Assembly (NCBI RefSeq): GCF_018350175.1
Contig: NC_058368.1
Span: forward strand, 90,274,001-90,338,000
Reading direction: 5' to 3'
Length of the DNA stretch: 64,000 bases
From: Felis catus
Lineage: Eukaryota
A model generated the notes under the pieces. The model searched no databases and was not told the origin of the DNA. It was given only the letters and a program-made list of their open reading frames with translations. The translations under genes and the position numbers were made by a program. Positions 1 through 64,000 of the stretch are shown here, piece after piece (the first letter of the stretch is position 1; each line of letters opens with the position of its first letter).

Positions 1-115
1 GCTCCACACTCAGCACAGAGCCTGACACAGGGCTTGAACTCACATACCGTGACATCGTGACCTGAACCAAAACCAACAGTCAGACACTTAACCAAGTGAG
101 CCACCCAGGCACCCC
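1..115 (-). mobile_element. CAN/SINEC SINE 5' part (cut by window edge)
   Basis: Reverse complement of the GGGGTGCCTGGGTGGCTCA head. Confidence 0.85.
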
Positions 116-1083
116 TATGTTATATACATTTTAACGCAATTTTCAAAAAGAAAAGTATACTCGATCCAAAAGAAGACTGAAAAAAGGAATAAAGAACAGA
201 TGGGACAAAAGAAATACCAAGATGATGGACTTAATCATAACCATATCAATAATCACATTAAACGTATGTGGTCTAAACACCTCCATTAAAAGCAGAGATT
301 AACAGATTGGATTAAAAAAAAAGTAGGACCTAACCATATGATGCCTACAAGTAAACCTACTTCAAATATAAAAATACAAATAGGTCAAAAGAATGAAAAA
401 CATATCACAAATCAAGATAAAGTAGATTAATATTTCAGAGCAAAGCTACTGCCAGGGATAAAAGTCACTTCTTAATCATAAATCAGTCGATTGGTAAGAA
501 GACATGGCCCCCAAACACTGGTGCTCCTACTGAGAAAGCTTCAGAATAACATGGCGTGAAAACTAACAGGATGCTGCAGTGAGAAGTAGACAGACCTGCA
601 GTTATAGTCCGAGATTTCAGCACCCCTCCCTCAGTAATTAAAGGAACAAGTGGATAGAAAATCAGTGCGCATATAAAAGATTTAAACATAACTAATTCAG
701 CCTGGTTGACATTTAAAGAACAATCCATCCAACAAAAGCAAAATACACATTCTTTTGACGTGTACTCTAAGCCATAAAACAAGTCTCAATAGATTTAACA
801 GGATTCGAGTCCAACAAAATATGCTCTCCGACCACTTGGAATTAAATGGAGACATCAATAACAGAAAAATCTTTGAAAAACTCAAATATTTAGAAACTAA
901 CTTACTTTTAAATAACCCATGAGATAAAGATAAAAGGGAAATTCGAGAATCATTTGAACTGAATGAAAATGAAAACGCAGAATATCAGAATTTTGAAAGT
1001 TCCACTAAAGCTGTACTTTATATTAGAAAAGACGAAAGTTCTGAAATTAATACTCTCAGCTGATGCCTTAAGAAACTGGGGGA

Positions 1084-1282
1084 GGGGCACCTGAGTGGCT
1101 GTCAGTTAAGCATCTTGGTTTCAGCTCAGATCATGATCTCACAGTTTAAGCCCCACGTTGGGCTCTGCACTGGAAGCATGGGGCTTGCTTGGGATTCTCT
1201 GTCTCCTCTCTCTCTGCCTCTCCCCAACTCATGCTGTCTCTGTCTCTCTCAAAATAAATAAACTTTAAAAAATAAAAAAAAA
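1084..1282 (+). mobile_element. CAN/SINEC SINE
   Basis: tRNA-like head, (CT)n, A tail, flanking aaactggggg duplication. Confidence 0.88.
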
Positions 1283-2370
1283 AAACTGGGGGGAAAGGAG
1301 CAAATTAAATCCAAAGTAAGCAGAAGAAAGGAAGTAACAAAAGATGAGAGCAGCAGTCAGTGAATTAGAAAACAGAAAATAATGGCTCTAAGAGAAAATC
1401 AATAAAATTGATAAGCCTCTGGCCAAATTGATCAGGAGGAAAAGAGAGAAGGCACAAATTAGCAATATCAAAAATGAGAGCAGTGACATCACTACAGACT
1501 ATAAGGATAACCAGTGAATGTTATGAATATTTCTATGGCAATAAATTTGACAACTTCTATGAAATGGACAAATTGCATGAAAGACACTAATGACCAGAGC
1601 ACATGCGAGATAAAAAGATAAATAGCCCTGTGTCTATCAGGAAAGTGCACTTGTGCACTTAAAACCTTTAAAAAAAGTGCAATTAAAACCTTAAAAAAAA
1701 AAATCTCCAGGCAGGTGGTTTCTGGTAAGTTCTGTCAAACATTTAAGGAAGAAATATATAAACTCTAGAAAATTGAAAAGACAGGAATACCTCCATATTT
1801 TAAATATAGCCAGCATCTTCCTGATACCAAAACAAGATAAACACATTACAAAACAGAAAACTACAGACCAGAATCCCTCTTGAACAAAAATGTAAAAATT
1901 CTAAAGAAATTTTAGCAAATCATACCCAATAATGGGTAAACAGGATAATTCATCATGACCAGGTGGTATTGATCCCAAGAATGCAAGGCTGTTTTAACAT
2001 TAAGAAATTAACCAATGTAATTTACCATTTTAACAAACAAACAAACAAAAGAATAAGAAAAGAAAACCGTATGTTTCAGTAGATGGAGGAAAATACATTT
2101 GCCAAAATCAAACATCCCTTCCCAATTATAAAACTTTTTGCAAACGGGGCATTAAAGGTAACTTCTTAAATTGGTGAGGGCATCCAAGGAAAACTAGCAG
2201 CTATACCATCGTACTAAATGATGAAAGATCAAATGCTTTTTAAGATTAGGAACAATAGAAAGATTTGTGCTCTGATGAATTTTATTTCCACATTGTACCA
2301 GAAGTTCTAACCAGTACAGCAAGGAATAAAGAAAAGAAATAAAAGGTACCTCTATTAGAAATGAAAAGTA

Positions 2371-2573
2371 GGGGCACCTGGCTGGCTCAGTCGGTTAAGC
2401 ATCCGACTTCGGCTCAGGTTGTGATCTCACAGTTCATGAGTTCAAGCCCCATGTTGGGCTCTGTGCTGACAGCTCAGATCCTGGAGCCTGCTTCAGATTC
2501 TGTCTCCCCCTCTCTCTTTCTGCCCTTCCCCTGCTCAATCTCTCTCTCTCAAAAATAAACATTAAAAAAATTA
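2371..2573 (+). mobile_element. Felid SINEC
   Basis: Head, CT tract, A tail; TSD-like aaatgaa(t)aagta. Confidence 0.9.
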
Positions 2574-3555
2574 AAAATGAATAAGTAAAGCCGTCTTCAT
2601 TCACAAAGCACATTAGTGTCTATGTAAAAAATTTGATAGAGTCTGTAAAAAGGTTTCTGGAACTAATAAATGGGTGTTAGCAAGGTTGAGAGATACAATA
2701 TCAATATACAAAAATCAACTTTATTTCCCTACAAGCAGTAAATGAGAATTGAATTTTTTTAAGTACAATTTTCATTAGCATTAAACACAATAGAATCAAC
2801 AGGAAATTATTAGAGATCTGACAAAAGATGTGCAAGACCTGTACAGGGAATACTATAAAATATTGCTGAGAGAAATTAAATAAGAACTAAGTAGATGGAG
2901 AGAGATACATTGTTCAAGAGAAGACTCAATACTATTAAGATGTCACATCTTTCCATATTGATCTGTGCATTCAGTGCAGTCAATCATAATGTAAATCCCA
3001 AATAACTTTTTTTATAGAAATTGACAAGCTTAACCTAAAATTCTTATGGGACTGCCCTGGGTCAAGAACAACCAAAAGGAAGTTGGAAAAGAAGTTGGAG
3101 GTGTAACACCACGTGATTTCAAATTTGTTCTTTCAAAGCACTACAAGAAATTAATGATTGTGATATTTACTTAATGATAGATAAATGATACAAAATAGTG
3201 TTCAGACACAGTCCCACACATTTATGGGCAGGTGGTTTTTGCCAGATGTACAAAGGCAATTTTGTGGAGAAAGAGCAGCCATTTCAACAATTGGTGCTGG
3301 AAGAACTGGGTAGCATATGCAAAAAAAAAACCAAAAAACCACCATGATCAGTACCTCACACCATATACAGAATTAACTCAATATGGATCAGAGGCCTACA
3401 TACAAAACCTAAAACAATAAAACTTGTAGAAAAGAAAATAAGGGAAAGTCTTATAACCTTGGCTTAGACAAAAATTGCTTAGATATGACACCAGAATATA
3501 GTCCACAAATGAAAAATTGATAAACTGACCATCAAAATTAAAAACTTATGCCACA

Positions 3556-3766
3556 GGAACACCTGTGTGGCTCAGTCAGTTAAGTGTCTGACTTCTCGGC
3601 TCAGGTTGTGATCTCACAGTTCATGAGTTCAAGCCCCATGTTGGGCTCTGTGCTGACAGCTCAGAGCCTAGAGCCTATTTTGGATTCTGTGTCTCCCTCT
3701 CTTCCTGCCCCTCTCCTGCTCGCACTCTGTCTATCTCTCAAAAATAAATAAACATTTTTTAAAAAA
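3556..3766 (+). mobile_element. Felid SINEC
   Basis: TSD aaacttatgccacag on both sides. Confidence 0.9.
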
Positions 3767-3883
3767 TGAAACTTATGCCACAGAGTGACAGAAGATATAT
3801 ACAAAAGGAATTGTGTTTAGAATATGCAGAATACTCTCTCAAGTCAATAAGAGAGCAACTCAGTAGAAAAATGGGCAAAAGAT

Positions 3884-4106
3884 GGGGCGCCTGGGTGGCG
3901 CAGTCGGTTAAGCGTCCAACTTCAGCCAGGTCACGATCTTGCGGTCCGTGAGTTCGAGCCCCGCATCGGGCTCTGTGCTGACAGCTCAGAGCCTGGAGCC
4001 TGTTTCCGATTCTGTGTCTCCCTCTCTCTCTGCCCCTCCCCCGTTCATGCTCTGTCTCTCTCTGTCCCAAAAAATAAACATTGAAAAAAAAATTTAAAAA
4101 AAAAAA
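3884..4106 (+). mobile_element. Young felid SINEC
   Basis: CpG-retaining near-consensus copy; TSD agaaaaat(g/a)ggcaaaagat. Confidence 0.93.
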
Positions 4107-4654
4107 AGAAAAATAGGCAAAAGATTCAGACACTTCACCAGAGAAGATATGCACATGGCAAAGAGGTACCTGAAAAGATGCTCTCTGCCATTAGTCTTAG
4201 GGAAATGCAAATTTAAACCACATTGAGATAACCACTACACACCTCTTAGAGTGATCACAATCAAATGAAAAAAACTGGCCATACCAAGTGTTGGTGAGGA
4301 TGTGGAGGAACCGGGATTTTCATACACAACTTACGGAAACATAAAATGGTCCACTCACATTGGAAAACACTTTGGCAGCCTCTTGAAAAGCCAAACACAC
4401 CCACCATACTAGCTGGTCTTCCCTCCTTTGTAAGTATTTACCCCAGAGAAAAGAAAGCACAGGTCTTTACAAAAATTTGTACAAGTAAATAAAGTGGTTT
4501 TCAGCTTTGTTCATTGAAGCCAAAAGCTGGGAAACAATACAAAAGTTCCATCAACAGGTAAAAAAATAAATACATGGTGGTATAATCTGTGTAATGGGAT
4601 ACTTCATGGCCTAAGAAAGCAATGAACTATTGATACATGCAACAATATGCATTA

Positions 4655-4857
4655 ATTTGTTATTTATTTTTGAGAGTGCGTGCACTTGCAAACAAGTTGG
4701 GGAGGGGCTGAGAGGGTGGTGGAGAGAGAATCCCAAGCCGGCTCTGCACTATCAACATGGAGCCCACTGTGGGGCTTGCACTCACAAACTGCGAGATCAT
4801 AACCTGAGCCAAAACCAAGAGTCGGACGCTTAAATGACTGAGCCACCCAGGTGCCTC
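4655..4857 (-). mobile_element. CAN/SINEC SINE
   Basis: Reverse-strand head and T-rich tail. Confidence 0.85.
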
Positions 4858-5114
4858 AACATCACGGCTTAGTCTTAAGATAATTATGCCTAGTAAAAGA
4901 AACTTCGTGCAGAATAGTACATGCTGTAATACTGTATTGTGTTTGTGTAAAACTCTGAAAAAAGCAAAAAGTGGATGGGTGGAATGGTGGCAGGAAGAAG
5001 GGATTAGGAAGAGGCACAAAGAAATTGGGGGATGAGGGATGCTGTCTTGATGGTAGTGATGCTTTCAAGGGCCATGTCAAAACCTCAAATTGTACACTTT
5101 AAACATGCAATTTA

Positions 5115-5306
5115 GGGCGCCTGAGTGGCTTGGTTAAGTGTCTGACATTGGCTCAGGTCATGATCTCTCAGTTCGTGGGTTTGAGCCCCGCGTCAGGTTC
5201 TGTGCTGACAGCTCAGAGCCTAGAGCTTGCTTCAGATTGTGTCTCCCTCTCTCTCTGACCCTCCCCAGCTCGCACTCTCTGTGTCTTTCAAAAATTAATA
5301 AACATT
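5115..5306 (+). mobile_element. Felid SINEC
   Basis: TSD taaacatgca(a/g)ttta. Confidence 0.9.
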
Positions 5307-6049
5307 AAACATGCAGTTTAAGTCAGTTCTGTTTCCATAATGCTAAAGATACATACATTATACAGATTAGGAAAGACTTGAGGGGAACAACAACCAAATG
5401 CAATGTTTGGACTTTGTATTCCGAGTCAGACAAGCCAACTATATAAAGACATCCTGGAAACAACTGGGGATATTGTAGTAAGGTCTGAGTATTTGATAAT
5501 GTTGATTAATTAGTGTTAATTTTGTTAGGTAAGACAGTGGCACCAAACGAAAGTCCTGTCAGACAGAGTGAAGATGTTGTGGGGGAAATGATACCATGCT
5601 TGTGATAGGCTTTGAAGTCCCCTAGCACAGTAAAGAGGAGGGGACAGATGAAGAATATAGGTAAAATATTGATCATTGAAGCTACATGTGGATACATAAT
5701 GCATATGGTTCATTGAATTCTTTTGTGTGTTTTTTTTAAATCTCCCTAAATTTTTTATGTTTCTAATTTTCTTTTTGTAATCCTCCGGATATAAAATCAG
5801 GGTCCTCTCTTCTAGCCCCCACCAACCTCCTTCACCCTCAGCATCTGCCTCTTCCCACAGTTCAGGATTTGCTTGTGTGTAGTGGCCACCTATCCCTGTG
5901 TGCCTGTCTGTACCTCCTATCCCCAGGTGATTATTGGTAGGGCCCTCTGACTCTCAAAACATTCTCATTTGCACAATAAAATATATGTTCCTCCTAGTCA
6001 TAGCAAATGATAATTTCCTTCACCTTCCTGTGTTTCACACCTCTTTATC

Positions 6050-6405
6050 TTTATTAGATCATTCCTTTGTCTAGGAGTCCCCCCTCCTACCCCTGTGCTT
6101 TTTCTTATCAAATTCCTTCCCATGAGTGTTCCAAGTCTCAGCTCAGGCATCCTGTCCTCAAGCCCTTCCCTGACCTGCCTCCCCTGCCCTGTCCCACCCA
6201 CCTGCGTTAGACTGCCCCCCCCACCCCCCTTTGTGCTGCCTCCCTACTCGGGCATGCCCTGCTGTACAACATTCAGTTAAAATGTGTTGACTGGTCTGTT
6301 CCTCAGTTCGGTTAACTTTTCAAGATTAGGAGTGCACAGTCTTTCCACCTGTAGGTCCTTGGTATCTAGCAGGGCTAGCAGCGTCTGGCAAAATGTTGGA
6401 TAAAT
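6050..6405 (+). mobile_element. Probable L2 3' remnant
   Basis: Degenerate L2-like end (ggtatctagcagggctagcagcgtctggca...aaatgttgga). Confidence 0.4.
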
Positions 6406-6941
6406 CCAGCCTTTGAGATTCCGTAACTTAACCTGTTCAGACAACCCAACCCTGGAAAGATAAACACACCTTCCTAAGATCATGGAGCATTGTAGTAGCA
6501 GAGACAGAAGAAGAGCCCGTGACCACCTCTCTTCCACTGTGCCTGACAACGTGATAAGCATTTTCGGGCGCATCGGAGGTTCCTTTTACTAAGACAGCTT
6601 ATGTATACATCTAATCGTCCTTGAAGCTGAATAGGAAAGCTGTTAGAACAGTAGTAGTGCTGTGACCTGTACAAGAAGTAGATTTCAATAATGCTGCAAT
6701 ATTGCAAAGGTTTATTAAATATAGAATACAGTAGTGAGTAGGACACCTGGTTTTTTTCATTATTCAACCAGAAGAATTCATTAATTCAATTCAGAATGCT
6801 GAATCTGTGAGGAAAATGCCAGTTTTTTACATTTTTTAACTGCTTTTTTAGAATCCATTTCCTATGATATGACATGGAGAATGTTGTAAGATAACAGGGA
6901 CTGTATATTTAATTATTTTAAAATCAAGAACGTAATCCAGA

Positions 6942-7388
6942 GGGGCGCCTGAGTGGCTCAGTTGGTTGAGTGTCCAACTTCGGCTCAGGTCAATCTCGCG
7001 GTTCATGAGTTCAAGCCCCACATCAGGTTCCATGCTGACAGTGCAGAGCCTGCTTCAGATCCTCTGTCCCTCTCTCTCTCTGCCCTTGCCCCACTTGCAC
7101 ACTCTCAAAAATATATGTATTTTTTTTTAACATTTATTCATTTTTGAGAGTACAGGCAGGAGAGGGACTGGGGTGGGGCGGGGGCTGGTGGGGCGGGGGG
7201 GGAGCAGGGAAGACACAGAATCTGAAGCAGGCTCCAGGCTCTGAGCTGTTAGCACAGAGCCTGACGCGGGGTTTGAACCCACAAACTGTGAGATCATGAT
7301 CTGAATTAAGTCGGAAGCTTAACTGACTGAGCCACCCCGGTGCCCCAGACACTCAAAATAAATAAAACCTTTAAAAAAAAAAAAACAA
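6942..7388 (+). mobile_element. SINEC (+) with an antisense SINEC nested in its tail
   Basis: Body 6942-7112; the tail resumes at about 7350-7388. Confidence 0.85.
7120..7346 (-). mobile_element. Felid SINEC, antisense, nested
   Basis: Ends gagccaccccggtgcccc; flanked by acact(ct)caaaa(a)ta duplication. Confidence 0.88.
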
Positions 7389-7447
7389 AGAACACCTTAT
7401 CCGGAGATCTTGCATTTAAAGTCTGTTTCTCTTTGTAATTTTCATAG

Positions 7448-7519
7448 CGTCGTCTTGGAGATGCCGCCAAGAAAGCCATCAGCAAATTGACAACAAGAAC
7501 AGTAAAAAAGGGTGACAAG
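7448..7519 (+). CDS. RNF130: RNF130 coding exon 4 (72 nt), RRLGDAAKKAISKLTTRTVKKGDK
   Basis: Pyrimidine tract and ttcatag acceptor, then AAG|gtatag donor. The translation matches the recalled juxtamembrane segment of RNF130/Goliath. Phase 0/0. Confidence 0.96.
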
Positions 7520-9335
7520 GTATAGTAGTGAAATAACCTTAATACTGTAAAAATAATGTAGTTTTGCTTTCGATTGGTGGGAGAGAATACATCCTAATCA
7601 TCTGTGTCTTGTTTGTTAGGTGATTCCTTTTCTCCAGGTAAACCCCTGCTTTATTTTAAACTAACCTCCCCTTGAATTCTTACACTTAGCATGCCTCCTT
7701 TGAAGGCCCTCCATGCTGTTTTCGACTTTCCTGGACTTTTCGGTGCTCCTGCCATTATCAGCTTCCTTGGTCTACTTACAATTAGTTACCCCAGCTGTGG
7801 TGTTCCACGGAGCTTTCTCCTGCCGCAACCAGGGATACTTTCGGGAAGAATGCTAATTAATGGGTCCGTCGGTACACTCAGTGGCCAAGAATAAACATTC
7901 TCCTCCCTATGCTTCCTGAAACCTGGCCGCACCTCCTTTGCTTAGCCCTTCGCCAGTTAAACAGAGAGCTGGAGGCCCACATCTCGAAGGAGTGTCATTC
8001 GCAAAGTGCTTTCTGTATGGCAGGCTAGACTGGTGGAAGGAAGACCACAGTGTGTTAGGGTTGAGCCCTCGGCTTGGGGACTGAATGAGAAAAGCAGTGA
8101 CTGAGGCTGTGGCTGAGAGCCGCTGACAACAATTCCCCAGTCAGGTCTCCAGTTACGTGGAGCCCGCTTCTGCTGTATAAGGACAAAGTAGCAACCTGGT
8201 GTTAGACCCTACATCCAATGTACTCAGTTATCTAAAATGAAAAGGTTGCATCTCTAAAGGCGTAAATCCCAAACTGTTTTCTGCCCTACCCCCTGGCACA
8301 TTTTAACAAACAGCTCTGGGAGGATAATTTCAGATGAGTTTCCATCCTCCTTAGTTTCACTACTTTCTGGACTTCACTCATTTTTATTCCCACCACCTTG
8401 ACATCACCATATCCAGTTTTTCATTGCAGAAAATAACAGCAGCATCAAAACAGCTGCCCTCCAACCCCAGAGGAGTGGTCACCCCTATGAATGCTTTCTT
8501 GGCCCAGCAGCCACATTAATCTAAAATTCCCTGGAGCTGGTGTAGCCTGTCCATCCCTACTGTGTCCTTCAGGCTAACACAAAACAATCTTTCCTTATTC
8601 AGAACAACACCTCTTCCTAGTTTGTACCTCCTAGACCTACCAAGTGTTGTCCCACAGAGTTTCAGTCCAAGTGGCCACGACACAGCAAAGTGTCTCACCC
8701 TTCCTGGCTTGGGCTCCTGGAAATGCTAACTCAGGGGAATCCATTTTCCAGCACAGATGAGGAAGGAAGCCAGTTAACCTCATGACCAGACACCTGGCTG
8801 ACTCTTCCTGACCCTTGATAAAGACCCAGTAATGAGTTGGGCCATGACCATGCTCTACCCCAAATCTGTGACCAGCTCCCGTCCTTGGGGCTTTGTCTTT
8901 TGGGGGCTCACTGTCCTTTCTGCCTGTACTTAGACATGTGGTCACACAACCCTTCTGATGAAGGTGCACATTGTGGAAGGTGTGCAGTGACCTGGACCAG
9001 AACAGTGCTGCAGCAGTGGGAGGAGGGGGGGTGAGAGGATGGTCCAAGGTAATAGTGGATTTGAATCTTGTTTTTTTTGACTTCTGAGACACTTCACAAA
9101 CAGAAGTAGTATTAACTGTTACAACATAGTTTAAAAACAAAGTAGAGTGGTTGAGATGCAATTTGGGTCAATACAGGTAAGCAAATGAAAACACATTAAA
9201 ATTGTTCATAACTTTTCATAATCACTTGCTTACCATAGTTGCCACAGGAGAGTTCTTAGCGGGATTGTATCTCCTCTATTTAGGTGTATCTTTAGTTTTA
9301 GCATGTGACTTTTGTGCCTGTGCTTTTCATTGCAG

Positions 9336-9418
9336 GAAACAGACCCAGACTTTGATCACTGCGCAGTCTGCATTGAGAGCTATAAGCAGAATGATGTTGT
9401 CCGGATTCTCCCCTGCAA
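9336..9418 (+). CDS. RNF130: RNF130 coding exon 5 (83 nt), [27 protein letters not shown](K), N-half of RING-H2
   Basis: ttttcattgcag acceptor and AA|gtatgt donor. Contains the CxxC...LPC start of the RING-H2. In frame with exon 4. Confidence 0.97.
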
Positions 9419-9654
9419 GTATGTCAGGTTTCTTGGCTTAAAAAGGACTAATCCTAACGTGGTTTGCATGTGTCCCTTTCAGAGTGGTTATCCTACTGGC
9501 TTTTGAGAGCCACCTTACCCATGGCTCTTGTGGCTGGCAGCAGGCCGTGCTGCCTCAGCACAGACTGCACGGACTTCTCTGCCTTGAGAAACACAAGGGG
9601 AAAAAACATCTGGACACATCGTAGCCTAAGAGCATTAAGGTCAAGAATTTTTAA

Positions 9655-9870
9655 AGTATATTTTTAAGTCTATTTGTTTATTTTGAGAGAGACAGAGACA
9701 GTGCAAGTCGGGGAGGAGCAGAGAGAGAGGGTGAGAGAGAGAATCCCAAGCAGGCTCCACGCTGCCAGCACAGAGCCTAACACGGGACTCAAACGCACAA
9801 AACTGAGATCATGACGTAAGCTGAAACAAAGAACCAGACCCTTAACCCACTGAGCACCCAGGTGCCCCAG
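9655..9870 (-). mobile_element. CAN/SINEC SINE
   Basis: Perfect 16-bp TSD ggtcaagaatttttaa at 9639-9654 and 9871-9886. Confidence 0.93.
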
Positions 9871-11712
9871 GGTCAAGAATTTTTAACTCTGTGACTTTTA
9901 TGGGTTTCAAAACCAGCCACTTGTTCCTCTCCCTATTAAATGTGAGCACATCACTAGGCCCTCCGACGAAGGCTCAGTGATGCTCACTTGGCGGTGGAAA
10001 CCAGAACTCTGGGGCTTGGACGGATGCTTACCCCAAGCAGTGGGGGACTGCTGGGTGCTGTGTGCCTGCTCCAGGCCAGTCACTCTGCTCTGTGCTCTCA
10101 CAATTTGCTGTCCTGGGAGAGGGTCAGTGCTTTTCTCCCCATCATACAGTGAAGGACAGTGACGCTCCTAGTGGATGCCAAGGCCACACAATCCAGAAAT
10201 GGCAGAGTCCAAGTAAAGGTCAGCCTTGAATGTTGGCACTCCACACCTGGGGCCACATACCTCCTTCCAGAAAGAGGGTCTTCACCTGTATTGTGGCACT
10301 CTCTAAAAAGAGCAGATGTTCTTTGGAAGCATGTTGATTTTTGCCACGGCGCCATCTCAAGCTCTAGGGACTGTGAAACAGTAAGATGCACAATTCTGAG
10401 TGTTGATTGGAAAAATACAAAATCGCTGAAAATCGAGGACTTTTCCTCTTCCTTCTCCCTTCTCTTAAAACACACGCTACTTGACCCTGACCTTCTAATA
10501 ACACAGGACATGGGAGCAAATAAGATAAATGTCAGTATTTGTCTCCATGAGGCTATTTTGAACCCAGAAAGATCTGTGGGTTTGTTTTTTTTTTTTTAAT
10601 CCTAAACTCAAGAATAATTCCATATGCTGAAACAGAAAACCAGAGTCTGGAAGTCAGGTCAGTCTAGTTTACATACAAAGGATAATCTACAAAACTGTCC
10701 TATAGAAAACTAAATTGTGTAATTATATAATTAGATTTCCTTCACCTGTCATCATTGGTCACATGAGGCTGAAGGAAAGACACATCCAAGTACAAACCAG
10801 GAAAAAGATTAGTAGGTACATTATAAAACATTATCATCTCTCAGCTGCTTTTTAAAAATGTTTTTACATGCACAGATTTCTTCTGACACTAGAATCACAA
10901 GGAAGAAGCCAAATTCCATCTTCATATTTCAGGCCAGGGTCCCTCCTCCAGAGGAACCATCTGGACGTAAGCACAAAAGGCCTCTAAAGCCATTCATGCT
11001 TATTACTGATGAGAGGGTGTCTTCCTCAGGGGAGCCTTGGCCAAAGATGGATTACTCCAGAAACTTGCTCCCCATGCCCCCCGCCCCCTTAAGCATTGGC
11101 TTTTCCAGCATTTTGTTCTTAGTCCTCCTTTTTCTTAACTTCATTCAGTGCTTTCCAGACCTGACTCTGTGTTGGAATCAGTGGGGAACATTTAGAAACA
11201 TCACGGAGCCCAGGTGTGTGGTTTTGAATAGGTGCCTGAGCAATGCTGAAACTGCATGCCCTCCATCAGAGTCTAGAGCTCGGCCTGCTCTTAGCCATCC
11301 CTGTGGCTGCTCCTGCCACCAGAGAACTGGTTCTCACCCTTTGTGTCCATGGTCTGCTTTTGAGTATTACAATTTTGGCAACCGTTAGCAACACTTCCTT
11401 GTACACGTAGTTAGGGCACTGCTCCCTCAGTCAGCTGTCTTCCATGCTGGGTCCTTGTCTGGACTAGACATGCCCACTGCCTGTATATCAGAGCTCCCCT
11501 TTTGCCTTGGAGCAGGTTGGTGTCTGTACCGCTTACTTCTTAAGCCTCAACAAGTTGTAGCTTTCTCTAAGCTGTGTCACACAACATGCTTGGCAGAACC
11601 ATTCACCTTACCAAAATGGTAACAACAGCATAATTCTCATGTACAGTAAAAATCAACTTTGCACATTGAGCAACGTTTTGTGGGACCAGAATTGACAACT
11701 TTTCACCTGGAG

Positions 11713-11886
11713 CCAGGTTTCCGAGCCTTGGCACTGTTGACATTTGGGGCCGGTGTGGAGGGGTGGGGGAGGCTGCCCTGTGCATTGTGGGATATTTAGC
11801 AGGATCCCAGGCTCCACCCACTAGATGCTGGTAGCACCCCACACACAGTTGTGACAACCACAGATGTCAGCAGTTGAGAACCACGG
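11713..11886 (-). mobile_element. MER20 (hAT-Charlie) DNA transposon remnant
   Basis: ggcactgttgacatttgggg...tgcattgtgggatatttagcag...cactagatgctggtagcacccc...gttgtgacaacc...gttgagaaccac matches recalled MER20 in reverse. Confidence 0.8.
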
Positions 11887-14800
11887 ACCTTACAGGATGA
11901 CCTCGCTCACATACCCATCTTCACTTCAAATCTTGTCTAAGCCTCTGGTTTCCGGTGGGCTCCTCTAGAGTACTTTCAAGTTGCTTCTGGCCTGTGCCCC
12001 TGCCTACTCTGTTCCCTCAGCCTGGGACACCCTGCCCTTCCTCTCTCACCTGTAGGTCTTTGAGACCGAGCATCTCCCTTGAGGTCTCGTTGCCAAGTGG
12101 CACTGGTACCTCCCTGCCTCCTGTGGGACTCCAGGCAGATCCCCAACTGGGCCCAGGGTGCTGCCTAGAGCCCTTCCCTTTCCCGGTCAGCTCTTCTCAT
12201 TTCTCACAGCCACACTTCTAAGTGTGTTCTGTCTCCTTTAAACACCTCAGCTCATCCCTTTGTTCCTCACTCTTGCTGGAGAGCTTCCTCATCACCTCCA
12301 CGGAAGAAATAATGGTTGTTAGATACTGAAATTCTCAGCTGCCTGACAGCAAGCTTTCAGGTGCACCTGCCTCCCAGCCACGCCTGCAGCGTCCCCTCCT
12401 GTCTGGGTGGAGGAGGACCCCCTTGTTCCGATGTGCCCCTTCCCTTCCTCAGGGACCTTGCTCTGTAGACTGTCTGCTCCTGCCAGGTTTTGTTCTTTCT
12501 ATCCCTGGCATCTCGACATAAGCAAGCACTTCCTGCAGCAGTTTCTTAATCTGTCTCCAAATACCGCCCTGCGGCCCCTCCCCTCACCCCCAGATTTAGG
12601 GAAGGATCTATGCTCGCTGTAACCTTCACCTGAGTAAGGGAAGAAGAAAACCTAGGTGCCTTTGTTTCTGTCCATCCTTGATTTTCAACCAGCCTGTCTG
12701 CAGACTGAACTTTCTGTCTATCGATAGCAGTGCCCTCATGGATTGCTGGCTTTTTGGTGCATAACCTTTACTTTTCGTCCTCTGTCACGTTCATTTACTG
12801 CGAACAGATGGTGGTTGGCATTGCTCTGGGGCCTCCTGCTTGTGTCAGTTGATTACGGCTGATCATCTAGGATGTTCGCCAGCATGCCCTAGAGACTACC
12901 GCCTTATTTAGACCTCTGATTTAAAGGTCAGCCACAAAATTTTTTAGTGGTTAAAAATACTTTTCAGAAGTGGAGTGCCGTAGCTTGGATAAACATGTGT
13001 CCGAGATGCCACTTTGGGTGCTAAGAGGGGTGCATCGCTGTGGTGCCCCACCTCGAAGGAGTGCCTGTTTGCATAGCGTCTGCTGCCAGGCCCAGCGAGG
13101 GGGGAGAGTTCTCATCTCTGACCTTTAGTAATCCCAGGTCCTTTTATATTTGTCAGGTTCTTACATGGCAGCAAGAGGCTGCAGAGCTGTGCAAACAACT
13201 CCCCTTTAGTGTGCACTCCTCACCCCACCCCCAGCCATCGTTCTACTCTCTCTAGTTTGTGTTGGTTCGGGAAGGAGGAAAGGGGGCGGACACCGTATGC
13301 AGTGCAGTTCTGCTGGTTTTGTTCCTTTCGTGTTGCATAAATTCTGCATTCTGTACCCCAAGGTATTTCTTCTAAGAATAAAGAACTGTTCTGTTGAAGT
13401 TGTGATCTGCTTGTCCTTCCCATGGTTCCCTGTTCCTCAGCCCATTACCTGCCTTCCATCCCTGTCCCTATCCACCTCTCTGTCCTGAATGCTTCTGTGT
13501 GTGTGTACTTTGATTACTCGAGTCTCTCAAAGGGCTTCTTCTCAAAGTCTGGTTGGCCCCAGCTGCCGCCCAGTGAGACGTCCGTGGTACACGTGCAAGC
13601 TAGTCCGAGGTCACGGGTGCTGGGCGTGCCAGCACCTGAGGCCCACTCACTCGTTCTGTCATGCGAAACATTACCATTAACTTTGCCTGAGTGTATGTTT
13701 AATAGTACCTTTCCTTTGCATGCCATTGGTGCTTTTCTAAGTATTCCACAACAGTTTGTTGCATACTGCTCCAAACAGCCTCACAAGGTAGAGCATGCCT
13801 TCCTTCCCTGCCCCCCTCCCTACTCCACCTCTGTGGCTTGCTGGCCACACAGAGGAGTCAGGAAGGCTCCACACACTGTAGCAGCAGAACTGTGTCTGGG
13901 AAGAAGGGGGAGGCCACCAGGCTGAGCTTGGTGCAGCAGTGAAGCAAGAGGGTAAGGACATGGGTGATGAGGGAAAGAAGGAGCACAGGTCAGTTACTCA
14001 CTGAGATTCCGGCAGCGACCCCAAGGGGGTTGGGGTCAGGGGGCCCCAGGGGAACAGGAGAACTGCCCAGCTGTGTTCAGATGAGAGGGAAATGCTGAGG
14101 GAACCAGGCTGGCCATCTCCCCATCTCGCTCCAGGGGAGGTACAGGAACTCAGCTGTTGGGAAATCTGTCAGAGGAGGGAGGGGGCAGGTGGCGGACTGG
14201 GGTGGGGGTCAAGAGTAGGAGAGCCATGGGTTAGACACACAGTCAAAAGGAAAAGTTTTTTTGTTTTAAGAAAAAAAAATTTTTTTTCGGATTTTGAGTT
14301 AGCTAGGAAAGGGAGACATTCTCAGTTTGTCCCTGAAGACCCAGTTAGTCTTTGTTGTCCATTACAGTACCCAAGGGGGGCTGGAGAGACACTTTCTTTT
14401 GCATCTACAAACCTATAAGGTCCAACATAAGAAAAAAAATGCATAAGAAAATGCATTTATAACTAAAGGAACAGATAAGCAGAGAATACTCAGCTCATGG
14501 AGCCTTAAAAATTAAATATGGGATTATAACTTTTATTCTTCCTGAACAACCAGTGATAAAAAAGAAAGACAGTAGGTTAAGAAAAACGGAAAGAAGGGGG
14601 GTGACAGTAGGTTAAGAAAAAGGTGACAGGGAGGTGACAGGGAAGAGGGAGAGCAAACCACCATTTGCCCCCAGGCCTCTGCTGCTTGCTGAAACCAAGG
14701 TCCCCACAAACAGCTGGCTAAAGTCAGCGCCCTCCCCCCACGGAGATCACACAACCTCAGCTCTCCTGTCACCTGCCAACTGCCCAAAGTCCATCGCAGA

Positions 14801-15995
14801 ACTGGCCTCAAGCGCCTCTCCCAGCCACCCACCTCTACCCAATGCTAACCAAACCCTCAGAGGTCTGTAGGCCAGGGGTTAGGCAGATGCACCCTTGTAA
14901 GGGGGAGGATCTGTCACTTAGCCAACCTGAAGGGATCTGAATCCCCAGAAAGATTAGAACCCTTGTTCTAGTCTCTGCCAGACTACAGCAAACACCAGCT
15001 CTTAAAACACCCGCCCAGGGGGGGCCCTGTGGGTGGGAACACTCTTGGAGCATTCTCACATGAGAATAAAAGGAACAAGAAGCAGACATGACAAGGCCTT
15101 GTGTGTTGTAAATGAATTTCAAGCTCCCCTATGGTTTGGTGACTTTAACCCCTTAAGTAGAAACCTGCAGGTTTAAATAAAAGCCTCCAGGGATGATGAG
15201 GTTCTAGTTCATTGCTTTATCTGCAGGCTTCCCAGGAGATGGATAAATTCAGACTTCATGATCATTATTCTTACCCAAAGTAATTGAGTGCACGGTCACC
15301 AAGTGGCAGCAGGTGGGCACACACGTGTTGTTCATATTGAAGCTGTAGGTATGAATGTTTCTTCCAAATCCCAGTTAAAGCAGTGAGTTCTTTCGACCTC
15401 TTTTTTTTTTTTATCAAAACTGCAATTTTTTGAACAGCTATATATAACTATAAGCCACTTATAAATTGACGAAGTTTTAAAGGCATACCATGTTTCAGTT
15501 TGATATCTTAACATTTCTTTTATCCCAAGACTCCACGTATAGTTACTCCAAAGGTGCTTGAATCTGCCTCTTTCAAGGTGCTGGGCAGAGGTCCCAGCAT
15601 CTGCCTCTTTCCCTGTTTGGCCAGGACTCTGGGGCTTCTGTGTGGCTTCATTTCAACCTCTGAGAGCTGCCATGGGGAGTACTTGAACTTGAGAAATGAT
15701 TTCCACAACTCCCTCAAAGTGTTCTCTCACTTCCAAAAGGTGCAACGTCCCTTTTCTAAGAATGCTAAACTCTCCACAACTGACTTAGGTTCAGTTGCTA
15801 GGATGCGACTTCCACTCTCCTGAGCAAGAGCAAATCACCCATCCTTTCTCTCCCCAAAACATTTCCACTGAAAACTTCTGGCTCAGTGTTACCTAATTCT
15901 TAGGTGCAGTTGTCCCCAGAATATTCCCAACCACCCTTCAGCCTTTACATACATTTAGCATAGATTGCTTAGAAGTCTTTTTAAATAATGTTTTA

Positions 15996-16412
15996 GGGGC
16001 ACCTGGATAGCTCAGTGTGTTGAGCATCCAGCTCTTGATTTGAGCTCAGGTCATGATCCCATGGTCATGCGATCAAGCCCCATGTCTGGCTCTTTGCTGA
16101 GTGTGGAGCCTGCTTGAGAATCTGTCTCTCTCTCTCCCTCCCTCCCTCTGTCCCTCTCCCCTGGTGTGTACATCTCTCTCAAAAAAAAAAAAAAAAAAAT
16201 TAAAGGGGCTCCTGGGTGGCTGAGTCAGTTAAGCATCTTGACTCTTGGTTTCAGCTCAGGTTGTGATCCCAAGATTGTGGAATCGAGCCCTGTGTCGGGC
16301 CTCGCACTGACAGCCCAGAGCCTGCTTGGGATTCCCTCCCCCTTTCTGCACCTCCCCCACTTGCTCTTTCAAAAAATGAACATATAAAAAGAATTTTTAA
16401 TTTAAAAAACAA
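15996..16412 (+). mobile_element. Two tandem CAN/SINEC SINEs (15996-16204, 16205-16412)
   Basis: Two heads and two A tails; aatgtttta flanks the pair. Confidence 0.88.
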
Positions 16413-16837
16413 GTAAAAATGTTTTAAGTGACATTTAAACTGAGTTCCATGGAACTAATTCATAGTTTTGCAGAAAACTTCATATGACTCTTGTTTCATA
16501 TCTTCTTGAGTTTGCGTTTTTCTACTTTAGCTGTTATAGAAAACATAACTGATTAATAAAGTATAGTTTGTCTTCTTCATTCATAATAAATATCCTAAGT
16601 TTCCTCAAATGGTGAAATAAAAAGACCGAACTGCCAAATACTACTTACAGTTCTCGTCATCCAAATTGGATTCAGGAGATTTTCTGCCAGCCGTGTATTA
16701 GTACATCCCCAATATTTGTCTCTTGGGACTTGCCAATATGTCGAAAAAGGAGGAGAAACTGACTAAAAATTCCATTTCTTTTGGTCTAATAGTTGTTTAG
16801 CATGTAATTTGTGATACAAGTCTCCCATTTTTTCCAG

Positions 16838-16934
16838 GCATGTTTTCCACAAATCCTGCGTGGATCCCTGGCTTAGTGAACACTGTACCTGTCCAATGTG
16901 CAAACTTAATATTTTGAAGGCCCTGGGAATTGTG
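16838..16934 (+). CDS. RNF130: RNF130 coding exon 6 (97 nt), (K)[33 protein letters not shown]-half of RING-H2
   Basis: ttttttccag acceptor and GTG|gtatgt donor. Completes C3H2C3 (HxxHxxC...W...CPxC). Phase matches exon 5. Confidence 0.97.
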
Positions 16935-17707
16935 GTATGTTTCTTATTTTGTTACTGCGTCCGTGTGGTGTCCTCTCCAGGTGCAGCCTAACGTAGCACA
17001 AGCGGGATGGTCACATCTCACGAGAGAACCCCGGCTTGCAGTGCCTTTCTCCCAGAGTACTTAAAGTCCAGGCCACCTTGGGGAAGTCCCAGAAGAGATG
17101 ATAAAGGACTGAGCTAGTCCACTGGCAAGTGTGCTTTTCTGTGGGTGCTGGATTGTGGTAAAGTACCGCCATAGGAGAGATGGATGGGGTTTTCTTGCAC
17201 TCCACTATTTTGTTTTAAGGACTAGAATATAGACTATGCAGTAATTTTTTCTGCATTCAGCATCACATGTCCTCACTTACATTCCTTCCCCTTGGATCTG
17301 GCTTTGCTCCCCTCCGTGCCTTGGTCAGTTGCCAGTAGTGGTGGTGGGCGGTGCCGGCTCTGGGCAGGGCCTTTGGTCCGGTTCTGTGCAGACAACTTCA
17401 GCACTGACTGAGGATCATGGAGACTTCCTTAAGAGAAGTATATGTCCACAATTAATGCTTTTTGGAGGAAAACAAAGTACTCTCTGGTCTCAGGAAAGAG
17501 TGGATGAGTGATTTCCTTAAGAACCAAAAGTTGAGTTTGGCCCACCGAAAGAATTCCTCATGGTAGCCTTGCAGCCCAAAGCACATCCAAGCAGTCGTAT
17601 TCAAAATCCGCTATCAGATGACAGCTTAACAGTCCCGTTGGGCAGTGATGACCCCTTGTATCTTCCCATCTGCAGCGATCACATCAGTGACATCATTTAA
17701 CGTAGGA

Positions 17708-17893
17708 ACGTTCCTCTACCTCAGCACCACCAGATAATTCCATCAGTGGGGGTTCATCCTGTGCACTGTTCGGTTCCTAGCAGCCCCTCTGGCTACTCCT
17801 GAATGCTAGTGGCACAACGCACCGGTCACGCGATCAGAATGTCGCCAGACGTCGCCAGACGTCTCCTGGGGAACAAAACCCACTCCTTTTGAG
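17708..17893 (-). mobile_element. Degenerate MER20 remnant
   Basis: cctcagcacc...ctgtgcactgt...ctagcagc...aatgtcgccagac...ctggggaacaaaa resembles MER20 in reverse. Confidence 0.55.
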
Positions 17894-18992
17894 GAGTTTA
17901 ACATGGAGCATCTTCCACAATACCTGACATGTGGCAGATACTTTGGGAAGGATTAACTTAATCTCCTTTCATTGCCTTTAGCCTTGGTGGTGGTTTGGTT
18001 TGGTTTTTCTTTTAAGTCCTATTTTTTGAAGTACTAATACTTTTCCCTTCTGTTTTTTAATGAAACCCTTCTAAAATCTATTACAGGCTACCATGGTTTT
18101 AAATATAAAGGCCGTAATAAACCTCTTCTGAGTGGGTATCATTATAAGCATCAGTTATTGCACTGTGCTGTCATTTTTTGTACTTAGGCTCTGGGGTGAT
18201 CTAGAACAGCGTTCTCCTGGCTGAGAAGCCATTGTTCTGGGTTTGGTCAGCTGTCACTTCTCTATACTTCAGCTTCTCTCAGCCATCCTTCCCAGCTCTG
18301 CCTCTGACGTGCTATCTGCTACAAGAACTGAAGGTTGCTAGGGAAACCGAGTATCCGTATCGTTACATCAGAAGATTCTCATATCCATGTTTTAGTTGGT
18401 AGGCTTTGGCCCCAAGGCAGCTCTGTAACTCTCCTTCAGGGTTAGATTCTTAGATTGTGAAACAGATCCCTTACTCACGATTCAAGGTCTTTTCAGGGTT
18501 GATCTGCTCTTGGTTGGATGCTTTCCTTGTGTTTAAAGGTAGGAGACGTTTAAAAACTGACTGCCAGATAAATGCCATTACAGAGAAGTTAATAGGATGA
18601 AAGCAGTATTTTATGTCATTTGCTTTCACTCCACATTGATGGAAGAGCCAAAGCAACACATTTTAAATGTTTGTCAGCTTTGTAATGTATTGAACAACCC
18701 CTGTGCCCGTGAGCCATGTCCACCAAAGGTTGTCATTTCTTCATAAAGATGAAGTATCTGGTTTTCTCGGTTCTTCAGTGGATTTTAGTTTTCTTTTTCA
18801 CCAATTTCTGGGAAGAAATCTGTTTCTTTTACAGAAAAACTTGTGGGTGAGAAAGGGTAAGTGGGGAAAGAAATGAGAGGAAACCACACGGAAAAAAAAC
18901 TTGAAGTCTTTTCAACAGGGTATCAAACATTTAGAATTTTCTAAAAGATTTGTTATTCTTATAAGTACTTTTAATCTGGAAATGTTTTGCAG

Positions 18993-19197
18993 CCAAATTT
19001 GCCATGTACTGATAACGTAGCATTTGATATGGAAAGGCTCACCAGAACCCAAGCAGTTAACCGAAGATCAGCCCTAGGTGACCTCGCCAGTGACAACTCC
19101 CTTGGCCTGGAGCCACTTCGAACTTCGGGGATCTCGCCTCTTCCTCAGGATGGGGAGCTCACTCCTAGAACGGGAGAGATCAACATTGCAGTAACAA
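18993..19197 (+). CDS. RNF130: RNF130 coding exon 7 (205 nt), [68 protein letters not shown]
   Basis: ttttgcag acceptor and A|gtaagt donor (phase 1). The peptide matches the recalled RNF130 cytoplasmic tail. Confidence 0.96.
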
Positions 19198-22100
19198 GTA
19201 AGTGGGGCCTTGTGCCCGGGTGCAGGGCAGATTCGCTGCTGTTTGGTGTGCGTTGATTGCTCTGGAGGACAGTTGAGGCAATCTCCTGGGCCGGTTGGTT
19301 AGTCTGTAACCGAGAAAGAAACAGGTATTTGGAAGGACAAAAGTTTGTTTATAATAAGGAGGTTGTGTATTTGTGTATAATAAATGGGAATCGCTTCCAT
19401 TTGACAAGTAGTTGTTCAGAGGTTTGTCTTAGTAGCCGGTTTCAAAATGGTTGCCTTGCAGATGGGCAGTTTCAAGGGTCATGCTGGGATGTGACCTCGG
19501 GCGTCACCTTGGGTGTGTTGTGTGACCGTGAGCACCAGTGCTCTCTGGTTCCTAGGCTGAGTGAAACACTAGTGCAGATTTGAACACACAAATGAACCAC
19601 TCTAGGGCAACTTGAGCCGGCTGCCGCTTACTTTATTTTACACTTTCTATGACGTTTGGTGTCTTGGCACTTACCTCTTTGGTGTCATGGTACATGAGGT
19701 GGGAGAAAAGCCAAAGGGTAATATGCCTTTAAAAACGCTCTTGCTCGTTATGAACATCTTGACTGTTGTGCCGTTGATGGGAAGAAAAGCAGTGCTCCGA
19801 GTGTTCTGATGGCCGTGCCTCAGTACGGTGTGAGTGGGCTGGCAGGCGTGTGTGTGGGCCTTGCGGACATTCACCCTGTAACAAGCCAGCTGTCTCCTCC
19901 AGTTCCATCCTCTACGTGATCTTTCCATCTAACAGCCCTTCGCCATCTTCCTTGCCACCACTCCGGTGCTGCCTTTTCCAGTACGTGCTGTTGCTTGCCT
20001 GTAGCCCTAAAGCTGATGGGGCCCTGCTTAACTCAGGGGGTCCATAGCCCAGATAAAGCTGTTGACATAGCAAGCCTCGTGTGGTCTCTTCAAGTGAAGG
20101 ACACATGTTTTTAACCAACCAAAACTTAGTAGTAGCAAACGACTCCCCAGGTTTTGTTCTAGCATCTGTCTAAACTTAGGGAGACTTCATTCAGTTACAA
20201 AATAAGGAAAACTATTCTTTGATACAGCTTGACTCATTTCTTACCATTTCCCCCGTGACGTGTTTCAACAGCTTTTCGTGTTTTCAGGTTTTATAGTGTA
20301 GATTTTTGAAAACTGATCTAGTAGCAATAAAGGAAACAAAGGTTCCTTGTTTATTAATGAGTTTTTGTAGGTCCTTCATTGATCGACATTTATTGAGCAC
20401 CTACTACTACATTAAGTTCTGATCCTGCTATATTTTATGCAGAACTGTCCTTTCAGAATCTCCCATTTTGATGATAAAAAATGTTACTTCATATATCATA
20501 TCAATCCCCATCAGTGGAATTTACACATGTGAATAAATAAACTCATGTGGTTAAACGAAACCAAAGCTCCCTCTCCTTTGCCTTCAAAGCTCTGTAGTGT
20601 CGTACCAGCTACAGTGCGCCCACTCAGCACCCACTGTGCAAGACACTGTGCTAAATACACACTGGGGTTCCGGCCTCAGCAGACTGCTGGACCCACCGGG
20701 CATTGTGATGGGGTCTGCTTCATTTTGGTTACTAGTTTTTATAACTGAAATGCCATACATCTATGGATGGTATGTTCAGTATGCAGAAACACAGACATCA
20801 CTGAAGTTCCAAAAGTTAGTCTGCTTATCATGTACAAAGGTCTCTAAGAAGAAAAAAATAACTCTGTGTTAAGCTTCTTGGTACTGATGACCAGTCATCT
20901 CTGAATTTTTTTAAATGCCAGGACACATTTTTCCTAACTTAAAATACATGCAGGTAAAGATGGTGGGTTTTGTATGGGTTCTTAAATGTTCATTTGGACT
21001 GAAATTAAAACCTTATAAATTTACTGTACTGATGAAGAATTTGTAATCCAGGAAGCAGTGGCTGCACTGTTAACCAAAAACCAAAGAGTTTGCTAAGCAT
21101 TATAACAATACAGATCAAGATGGCCAAGAAACGCTTCTAGAACAAACTCATCATCCTGGCAATCCTGAAGACCAGTTCTTAACGTTTTGAAGATCACCAC
21201 CTTTAAAATCCAGTGAAAGTATAACCTTTTTCTAGAAAAATCCCTAGGCACACACAATTTTTCACATTTGTAGGATTCATGGAAACCAGGCTGAGAAACC
21301 CTCACATTCTACACAGCTTTTACATACCCAACTTAGGCATTCCAAGTATAAATGTCTTCTCTCTGCCTTATTGTAGATACATAGGGGACTTTGCTGTGTA
21401 CCACCTTGTTGAACCAGCCCTAGTTAGTGTATATACTAGGAAATATTTTATAGATTGGTTCTCAGGTTATTTTCAAGGTTCGCAGTAAATAGTACTTCGG
21501 GGACGTTACCTTGACATACAGACTTTGAAAAGAAGGGAAAATATTAACTGACTTCCCAGATCTAGAGAAAGACTAGATAAAAAAACCCTAGAGTTCTGTG
21601 TTTCAGAGGTTTTTTTCCAACTCTTTGATGGGCCAGGTACCTTGTGAGTCACCTTCCCTTCCTACTTGTGCTCGACACAGCCAAAGCAGCCAGTGCTTGC
21701 TTCCCGCCGGCGGGAGTATGAAGGGTAGTTCTTCCCAGGAGAGAACCAATAAGATGTCCTTTGTAAATAAAGACTGTAAGTAAACCTGTGCCTAAGAGAA
21801 AAGAAGGTAGACCCGAATGCCACGGAAGGCCAGCCCGCGGACTGCGTGGAGTACCCACAGGACCTTTGGGACCTCTACTCCGTATGAGTGGCACAACCAT
21901 GCAGAAGTGACAGAATGAAGAAGGAAAGGTTGTAGAAGTATGGCTGGTCCACTTTACTGTCATCTAAAGTAGCCATTTAAAACTCTGTGTCCACGTGCAA
22001 TTTTATATGCATTATTTCTGCTGCACACTTTTTGGTGGCCACACTCTTCACAAACCTCAGGACCTTAACTGGAAGAAATGTTTGGGCCATGCTTTCCTTT

Positions 22101-22303
22101 CTCCCTTGCAGCTTTTCAACACTACTTCCACTAACCTTCTCCAGTTAGTAGCTCTCTGGCAAACCTCCTGCTTCACTTCCTTGGGCCAGTCTTGGCTTAC
22201 ACCTCCGTTGACGTCTGCTTCGTTGCATTTGAGGGAAATGTTGACATCGATTTGACTTAAGCCTTCTCCCCAGAGTGATTTCCTCCCTTTCCTTTGTCAA
22301 CAG

Positions 22304-22397
22304 AAGAATGGTTTATTATTGCCAGTTTTGGCCTCCTCAGTGCTCTCACACTCTGCTACATGATCATCAGAGCCACAGCTAGCTTGAATGCTAATGA
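22304..22397 (+). CDS. RNF130: RNF130 coding exon 8 (94 nt), (K)[30 protein letters not shown](E), second hydrophobic segment
   Basis: Long pyrimidine tract and caacag acceptor, then GA|gtaagt donor. Phase 1 in, phase 2 out. Confidence 0.95.
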
Positions 22398-23704
22398 GTA
22401 AGTAACAAATTATTTTTTGGATTGCATGTGCCAGATGATCCCAAGAAACCCTGTAATTTTCATAAAGATGGTGAAATTTGGCTTCCACTAGTTTCATATC
22501 CTGATGACGCCATACCTAGCAAAATAAGTGTATTTCTTGACCATATATTTTTAGTCAGTAACACAGATCGGGAGGTCACCTTGCTCAGCAACAACAGCTC
22601 ACTCGAGAAAAGATCCAAGGGCTTTTGTTAGCCACATGCTTAGAGTACAGCAGCGGTGTAATGCAAACCCCAGGGGAACCAGCACAGTCATAAGGTGCAA
22701 AGAATGTCTGTGTCCTGATCATTGACAGGAAAATCCCACTTTACTGTGTGCTCACCAGACTTGATCTGGATTCTTACATACTTAGCTTTTTGTGGAACAC
22801 TGGCACCCTGGCCTACAGTCAAGGGACAGTGACTTGGATGTTTAGCCTCTAAGAAAGAAGCAATCGGGAAGACCCACTGTTACCAAAGAGTAGGAAGATT
22901 GTCATGGGGGCAAAGAAAATAAGCTTATACGGTATTTCCATGGGGCAAAATGAGGACCATAGGGGTAGGTCACAGGAAGGCAAATTTCATCTCCGTAAGA
23001 GGAAGAACAGTTGTCAGTGAGGCTACTTACCCCGTGAGCTGGTTTGCCATGGGGAGTGCCCAGGACGAGGAGCACAGGAAGAAGCTGCATGTTACTTGTC
23101 GGGGCTGCTAGAGGTTGTTCAGAGTTAGGCAAAATTGGGCTAGATTACTCTTAAGTCCCATTTGGATCCAGTGATTTTCCAAGTAGCTTTCCATGGGGAT
23201 AAGATAAAACAAAGGTTTATTTTTTTATTATTTTTATTTTATTTTTGGTTTTGTTGGTTTTGTTTTAAATTTAGGGCATTGTAAAGTATTCTTTAGTCCT
23301 TTCTTTTACCAGTATCCATGAAAAAAAATTTTGAGATGAGAGTAGCCCTAGGACACAGCCCAAGTAGGAACCTAAAGTACTACAGGTGGCATTCACGTGC
23401 TCTCCACACTCACTTATGTCCTGGCATTTTAACTGATTCATAACCAGCCAAGCTCATGTAATTGATTTAATTGAACACTCCTTGTCCAACTGTAGAAACA
23501 AATGGGCAAGTAACCTGCACTTACCATGACATCATTTTATTATCTCTAACCTGATCTATTGCCTGGATACTTGTAAGAAGGGCCCTTTGGCATCCCTGAC
23601 ACGTTGGGAGGATGCCATGGTTGGTTGGCATTCTTCAGCCTTCAAGCAAGTAGTTGTGGCCAGTCATCCAATAGGCCAACCCACCTGATGCAGTTTTACT
23701 TCAA

Positions 23705-23937
23705 CATAGCACAGTGTGAATTGCTCAGGCTCTAGAGTGAGACATAACCTGAATTTGACTCCTTGCTCTTCCATTTTTTGCTTGGGAGACCTGGGCAGCT
23801 GTATTTATCTGAGGCTCATTTTAGTCATGGAGAAAACAAGAATAATGGTAGGAGCATACCCTAGGTTGTGTGAATTCGCATGTAAAGTGCTTAGCACAGT
23901 GCCTGGTACATAATAAGTGCTCAATAAATGTTAGCTT
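23705..23937 (+). mobile_element. MIR SINE
   Basis: 3' end gtaaagtgcttagcacagtgcctggtacataataagtgctcaataaatgttagct. Confidence 0.8.
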
Positions 23938-24549
23938 AATGGTTCCACCGAGATTCTTTCAAAGTTCTGTGAATGAGATGACCATCTGCCTTTATCATTT
24001 GGCAAATGATTTTAATTTTCTTCCATGAAACAGTATAGAATCATAGGAGCTCAGTAAGTGCCTATGATTCAGACCTGTGTGGAGGGAAGAGTTATTTCAC
24101 CTACAATCACCTCTTTTGCTTACTCTCATACCGACCCCATCAGAGTCCATGGTAGTGTAAGTCCACTTCTTAAAACTTTCACAAATGAGCAAAAACCAGT
24201 CACAGCATATAGAGGCACTCTGGGCACTTTTAGAGAATCATGATGTGATTTAATGGTCACCTTGCTGCCACTCAGGATCTGCCAGGTGCTCAGTTCATGC
24301 ATCAGATATTTTAGAGAAGGCTCACTAGATGTGTTACCTTTTAGAAATCAAAGTACCTGGGGCCATGGTACTTCAGTTCCATGCATAAATGCCTGCATGA
24401 CTCAGTCTAAGCATAGATCTTAGATCCATGTCTTAGGCCGACCCTTCTCCCATTAGCCTTTGTAGAAGGTTGATACTGCAGTTGTTCATTTGAGTATTAT
24501 TTCTGTGCCTTCAGTCAGAACTACTCTGAAGGACAATTTTCATGATCCC

Positions 24550-24552
<3 letters not shown>

Positions 24553-24595
<43 letters not shown>

Positions 24596-24610
24596 TGTGT
24601 GTGTGTGTGT
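24553..24610. repeat. Compound (GA)n(GT)n microsatellite
   Basis: Direct inspection. Confidence 0.95.
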
Positions 24611-26789
24611 ACAAATGAATGTATGAAAGAATGGCCACCAAAATATTAATGGTGATTATCTTAATTTAGTAAAATTGTGGGTGATGTTTTTCTCTCCTGT
24701 TGTGCTTTTATATGTTGATTTTTTAATACAACATGAAGTACTTAATATTTTAAAGGCCATTTGAATTGTGGAAGATAACGGAAAGATGATAGTCACTCTC
24801 ACTCAATGTCTCCTTCCCAAGAATGTTGATTAAAAAAATTCCTATGCAACTTTAATTCCAGAGAAAAGTTTCTAGCAAATAAATTTATAATTATTCTTCA
24901 TTAATGAATTCTTTGAAATCTGTCCTATTTCCCTTTTGCATTTACCAAAAACTTACAGCCAAAATGAGATTGTCTTCATTTTAATTGCTGTTTCTAATTT
25001 TCTAGGTAACTTCATCCATTTGTAAGATAGTCTTCTGTATAAATAGATTTCCATCTTTTTACATGTGATTTGTCTGGAAGTTGATAGTAAAATTCACCTC
25101 TACGCATACTACCTACTATTATAGTTTACTCTTTTGACAATGTCACACTGAACTTGTATATAGTGATTTCAGCAAGACTTTGACCCAGTCTAGTCACTGG
25201 TGAAACCCTGTGGGCAAGATGAAGCCATGTGGGCCACGTGTAAGGGCAGGCACGTGGAACCCACACAGGCCCAGGCATGGCTGCCGAGCACCGATTCCTG
25301 CCCTGCTAGGGGCAAAAGCACGCCCGCCTCCCTCACCATGTTCTGCACAGTGACCCAGGGCTTGTACTCTTGCCTGAACTCTGAGGTCAGTCAGAAGTCC
25401 ACAGATCTGAGGTCACCCCCTTCTATTGTATGAAATACTGTTTAAATACTCAACCGTGACTAATTGTGCCTTAATTTTTTAACACTGCAAACAAATCTAG
25501 TGAATGTTGAGGCTTTGCAAATATAAACAGGTTGGTAGTCAAAGAAGCAAATAAATGCAAGACAAATATATTTGTACATATGATCTTCTCATACCCCTGT
25601 TTCGTAGTACCTCAGTGAGCAAGGGTAGTGAACTTCAGTTCCCAAAGGAGGTTTACCGCTCTGCTTCTTTATTCAGAAAACCTCGTTATATCCCAACATT
25701 TACCAGCTTTTATCTGTACCAGCCTATTTGTCCCTCAACATAAGAAAAGATAGTGTTTTTCATTGTTGTTCGAGGAGCAAGTTGTAAGATAAGGTAGATG
25801 ATGCAGGAGGATTTGAGCCAAATGGGAGGTCCAGCTAAGTATCCTCCACAGCTCCTAGATTCGGATTCATAGAACTCGTGCCCAAGGATCTGCCCGGGAG
25901 TGTAGTCCAGACGTTCAAGATTCAAAACCATCTGAACCGGAGGAAGTGTGGTAAAATAACTGAAACAAGTATAGAATCCTGTAGCACAGCCCAAGACCAG
26001 GAAGCCTGGCTCTGCAGCAGGCCCGAGTTGTCCCCACCAATGTTCCTGGTGAGCTGGTGGCCTCTGAGGTGCAGTGATAGACATTTATGAGCCAGATCAG
26101 AGGAATTGATGTTTTTATTTGACCCTCTTTTCAGTATTTCTGAGTTATCTACACACACTCTTTAAGAGGAACATTGATGTATTTCAATATAAAAGGATCT
26201 GAAAATGTAATCATCTTTATGTCTTGGGGGTGCTTGGCTCAGAAGAGCAAAGATGAGGGTGATGTGAGGGATGTATTTGAAGGGCTCCCACAGATGAGAC
26301 TAGCTGCTGTTTACTGAGTGCTTCCTAAGAACTTACTCCTGTGTGGAACTCTGTTTCTACCCAGGTTGCCCCTGTAACACTCACAATAGTCTCGTGATGA
26401 CTAACCAGTGCATATGGAGGGGGCTTACTGTGTAGTTCAGGAGCTCTGGAGACATCCACAGAGGAGAGGTAGAGTAACACCTAATATAGGAAAGAACTTA
26501 ACTGCCAATCAACAGTGTCCATCCATGACATGGGATACCTTGAGAGCTGGTGAATTACCAGAACCTGCTTATGTGACAGAAACCACAAGGCCGGTGCTGT
26601 TCAGAGGCAGACCCTGTGTCAGGTGCAAGTCTGAGGCTCCTTCCAGTTCTGAGAGTCCCTCTTCAGTTGTCTGTCCTTTCCTAGGAGGGATCAGAGCCCA
26701 AGAAGAGGTATTGCATGCCGTGCTGGCTGGCTGCCTCTTTTAGAACCTTAACTATCAAAACTATTTTAAAACTTTTTTTTTTTTTTTTT

Positions 26790-26997
26790 ACCACCTGCCA
26801 CTGTAAGAACTACATTTTGTATTGTGACATATTCACATGTGTATAACTGAAACAAGTTTCACAAACACCTCCCTTACTACATCCTTATTCTCGGATCTCC
26901 TCCCTGTACCTTGTTGTTGTTAATACTGGTCATGAATTCCCACATTGATTTTTACAGTCCAGTAATAGTCTGCAGCCTGCAGTTTGAGAAACACAGA
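26790..26997. mobile_element. Probable hAT-Charlie MITE remnant
   Basis: Ends ctgcagtttgagaaacacag, a Charlie-type terminus. Confidence 0.4.
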
Positions 26998-28842
26998 TCT
27001 AAAGAATTTTGGATTTCTGGTTCTCAACAGAATACCTTTTGCTTAGTTACACTGGAATCCATCTTCGATTGTTTTATTTTTCCGAGACAGCCTTCCTTAT
27101 AGCAATGCCAGCAAAGATTTGAACTTGCCCCCAGTTTGATAATGAATCCACCTCTTTCTCCTCTCAGCCACTCTGAGCCTGAGATATGTACACAAAATAA
27201 CCTAAGTGAGGCCCAGAGGAGCTGCGTGACCCCTGAGAAATGCCATAGGAAGAGGGCCTGGGGTTCAAGCCCAGCATTTCTGGGCCCACCTCTTTCTTTA
27301 CACTGCTGGTCTTTGCCTGCTCCAGTAAGCCATTTAAGGGCTAGAAATAATGTAGTGGAAGAGGACACAGTGGGCTTTTTAGAAATGTGATGGCACAAAG
27401 AAAGTTAAAGGCAGTGGGGACCCCTGATTGGACTCCCTCACTGTCTTTTTTTTCCCCCACAAGTACCTTTAACCTTCTTATAGCTACATTAGCTTATAGT
27501 TTCTTAGAAGAGCAAAATTAAGTTTAAAAATCTTGACTCACCCATTGAAAGTTCTCCTACCTAATACTTTACTTTTCTGAGGAAATTTTATAAAATCGGT
27601 ATGTGATCTTCAAGTGGACTGCGATGAACAGTGTGAGGTGGTAAGCGGCCTTCCTGCTGTGCCCCGCCAACCCTCCCCAGGCACGAGGCCCTGCCCTGCA
27701 GGGGCGCTGTGGGAATGGGGCTGTGCTGCACAGTGCTCAGGCTTAGGCACCAGTGGGAGTGATGGCAGAGCCTCTCGGTGTCACACAGACCCAGGGGACC
27801 TGCTGCCCCCACCCTGGGGAGTTAACAGAGGCTTCCTGGAGAGAGTCACTCAGGAACCAGGCCAGGCATAATTTAGGACACAAAGAGGAAAAAGCAGAGC
27901 TGGTTCAGGGAGTGGTGGGCTTGATGTGTCTGCTGGAGGCAGTAGGCCGACTACAGAATCTGGACTGTGCCCTTATAAGCAGTAGGTAATATCTGAGGCC
28001 TTTTGGCACAAAGATGATTCCTTAGAAGTTGCCTTGGCCTGGGAGAGACTGGAGGTGGGAGGTTAAGTGACTACAGAGCTGAGGAAGGAAATCCAGAGAT
28101 GCTGGAGAGTTGTGTGGTGTCCAGAGATTAAGCGGTTTGAAGTGTGGGTCTAGAACTGAGCAGAGAGAAAAGAGCACTACTAGAGACCAGAATCGGGGTC
28201 CCAAGGAAGCGAACCAGCCGCGCGAAGCTTCGGGAAGCTAGGCCCGTCCCACAGAGCCAGGCTGTGGAGGGGTGGTGTCCGCCCCAGGGCAGAGCAGGGG
28301 GCTTCCCAAGACCCCGGGCACCGTCAGACACCGGATTTAGGGACACGTGCACATACAGTCTGGGGAAGTCCCGTAAGAGAGCCACACGTCCCAGAAGTCT
28401 ACACTTCACAAATTTTATTTCAAAATAAACATAGATACTCTTGTCCCAGGTATAAAGGGGGATCCTATTTTAAAGAGATAGCTGCAGATTTCAGGACACT
28501 CAGCACCAAGAACTTGCATTCAAACCAGGAAAAGTTGTGAATTGTATGATAATCGTCCCTGCATTTTTAAGCAGGATGCTGGTTAGCCTGTGCTTTTCCC
28601 TGCGTTCCTTTTGGGGGGACTGACACATTTCTAAGGTGACTGAGCCACTTGACCACAGATCTGAAGCTGCTGAGTTCAGGAAAATGCTAATGGCTTACTG
28701 ACTTTCCCAAATGGGGCTGGGAAATGGTGGGGGACAGCCCCAGCCCACTTTTCAGTTAAGATCACTTTCTCCGTTATTTTAAAATATTGGCCACTCCCTC
28801 TTAACTAATTCTTGACCTCTTTTTTTCCCTTCTATTCCACAG

Positions 28843-28858
28843 GGTAGAGTGGTTTTGA
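28843..28858 (+). CDS. RNF130: RNF130 proximal terminal exon, coding part (E)VEWF*
   Basis: ctaat branch-like sequence, pyrimidine tract and ccacag acceptor. G GTA GAG TGG TTT TGA gives the canonical ...NANEVEWF end. Confidence 0.93.
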
Positions 28859-29055
28859 AGAAGAAAAAAAAAAAAAAAACTGCTTTCTGACTGATTGCCT
28901 TGAAGGAAAAAAGAACCTATTTTTGTGCATCATTTACCAATCATGCCACACAAGCGTTTATTTTTAGTACATTTTATTTTTTCATAAAATTGCTAATGCC
29001 AAAGCTTTGTATTAAAATAAATAAGTAATAAAATAAAAAGACCGTGCCATTGAGT
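28859..29055 (+). other. RNF130: RNF130 proximal short 3'UTR (end approximate)
   Basis: AU-rich sequence after the TGA, ending in clustered poly(A) signals. Confidence 0.8.
29011..29037 (+). terminator. Proximal poly(A) signal cluster (ATTAAA 29011; AATAAA 29016, 29027, 29032)
   Basis: Four overlapping or adjacent hexamers with a TGTA immediately upstream. Confidence 0.85.
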
Positions 29056-29359
29056 ATTTTTCACCCACCTGTGATTGATCGGAAGGCTGACCTGGAGATC
29101 ACATACCCCAGTTTCATTTATGTGTGTTTCAGAGACAAACTGTGCTCATGACTCCCCCACAGGAGGAGCAGTGATGCTGCTCCTGTTGGTATTTTCACAC
29201 TGGTTCCTCCTGGTGCCCAAATACGACCAGAGCGTGAGCACGTCCTGTGCAGTAATGCCCACTCAAGCACCCAGTGGGTTACTCCAGTAGACTTGCTTCA
29301 AGGTCACCATCCTCTCTGATAATCTCTTGCTCCCCCAGAAGAACATGGTTGATCTGCCT

Positions 29360-29492
29360 CCACTGGAACATCAGCCCCACAGCAACAGGGACATTTAGCT
29401 GTGTCGCTTGCCTCTATATCCCCCCGTGCCTAGTAGAGTGCTTTTTGCACATAGTAAGTGCTCAATAAATACTTGTGGGATGAAGGAATGAG
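29360..29492 (+). mobile_element. L2 3' end
   Basis: gtgcctagtagagtgc...cacatagtaagtgctcaataaatacttgtgggatgaaggaatga. Confidence 0.7.
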
Positions 29493-29864
29493 TCTATGGA
29501 AAATTTTCCAAAATACACACCGATGTGTAATAAATTATATCTATCCAAGGTGTTTTTCTCCCTAGTTTGTACAGTATTTTTTTTAAAGCAGCAAATTCTA
29601 AAAAGTTGGAGGAGAGCAGTTTTACAAGTGGAAATCTTTTTTGCTGTATTGACAAGAAGAATGTTAAAATAGTTTATGTTCTATTGAATCATATGCTTGA
29701 AGGATTATCAGTATGTGTAAACATTCTAAGCAGTGAATCCTCAACCTTTTGCATCAGTATGCCTGAGGGATGAGAATTTACTCCCAAATTCCCATCTGAA
29801 TTTGATCCCATCACTAATGGGTTCACTACAGCAGTCATTCTCAAATTGGTAAGGGGTTGAAGAT

Positions 29865-32800
29865 TTTTATCTACTTTGTTGAGATTTAATTCACATACCA
29901 TAAAATTTGCCCTTTTAAAGGATAAGCCATGTCAGTGGTTTTCAGTATATTCACAAGGGTGTGCAACCTTCACAAATGTCTAATTCTAGAACATTTTCAT
30001 CACCCCTAAGAGAAGCCCTATACCCATTAACAGTCACTGCTCACCCTGCCAGCCTGGAAACCACAAATCTACTCTCTGTCTCTGTGAATTTACCCATTCT
30101 GGACATTTCATATAAATAGAACTGTTCAATGTGTAGCCTTTTGTGTCTGCCTTCTTTCACTTAATATAACATTTGCAAGTTCTTCCATACTGTAGCATGA
30201 ATCAGTACTTATCCTTTCTGGCTGAATAATAATTCCATTGTGTGGATAAATATACCACATCTTGTTCATCCAGTAATGGACATGTGGGTTGCTTCTACCT
30301 TTTGTACAAGTTTCTGTGTGAATGTATCTTTTCAGTTCTCTTGGGTGTGTCCCTGGGAGTGGAATTGCTGGGTCATATGGCAACTCTAGAACTTGTTGAA
30401 AGACTGCCAAGCTGTTATCCATAGCAGTGGATAGCCCACCAGCAGTGTACAAGAGTTCCAATTTCTCTTCTTCCTCACTAACACATTATTATTATTTAAC
30501 TTTTTAAAAAATTCTAGCCCATTTCTAGTGGGTACAAAATGTCACCTTATTATTTGCATTTTGACTTGGTTTTAATTTGCATTTCCCTAGTGACTACTGA
30601 TGTTGGGCAGCTTTTCATGTGCTTGTTGGCCACTGGAATGTCTTTAGAGAAAGATCTGCTTGACTCCTTTGCCTGTTTTTTCAGTTGGATTGTCTTTTTG
30701 TGGTTAACTTATAAGAGTTCTTTATGTATTCCAGATTACTAGACTCTTATCTATGATTTGCAAATATTTTATCCTATTCTTTAAGTTGTTCACTTTCTCA
30801 GTGGTAACTTTCAAAATACAGGTGTTTCATTTTGATGGAGTCCAGTTTGTCTGGCTTTTTCTTTGGTTTGTGTTTTAGGTATCGTGTGTAAAATCATTGC
30901 CTGATTCAAGATGACAGGAAATTTAACAAGGTTTTAACAAAATTTAACATGAGTTTTATAGGTTAGTTCTTATATTTAGGTCTTTGACTCATTTTGAGTT
31001 AAAATTTGTATATGGTGTGAGGTAGGGGACCAACTTCATTCTTTTGCATGTGGCTATCCATTTGTCCCAGTACCATTTGTTGGAAAAAATTATTCTTTCC
31101 CCCATGGAGGTCTTGGTACCCTTGTCAAAAAACAGTTAAGCATAATATATGAGTTTATGTCTGGGCTCTCAATTCTATTCCATTCGTGTCCATTTCTGTC
31201 CTTGTGTCAGTATCACATGATATTGATTGCTGTTGCTTTGTACTAAGTTTTTAAAATTGGGAAGTGTGAGTCCTCCAACTTTGTTATTTTTCAAGAGTGT
31301 TTTGGCCCTCCAAGGCCCCTTGCATTTCCATATGAATTTTAGGATCAGTTTCTCAATCTCTGCAAAAATGCCAGCTGGGATTTTGATCAGGATTATGCTG
31401 AATCTGCAGATTGTTTTAGGTAGTAGTGTCATAACAGTATTAAGTCTTTAATCCATGAACAGAGGATGCCTTTTTATTTATTTAATTTCTGTAGAAATAT
31501 GATGGATTTTTTATTCTTGCAACCTTGCTGAGCTCATTTACTAGCTCTAATAGCCTTTTAGTGGATGCCTTTGAATTTTCTATATAAGAGGTCGTATCAT
31601 CTGCAAATAGAGATAATTTAATGTTCTTTCTGATCTGAATGCGTTTTACTTAATTTTCTTGCTTAATTGTCCCTGGCTAGACCCTCCATTAGTGGAATGT
31701 TGAATAGAAGTGGTGCAAGCAGCATCCATGTGTTTTGGGGGGAAAGCTTTCAGACTATCATCATTGAGTATGATGTTAGCTGTGGGATTGTCATAGATGC
31801 CCTTTGTCAGATTGAAAAAGTTCCTCTCCATTTCTAACTTGTTGAGTGTTTTTATCATGAGTTTTGGATTTTGTCAAATACTTTTTCTGTGCCTATTGTG
31901 ATTATTTTGTAGGTTTTGTCCTTTTTTGCATTAATGTATTACATTGATCAATTTTCATGTATTGAGCCAACCTTGCCTTCCTGGGATAAATCCCCAGGCA
32001 AGTGGTCACAGTGGGATTATGTTTTTATATGTTGCAGAATTTAGCTTGGTAGTATTTGCTGAGGGTTTATGCATCTGTATTCATAAGAGGTATGGGTCTA
32101 TAATTTTGTGATTTCTTTCTCTGGCTTTAGTATCTGTACTGCTGGCCTCATATAATGATTATGAAGTGTTTCCTCCTCTGCTGTTTTTTGAAAGAGTTTG
32201 AGAAGGATTGGTGTTAATTCTCATTTGTTTGGTAAAACTCACCAGTAAAGCCATCTGGCTCTGAACTTTTCCTTGTGGGAAATTTTTTGATTACTGGCTC
32301 ACTGTCTTTAGTTTTTACGGGTCTTTTCTATTTCTAGTTAAGTCAATTCCTATAGTTTGCATCTCTGTAGGTAATTGTCCATTTCATCAAGTTTATTTTA
32401 TTCATTGGCACATGATTGTCTATAAGGTTCCCTTGTAATCCTTTTTTATTCCTGCAGTGTAGGTAGTAATGTCCCCTCTTTCATCCCTGATTTTAGTAAC
32501 TTGAGTCTTCTTTCTTTTTTGCTTGGTCAATTCAGCTAAAGGTTTGCAAATTTTGACCTTGTCAAAGAACTAACTTTTGGTTTCATTAATTTGCCAATTT
32601 TTCTATTTTGTATTTAATTAATTTTTATTCAGATCTTTGTTACTTTCTTCTGCTGCTTGGTTTGGGCCTAGTTTTTTCTTTCTCTTTTTTTTCTCAAAGT
32701 GGAAAAACTTCAGCTCTTTCTCCTTTGTTAATATAATTATTTACAGCTATAAGTTTTCATTTAAACACAGTTTTGCTCATCAATAGGGTTTTGGTATATT

Positions 32801-33300
32801 GTGGGTTTTATATCAGTTATCCCAATTTTTTTTTTCTAGTTTCCCTGTGATTTCTCTTTTGACCCATTTGTTGTTGAGGGGAGTATGTTGCTTAAATGCC
32901 ACATCTTTGTGAATTGCCCAAATTTCCTTCTCTTACAGATTTCTAATTTCATTACATTGTGGTTGGAAATATACTTTGTATGATTTCAATCATTTTAAAT
33001 ATATTGAGGCTTGTTTTATTACCTAACATATGGTCTATCTTGGAGAATGTTCCATGTTCACTTGAGAGAAATACATATTCTGCTATAGGGTGGAGTGCTC
33101 CATAGATGTCTGTTAGCTCTAGTTGTTTAATAGTGTTGTTCAATTTTCTTGTTCCTCTTTTATCTTCGATCTAGCTGTTCTGTTATTGAAAGTGGAGTAC
33201 TGCAGATTCCAATGATTATTGTTGAATCTATTATTGTTTCTCCCTTCAATTATATCAGTTTTTGCTTTATGTATTCTAGGGCCCTGTTGTTAGGTGCATG
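29865..33300 (-). mobile_element. Old LINE-1 (L1M-type), antisense, ORF2 remnant plus 3'UTR
   Basis: Minus-strand remnants LPYDPAIPLPG, IEKLILKFIWK...GGLTLPNFK, HGTFSKIDHMLG; T-rich + strand. Confidence 0.9.
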
Positions 33301-35164
33301 AGTAAGTTAAAGGATTTTCAGAAGCCGCAGAGGTTATTTAGTACATCTTTATCCCTTGAGAGTCACTGGTTCAGTGGCTCTCCTGATATTTCCAGCCAAC
33401 TCTGTATGCTAGAGAATTCACCTGAGTGTTTAACTTTATTCTCTAGAGCAGGCTATGTTGAGGTTGGCTTCTTCCTCAATACCTACAAAATATTTTTTTC
33501 TTCTAGCAGTATTTTCATAAATTAGTAAGATAGTTCCTCCCCACCTCACTTTATTCCAGTAAAAATTAACCTAGTTTGTTCCCTTTGCTCTCCTTCCCAT
33601 TTATGGTGAGTTGTGATTTTCCTTCATAAGCAGGAGATGTAAGAGTGTTTAATGACAATGCTACTGTCTCTATTAATGTGCTTTTGCCTTTTCACATTGT
33701 TTCAAGCCCTAGCAGAGAGTAAGACTTTTTTTAAATAGTAGGTGCTTTTCAGAGCCAAATACAGAATTTTTACAAGAGCTAAGAAATGAAATGAGTGAAT
33801 TAACAGGATGGAGCTTTCCATCAGTCTTAGGAAAGATTTGTCATCTGCCATTGAAATTTGAACCTACCATTTTATGGCTTTGAAGTTTAACTTGCACCAT
33901 TAAGTTTTTATGTTTCAATTAGTCTTGGTCTCTGTTAACTCTGAAGGCGGTATGTTGTATATGTGTGCACGTGTTTGCACGTGTTATCCTTTACATGGGC
34001 TTTGGTTCCTTAGAATCAGAGTTCAAATTATCATCCAAAGGCAGTTGCTTATTTCTTCACAGTCACAGCACTACCAACAGTGAAGTCAGCTTTATGAATA
34101 GAAGAAATGTATGAAGTTGAGTTTACTTGTTTACTACTTTAAAAATTGTTTACTACTTGTTTACTTGTTTACTACTTTAAAAATTAGAAGATGACCAGAA
34201 ATTAGTCTGGAACAGATTGATATTTCACTTTGAAGCCCTTACTGGAAAACTTTGTAATCCTGAAGAATTAGGTGGTTTTTGCTTTTTGTTTTCTACACAT
34301 ACCAAAAGTAAAAAGTGTTTCTCAAGAGTTTTATTTCAAGGAAGACTCAGTGTTTACAACAGACAAAAGGTAGGTAAGAATACGGTCTACAGTCCAAAGA
34401 GTCTCCATAGGAAAGCAGTTCCCTGATCATCTACCTGATGGCTTCAGACATTTATAGCCACTAAAGCCCCATGGGATTAAATCTAATTTCTCTTCAGCCA
34501 GCTGGGTTGTAACTGTAGACTTTTTTTTTTTTTTAACTGTAGACTTTTTAAATAGTTGAGAAAAGATCCTGATGGTTCTTTTGACTTTTTATCTACAAAA
34601 ATATTCGGTTATGTTAAATTCCTTATCAGTACAGTTTAAGATTAGAACCTAATGGCAACAAATAGAACAAAGAATCCAGTCGAGATAGAAACTGCCATTC
34701 CAGAACTCTGCTGTGAAGCTGGGCAGGAAAAAAACTAGCAGCCCCAGATCTCCCAGGATGTGGCAGGCACTATGCTGAGTGGTTTACATACATGATAATC
34801 TTTATCTTGGGAACATCCCAATCAGAGAAGGGATAGTTCTTTCTTCTTTTGCAAATGAAGAAACTTAGAGAATATCCAGATACTTGGCCGGAGATTGCTC
34901 ACCTATTAAGTGGCAAAGTCAGAAACGGAAGCAGCCCAGGGATAACGTTCCTGACCACCAGCCACCCTCCAGCCCTGAGACCATTGGGCCAGCATTTGGA
35001 AAGTGTGCATGGTTCTCACTCTTAAGGAATTCTTAGGTTCAGGGAAGAAACAGGACCATGAACAGAGGGAACTATTTGAGGGCTGAGCTAGTGCATGCAT
35101 GCACGTACTCTTTCTGTGTACATGTGTGTATATACACGCACTTTTTAAAGTTAATGATTAATCA

Positions 35165-35320
35165 CAATAATAGCTAACATCTAGTGCTTACTATGTGGTA
35201 GGCACTCACTCTTTTAAGCATTTCACACATTAACTCATTTAATCCTTGCAACAACCGTTTTGTTAACCCCCATGTTACAGACAAGGAAACAGGTTTAGAA
35301 AAATCCAGTAACTTACCACG
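35165..35320 (-). mobile_element. MIR SINE
   Basis: aataatagctaacat...gtgcttactatgtg...ctcatttaatcct...ttacagacaaggaaacagg. Confidence 0.7.
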
Positions 35321-38148
35321 GCTGTGTTCTTAAACCCCATTCTGTTTTGCACCTCAGAGAAGCTCATCAAGTGGCAGGGCAGATCACGGGGCATCCTGAC
35401 CACGGGCCCTGTGTGCACAATGCTCGGTGGTAGGAAAGGCTGAGAAGTATGATGGCTGGGGTCAAGGACACAAGCAGGTGAGAGGGGTCCTGGGCTGTTA
35501 CAGACCGTGGCTTTTCCAGTCGGGAGCCTTAAGGAGGCTCATGCGTTTTTGGAAAGTGTGAAATAGATGCAGACTGGAACCTAAAATTAAATAAAGGGAG
35601 TCACTAAAGAAAGTAGGTAGAGGTGCCGGCTTAGAACAGCACGGCTCAGAAGCTGCTTTAGCACACAAGCCAGCAAGCAAGAAATAGGCTGGAAACAGGG
35701 CCTATGATGAGAAGATTCTAGAAACCCATGGGTAAGGAGACATCTAGGGAGAATTCACCCAGCACAGGAGAGAGCATCCGTACAGGAGAGCTGCACCAGT
35801 GCACCTGCAGACAGCTCAGAGAGGGGAAGCATTGTCTTTTCTGAGGAGTGGAAAAGGCAGGTAGAGGTCACAAGAGCCAGGGTGGCTGCCAAACCCGAGC
35901 ACAGGCTGAGAAGGAGGGGTAAAAGCACACCCCAGTGATGAAAAGATGCCCAGGATGGGTGTGTAAAATTGGTGGCAAGAGCCTGGCCAGTCTCTGAGGG
36001 GGCTCCAGGAAACTGAAGAGAAATCTAGTAAGTCTGCAAAACATATCCAGTTCCCTTACTCTTGTTTCCTTTACCTTCAAGGTTTTCATACAAGTTCCTT
36101 TTGAGGAAAATACATGTTGGTCTTGCTGACCGAAGGGAAAGGGGTTCTCTCACCCTGAGTCTCTGCCCTCTGCCTCAAGATGGCGCCCTTCCCTGCGGAG
36201 GCCACCCCTAAGCTCAGGGTGCAGAGGCAGAAGTGGAGCACTCAGCCCGAGGTGGCCCTGACGTGACCTCTCCTTCTGAGAGGCTTCTTTACACATGATC
36301 CCCACACCCCGCCACCACACACCACACACCACACATGGCTGAAACAAGACCAGCCTAAACAGGTGGACGGTGAAGGGTCTTTCAGAATTCAAAGGCACAA
36401 TTTACTTTTTTTCAGACCCAGAAAGGCCGAATTTCTAGCACCTAGCTTCTGGTGACTTGTGTAACCTAACTACAGTAGAGGAGAGCTGCATCTTAGGGGT
36501 TGGGGAGGTTTATAGAGGCAAAAACGAAAGCGTAATCCCAATGGCATTTGAAACATCATTCAGATCCCGGTGCAGTGCCAACAAGTGGGACCCGAGACTG
36601 CAAATAGCTACAAAACATCAGAGTCCTATCTCCACAGGGCAGGCGCTCCTGCTGCCAAGCAACAGGCAGAGTCACCTACACTCTTTAAACGTCATTTACT
36701 GCTAGGCAGGTATAAATGCCCCTTGGAACTCAGGCTCCCACATGGAACTGGGGTTCGGAGTGGAGTCCTCCTTAGCTGGGAGTCAGCACAAACAGCCAGG
36801 GACAGGTGAGGAGGTTCACAGCCACAGCACAGAGAATTTAGCTTCCCATGGAGGCCTGGCCCGGCTAAGCCTGGGGCAAGACACTGAATTTCCATTGCCT
36901 CTCTGCATACCTCACCTACTCTGCCAGCTCGATGAATGGACACACAAAGCAGGCAACCCCTGGGTGTTGAGGTTGACGTGATCTGCACCACGTTCAAATG
37001 TGCGGTCCAGCAGCTGGGCTGTGAGCCTGGACCAGCCCCCTTCCTGGCTGGGTCAGTCACATAGCCTCCTCCAGCCTCAACGTCTTGCCCCTGAGTTCAA
37101 GTCACAGTAGCAGCCATACAGAGCTGGGAGAGTGAGGACGGGGCTTGTGCAAGTGCCTGGCACATAGTATTCCCCAGTAGTATCTGTTGCTTCCTTCCGT
37201 ATATGAAAAGCACTGATCCCTAAAAAGTGCCTCTGGGTGTTGGTGATGGGAAAGCCTTGCACAGGCGTCCTCCAGCCCAAGGAAGGCCCCGCCCTGCTGA
37301 GGTTTTGCAACTGGTCTTCTGTTTGATGTTCTGTCCACTGGGCACCACTGCCTTTCCCCCCTGTTCAGCCAGCACTCACTCATCTTCCTGGAGGCTACAG
37401 AGGTCCCAGGCCCAGGTGAGAACTCTAGCAGCCTTTTGAAAAGACTCTTGGAAAGGCTGTCTTGCCTCAAGCACCAATTCCTGATTTATAAGAAGAAAGC
37501 TTTATGTGAAAATTCTAGTCATTTATCACTTTCAATAGGCTGCAGCCACCAGTAAGCCTAAGGCATAGTGATAAAACAAAGCTGCGCCAAGTAGGAGCAA
37601 ATATATCTGCCTGATCTGGAGATAGGGCCTGCAGCAGGGGACTAGAAATAAGGAGAAAATAGAACACGAGGGCTCTGGGAAGGGGGATAGGAGACCCCCT
37701 CCCGCCCTCTGGAGCCTCACTCCAAGGGAATTCTTGATGCCTCAGGATAAAGAAGACTTGAGCATGGTCTAATTTCTATAAGAAGGCACAAGGTACAGTT
37801 GTGTAGATTATACTGTAACATTAATTATAGGAACACGGGGAGGATTCTGTAGTGAGAGCAATCCTTATAATTTGCCGGGTCCTTCAGTTATCAAGCTGGT
37901 CTGTTGGTAATAGCATTCAAGTTGACTTGTCTGTCTTCACTGGTGTAATAATCTTTTTAGAATTTCTGGAAAAGAAAGAGAAGCAGTAGCAACGTTGTGA
38001 TTTTTTTTTTTTAATCAAAGTTGTTACCAACACCTTTGTAAAGTCCTTGGAAAGTTTTTAAATTTTAATTGAATTTTGATTGCCTTAGAAAAAGTATACC
38101 TTCTCATTTATTGTAGCCATTTCTTATACGGAATAAAAAGCTTAAATT

Positions 38149-38381
38149 GGTCAGGTTCCTGGGTGGCTCAGTTGGTTAAGTGTCCAACTTCAGCTCAGGT
38201 CATGATCTTACAGCTTGTGAGTTCAAGTCCTGCATCGGGCTCTGTGCTGACAGCTCAGAGCCTGGAGCCTGCTTTGGATTCTGTGACTCCTTCTCTCTCT
38301 GCTTCTCTCTCTCTCTCTCTCTCTCCCTCCCTCCCTCCCTCCCTCTCTCCCAAAAAATAAATAAACGTTAAAGAAAAAAAA
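38149..38381 (+). mobile_element. Felid SINEC
   Basis: Head, (CT)n/(CCCT)n tract, A tail. Confidence 0.88.
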
Positions 38382-38536
38382 CTTCAATCGGTCAATAGTA
38401 TTGCATCTAAGGAATTTGAATTGTACTAATTAATTAAATATATCGACTAAATGTAATTATATTGTTTTGGGGTTTTTTTTGCAGTTTGATCATAACTACC
38501 ATCTAAGGTATTTATGTGTTAAGAGTATAAAATTGT

Positions 38537-38689
38537 GGGGCACCTGGGTGGCTCAGTCAGTTAAGCATCTGACTTTTGATTTTGACTCAGGTCAAGATCT
38601 TATGGTTCATGGGATTGAGCCCCGCATCAGGCTCTGCGCTGAGCATCAAGCCTGCTTGGGATTTTATCTCCCTCTGTCTCTGCCTCCTC

Positions 38690-38732
<43 letters not shown>

Positions 38733-38750
38733 ACACATAAATAAACATTT
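38537..38750 (+). mobile_element. CAN/SINEC SINE
   Basis: TSD-like aagagta(t/c)aaaa(t/c)tg. Confidence 0.88.
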
Positions 38751-39418
38751 AAGAGTACAAAACTGAAAGATGCCTTTGCTTTGGATTCTGCTTTACCTGG
38801 ATTTCAGCTCTAGCTTTATGATTTTGAGGTAGTTATTTCACCTCTGAGCTTCCATTTTCCTCTCTCTGAAATAAGAATAACACATCTGTCTTGCAGTATT
38901 GTTGTGAAATTATACATAAATTTAAAATTTCCCCCTTCAACCCTTTTTCTTGTACTTAAAAATCATCTTAAATTATTTTCCTGAATAAAATGCAAATGGT
39001 AAAAAAAAAAAAAAAGTCAAAATAGTACAAAAGGGTATAAGGTGAAGGTACATCTCCCTCCCACTCTGATGCAGTCCTCAGTCTTCTCCCAGCAATCTCT
39101 GTTGCCTAAGTTTTACGTGTGCACTTGCAGAGAGATTTTGTGCATATATAAGCATATTTTTTCATACATACCTTTATAATTGTTAGCTTAATCTACATAT
39201 TGTCCTTCCCCAACAAAATCTCTTCTGCGCATAGTTTTAGAACAAGTTATCAATTGGTCACTGATCTATTAAATTTCCTTTAGCCCAAAGGTAAAAAAAA
39301 AAAAGACATTTTTCAGCCTTTCTGCCAAACAAAAGAATCCCTACCTTATAGCTACAGAAGAGGGCCACAGATGACAGTGGGAATACGGTTATCCATAGCA
39401 GCAAATTAGCATCAGGTA

Positions 39419-39628
39419 TTTTTTTTAAATTTTTTAATGTTTATTTTAGAGAGAGACAGAGTGCAAGCAGGGGAGGGGCAGAGAGAGAGGGAGACACAGA
39501 ATCTGAAGTAGGATCCAGGCTCCAAGTTGTCAGCACAGAACCTAATGTAGGGTTTGAACTCACAAACCATGAGATCATGACCTGAGCCAAAGTCGGATGC
39601 TTAACAGACTGAGCCACCCAGGTGCCCC
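39419..39628 (-). mobile_element. Felid SINEC
   Basis: TSD tagcatcaggta. Confidence 0.9.
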
Positions 39629-40257
39629 TAGCATCAGGTAATTTAAGAATGAATGTAACATCATTGAAGAAAACTTTATACCATTTAAGTCCAGAAGTCT
39701 CCAGACCTCACACTGTCGCAAGATGCTCTAACATTTACATTTGTAAGCAATTAGGACTTGTGCTTTTGTGAATGCTTTCTGTCTTCAGCTTAACCTTGCA
39801 AGGTTCTCCTAAATGGCTCTACTCTACAGTTTTCTGTTCCCTTTTTGCAACTACATCAACAACTCCCTTAAGTTTGCCTAAAATTTCTTCTCACAAAAGC
39901 TTGCAGTTTCAAAGCAGAGACAGGCTTCTTTGCTAGAACGGAATCAGAAAACAAGTACTTAACACAGTTTGAGACCAAGAATACAGGAAGCAATAGGTTT
40001 GCCAAAAAAAAGAACACATAGACTATAATTTTCTTCTTGCCCAGTATTTGGAGATTATTCCATATCAGTGCCTGTGGATCTGTCTGCCTCATTCTCTTTA
40101 ATATTGACAGATGCTTTGTATATTGAATCAATTCTCAATTGATGAATATTTCAGTTGTTTTAAGTCTTTATAATCTTTACAAAGGCTGTATAACAACTAA
40201 AATAAATGATACACAGAAATAGCAATTGGTGGTTAATTTCTAGCTTCTTTTCTGTTT

Positions 40258-40376
40258 CCTTTTTTTCTTTAAGTTTATATACCACTTTTAGTAATCTCTG
40301 CACTCATCATGGGGCTCAACCTCATGACCTCCAGATCAAGAATCATGCTTTTCCGGCTGAGCCAGCCAGGCACCCC
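40258..40376 (-). mobile_element. Short older CAN SINE
   Basis: ggggctcaacctcatgacctccagatcaagaatcatgc...tgagccagccaggcacccc. Confidence 0.7.
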
Positions 40377-41960
40377 TCTTGTCTGTTTCTTAGTGCAAAA
40401 TCCCTCTTTATGTCATGCTAGGGGAGTTCCAAGTTAAAACTATCTAGACACAAATTAGTGATGTGACCGGGATAGTGTGCATCCTAATCAATTCGATTCT
40501 GTAGAGTATTTGCTGGCATAATATGAAAAGACAGAGATAAAATCCATCTGAATTGTACCCATAAGTTTATGGTCTAACTGGGGAAGAAAGATGTAAGACA
40601 GCAAATAGAAAAACACCATAATAATTAAAGTACTTACATTTTTCAGGGAATTACAAAGTCTCTTTTATTTTTTAATGGCATTAATCAATTTCAGGATTCT
40701 GAAGAAAACTTCTGAAAGATTGTAAGCCACATAAATGGGGGCTCTAAATCATCAGTAATAAGTTGATCACATTTCTGCTTCTGCTAATGTCATACTAGCT
40801 TGTACTTCCAACATCATACCAAGCACAACAGAGAATCTGGAAAAAGCATCTTTTTAATGTTCTATTTTAAGGCATTGAAGAGCTATCAGTGTGGTGAGAA
40901 CTTGAGGAGCCAAGAACACAGAGGAAAGGGAAGTATGGCAATATGAACCCAATGTTCAACACTGCTTTTCTTTTTGAAGCATTTTCCAGTTGGTAAACAA
41001 TGGCTGAGAAGTGACCAGAATGTGGGGGTGAATGACTGAGGAGAGCTCAGGCAGTCTTACTGGACTTGTAAGACAGTAACTTGGAGTTCAGAGCACACCA
41101 AGAACAAGGAGCCCTGATAAGCACCCTAGGCTTTCCACTGGGATCCCCAAAGGGCTATACCCTTGAACTAGATACAGGTTGAACCAGAATTTGACTAACC
41201 CTCTCAAAGACTGAAGCCTGACTTTGAATCTGGTTAATTTCTAATTGGATGGAAGGATATGCGCATAGCCTAAGTGATATGTCCCTTCCCAATAGAAGAT
41301 CCTCCAGAGGAGGATACCACCAGCAGCAGCCTCAGATTATTTCTACAGTTTTCATATGTACTGTCCAACAAGCCATCAAAAATACCAGACATACTAGAAG
41401 ACCAAACAACCAAAAAACAGGAAAAACAAAGAATAGTAGATCCACAGAAATACAAATATCAGAAACATAATAGACTTTAAACTAACTTCAAGTATGTACA
41501 GGAAACTGATAACAAGATGGATAATTTCAGAAATAATGGAAGCAGAAAAAAAAAAAGATAAATGGAAATGTGAGGACTGAAAGTAGGAACCCCACAGAAG
41601 GTTTAATATCAACTTAAATATAACTGAAGAAAGGATTTGTGAACTGGAAAACAGGTCAGGAGAAAATATTCAACCTGAAGCACAAAAGGAAAAAGAGAAA
41701 GAAAATACAAAAAAGGTCACAAGAGAATTTAGATGATGATGACAAAAAAATCTAACATACATGTAATTCAGGTTATAGAAGGAAAAGAGATAGATTGAGG
41801 CAGAATCAATATTAGAAGAGAAAATGGCTGAGAATTTTCCAAAACTGACAGAGACATCAAACCACAGATTCAAGTAAAACACACCAACATATGTCATTGT
41901 AAAACAAAAAAGAAAAAAAGTAAAAACTTTAAAGCAGAGAAAAAAGATATATTACTGCTT

Positions 41961-42187
41961 TTTTTTAAATTTGTTTTTAATGTCTTTATTTTTGAGAGAG
42001 AAACACACAGAGAGAGACAGAGTGTGAGTGGGGGAGGGACAGAGAGAGAGGGAGACACGGAGTCCAAAGCAGGCTCTAGGCTCTGAGCTGTCAGCACAGA
42101 GCCTGATGCGGGGCTCAAACCCATGCACCGCGAGATCATGACCTGAGCTGAAGTCAGACACTTAACCAACTGAGCCACTCAGGCGCC
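41961..42187 (-). mobile_element. Felid SINEC
   Basis: TSD atattactgctttt. Confidence 0.9.
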
Positions 42188-42199
42188 ACAATATATTAC

Positions 42200-42562
42200 T
42201 GCTTTTTGATTGAGAAGAAATTCACATAACATCAAGTTAACCACTTTAAAGTGAATAATGGCACTCAGTATATTCACAGTGTTGTGTAACCACCGCCTCT
42301 GTCCAGTTATAAAAAGCTTTTATCACCCCAAAAAGCAAACCTCTGCCTATTAAATAGTCGCTCCTCATTCCACCTTCCCCTCCAGCCCCAGGAAAATACC
42401 TATCTGTGTTCTGTCTGTGGATATACCTATTCTAGATCTGCCATGTAAATGGAATCATACAAATTATGTAATTTTTTGTCTGTCTTCTTTCACTTAGCAT
42501 GATGTTTTCAGGAACCATCCACATTTAGCACGTACTTCATGCCTTTTTATGGCTAATAGTCC

Positions 42563-42601
<39 letters not shown>

Positions 42602-43625
42602 ATATATACACACTATAATTTGTTCATCCACTCATCCGTTGATGGACATTTGGGCTGCTTCCACCTTTTGGCTATTGTGAATAATGCTGCTCTGAATTAG
42701 TGTACAAGAATCTGTTTGCATCTCTCTCTCCAATTCTTTTAGGTATATACCTGGGTGTGGAATTGCTGCGTCCTATGGTCACCATTCCCACCATCAATGT
42801 ACAAGAGTTCCAGTTTCTCTACATCTTCATCAACACTTGCAGTTTTCTTTAAAAAAAAAAAAAAAGTCATTTCAAGGCTTAGGTCTTGAACTCGGTTGTG
42901 AGTTCAAGCTGTGTACTGGGCTCTGTGCTGGGCGTGAAGTCTACTTTAAAAAAAAAAAAGACAAAGTACAAAATTTTAATTTTGACTGAGTCCAATTTGT
43001 CTGTATTTTCTCTGGTAGCTTGTGCTTTAGGTGTCATATCTAAGAAACAATTGCCTAATTCAAGGTCACAAAAACTTTCAACTTAAGCTCTTACATTTAG
43101 GTGTGTGATCCATTTTGGGTTAATATTTATGTATTAGTGTGAGGTAAGGGTCCAACTTCATTCTTTTGCATGTGGATATCCATTTGTTCCAGTACTTTTG
43201 GAAGAGATTATTCTTTCTTCTTTCCCCCTTTGAAGGGTCTTGGCACCCTTGTTAAAATACGAGCAGAGGTATCTGAGTGGCTCAGTTGGTTGAGCGTCCG
43301 ACTTCGGCCCACATCATGATCTTGTGGTCTGTGAGTTGGAGCCCCGCATCGGGCTCTGTGCTGACAGCTCAGAGCCTGGAGCCTGTTTCAGATTCTGTGT
43401 CTCCCTCTCTCTCTGCCCTTTCCCCATTCATGCTGTCTCTCTCAAAATAAATATAAACATTAAACAAATTTTTTTAATTTAAAAAAACATAATATATGAG
43501 TTTGTACACTCTCAATTGTACTTCATTGATCTATCTTTATGCTAATGCCACACTATATTACCGTACTTTTATAGTAGCTTTGAGATCAAGAAGTATGAGT
43601 CCTCCAGCTTTGTTTTTCCTTCTTC
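42200..43625 (-). mobile_element. Antisense L1 3' fragment nested in the sense L1; contains (TG)n at about 42565-42600 and SINEs at about 42870-42960 and 43268-43490
   Basis: Same L1M 3' motifs as 29865-31300 in reverse orientation. Confidence 0.8.
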
Positions 43626-44505
43626 AATATGAGATATGTTACTTTTAAAGTAGCAATAGAACTGATAGAACTGATAGCAATAGACTGATAGTTGGTGTCT
43701 TGACAAACAATGAAAACCATAAAACAGTGACGTGAAGTGTTAGCGGGGAAAAAAAACCCTCTCAACCTAAATACCTAGGAAAAAATCCATCAGAAATAAA
43801 TACATATAAAATAATTCACAAGGATGAAAAGTACAGCATAGGGAATACAGTCAATAATATCTGTAATAACTTTGTGTGCTAACCGATGTTAACTACACTG
43901 TGGTGAGCATTACATAATTTGTAGAGTTGTTGAATCACTCACTGTTGTACATCTGACACCCATATAACATTGTATGTCAGGTATACTTCAGTAAAAAATA
44001 AAATAAATGAAATGCTTCGTTCCAAAAATAATGAATAAAAAAGCAGACAAACAAGCCATTTTCCAACAAACAGAAATACCGAGAGGGAATTCTTCAGGAG
44101 GAAGGACAGTTATTCCATACAGGAACATGGAGGTGCGGGAAGATTAAAGAGAGAGAAAATGGTAGATATTGGTTAACCTGAATGACAGTTGATGTATAAA
44201 ACTCTCAGTAGTGATGTCCTGTGGAGATTACCTGACATCAGTTGCACAAAAGGTAGAAGAGGGTAAAAGTGCTCTTTAGATATTTGCATTGCCCAGGAGT
44301 AAGTAAAAATACTGATTTGTATTAAGACTTTAATAAATCAAAGATACATGTTGTGATCAGGGTGACAACTAAAAACAGTAGTAAAATAGTCTCTAGACTA
44401 GCACAGCCACTGAAAGAATAGGAAAATAATATATAATAAACTTATAGAGGGAAAAATAGAATGACAAAATTATCCAAAAGAAGAAATATTTTTTTAAAAT
44501 AGAGG

Positions 44506-45195
44506 AGGGAGGCCTGCGTGGCTCAGTCAGTTGAGCGTCGACAGTTGATGTCGGCTCAGGTCATGATCTCACGGTTTGTGAGTTTGAGGCCCGTGATGGG
44601 CTCCACACTGACAGCACAGAGCCTACTTGGGATTCTCTCTCTGTCTCCCAGTCCCTACCCCGCTCATTTTCTTTCTCTCTCTTTCTCTCTCTCCCTCTCC
44701 CCCTTTCTCCCTTTCTCAAGATAAATACACTTTAAAAAATTGCTTAGGGGCACCTGAGTGGCTCAGTCAGTTAAGTGTCCCAACTTCGGCTCAGGTCACG
44801 ATCTTAATGGCTCATGGGTTCAAGCCTCATGTCAGGCTCTGTGCTGACAGCCCAGAGCCTGGAACCTGCTTCAGATTCTGTATCTCTCTCTCTCTCTCTC
44901 TGCCCCTTCCCCATTCACCCTCTGTCTCTCTCTCAAAAATGAATAAACATTAAAAAAAAACTTTTTTTAATTGCTTAAAAAATAAATAGGGGCACCTGGG
45001 TGGCTTAGTTGGTTAAGTATCTGACTTACACTCAGGTCATGATCTCACAGTTCGTGGGTTCAAGCCCTGCATCAGGCTCTGTGCTGACAGCTCAAAGTCT
45101 GGAGCCTGCTTGGGTTTCTGTGTCTCCCTCTCTTTCTGCCCCTCCCCACCCCCCCCCCCGTCTCTCTCAAAAATAAACATTAAAAATAAAAAAGA
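44506..45195 (+). mobile_element. Three tandem same-orientation SINEC copies (about 44506, 44747, 44989)
   Basis: Three heads, each followed by a CT tract and A tail. Confidence 0.88.
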
Positions 45196-45924
45196 GGAAA
45201 GGAACGTGGAACGGGAGGGGCAAATAAAAAACAATAAAATGATAAATTTAAATCTCAATTTGTCAGTAATGAATATAAAATGATTACTCAAATAACAAAG
45301 ATAAACTAGATTTAAAATTTATAAACACACATGCACATCTATATGTGTGACACTTCTTTAAGGAGGCGGGACTGTTGAAAATACAATGATAGAAAAATAT
45401 AGATCATGTAAACATTAACCAAAAGAAAATCATTGCTGTATAAATATCAGACAAATATGCCTTAAGATAAAGAGGGACATCTCATAATGATGAAAAAGTT
45501 AATCCATCATGAAGAAAACAATTATAAATTTATGTACCTAATATATGCTCAAAATATATGAAGCAAAAATTGACATCTAAAAGAACTAACAATTCCAACA
45601 TCATATATTGGGAAGTTTATACACATCTGTTTTTAATAAGCAAATACTCGTCAAGGATCTAGATTTGAACAACACCATTAACAAGGATGTAATTGACATA
45701 TATATATAGCACTCATCAACTACAGGATATATATTATTTTCAAGTGCATATAAATCACTTACTAAAATAGACCATGTACTGGGAGATAAAGCAAATTTCA
45801 ACAAACATGTAAGATTGAAATCATATAGAGTATGTTTTCTAACCAGTGAAATTAAGTTAAAAATCAATAATGAAACGGTAATTAGAATGATCCCTAGATG
45901 TTTGGAATCAAGTAATATACTACC

Positions 45925-46305
45925 TTTTTTTAAGATTTTATTTTTTTAATCTCTACACCCTATATGAGGCTCAAACCCACAACCCCAAGATCAAGAGTGT
46001 ATGCTCCACCCACTGAACACGCCAAGCACCCCTCAATTAATATATTTCTAGGGGCGCCTGGGTGCCTCAGGTTGAGTGTCCGACTTCGGCTCAGGTCGTG
46101 ATCTCACAGTTTGTGAGTTCAAGCCCCACATGTGAGGGTCACTGTTGTCAGCATGGAGCCTGCTTCGGATCCTCTGTCCCCCTCTCTCTGCCCCTTCCCC
46201 ACTCAAGCTCTCTTTCTCTCAAAAATAAATAAATATTAAAATAGATATGTGTATATATATATATATATTTCTATATATATATATGTTTCTATATATATAT
46301 TTATA
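45925..46305. mobile_element. Head-to-head SINE pair (minus 45925-46032, plus 46051-46240) followed by (AT)n
   Basis: Direct inspection. Confidence 0.8.
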
Positions 46306-47431
46306 AAAAGCTTATAAGTCAGAGAAAAAATTGCAGTGGAAATCATTTTAAAATGTTTAATTGAATATGGATATAAATATGACATATCAAAATTTGTGTG
46401 ATACCAGTAAAGTTGTTTAGAGGAAAATCTGTGACCTAAAATGCATATATTAGAACAGAAAAAAGCTAGAACTCAGTGTTCTAAGCATTCCTCCCAAATA
46501 AAAACCAGCAAACTAAATCAAATGAAGAAAATAATAAAGATCATAGATGAATTCAATGGAAAACAAATCTACAATAGAAAAAAATCAACCAAGCACAAAG
46601 TTGTTTCTTTAAAAAGGCTAGTAATAAAACTAACAAAACTCTGCTATCAAGATAAAAGACCCAAATGACCAATATAAGGGATGAAAAGGGGCATCACTAC
46701 AGAGCCTATGCATGAAAATAAATAATAATAAAGTTTATAAAAATAGAAGATAGAATGGTGGTTACCAGGGCTGGTGGAAGGAGGGAAAAGGAAGTTGTTT
46801 AATGGATACAGAGTTTCAGATTTGCGAGATGAAAAGTTCTGGAAGTATGTTTCACAGCAATGTGAATACACTCAACACTATTGAACTATATACTTAAAAA
46901 TAGTTAAGATGGCAAATTTCATATTCTGTGTTTTTTACAATAAAAAATTATAAAAGGATTTTATGACAACTTTATGTTAGTAAATTCTGAAATTTAAATG
47001 AAAGAAACCCCTGAAAAAATGCAAAGTACCAAAATTGACACAAGAAAAAATTGGAAATTTGAATTCTGTATCTAGGCAATAAATTAAATCAGGAGTTTAA
47101 AAATCTTCCCCCAGAGAAAAGCTCTAGGCTTACATGGTGTCAGTGGTGAATTCTCTCTAACATTTCAGGAGGAAATGACACCAATCTTACACAGATTTAT
47201 CCAGAGAAGAGAAAAAGAAGAAAACTTCCCAAGACTTTCATTGAGACTAGTATACCATTACTACCAAATTATAAGAAAGGATATTACCAAAAAAAGGAAA
47301 AATTACAGGTTAATTTCTTTTATGATTACAGATGCAAATACACTAAATAAAATATTAGCTCAATGAATCTGACAATATATAAATAGGAAAAAATTGCAAC
47401 CAAGTTGGATTCATTAAAAACTGCAAGGTTA

Positions 47432-47970
47432 GGAGAGCCTGAGCGGCTCAGTTGGTTGAGCATCTGACTCTTGATTTCTGCTCAGATCATAATCTCACTG
47501 TTCATGAGTTCGAGGCCCATGTCAATCTTAGCACTGATAGTGCAGAACCTGCTTGGGATTCTTCCTCTCCCCCCCCCCTCTCTGACCCTCCCCCACCTCA
47601 AAATAAATAAATAAACAAAATTTTTTAAAAACTGCAAGGTTGAAAATCAGTGTGATTCAACACATTAACAGAATAAAAGTGGAAAGTCATGTTTAATAGA
47701 TACAGACAGAGCACTTGTTAAAAATTCAACATTCATTCCTGATTTTAAAAGAACGTTTAGGGCACCTGGCTGGCACAGTCTGAAGAGCATGATCTCAGGG
47801 TTGTGAGTTCAAGCCTCACATTGGGTGTAGAGATTACTTAAAATTAAAAAAGAAAGGAAGGAAAGGAAAGGGAAGAAAGGGAGGGAGGGAGGGAGGAAGG
47901 GAGGGAAGGAGCGAAGGAGAGAGCAAGCAGAGAGGGAGAAAGGGAGGGACAAGCGAAGAAAGGAAGAGCA
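47432..47970 (+). mobile_element. SINEC (47432-47630), short SINE (47760-47850) and purine-rich GA/GGA tract
   Basis: Heads, tails and low-complexity sequence. Confidence 0.75.
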
Positions 47971-48541
47971 TTCAGCAAACTAGAAAAAGAACACTTCCTT
48001 AACCTAATAATGTGTATTTTCAAAACTACAGCAAGCATCATATTTAATGATGAAATATTAAAAACTTTTCCCTAAGATTGGAAATCAGGATACCTGTTGT
48101 GACTATCTCTTTCAATATCATATTAGCAGTCTTAGCCATTATGCTAAAGTAACCAAAAATATAAAAGATGTGAGGATTGGAAAGGAACAAATAAAACTCA
48201 CTACTTATAGACAACATAGTAGTATATATAGAAAATCCAAAAGATTCCACAAATAAACTCTTAAAATGAATAAGTAAATTTAGCAGGATTAATTGTGCTT
48301 CTGTATACCAACAATAAGCAAATAAAATGAAAATTTTTAAAAGGTACCATTTACCAAGGCATCAAATAAACATCAAATACTGATGAATAAATCTAAAAGA
48401 AACTGTGCAAGCCTTCTACACACAAAAAAATATTAAGCATTATAGAGAGAAGTAAATGAGTATACCAGGTTGATAGTGTGTAAGACTCAATGTTGTAAAG
48501 ATGTTAATTCTTCCCAAATTGATCTATAGATTCACTGCAGG

Positions 48542-48728
48542 TTTTTTTTTTTTAAGTTTACTTATTTATTTTGAGAGAGAGAGCATGTGCTCAAGCTGGG
48601 AAGGGACAGAGGGAGTGGGAGAGGGAGAATCCCAAGCAGTCTCCTCGCGGAGCTTGGTCTCAGGAACTACGAGATCATGACCTGAGCTGAAATCAAGAGC
48701 TTAACCAGCTGAGCCACCCAGGTGCCCC
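48542..48728 (-). mobile_element. CAN/SINEC SINE
   Basis: TSD tagattcactgcag at 48527-48540 and 48729-48742. Confidence 0.9.
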
Positions 48729-49480
48729 TAGATTCACTGCAGTTTTCATCAGATCCCAGTAGGGGTGTGTATGTGTGTGTGTGCATGTAACTTGGCAAAC
48801 TGATTTATAAAATTTATGTGGAAATGAAAAGAGCCAAGAATAGCAAGACAATCGTAAAGAATGATAAAATGAGAGGACTTATAGAAATGATGTTAAGACT
48901 TTTTATAAAGGTATGGTAATTAAGACTGAGTTATTGATGGAAGGATGGACAAATAGCTTAGCAGAGCAGTATATAGTCCCAAACAACCATGCATTTTATC
49001 GACACCTGATTCACATCAAAGGTAGCACTGTATAGCAGTGAAGATAAAAACAGGCTTTTCAATAAATGGTGCTGGGTCAACTGAATATCTATAAAGAAAA
49101 AATGAATCTTGATTCCAACTTCATACCACACTCAAAAATTAATTTGAAATGGAGCATAGACTTAAGTGTGAACGGCAAAACAATGAAGCTTCTAAACAAT
49201 CTTCAAAACCTTAGGATAGGCAAAGATTTCTTAAACAGGACTCAAAAAGCCATAAAATAAAAGTGTGGTCCACACTAAAATGAAGAAATTCTGTTAATCA
49301 GAATACATTATTTTGGAAGAAGACACTTGCAGTACTTATATCTGACAAAGGATGTCTATTCAGAAAAAAAAAAGAAAAGAAAAAATGACTGACTACCTGA
49401 TGGGGAAATTAGCAAAATAAACATACAGGCATTCTGCACAGCAAAGGAAACCATCAACAAAATGAAAAGGTTACCTACTA

Positions 49481-52425
49481 GAGACCTCAGGAAGATGGAG
49501 GAGGAGGATGCTGTGCTCACCCTCTTCCATAGACAGGTCCAGGCACTGACAGAACAGCTCTTCCATAGATAAAGACATAAGGAGATCACATTGAGGATAG
49601 GAGGGACAGAGCATGGGTAGGGAGCCAGACTCCCAGCAGAGCAAGCCACAAGCAGGAGGGATATAATAGGCACAGAAGTCCTCCCTGAAGAGTGAGGTGA
49701 TCACTCCCCACATCCGGCACCCCTGGGTCTGAGGGCCCACACTGGGAAGATGAGCCCCCATAACATGTGGCTATGAAAATCAGTGGAGACTCGGCAACAC
49801 CTGGGACCCCAGGACACCTGGAGGACTATAGGAATTTGAGACTGCTCTTAAAAGGCCAGCATGCTATGTACCTCAGCCCAAGACCCAGCACAGAGGCAGC
49901 AGTTTGAAAAGCACCTAGGTTATATGTGAAGATTTACTAACTAATTTTAGGGCATGTGCCAGAGGGGCAGGGATCTGCAGAAACTTTCTTTGGGAACAGA
50001 AGTGTTTTGGGGCACCATTTTTCATGCCCTCCTTCAGCCTAGCTAGCCAGACACTTGTGGGAGCTCGTTCTTTCCACCTACCTTGCTAGCATCACTCACC
50101 CCACCTGGTTTTCACCTGTAGAGCTGCCCCATCCAACCCTCCTGCCCTAGCAGGCACTCCGCCAAGGCAGATCTCACCCTGCCACACCTGGCAGGCAGCC
50201 TCAGTTCAGACTAGGGTCCCCCACAAAGCGACCACTGCCACACCACATCTGGTGAAAAACAGTGCCCCCCAGCAAAGCAGCTCCTGCCCCAAGAAAGGGA
50301 AAAGCCAGCCCCACCCACCAGCACTGTGCCAGAAGCTGTGGCTGGGCCCCTGAGCCAGCTGCACTGGGAGCTAATCACACCCACCAGCACGCCCACAGAA
50401 GCTACCACTGACCTCTCAGCCAGCCACACTGGGAGCCAGTCCTGCCCAGCAGTGTGTCCTCAGTAATTGCAACCAGTCATTGCAGACAGCTGGGCTGAGG
50501 GCCAGCCGTGCCCACCAGTGTGCTTGCAGCAGCTGCAGCCTCCCACACCAGGGGCCAGCCTCACCCATCAGTACACCCACAGCAGTTGTGACCTAGCCAC
50601 AGCAGGAGGGTGCTCACAACCAACTCAGAGGACATCCCGGAAGTGCCTGGCTCTGCTAATCCGGGAAATTGCACTACTGGGCACAACAGGATGCCTTCAA
50701 TGCAAGGCCACTGCTTTCACGACCAAGAGACTTTGGCTGACCTACGTAATACATAGAAACAAACACAGAGAGTCAAACAAAATGAGAAAACAGAGGGATA
50801 TGTTAAAAAAAAAAAGGCAAAACATCAGAAAAAGAACTACATGAAACAGAGATAAGTAACTTACTTGATAAAAAGTTCAAAGTAATAGTCGTAAAGATGG
50901 TCACCAAACTTGAGAGCTGAGTTGATGAACTCAGTGAGAACTTCAACAAAGGCATATTTTTTTCATAGTTATTTATTTTGAAAGAGAGAGCACAGGCTGG
51001 GGAGGAGCAAAGAGAGAAAGAGAGAGAGAATCCCAAGTAGGCTCCACACTATCAACATGGAGCCAGACGCAGGGCTTGAACTCAAGAACCATTGAGATCA
51101 TGACCCAAGCCAAAATTAAGAGTCAATGGCTTAACTGACTAAGCCACCCAGGTGCCTCAGGCATAGAAAGTATTTTTCAAGGGGTGCCTGGGTGGCTCAG
51201 TCAGTTAAGCTTCCAACTTCAGCTCAGGTCATGATCTCATGGTTCGTAAGTTTGAGCCCCATGTCAGGCTCTGTTCTGACAACTCAGAGCCTGGAGCCTG
51301 TTTCAGATTCTGTGTCTCCCTCTCTCTGTGACCCTCCCCGTTCATGCTCTGTCTCTCTCTGTCTCAAAAATAAATAAAGGTTAAAAAAAAATAATAAGGA
51401 TAGGTTAAGGAACCTCTGGGACAACACCAGGCATATGAACACCCACATTATAAGGGGTCCTAGAATGAAAGGGTGGATACAGAAAACTTATTCAAAGAAA
51501 TATTAGCTAAGACTTTCTCTTTTTTTTTTAATGTTCATTTATTTTTGAGAGGGAGGGAGAGCATAAGTGGGGGAGGGACAGAGAGAGAGAGGGGCAGGGG
51601 GTGGGGGAGAGAGAGAATCCAAAGCAGGCTCCAGGATCTGAGCTGTCAGCCCAGAACCCAACACAGGACTCAAACCCACCAACTGTGAGATCATGACCTG
51701 AGCCAAAGTCAGATGCTTAACCAGTTGAGCCACTCAGGCACCCCTGAAGACTTTCTTAACTTGAGAAAGGAAACAGACATCCAGGTCCAGAATACAGAGA
51801 GCCCTAAACAAGCTGAAGCCATAGAGGTCCATGACAAGACACATAATAATTAAGATGTCAAAGATTAAAGTTAAAGAGAGAATTTTTAAAACAGCAAAAG
51901 CAAATAGTTATGTACAAGGGAAACCCCTAAGGCCATGAGCAGATTTTTCAACAGAACCTTTGCAGGCCAGAAGGGAGTGGCATGACATATTCAAAGTCCT
52001 GAAACGAAAAAAAAACAAAAACAAAAAAACCTACAACCAAGAATACTCTATCTGGCAAAATTATTCAGACTTGGAGGAGATATGAAAAGTTTCCCAAACA
52101 AACAAAAGTTAAAAGAGTTTATCACCACTATACTGGCCTTATAAGAAATATTAAAGGGATTTTTTTTTTTAAGCAGGAAAGAAAAGGCCAGAATTAGAAG
52201 AAAACACGAAAGGAAAAAGAATTCACTAGTAAAAGCAAACATATAGTAAAAGTAGTAGATCGATCTCTTATAATGCTAGTATGAAGGTCAAAAGACAGAG
52301 TAATAAAATCAATTATATCTCCAAAGATTAGTTAAGAGATACACAGCATAGAAAGATGTATAAAATGTGACATCATGTATATCAAATGTGGAGTGGAGGG
52401 GAAACATGCAGTGCTTCTAGAAGCA
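49481..52425 (+). mobile_element. Carnivore-type LINE-1 5'UTR plus ORF1 remnant, no ORF2 attached
   Basis: aagatgg start, C-rich 5'UTR, and ORF1-like sequence (ISNLLDKKFKVIVVKM; LQARREWHDIFKVLK). Confidence 0.7.
50957..51744. mobile_element. Three alternating SINECs: minus 50957-51158, plus 51181-51395, minus 51519-51744
   Basis: Heads and tails visible; TSD aagactttct for the third copy. Confidence 0.88.
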
Positions 52426-52439
52426 CACACACAGAACAT

Positions 52440-52482
52440 GCGCGCGCGCGCGCACACACACACGGAACACACACACACACAT
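52440..52482. repeat. (CG)n(CA)n alternating purine-pyrimidine tract
   Basis: gcgcgcgcgcgcgcacacacacacggaacacacacacacac. Confidence 0.92.
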
Positions 52483-52835
52483 ACCAGGCTCCTCCCTGAA
52501 CAGGTATTCAGGTGGAAGGTACAGAAGGAGGCCTCTACAGATTGCAAGGCCCTGGGTAGAAACCTTCATATTTGCAAGGCACCAGGCAGCTTTTGCTTTC
52601 AAAAGCTCCAAGGGTTAATCTCATAGGGACCCGAACATTGGGATTTACATGTTTCTAATGTGCTCAAACTAAGGGATGCCCAAATCCTTTCCATTTCTCT
52701 CGTGGTAAGATCCCCAAATGGAGATTCTTTAGAAAATATGATGCTTTGAAGGTAATGTGTCTTCTTTCCTCCGAGCTACATGGGAAATGGAGGCCTGATG
52801 ACCTATTAAGTGTGTGTTTCCTGTTCCTTTTCCAG

Positions 52836-52945
52836 GTGGTCACTTCTTTCATCGAAACTCCTTGTCTCCTCGGAGTCTGGTGTATGAAAGTGAATTCTCC
52901 ACAATCGAACCCTCTTTGGACATGTATGATGAGAACAAAACCTGA
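52836..52945 (+). CDS. RNF130: RNF130 distal alternative terminal exon, (S)GHFFHRNSLSPRSLVYESEFSTIEPSLDMYDENKT* when joined to exon 7
   Basis: Strong acceptor tttcctgttccttttccag. Phase 1 fits the exon 7 donor, the frame is open for 36 codons to TGA 52943-52945, and the sequence is unique. It resembles an alternative RNF130 C-terminus recalled from vertebrate isoforms. Confidence 0.82.
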
Positions 52946-55900
52946 TTTTTCTAAATGGGCTCTGGGGGGTCACCTCTTTTGTGATTTGATTTATGATCAC
53001 CTTTCTTATTTTGTATTCTTCTGTCAGTGTCCATTGTGGAAGAATGGCAGGGCTTTCCAAGCACAGATTGGGGCTCAGGGTTAAACTGCAAGGTTCCCCC
53101 AAGGTGAGGCTTTGAGGACAGTGTTATTGTCCAGGTGACCTTGGAGCACTGAAAACCTGTCCAAAGCTGGGCCAGGAATATGGGTCCCAACAAGACTGGC
53201 TGTTCCCGGAGAAGAGCAGGGGCCCAGGGGTCAATGTTGCATTGCAGACATGTCTCTGAGTAATTACATGCATATTCTGTGTCAGGGTGATGTTGGGGTT
53301 TTTAAAATACCTTTTGTGCTCCCCACTTACAGTGCATACTTAAGCTTGCAGGTGACACTCCTCACTGACGTGGGGCACAAGTTGCTGCTACGTGGCCCAC
53401 TCTCTATCTTCCTGTCTCTTCTCCTACTTTCTGTTGAGGAGCCTCTTGCCAAAGGTTCCTGAGAGAAAGGCTTGCCTTTCGTCCCTCCTCTGAGACTACC
53501 ACCCAGCACACCACGGTGGGGCTGCCGGCTGTGCAGGGCAGGCAGTCTTGCTCGTTGCCGTTTCCAGCCCCCCTCCTAGAGCATGACACAGGGGGCCGAG
53601 TGCTTTTGTGACCACCGAAGCCCTGAAGGCCCTGACCCCGAGGCCTGTGGACTTGTCTGCTTGGCATCTGCTGAGGTGTGAGGAGAGGTGGGCCCCACGA
53701 GGACAGCCTGGCAGTCTTCTCTGGATGACCTTGGAGTGATGGCCAATGGGTGTCAAGCCCAGAACAACTCTGAGTGTTTTCTTGAGATCAGACCACCTCC
53801 TTGCTGTTAGATACCAGATGAGCACCCCTCTTCAGTCTTACTAGTCTGACCCAGTTGCCTCCTACCAGCCTTGGCATGAAGAAGGCACAGGGGCTTACAG
53901 AAAAAGACACGGTGGCCAGCATGGCGGACATCAGGGACACACGTGCTCGCCCCACACGCCTGGGGATGACATCCAGTTAACGTCACAAGAAACATGTACG
54001 TGAAGAGTAATCCCAGCACAGAACCACGACAAGCAAATCTGTAAAACAAATTGACGCCTCCTTTTTGCTCAAGGACACACTGCAGATCAGCCTGTTTCTC
54101 CTATCAGTAGGAGCCATATAGAGATGTAAATGTGTTCAGGTCCTAGATCCTTCTTATGAGAATGGAAACTTCAGCCTCCATATGCTTACATCTGGCAGCA
54201 AACCACTCAGACCTGTGACCCCCCCCCCACCCTGTGATTTTTATTAACTCTGTAAAACAGAAATTCAAGGTGGACACTTGCCGTTTTTCCCTGTGCAGCT
54301 GGCTTCTCCCCTTTAAGTGTCTGTTCTCATCACATGTTGCTAGGATGCCTCAAAACACAGTTGCGCCCCCGAGCAAAACCCCTCAGAGAACCAGGGTGGT
54401 GATAGCCATTGGGAACGTCACCTCCCAGTGACCAGTGGCGTTATGTCCATAATCATTTGAGGCTAGAACAATGCAGGATTTTTAAGGTCTTAGCAGCTTT
54501 TTCTTTTTACCTTTAACCAAGGGCTTCTATTTGGTTCTTTTTTTTTTTCCTTTTTATTGTCTTTGTAGTACAAAAAATTTTTTGATAAACAGTTTCAAGA
54601 AAGCACTGTTCAGAAAGACAGGTTTGCCCCACTGGCTCTGTGGTGAGGGAATGAGTCTCAAGGAGATTAGAACTCAGTGTTCCAGACACACACCCAAGTT
54701 TGTGTTTGCTTTGGCTCATCCAACAGGGAAGATGGCTCAATTCTGACCGTGTTGTCTGTACCATGACCTTGTTTTCCTGCACCAGAACTGAGATCCCAGC
54801 AGGGCACTCTCTTCTGATTTGTATGGTCTCACAAAAGGGTAGACATTAAATTTTACTCAAGACATTCCTTTACTGAAAAGGAATGAAGTGACCTGAGAAA
54901 AAATTAAAAACTCAGACCCCTAAAAATCTACATATTAAAACATATTTGAATTTCTGGTAAATCTAGGACACGCCTTCACTGTCAAATAACCAAGGAGGCA
55001 TTTCTTACAGGGGAATTCACTCAGAATAGTGCTCTGGGTCCCAGCTTGACACCTTTTCCCTAAAAATTGAGGCCACTTTTCTGCTCGGCTACAGAACGTC
55101 CTGCCTTTGTCAGGAGAGACAGTAACTTCTATGTGGAGGTCATACACTCCGGGAATAGCAATATTTGTCCCAAATAACAGCCTCTTTGCTGGCAGCGGTG
55201 CTGGAGACTTCTCTGTGGAGCCACTCCAGGGACCCCAGAGAGCGGGGTAGGGGTCTGGGTGAGACATCCTTCTCAGCACCCCTACCTCTGAGAAGTTCGA
55301 GGTTTAGAAGCAGTTTATTGGCCATACAGGCCTGGTTGGGGTTATGGAGAGACCAGACCCTCTTCCCCAGCATATGAGGATCTCAGTTGTTCCAAGTCTT
55401 ACAGCCACAGTGGTTATTAGCCAGGAAGTGTAGATAGCTTCTGAATGTTTTTTTTTTTTTTTTGTGGGGCAGGGAGAGTTACTATTTGAAGAACAGAAGG
55501 GACAGAGGAACAAGTCGCTTACACCGCAAACCCTCTGTCCCTCCTGCGGACTGCTCTGAGCTGGGCCTGGCTCCCACCTCTTCCTCCCAGCATGGCCTCC
55601 ACCCCGTCCCCAGGCCGTGCCCGGTGCAGACCTCTCAGCATGCACCGCAGGATACTTGTGGAGTGGGGTCTGGGGTAGCCATAACCATCACCTGATCAGC
55701 CAGGAATTGGGTCGTTACAGTTAAAATGCAAACACTTAGGATTTGGTTGTGTTTCACTTCCAGAGTGAGCAACTGCCCATAGCCCTCTTTTGCTGATCCG
55801 TCAGGGAGAGGGAAGAGGCCACTGGCTAGGAAACAACAGAAGGGCCAGGCATGGCATCACCCAGTGGTGGGTGGGTAGTGGGTCTGTCCAGGGCTCCCAG

Positions 55901-58900
55901 CTTCTGCCCCCTCAGGGGAAGACCAGCTCTACTCCTGGGTGGTTAAAGACACCTCACCAAGTCTGGTGAGGCCGGCTTTTGAAGTAAGGCTCCATTCCCC
56001 AGCCCCTCCTCAGGCCTGACTCAGAGGAACTGCCAAGGGCCGCGCTTCCCTGAACACCCATTTGGACTGTACTGCCAGCTGCCCTGCTGCACCCAGCAGC
56101 CCAGCTTCCAAAACACGCAGTTGCTAAGGGTTTAAACAAAATAAGGTTACTGAATTTGACTGACCTGAAATTTCCTATGGGCTTTGTAAACTCTTCTCGT
56201 ATTCTTATTACCCCTCACACCCCATTCTTTCCATGATCTCCCGTTAAATGAAACTGGTTCCCAAAATGCTGTCTCCCCATTCACCTTTATCACTTAGGCT
56301 GTGGTTCTGCTATAGGCAAACAAGGAGGTGGTGTTAATGTCAGGTCACCCTGACAAGCGGTTGCTGTTCCTAAATGTCATGGAACAAAAACACTGGTTTC
56401 CAGGAAGTAGAATTTATAAGGAAAAGAGTAGGATTACGAGGCTAATTTCCTCAACAGACCTTTATTCAGTTCTCACTATTTGCTACATTCAGAGTTGAGG
56501 GGGCTCCAGGGATCATGAAGACTTAGGCTGTTCAAGAACACTGGCCAACTGTGCTGTGAGGCGAAATACGATGACGGTGAGTCATGGAGAGGGGGGTTTC
56601 CCCGGGGTGCAGAAGGAGGGGCACCAGGCAGCCATGAGAAGGCAGGATGGGAATGCACACTGCCCCGCCCCATGAAGACGAGGGATGAGGAGCAGGAGAC
56701 TGGCAAGGGCATGGGTCTCACTCCCAGGGCTGTGGGGAGGGCCCACATCTCTGGGAAAGAGCGAGAGTGGGGAGGGTATGGACCAGAGAGGCACTGCAAT
56801 GCCCAGGTGCTGAGGCCTGCCCCAGGGCCGAGGGCTTCACTGTTAGGCCCGAGCCCGGGGTCCCACCAGCCTGAAGAGGAAGTCCAGGTGACCAGTCTCG
56901 GTGACCCGGTAGGTGTTGGTGGGACCCAGGGAGAGCCCCTGTGGGGACACTTTCCACCTCCCTCTAGTGGGAGGCCTGGAGGTGTAGCTCTGGATCTCAG
57001 GCAGCCTGAGGTAAGGAAAGAGCAGTCAGAATTCCTGGGAAGCTGTGTTTGAAAGGAATAGGTCACCTAGACCTACCAAAGTAGCCCCCATGTAATCCCT
57101 GCCCCTCAGATGCCCCAAACCTTCTCCCTCCTCTCCCCTTCTCCTTCTTTCTCCTCCTGCCTCCCTCCCTACACCCTACACCCCTACACATACACACAGG
57201 TGTGTACACAAGACACACGCACTCACACACATATACACTCACAACAGTTAGACTCCCCAGAGAGGCTGTCCAGCCAGGCCTGGCGTTCCCTTCATTCAGA
57301 TGATGGTGGGAGCCAGAGTGGGGCTGAAATTGCCCAGTGACATGAGAGCCAGGCTTGGGAAAAAGCCCTGGGGACACCAACAGTTAAGGGATGAGCAGAA
57401 GGAGCAGGTGTCGGCAACCAATTTAGTTTAAACCAGTGGGTGGGACTTCCCTCTTCAAGAAAGGAGGTGATGGCTTGAGGGGCGGAGGAGTTGGCCCTCA
57501 CTCACTCCCAGAAACAGAGTTTGGACTGACTGACCTGAGCACTACTCCCAACACCCGAGGAAAGGATCGTTATCACAGGGCAACTGTTAGGACACCCACA
57601 GCTTGAAAGAAGTGTCTTCCCTGCTAAGGGCACTTGTCACAAGGGAGGTGCGTCTGCTTGTGCCTTGTGGCCTCGTTGGTAAATCATTCCAAAACCTAGT
57701 GGGAAAAGGAGAAAATGAGCGCATATGTTCACATGACATCCATGGATGTTTCGCAAGACTGGGAAACTTACACATTTTAAGTCTCGTAACATCAGAGGAA
57801 ATCCAGAAAGAAGGATATGGAGGTAAGGTGCCTGTGTTGGCTGCATGGAACTGTGCTTTGCTTACCATCCTGCGAAACAGCAGCAAGAGCCAAGTGTGGC
57901 AGAAGGGGGAAAGGTCTCCCCTCCCCTCCATGTCCCACTCCGAGACGGAGACCCTAACTAGCTGGCGTCTTCCCCGCCCCCTCTCTAGGGCTCCACCGGG
58001 TGCTGGTGGAGTCAGGAAGGTTGCCTTCTTTCTTAGGCGTATCCTGAAAGATCCCCACTGACTGAGCCTTGACAAGGAGGGCCCAGTTGGCACCCTAGTA
58101 GGCAGGGGGTGGTATCAGTCCCCTGTGATCTCGAGAGCTGCATCCCACCAGCCAGCCTCCAGTGACTGTGGAGGGGAAGGGGTGCCGGCAGCCTCAGCTA
58201 CTTAGGACGACATGTCTGCACCCAAGACTTGGCTCTCACTGTCTCACAGTCTAACAAGGCCCCATGGGGGCCCCCAGCCCACAACCCAGGACTTACCTGG
58301 GATTTGCCCTCTGGCAGTTCACTCTAGCTCAAGCCTTTTTTTTTTTTTTTTTTTTTTTTCTGTTTTCTTCACTGACTTGGGGGAGAAGGAAGATACTTTG
58401 TGACAAAAAAAAAAGAAAACAAATTTTCAAAATTTTGAATTTCATGAAAACTTGAGTATTAAACTTTCAGAAGGATTCAGTGCTGCTGGAATCCCTCAGA
58501 CCTTCTTCCTGGGCTTTCCTAGTTCCTCCCATTGAATCTTCTACATGCATATACCACAAAAGACCAAGGTTCGAGGTGGCACCAACCGGCCTGGCATCCT
58601 GAAAGGAAAGAGTTTCTCTGAAACAGCAGGCCCAAGGAGCGTTGCCAGGGGCCCAGAGACAGCTGCCAGAGCCCCGGTGCTCAAGCCAAGGGTGGTGTTG
58701 AGAATCAGCGGAAGCGCCTTTATAAACCACACACATTCTCCTTTGGTGGAAAAGCCAAGAGCTGGAGGAAGTCATTGGCACCCTTTTCTTTGCCGCAGTG
58801 GATCTTGAATCTCCTGGGACACAACCTTGAGGATCCCCGGCCCAGTCGAATGCTGGCCTGAAACGGCTCATTTCCCACCAGTCCACTGTCATCCGCTTGG

Positions 58901-60300
58901 GTGGGCACATGTGTAGGGAAGACGCATGTCGGTTGGTCATCTGGCAACCCTGGCTGGCCTTCATCAGCTCCTTACCCCCTCCACAATCACCCTCTCTCCA
59001 GCTCTCTTTAGGACTCTCAGCAACTGTCAAAAGCCCCAGATGATCGTTCTGAGCTATATTTTTACAAATTTAACCCAGCACAAAGTGGATCCTAATTTGT
59101 TTTCAGAATTACCCTTATCCACAATTAAGTCCAAGTGTATTTACCCTGTGTGATATTAAAGGACTATTCTAGTGACTGGTAGGTACTGAGCTGAGATGGC
59201 TATAAAGACAAAAGGTGGGGTGGGGGGTAAGTAGACTCTAATATCCAGGCCATTTCTTTCCCTTCACTCAAGTAAGCTGTTGCTAAGCAGGTTACCTGCC
59301 TGCTGACTGTATGCTGTGTGGACAAAGTCAACTAGCTGTGGCTAGTGTCTGCGTCCCCAGCACCTTTACTGGGTACCCAGCCTGAAATGACACATGCCTT
59401 CCTAGAGAGAGCACTGTGTCCTACATCCCCCTGGCTTGCTGAGCCAACTGGAGTAGGGGCGCCCTTGGCTGGTGCTTGGGGCCAGAATCTAAAGCCAAGT
59501 CTAAAGCTGAGAACGAGAAGCAGGGTCCACTCCCAAGTGGCTGTGGCTCTGCCTAAGGAAACCTGACCGGTGTGATCACAGAAGCAAAAGACTCCAAGCT
59601 ATGAAATGCTATTTGGGGTATTGGGAACAGCGTCACCTACTAGAATAGTCTTCTTCCTATACAAGAGAAGGAGTTGGTCCAAACTGAAGGCTACATATGT
59701 CACAATTGTTTTTGACCCTCAGTAGCTTTTGTACTCATATAAAATATTAAAGTTACCCCTTTCATATTTGGGTCATTCACAGAGCTCTCTTATTCTGGGT
59801 TCCTGCTAACTATGCACAACATCTCAGAGGATGGCATACAAAACTATTTTTCTAACTGTAGCACAGGTAATTTGGGGTGGGGGAGGCTTGGGATATACCT
59901 AAATGTGGCAAATGACTTATCTTCCACCTTGAAGGATGAAAGGGAAACTATGCACTTGAATTTTAACTCACCAATGGATAGCTTGTGCCAGAAAAAACAT
60001 ACATCAAATAGCCCAAAAGCAAAATTGATCATTTGCTTCATTTGGGGGCTCACTGTAGGGGGAGTTACTTTGTCTAGAACACAGATTACCTGCGAGTAAA
60101 ATGTGAGCTGATTATTGGCAATCAGATCTTAAAAGCCCTTTGAAATGTCCTGGGCAGCACAATGGCCTAGGTCCATATGGTTAATGTAAGTATAATTAAG
60201 TAGTGAAATGGTATGGTATATACCTATATGCTGATAGTGTATACCTGTATGTGTGGGATTTGCTAATATAACCATTTCAATAAAAACCTACTGAAAAAGC
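52946..60300 (+). other. RNF130: Putative long distal 3'UTR of RNF130
   Basis: No CAN-SINE or L1 insertion seen over about 7.4 kb. The first canonical AATAAA found by eye is at 60279. Confidence 0.5.
60279..60284 (+). terminator. Candidate distal poly(A) signal AATAAA
   Basis: Upstream TGTA elements at about 60185-60250 and GT-rich sequence downstream (tgctttgtcc...tgggtgctgttggtggt). Confidence 0.55.
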
Positions 60301-60339
60301 TGCTTTGTCCACATTGGGTGCTGTTGGTGGTAACCTGCA

Positions 60340-60800
60340 TCAGTGAGGGACTCTTGGCTGAAGTGGCAGAAACCCCAGACAAAACTGGCTGAAGCAAAAG
60401 GGGAATTTAGCAGAGCTAACGTGACAGGGGGAACCTTGTGCATGGTCTGACCCTCATACATGGACACCAGTTCTCATTTGCTAGCCTGCTTCCTGCAGGG
60501 AGACTCCAGACTCAGGCTCAGGGTGGTGGTAGCCCCATCAGCACCAGAGCTGGCCCACTTCCCCAGGAGGTAATCCAGAGAAAAATGGGACCTCTTTGAG
60601 GCTGACTGGCTTGGTTGGAGGCCCATGGCCATCACTGAACCAGGTGGTGTGTTACAGATAGTATGTGCCAACAGCCGAGGCCATCATAGGCTCCACTTCT
60701 GCAGCCCCGGAGTGCATGTGGCCTCACCTGAAAGGCAGGAGCTGAGAGTTCCAAGGTGTGGTTTCCTCAGCAAAATCACAATGCTGCACGGGAAGAAGTG
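60340..60800 (-). mobile_element. Probable MLT1 (MaLR) LTR remnant
   Basis: atcagtgagggactcttggctgaagtggcagaaacccc...aaactggctgaagcaaaaggggaattta resembles an MLT1 terminus. Confidence 0.45.
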
Positions 60801-60818
60801 GATGTTGGGGCAGAAGCC

Positions 60819-61040
60819 TGGTGCCTGGGCAGCTCAGTCGGTTAAACATCTGACTCTTGATTTCGGCTCAGGTCATGAGCTCACAGTTGGTGAGACGGAG
60901 CCCCACATCAGGCTCCAGGCCAACAGCACAGAGCCTGCTAGGGATTCTCTCTCTCCATCTCTCTCTGCCCCTCCCCTGCGCGCGCACTCTCTCTCTCTCT
61001 CTGTCTAGAATAAGTGGATAAGCTTTAAAAAAAATTAATT
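60819..61040 (+). mobile_element. CAN/SINEC SINE
   Basis: Head, CT tract, A tail. Confidence 0.87.
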
Positions 61041-62455
61041 AAAATGGGCAAAGGATATAAATAGACATTTCTCCGACAAAGATGCTCAAATGACCATCAA
61101 GCACATGAAAAGATGCTCAACATTGTAAGTCGTTGGGGAAACATAGATCCAAACCAGATGATATACTACTTCATACCCACTAGGGTGGCTGTCATAAACA
61201 AGACAGACAGTAACGGGTGCCTGGGTGGCTCAGTCGGCTAAGCATCCAACTTCGGCTTAGGTCATGATCTCACACTCTGTGAGTTCGAGCCCTGCATCAG
61301 GCTCTGTGCTGGCAGCTCGGAGCCTGGAGCCTGCTTCGGATTCTGTGTCTCCCTCTCTCTCTGCCCCTCACCCGCTCACACTCTGTCTCTCTCCCAGAAA
61401 TAAACATTAAAAAAATTTGTTTAATAAAAAAAAAAAAAGACAATAACAAATGTTGACCAGATATGGAGAAATTGCAACCTCCACACATCACTGGTGGCAA
61501 TGTGAGGTGGTGCGGCTGTTTTGGAGAACAGTGTGGTGGTTCCTCAAAAGGTTCAACATAGGTTTACCATAGGACCCAACAATTCCACTTCTAGAAACAT
61601 GTCCAAGAGAACTGAAAACATGTTCACCCAAAAGCTCGTACACAGATGTTCACAGCAGCATTATTCATAACAGCCTAAAAGGGGAAACAACCCAAATATC
61701 CAACTGAGGAGTGGATAAGGAAAATGGGGCATATTAAAACAATGGGATATTACCCATAAAAAGGAATGAAGTACTGATACATGCTACAACATGAACCTTG
61801 AACACATGACAGTAAGTGAAAGAAGCAAGACACAAAGGCCACATAGTGTATGAGTTCATTTATATGAAATATCCATTTATATACACAATGGAATATTACG
61901 TGGTAATGAGAAAAAATGAAATATGGCCTTTTATAGCAACGTGGATGGAACTGGAGAGTGTGATGCTAAGTGAAATAAGCCATACAGAGAAAGACAGATA
62001 CCATATGGTTTCACTCTTATGTGGATCCTGAGAAACTTAACAGGAACCCATGGGGGAGGGGAAGGAAAAAAAAAAAAAGAGGTTAGAGTGGGAGAGAGCC
62101 AAAGCATAAGAGACTGTTAAAAACTGAGAACAAACTGAGGGTTGATGGGGGGTGGGAGAGAGGAGAGGGTGGGTGATGGGTATTGAGGAGGGCACCTTTT
62201 GGGATGAGCACTGGGTGTTGTATGGAAACCAATTTGTCAATAAATTTAATATATATATAAAAAAAAAAAAGAAATATCCACAATGGCCAAACCCAGAGGG
62301 ACAGAAATAGATTAGTGGTCGCCAGGGGTGGAGGGGGTTGGGGAATGGAGAGTGATACGTAAGAAGTTTCTTTCTGGAGTGATGGAGTTAGTGGTAATGA
62401 TTGCACAACTTTGTGAATGTACTAACACCAAACTGTGCACTTTAAAAGGGTGACT
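61041..62455 (+). mobile_element. Old L1M 3' fragment with a nested SINE (61216-61438) and a nested young L1
   Basis: aaatgggcaaagg...agacatttctcc...aaagatgctcaaca; ttaccataggacccaacaattccacttctag. Confidence 0.85.
61876..62270 (+). mobile_element. Young felid LINE-1, 5'-truncated (ORF2 C-terminus, 3'UTR, poly-A)
   Basis: Open ORF2 end IYTMEYY...WMELESVMLSEISHTEKDRYHM...CGS*, G-rich 3'UTR, A tail, and TSD gaaatatcca at 61866-61875 and 62271-62280. Confidence 0.92.
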
Positions 62456-62458
62456 TTT

Positions 62459-62680
62459 GGGGCGCCTGGGTGGCTCAATTAAGGGTTTGACTTCGGCTCA
62501 GGTCATGATCTTACGGTTCATGAGACCCTGCATCGGGATCTGTGCTGACAGCTCAGAGCCTGGAGCCTGCTTCAGATTCTTTGTCTCCCTCTCTCTCTGC
62601 TCCTCCCCTGCTCATACTCTGTCTCTGTCTCTGTCTCTGTCTCTCTCTCTCAAAAATAAACATTTTTTTTAAAAAAAGAA
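62459..62680 (+). mobile_element. Felid SINEC
   Basis: Head, (CTGTCT)n tract, A tail. Confidence 0.88.
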
Positions 62681-62684
62681 AGAA

Positions 62685-62776
62685 ATGCAAACACTCTGAG
62701 GTGGGGCCCACCAATCTGTGTTTTAACAAGCCTTACAGGTGATTCTGATGTATGCTCAAGCTTGAGAACTACTGGC
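62685..62776. mobile_element. MER5A-like hAT remnant
   Basis: ctctgaggtggggcccaccaatctgtgttttaacaagcc...ggtgattctgatg...gcttgagaactactg. Confidence 0.75.
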
Positions 62777-63880
62777 ATGAAGGAACAAAATAACCCTTTA
62801 CCTCCTCCTAAGGTGTTAACAAGTACTCCAAATTCCTGAGGGTAGATTACTCCCCAGAGAGCACATTATCAGTTCAAGCTTACAAGGTCTTAAAGAAAAA
62901 TGGCCTCTGCGCCTTGATAAGGTCTCAAGCAATACTTCAGAAGACTTTTGATCACTCTGGCTGTCAACCATAAAACTGCCTATTTTACTTCCTTCTATCA
63001 TATTAGATTTCTGAATGCTGGTGACAGAAACCCAATTGGCAACCAGCTAAAGCCTCCCAAGATGATCCCAAAGTGCCCCGATGGGTTTGCCCGCCTGCCG
63101 TTTCCTGGGTGGGCTCAGGCCAGCAGCATGATCCTGCAACCAAACTGGACCTGGACCTTCTGGATTGCCCCAAATATAATTAACAGCTCCCTCTTTCACT
63201 CACAAGTGTCGGTGTTTGTGAGGGGGTGGACCCTTACAGGCCAGCACTGGGAAAGCAGAGGGTCCACATCCTCTACCCATGCTTATGCAGAAACCCCTAA
63301 TGTCCCAGGGCCAGCCCCATCCTGATCCTTGGACCACCAAGCCCCAGGGTCCCTCTCTCTCATGTGTGGGGACTGCACGTATTTCTATGTACCCTGCCAG
63401 CTTCGAGGCTCCCTGACAACCCGTCCTCAGCTCCTGGAGGTTTTCCTAGTCTTAGGTCCCAGCGTCCGAATTCTGAAAATGGTGGCAATCGTCTAACCCC
63501 TTCCAGAAGCCCTTTGCAAAGTTAATATGCCTTGGGGTGCACAGCACAATTAGCCGGACGTGTATTTGCAAATGCTATTTCTTTACATTTCCCCCACAAA
63601 CCCTGGACAGGTTTTCACAGAACGCCAGGGCCCCGGCTCTCTGCGCGACCAGTTCCTTTGGCCTGTGCACTCGGCCATTCTGGCCAGAAGCCCATGGCCC
63701 CGGGGCTGGGCTGTCGCTCCTTAGATGAGACTACAGTGCCGGGCCTTGGGCGAGAGGGAGGCGGACCCGGCCGGGTCAGGCCGGCCTGCGGCGGGAGGCC
63801 GGGGGCAGTGGGGCGGGGCGGGGCCCGGGGAGACGCGCGCGCCCCGCGGGCCCCGAGCCGGCGTTTGCTGGTCCGCGCGC

Positions 63881-63894
63881 CCGCCAGGGGGCGC
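63881..63894 (+). promoter_or_regulatory. CTCF core motif CCGCCAGGGGGCGC
   Basis: Near-perfect match to the CTCF core consensus. Confidence 0.7.
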
Positions 63895-63905
63895 CGCCCG
63901 GTCAG

Positions 63906-63932
63906 CCCGCCCGCCCCGCCCCGCCCCGCCCG
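63906..63932. promoter_or_regulatory. Tandem Sp/KLF GC boxes (CCGCCC)n
   Basis: cccgcccgccccgccccgccccgcccg; a second set gggcggggcggggc lies at about 63810-63824. Confidence 0.7.
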
Positions 63933-64000
63933 CTCGGCTCCGGCGCGGCGGCGACGGCGGCGGCGCTTCCGCCTGGCCGGCCTCGGCCCGGTGCGAGCGG

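Follow-up and report, generated by a model that had tools for sequence, protein, structure and literature searches.

RNF130 (Goliath) is a ubiquitin ligase of the PA-TM-RING family, as that family is defined in PMC4021871. The canonical protein of 419 aa is composed of a signal, a PA domain, a first transmembrane segment, a RING-H2 finger and a linker encoded by exon 7, all of which, like the total length, are common to the isoform examined here. The difference lies in the last 36 residues, which carry a second hydrophobic segment in the canonical protein and form a polar, Ser-rich and acidic tail in the isoform, whose own ligase activity is predicted. For the 419-residue human RNF130, 2 transmembrane segments are listed in Table 1 of PMC4971459. 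A PA domain, one span, a cytosolic RING-H2 finger and a free polar tail are found in RNF128/GRAIL, RNF149, RNF13 and RNF167, which is the architecture of the polar isoform, and a profile search gave no sequence match of the polar tail to any of these four proteins. The ExxxLL motif of the Godzilla branch, as given in PMC8834447, is absent from the polar tail (0/56 distinct tails).

A likeness is also found in USP19, another ubiquitin-system enzyme, whose last exon comes with or without a C-terminal transmembrane segment in the forms USP19-ER and USP19-CY, for which opposing functions have been reported (PMC9842591). USP19 moves between the ER and the cytosol, whereas the RNF130 switch is probably one span versus two and involves the skipping of a cassette exon. 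Because the first transmembrane segment is kept in both RNF130 forms in 12/12 of the same-species pairs that we compared, RNF130 is not an anchor switch of the USP19 type. According to a review (PMC10903450), RNF130 ubiquitinates LDLR, moves it off the surface and controls its availability. The ligase is also recruited via its ectodomain by antibody and nanobody degraders (10.1101/2022.10.31.514624 and PMC11626814), and the ectodomain that they bind is common to both forms.

The window, meaning the whole stretch of 64,000 nt of Felis catus DNA that was analysed, contains RNF130 exons 4-9 on the plus strand (Table 1); exons 1-3 are upstream, and no match to them was found within the window. The residues encoded by exons 4-7 are identical to those of lynx records P0137 and P0184, of ferret and of a 384-aa carnivore record (152/152), and nearly so to those of dog, cattle and macaque (150-151/152); these shared exons match RNF130 records and identify the gene as the RNF130 orthologue. 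The RING-H2 finger, which follows the membrane span, is encoded in the window by exons 5-6, and PF13639 was found at 331-373 of the polar-tail lynx record. The PA domain (PF02225, 153-232) and the first transmembrane segment (hydropathy peak 2.52 at 264-282) were scored on lynx record P0137. In the PDB, 34 matches covered the PA and RING parts only, none of them extending over either tail.

Table 1. Positions of RNF130 features in the window (exon numbers are those of the earlier note).
Feature	Position	Strand	Remarks
RNF130 exon 4	7448..7519	+	72 nt; AG/GT ends
RNF130 exon 5	9336..9418	+	83 nt; first half of RING-H2 finger; AG/GT ends, open frame, tblastn
RNF130 exon 6	16838..16934	+	97 nt; second half of RING-H2 finger; AG/GT ends, motif search
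RNF130 exon 7	18993..19197	+	205 nt; last exon common to all endings; phase-1 donor, GT next
RNF130 exon 8	22304..22397	+	94 nt; cassette encoding the second hydrophobic segment; phase-2 end
RNF130 exon 9, proximal last exon	28843..29050	+	4 further codons, stop 28856-28858; short 3' UTR
Distal acceptor, polypyrimidine tract and AG	52817..52835	+	
Distal alternative last exon, coding part	52836..52945	+	polar tail after exon 7; 16 residues in the other frame after exon 8
Distal exon, probable 3' UTR	52946..54960	+	about 2 kb; end inferred from hexamers

An earlier note on this DNA had proposed a distal alternative last exon of RNF130 with a strong acceptor at 52817-52835, placed 24 kb past the canonical stop and encoding a tail as long as the canonical one. 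These points hold: the tract, the AG and the phase are as described, the exon is conserved, and the distal acceptor is 23,978 nt from the canonical stop, with an intron of 33,638 nt between exon 7 and the distal exon. Joining exon 7 (19197) to 52836 gives 36 residues and a TGA stop at 52943-52945, and the canonical tail (19197 joined to 22304-22397 and 28843-28858) likewise computes to 36. The distal exon has its own 3' splice site, in frame with the upstream donor, and a stop inside the exon. The tails encoded in the window have masses of 4123 Da (canonical) and 4222 Da (distal), and in mammals the two forms differ by 99 Da. An acceptor and an open frame alone prove nothing, because in a chance control between 29,100 and 64,000 as many as 5/29 AG sites with an equal tract had a phase-1 frame of at least 35 codons. 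That the distal exon is real is settled by conservation and not by the raw splice signal.

The 3' end of exon 9 is approximate and was inferred from hexamers (ATTAAA/AATAAA at 29011, 29016 and 29027). After the distal stop the first poly(A)-type hexamers are ATTAAA at 54845, 54903 and 54934, where the background is 2.02 per kb and the downstream T content is low (0.22-0.32), which supports a poly(A) site weakly; there is no AATAAA between the distal stop and 60279. The arrangement suggests a distal 3' UTR of about 2 kb with a putative poly(A) site near 54.9 kb. No Rfam match was found in 52960-56000. A possible 104-nt intron (52924-53027), with a GT donor, a long pyrimidine tract and an AG, extends across the distal stop. 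Three gene models from Old World monkeys (P0042, P0043 and P0138) splice out this intron and end in a basic tail of 55 residues, the frame of which maps to 53029-53103 of the window at 64%. This may be a prediction habit, because the models of other species use the donor with unrelated ends.

RNF130 has four endings, produced by exon 8 as a cassette together with two last exons, and the exon 7 donor (19197) can be spliced to any of exon 8, exon 9 and the distal exon. The order 7-8-9 gives the hydrophobic tail of 36 residues and the order 7-distal the polar tail of 36 residues. When exon 7 is joined to exon 9 (19197 to 28843), a stop follows after one residue, giving a single-pass form of 384 aa without a tail; records of this length exist for carnivores, marmot and elephant, and the same join in non-mammals continues through 9-50 unconserved residues. 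The fourth ending, 7-8-distal (22397 joined to 52836), keeps the hydrophobic segment and adds 16 residues in the other frame, 48 in total. Tails of 48 residues are present in horse, bat and deer records (P0110, P0182, P0185 and P0186), and those of horse and bat have ends that map best to the distal exon (11-13/16 identical; scores of 54-62 versus 24-26 for the next site). Exon 8 sets the number of hydrophobic segments, so that a polar tail requires both the skipping of exon 8 and the use of the distal exon. The change had been described beforehand as a swap of last exons; the replacement of a hydrophobic tail by a polar tail of equal length stands, and the plain swap does not, since exon 8 must also be skipped. 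In a cyprinid gene model (P0215) the hydrophobic tail runs on into the polar tail, which suggests the same exon order in fish.

As had been claimed from the sequence, no second hydrophobic segment is present in the isoform. The best 19-residue Kyte-Doolittle mean (KD19) is 2.25 for the canonical tail of the window and -0.07 for its distal tail; across species it is 2.20-2.29 in 25 distinct exon-8 tails and -0.35 to 0.46 in 51 distinct polar tails. In 12/12 chosen same-species pairs the two forms differ only in the last 36 residues, with a second hydropathy peak in the exon-8 form only. Structures predicted with AlphaFold2 gave a helix at 388-417 for the exon-8 tail (pLDDT about 61-80) and no structure for the polar tail. 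As both models are poor (mean pLDDT 55-57, RING below 50), the low confidence of the polar tail is weak evidence of disorder.

The guess that the isoform might be annotated proved right, for it is listed in many vertebrates, mostly under the NCBI name 'E3 ubiquitin-protein ligase RNF130 isoform X2', all named records being computer-predicted. Both forms stand side by side in NCBI for dog/fox, cattle, gerbil, lynx, eel, conger and frogs, as they do for gar, coelacanth, lungfish, paddlefish, sturgeon, cod, platypus and echidna. The XP_025302571.1 group (dog/fox, 419 aa) has the same distal exon, the junction after exon 7 and the tail of 36 residues, and the same polar-tail form is represented by VFV47485.1 (lynx), XP_028905599.1 (platypus), XP_006631961.2 (gar) and XP_005988332.1 (coelacanth). 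These records show nothing different in sequence from the exon in the window, and they are predictions that carry no comment on function. Among the polar-tail records found are those of macaque, snub-nosed monkey and capuchin, and none is human. Uninterrupted polar-tail frames of 416-427 residues were present in Logan contigs of 2,528-3,145 nt (P0045, P0048 and P0207); because the gene has long introns, these contigs, from frogs and a fish, are probably spliced mRNA. For Felis catus, splicing from exon 7 to the distal exon is predicted. Among the sequencing runs listed for this DNA, 14 guessed to be RNA contain 0.93-0.97 of the words of 52700-54700 and 6 others 1.00, figures that were given no weight as evidence. 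In other Logan contigs of about 1 kb (P0270 and P0281-P0285) an exon-7-like end is joined to a decayed polar tail, and this diverged frame may represent a processed pseudogene derived from the polar isoform.

The polar-tail isoform is accordingly already known as a database isoform and is ancient, apparently without study of its function. No description of it was found in the full-text literature, a provisional result as most subscription papers lie outside that search. That literature included PMC4021871, PMC9380329 and PMC8834447; PMC10903450 and PMC4971459 name no isoform in the passages on canonical RNF130, and a term search of PMC12911345 gave no mention of isoform or splicing. PMC2838864 lists RNF130 among the isoform changes predicted for breast tumours. 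The gene belongs to the nine top-ranked isoform switches of human myogenesis in PMC12489129, where the text leaves the isoforms unnamed and 10 text supplements gave 0 matches. PMC3564943 reports, downstream of human RNF130, a poly(A) site that is conserved and unannotated, with its position in a figure and 0 matches in 4 supplements. The figures and sheets of PMC12489129 and PMC3564943 may concern the distal exon. New in this analysis are the age of both tails, the wiring of the four endings, the conserved motifs and the case for the polar form as the one typical of the family. Among the early Goliath papers, those of Guais et al., one is said to report several protein forms.

A search across vertebrates with the distal frame, which the earlier note had proposed as a check, revealed the polar tail in RNF130 from mammals to bony fish. 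Of the 52 candidates for the frame itself, 50 proved to be hits, and RNF130 records from mammals, birds, reptiles and frogs made up most of them. Searches with the frog and gar C-termini, for which the best 120 of 127 and the best 120 of 169 matches were listed, added salamanders, caecilian, lungfish, coelacanth, bichir, paddlefish, gar, bowfin and teleosts. All of the residues encoded by the exon itself (35/35) are identical to the ferret and dog/fox records. In a set of 330 proteins, made up of cluster representatives and members and so not independent draws, exon 7 is followed by the polar tail in 116 and by the hydrophobic tail in 105; a further 67 end differently, and 42 lacked an anchor. 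The polar tail is exactly 36 residues long in 106/116, and its identity to lynx over these 36 positions is 36 in platypus, 34 in chicken, 32 in lizard, 30 in toad, 29 in lungfish, 24 in coelacanth, 24 in gar and 22 in bichir. Conservation is about as high over the adjoining last 30 residues of exon 7 (18-28/30 identical).

Comparison of the 56 distinct polar tails of 36 residues showed that F4, F5, P12, R13, N34 and K35 are invariant and that 16/36 positions are kept at 90% or more. The conserved parts are Ser-Pro-Arg within a Phe-Phe/Arg/Ser block, a pair of glutamates, and an end that is acidic and contains Tyr; S9-x-S11-P-R is present in 54/56 tails, and all 56 end in Asn-Lys-Ser/Thr/Val. 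None of the classical sorting motifs searched for (YxxPhi, acidic dileucine, DxxLL, NPxY, PDZ I-III and dilysine) occurs in any of them (each 0/56). The end of exon 7 (19160-19197) carries a Thr/Ser-Pro-Arg motif in 86/106 polar-tail records, so that such sites occur twice in the polar form, at a spacing of about 20 residues. A LIR core was considered and rejected as not conserved (only 12/56 tails). Hydrophobic spacing resembling an export signal was found at one position in 48/56 tails versus 817/11,200 shuffles; as the tails are related and 30/56 have a proline inside, it is read only as a conserved hydrophobic pattern. A search of the ESM Atlas with the gar tail gave no usable match. The polar exon was absent from all 57 loci of a metagenome scan, which included a short bird-like contig (L027) with exons 6-8 and the same splice sites.

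Since both tails occur in ray-finned and lobe-finned fishes, both are older than that split. The first 25 residues of the exon-8 segment are 23-24/25 identical from lynx to reedfish and eel. In five acanthomorph fishes (P0289, P0292, P0295, P0296 and P0304) the segment falls to 12-20/25 relative to gar while the polar tail remains at 26-31/36. The segment is still hydrophobic in four of these species and was not found in the Myripristis models examined; the cod segment has 12/25 identity, yet it is hydrophobic (KD 3.18). The polar tail is thus the better-kept tail in spiny-rayed fishes. The hydrophobic tail has 36 residues in 74/105 proteins, and 15 further exon-8 models stop at 32 residues because they end with exon 8. 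Total length is equal in the two forms of all 12 chosen pairs and of gar, lungfish, paddlefish and platypus, and unequal in coelacanth (423/424), opah (427/428), beardfish (426/427), cod (429/433) and Centroberyx (420/430).

Our preferred reading, which we consider probable, is that the polar form is a real, used isoform and that the two forms differ in sorting, turnover or partner binding. The most direct challenge to it would treat the distal exon as a relic or low-level by-product in Felis catus. The polar-tail records are indeed predictions, yet the identity of 35/35 residues to dog/fox and ferret, a lynx tail identical to that of platypus and the intact acceptor, phase and stop in Felis catus make this very improbable. 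The exon could instead matter as RNA, the tail being secondary and the long 3' UTR serving stability, location or microRNA control. If the cluster at 54845-54934 is the end, the 3' UTRs differ about tenfold (about 2 kb versus 0.2 kb), and the poly(A) site of PMC3564943 mentioned above would agree with such a role; a secondary peptide, however, would not keep 16/36 positions so strictly, with a fixed stop, across bony vertebrates. We find this reading improbable as an alternative, and control through the UTR is in any case compatible with a role of the protein. The equal length of the tails, 36 residues in most lineages (106/116 and 74/105), might point to an ancient duplication of the terminal exon or to selection on tail length. 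Profile-profile alignment of the two tail sets with hhalign gave a probability of 0.1% and E of 0.41-0.71, and within species only 2-4/36 positions are identical, on which grounds homologous terminal exons were rejected. The polar tail is moreover a single exon and the hydrophobic tail two, and the lengths part by 1-10 residues in 5 species. Either origin seems quite improbable to us, and coincidence followed by separate conservation is enough to account for the equal length.

A further alternative, to which we give an even chance, reverses the usual order: the polar form would be the original one, exons 8 and 9 a later gain and 'canonical' a label for the cDNA cloned first, and the polar form might dominate in some tissues or lineages. 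The four distant Goliath-like full frames (L001-L004, 38-48% identity) all have long polar tails that lack a second hydrophobic segment, with KD of at most 1.12 (4/4), and the contrast between the two tails in the five acanthomorphs and Myripristis points the same way. The end of RNF150, which may resemble the polar tail, would also fit. On the part of PMC4971459 cited above (Table 1), RNF149, RNF133, RNF128, RNF13 and RNF167 have one transmembrane segment each, but RNF150 is listed there with 2. The absence of exon 8 from fish models may reflect annotation gaps, and the polar-tail profile has no match in the distant relatives. The order of origin is unrooted because no shark, lamprey or paralogue with a polar tail appeared in the searches made. 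These were word-based searches (two of them with the best 120/127 and 120/169 matches listed) and a profile search of 1.84 billion representatives, with 51 matches of which 10 were looked up; the absence is weak evidence. The comparison speaks for the polar, single-pass form being the ground plan.

To return to the used isoform, the following mechanism may be proposed. RNF130 would have kept two alternative 3' ends since before the split of ray-finned and lobe-finned fishes, and the choice of poly(A) site together with the inclusion of exon 8 would set the ending. In the exon-8 form, the cytosolic RING would be followed by a second helix, probably spanning the membrane again, that ties the cytosolic loop back to it and leaves about 13 residues in the lumen. 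A transcript that runs past the proximal poly(A) site and has exon 7 spliced to the distal exon would encode a single-pass ligase with a free, probably disordered cytosolic tail. A short, conserved polar tail of fixed length with Ser-Pro-Arg and a fixed C-terminus is typical of a phospho-regulated linear motif combined with a terminal binding site. The near-invariant Ser-Pro-Arg in the Phe-Phe/Arg/Ser block is a likely site for a proline-directed kinase, and the acidic end with its Tyr, which always sits at the very C-terminus, is likely to be bound by a partner; phosphorylation and a sorting role of these motifs are guesses. With ectodomain and RING common to both forms, it would be sorting, turnover or partner binding that differs. 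A bolder version, which we put forward tentatively and think unlikely, has two ligases indistinguishable on gels: an ancestral single-pass form whose conserved tail is a new type of kinase-controlled signal for sorting or for partners, and a two-span form that arose by exon gain no later than early bony vertebrates. Regulated switching between the two would change where the ligase is located and which membrane proteins are removed.

Given the equal length and a difference of about 0.1 kDa, the polar form would be missed on blots and in experiments with a single cDNA. If the bolder version is true, work on LDLR control and on RNF130 degraders has averaged over two different enzymes. No new system is opened by these results; they leave a narrow question, namely which ending works and what binds the conserved tail.

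Beyond the distal exon, the next gene probably has its promoter in a CpG island at 63501-64000 (GC 0.72, CpG o/e 0.91). TBC1D9B is suggested as that gene by a hamster model (P0119) in which it is fused to RNF130. Finally, the repeats near 61-62 kb are presumably carnivore SINE and L1 copies: within 61040-62450, we take the stretch at 61800-62270 to be a young-looking L1 3' end with poly(A), apparently inside an older L1 piece and flanked by carnivore-type SINEs.
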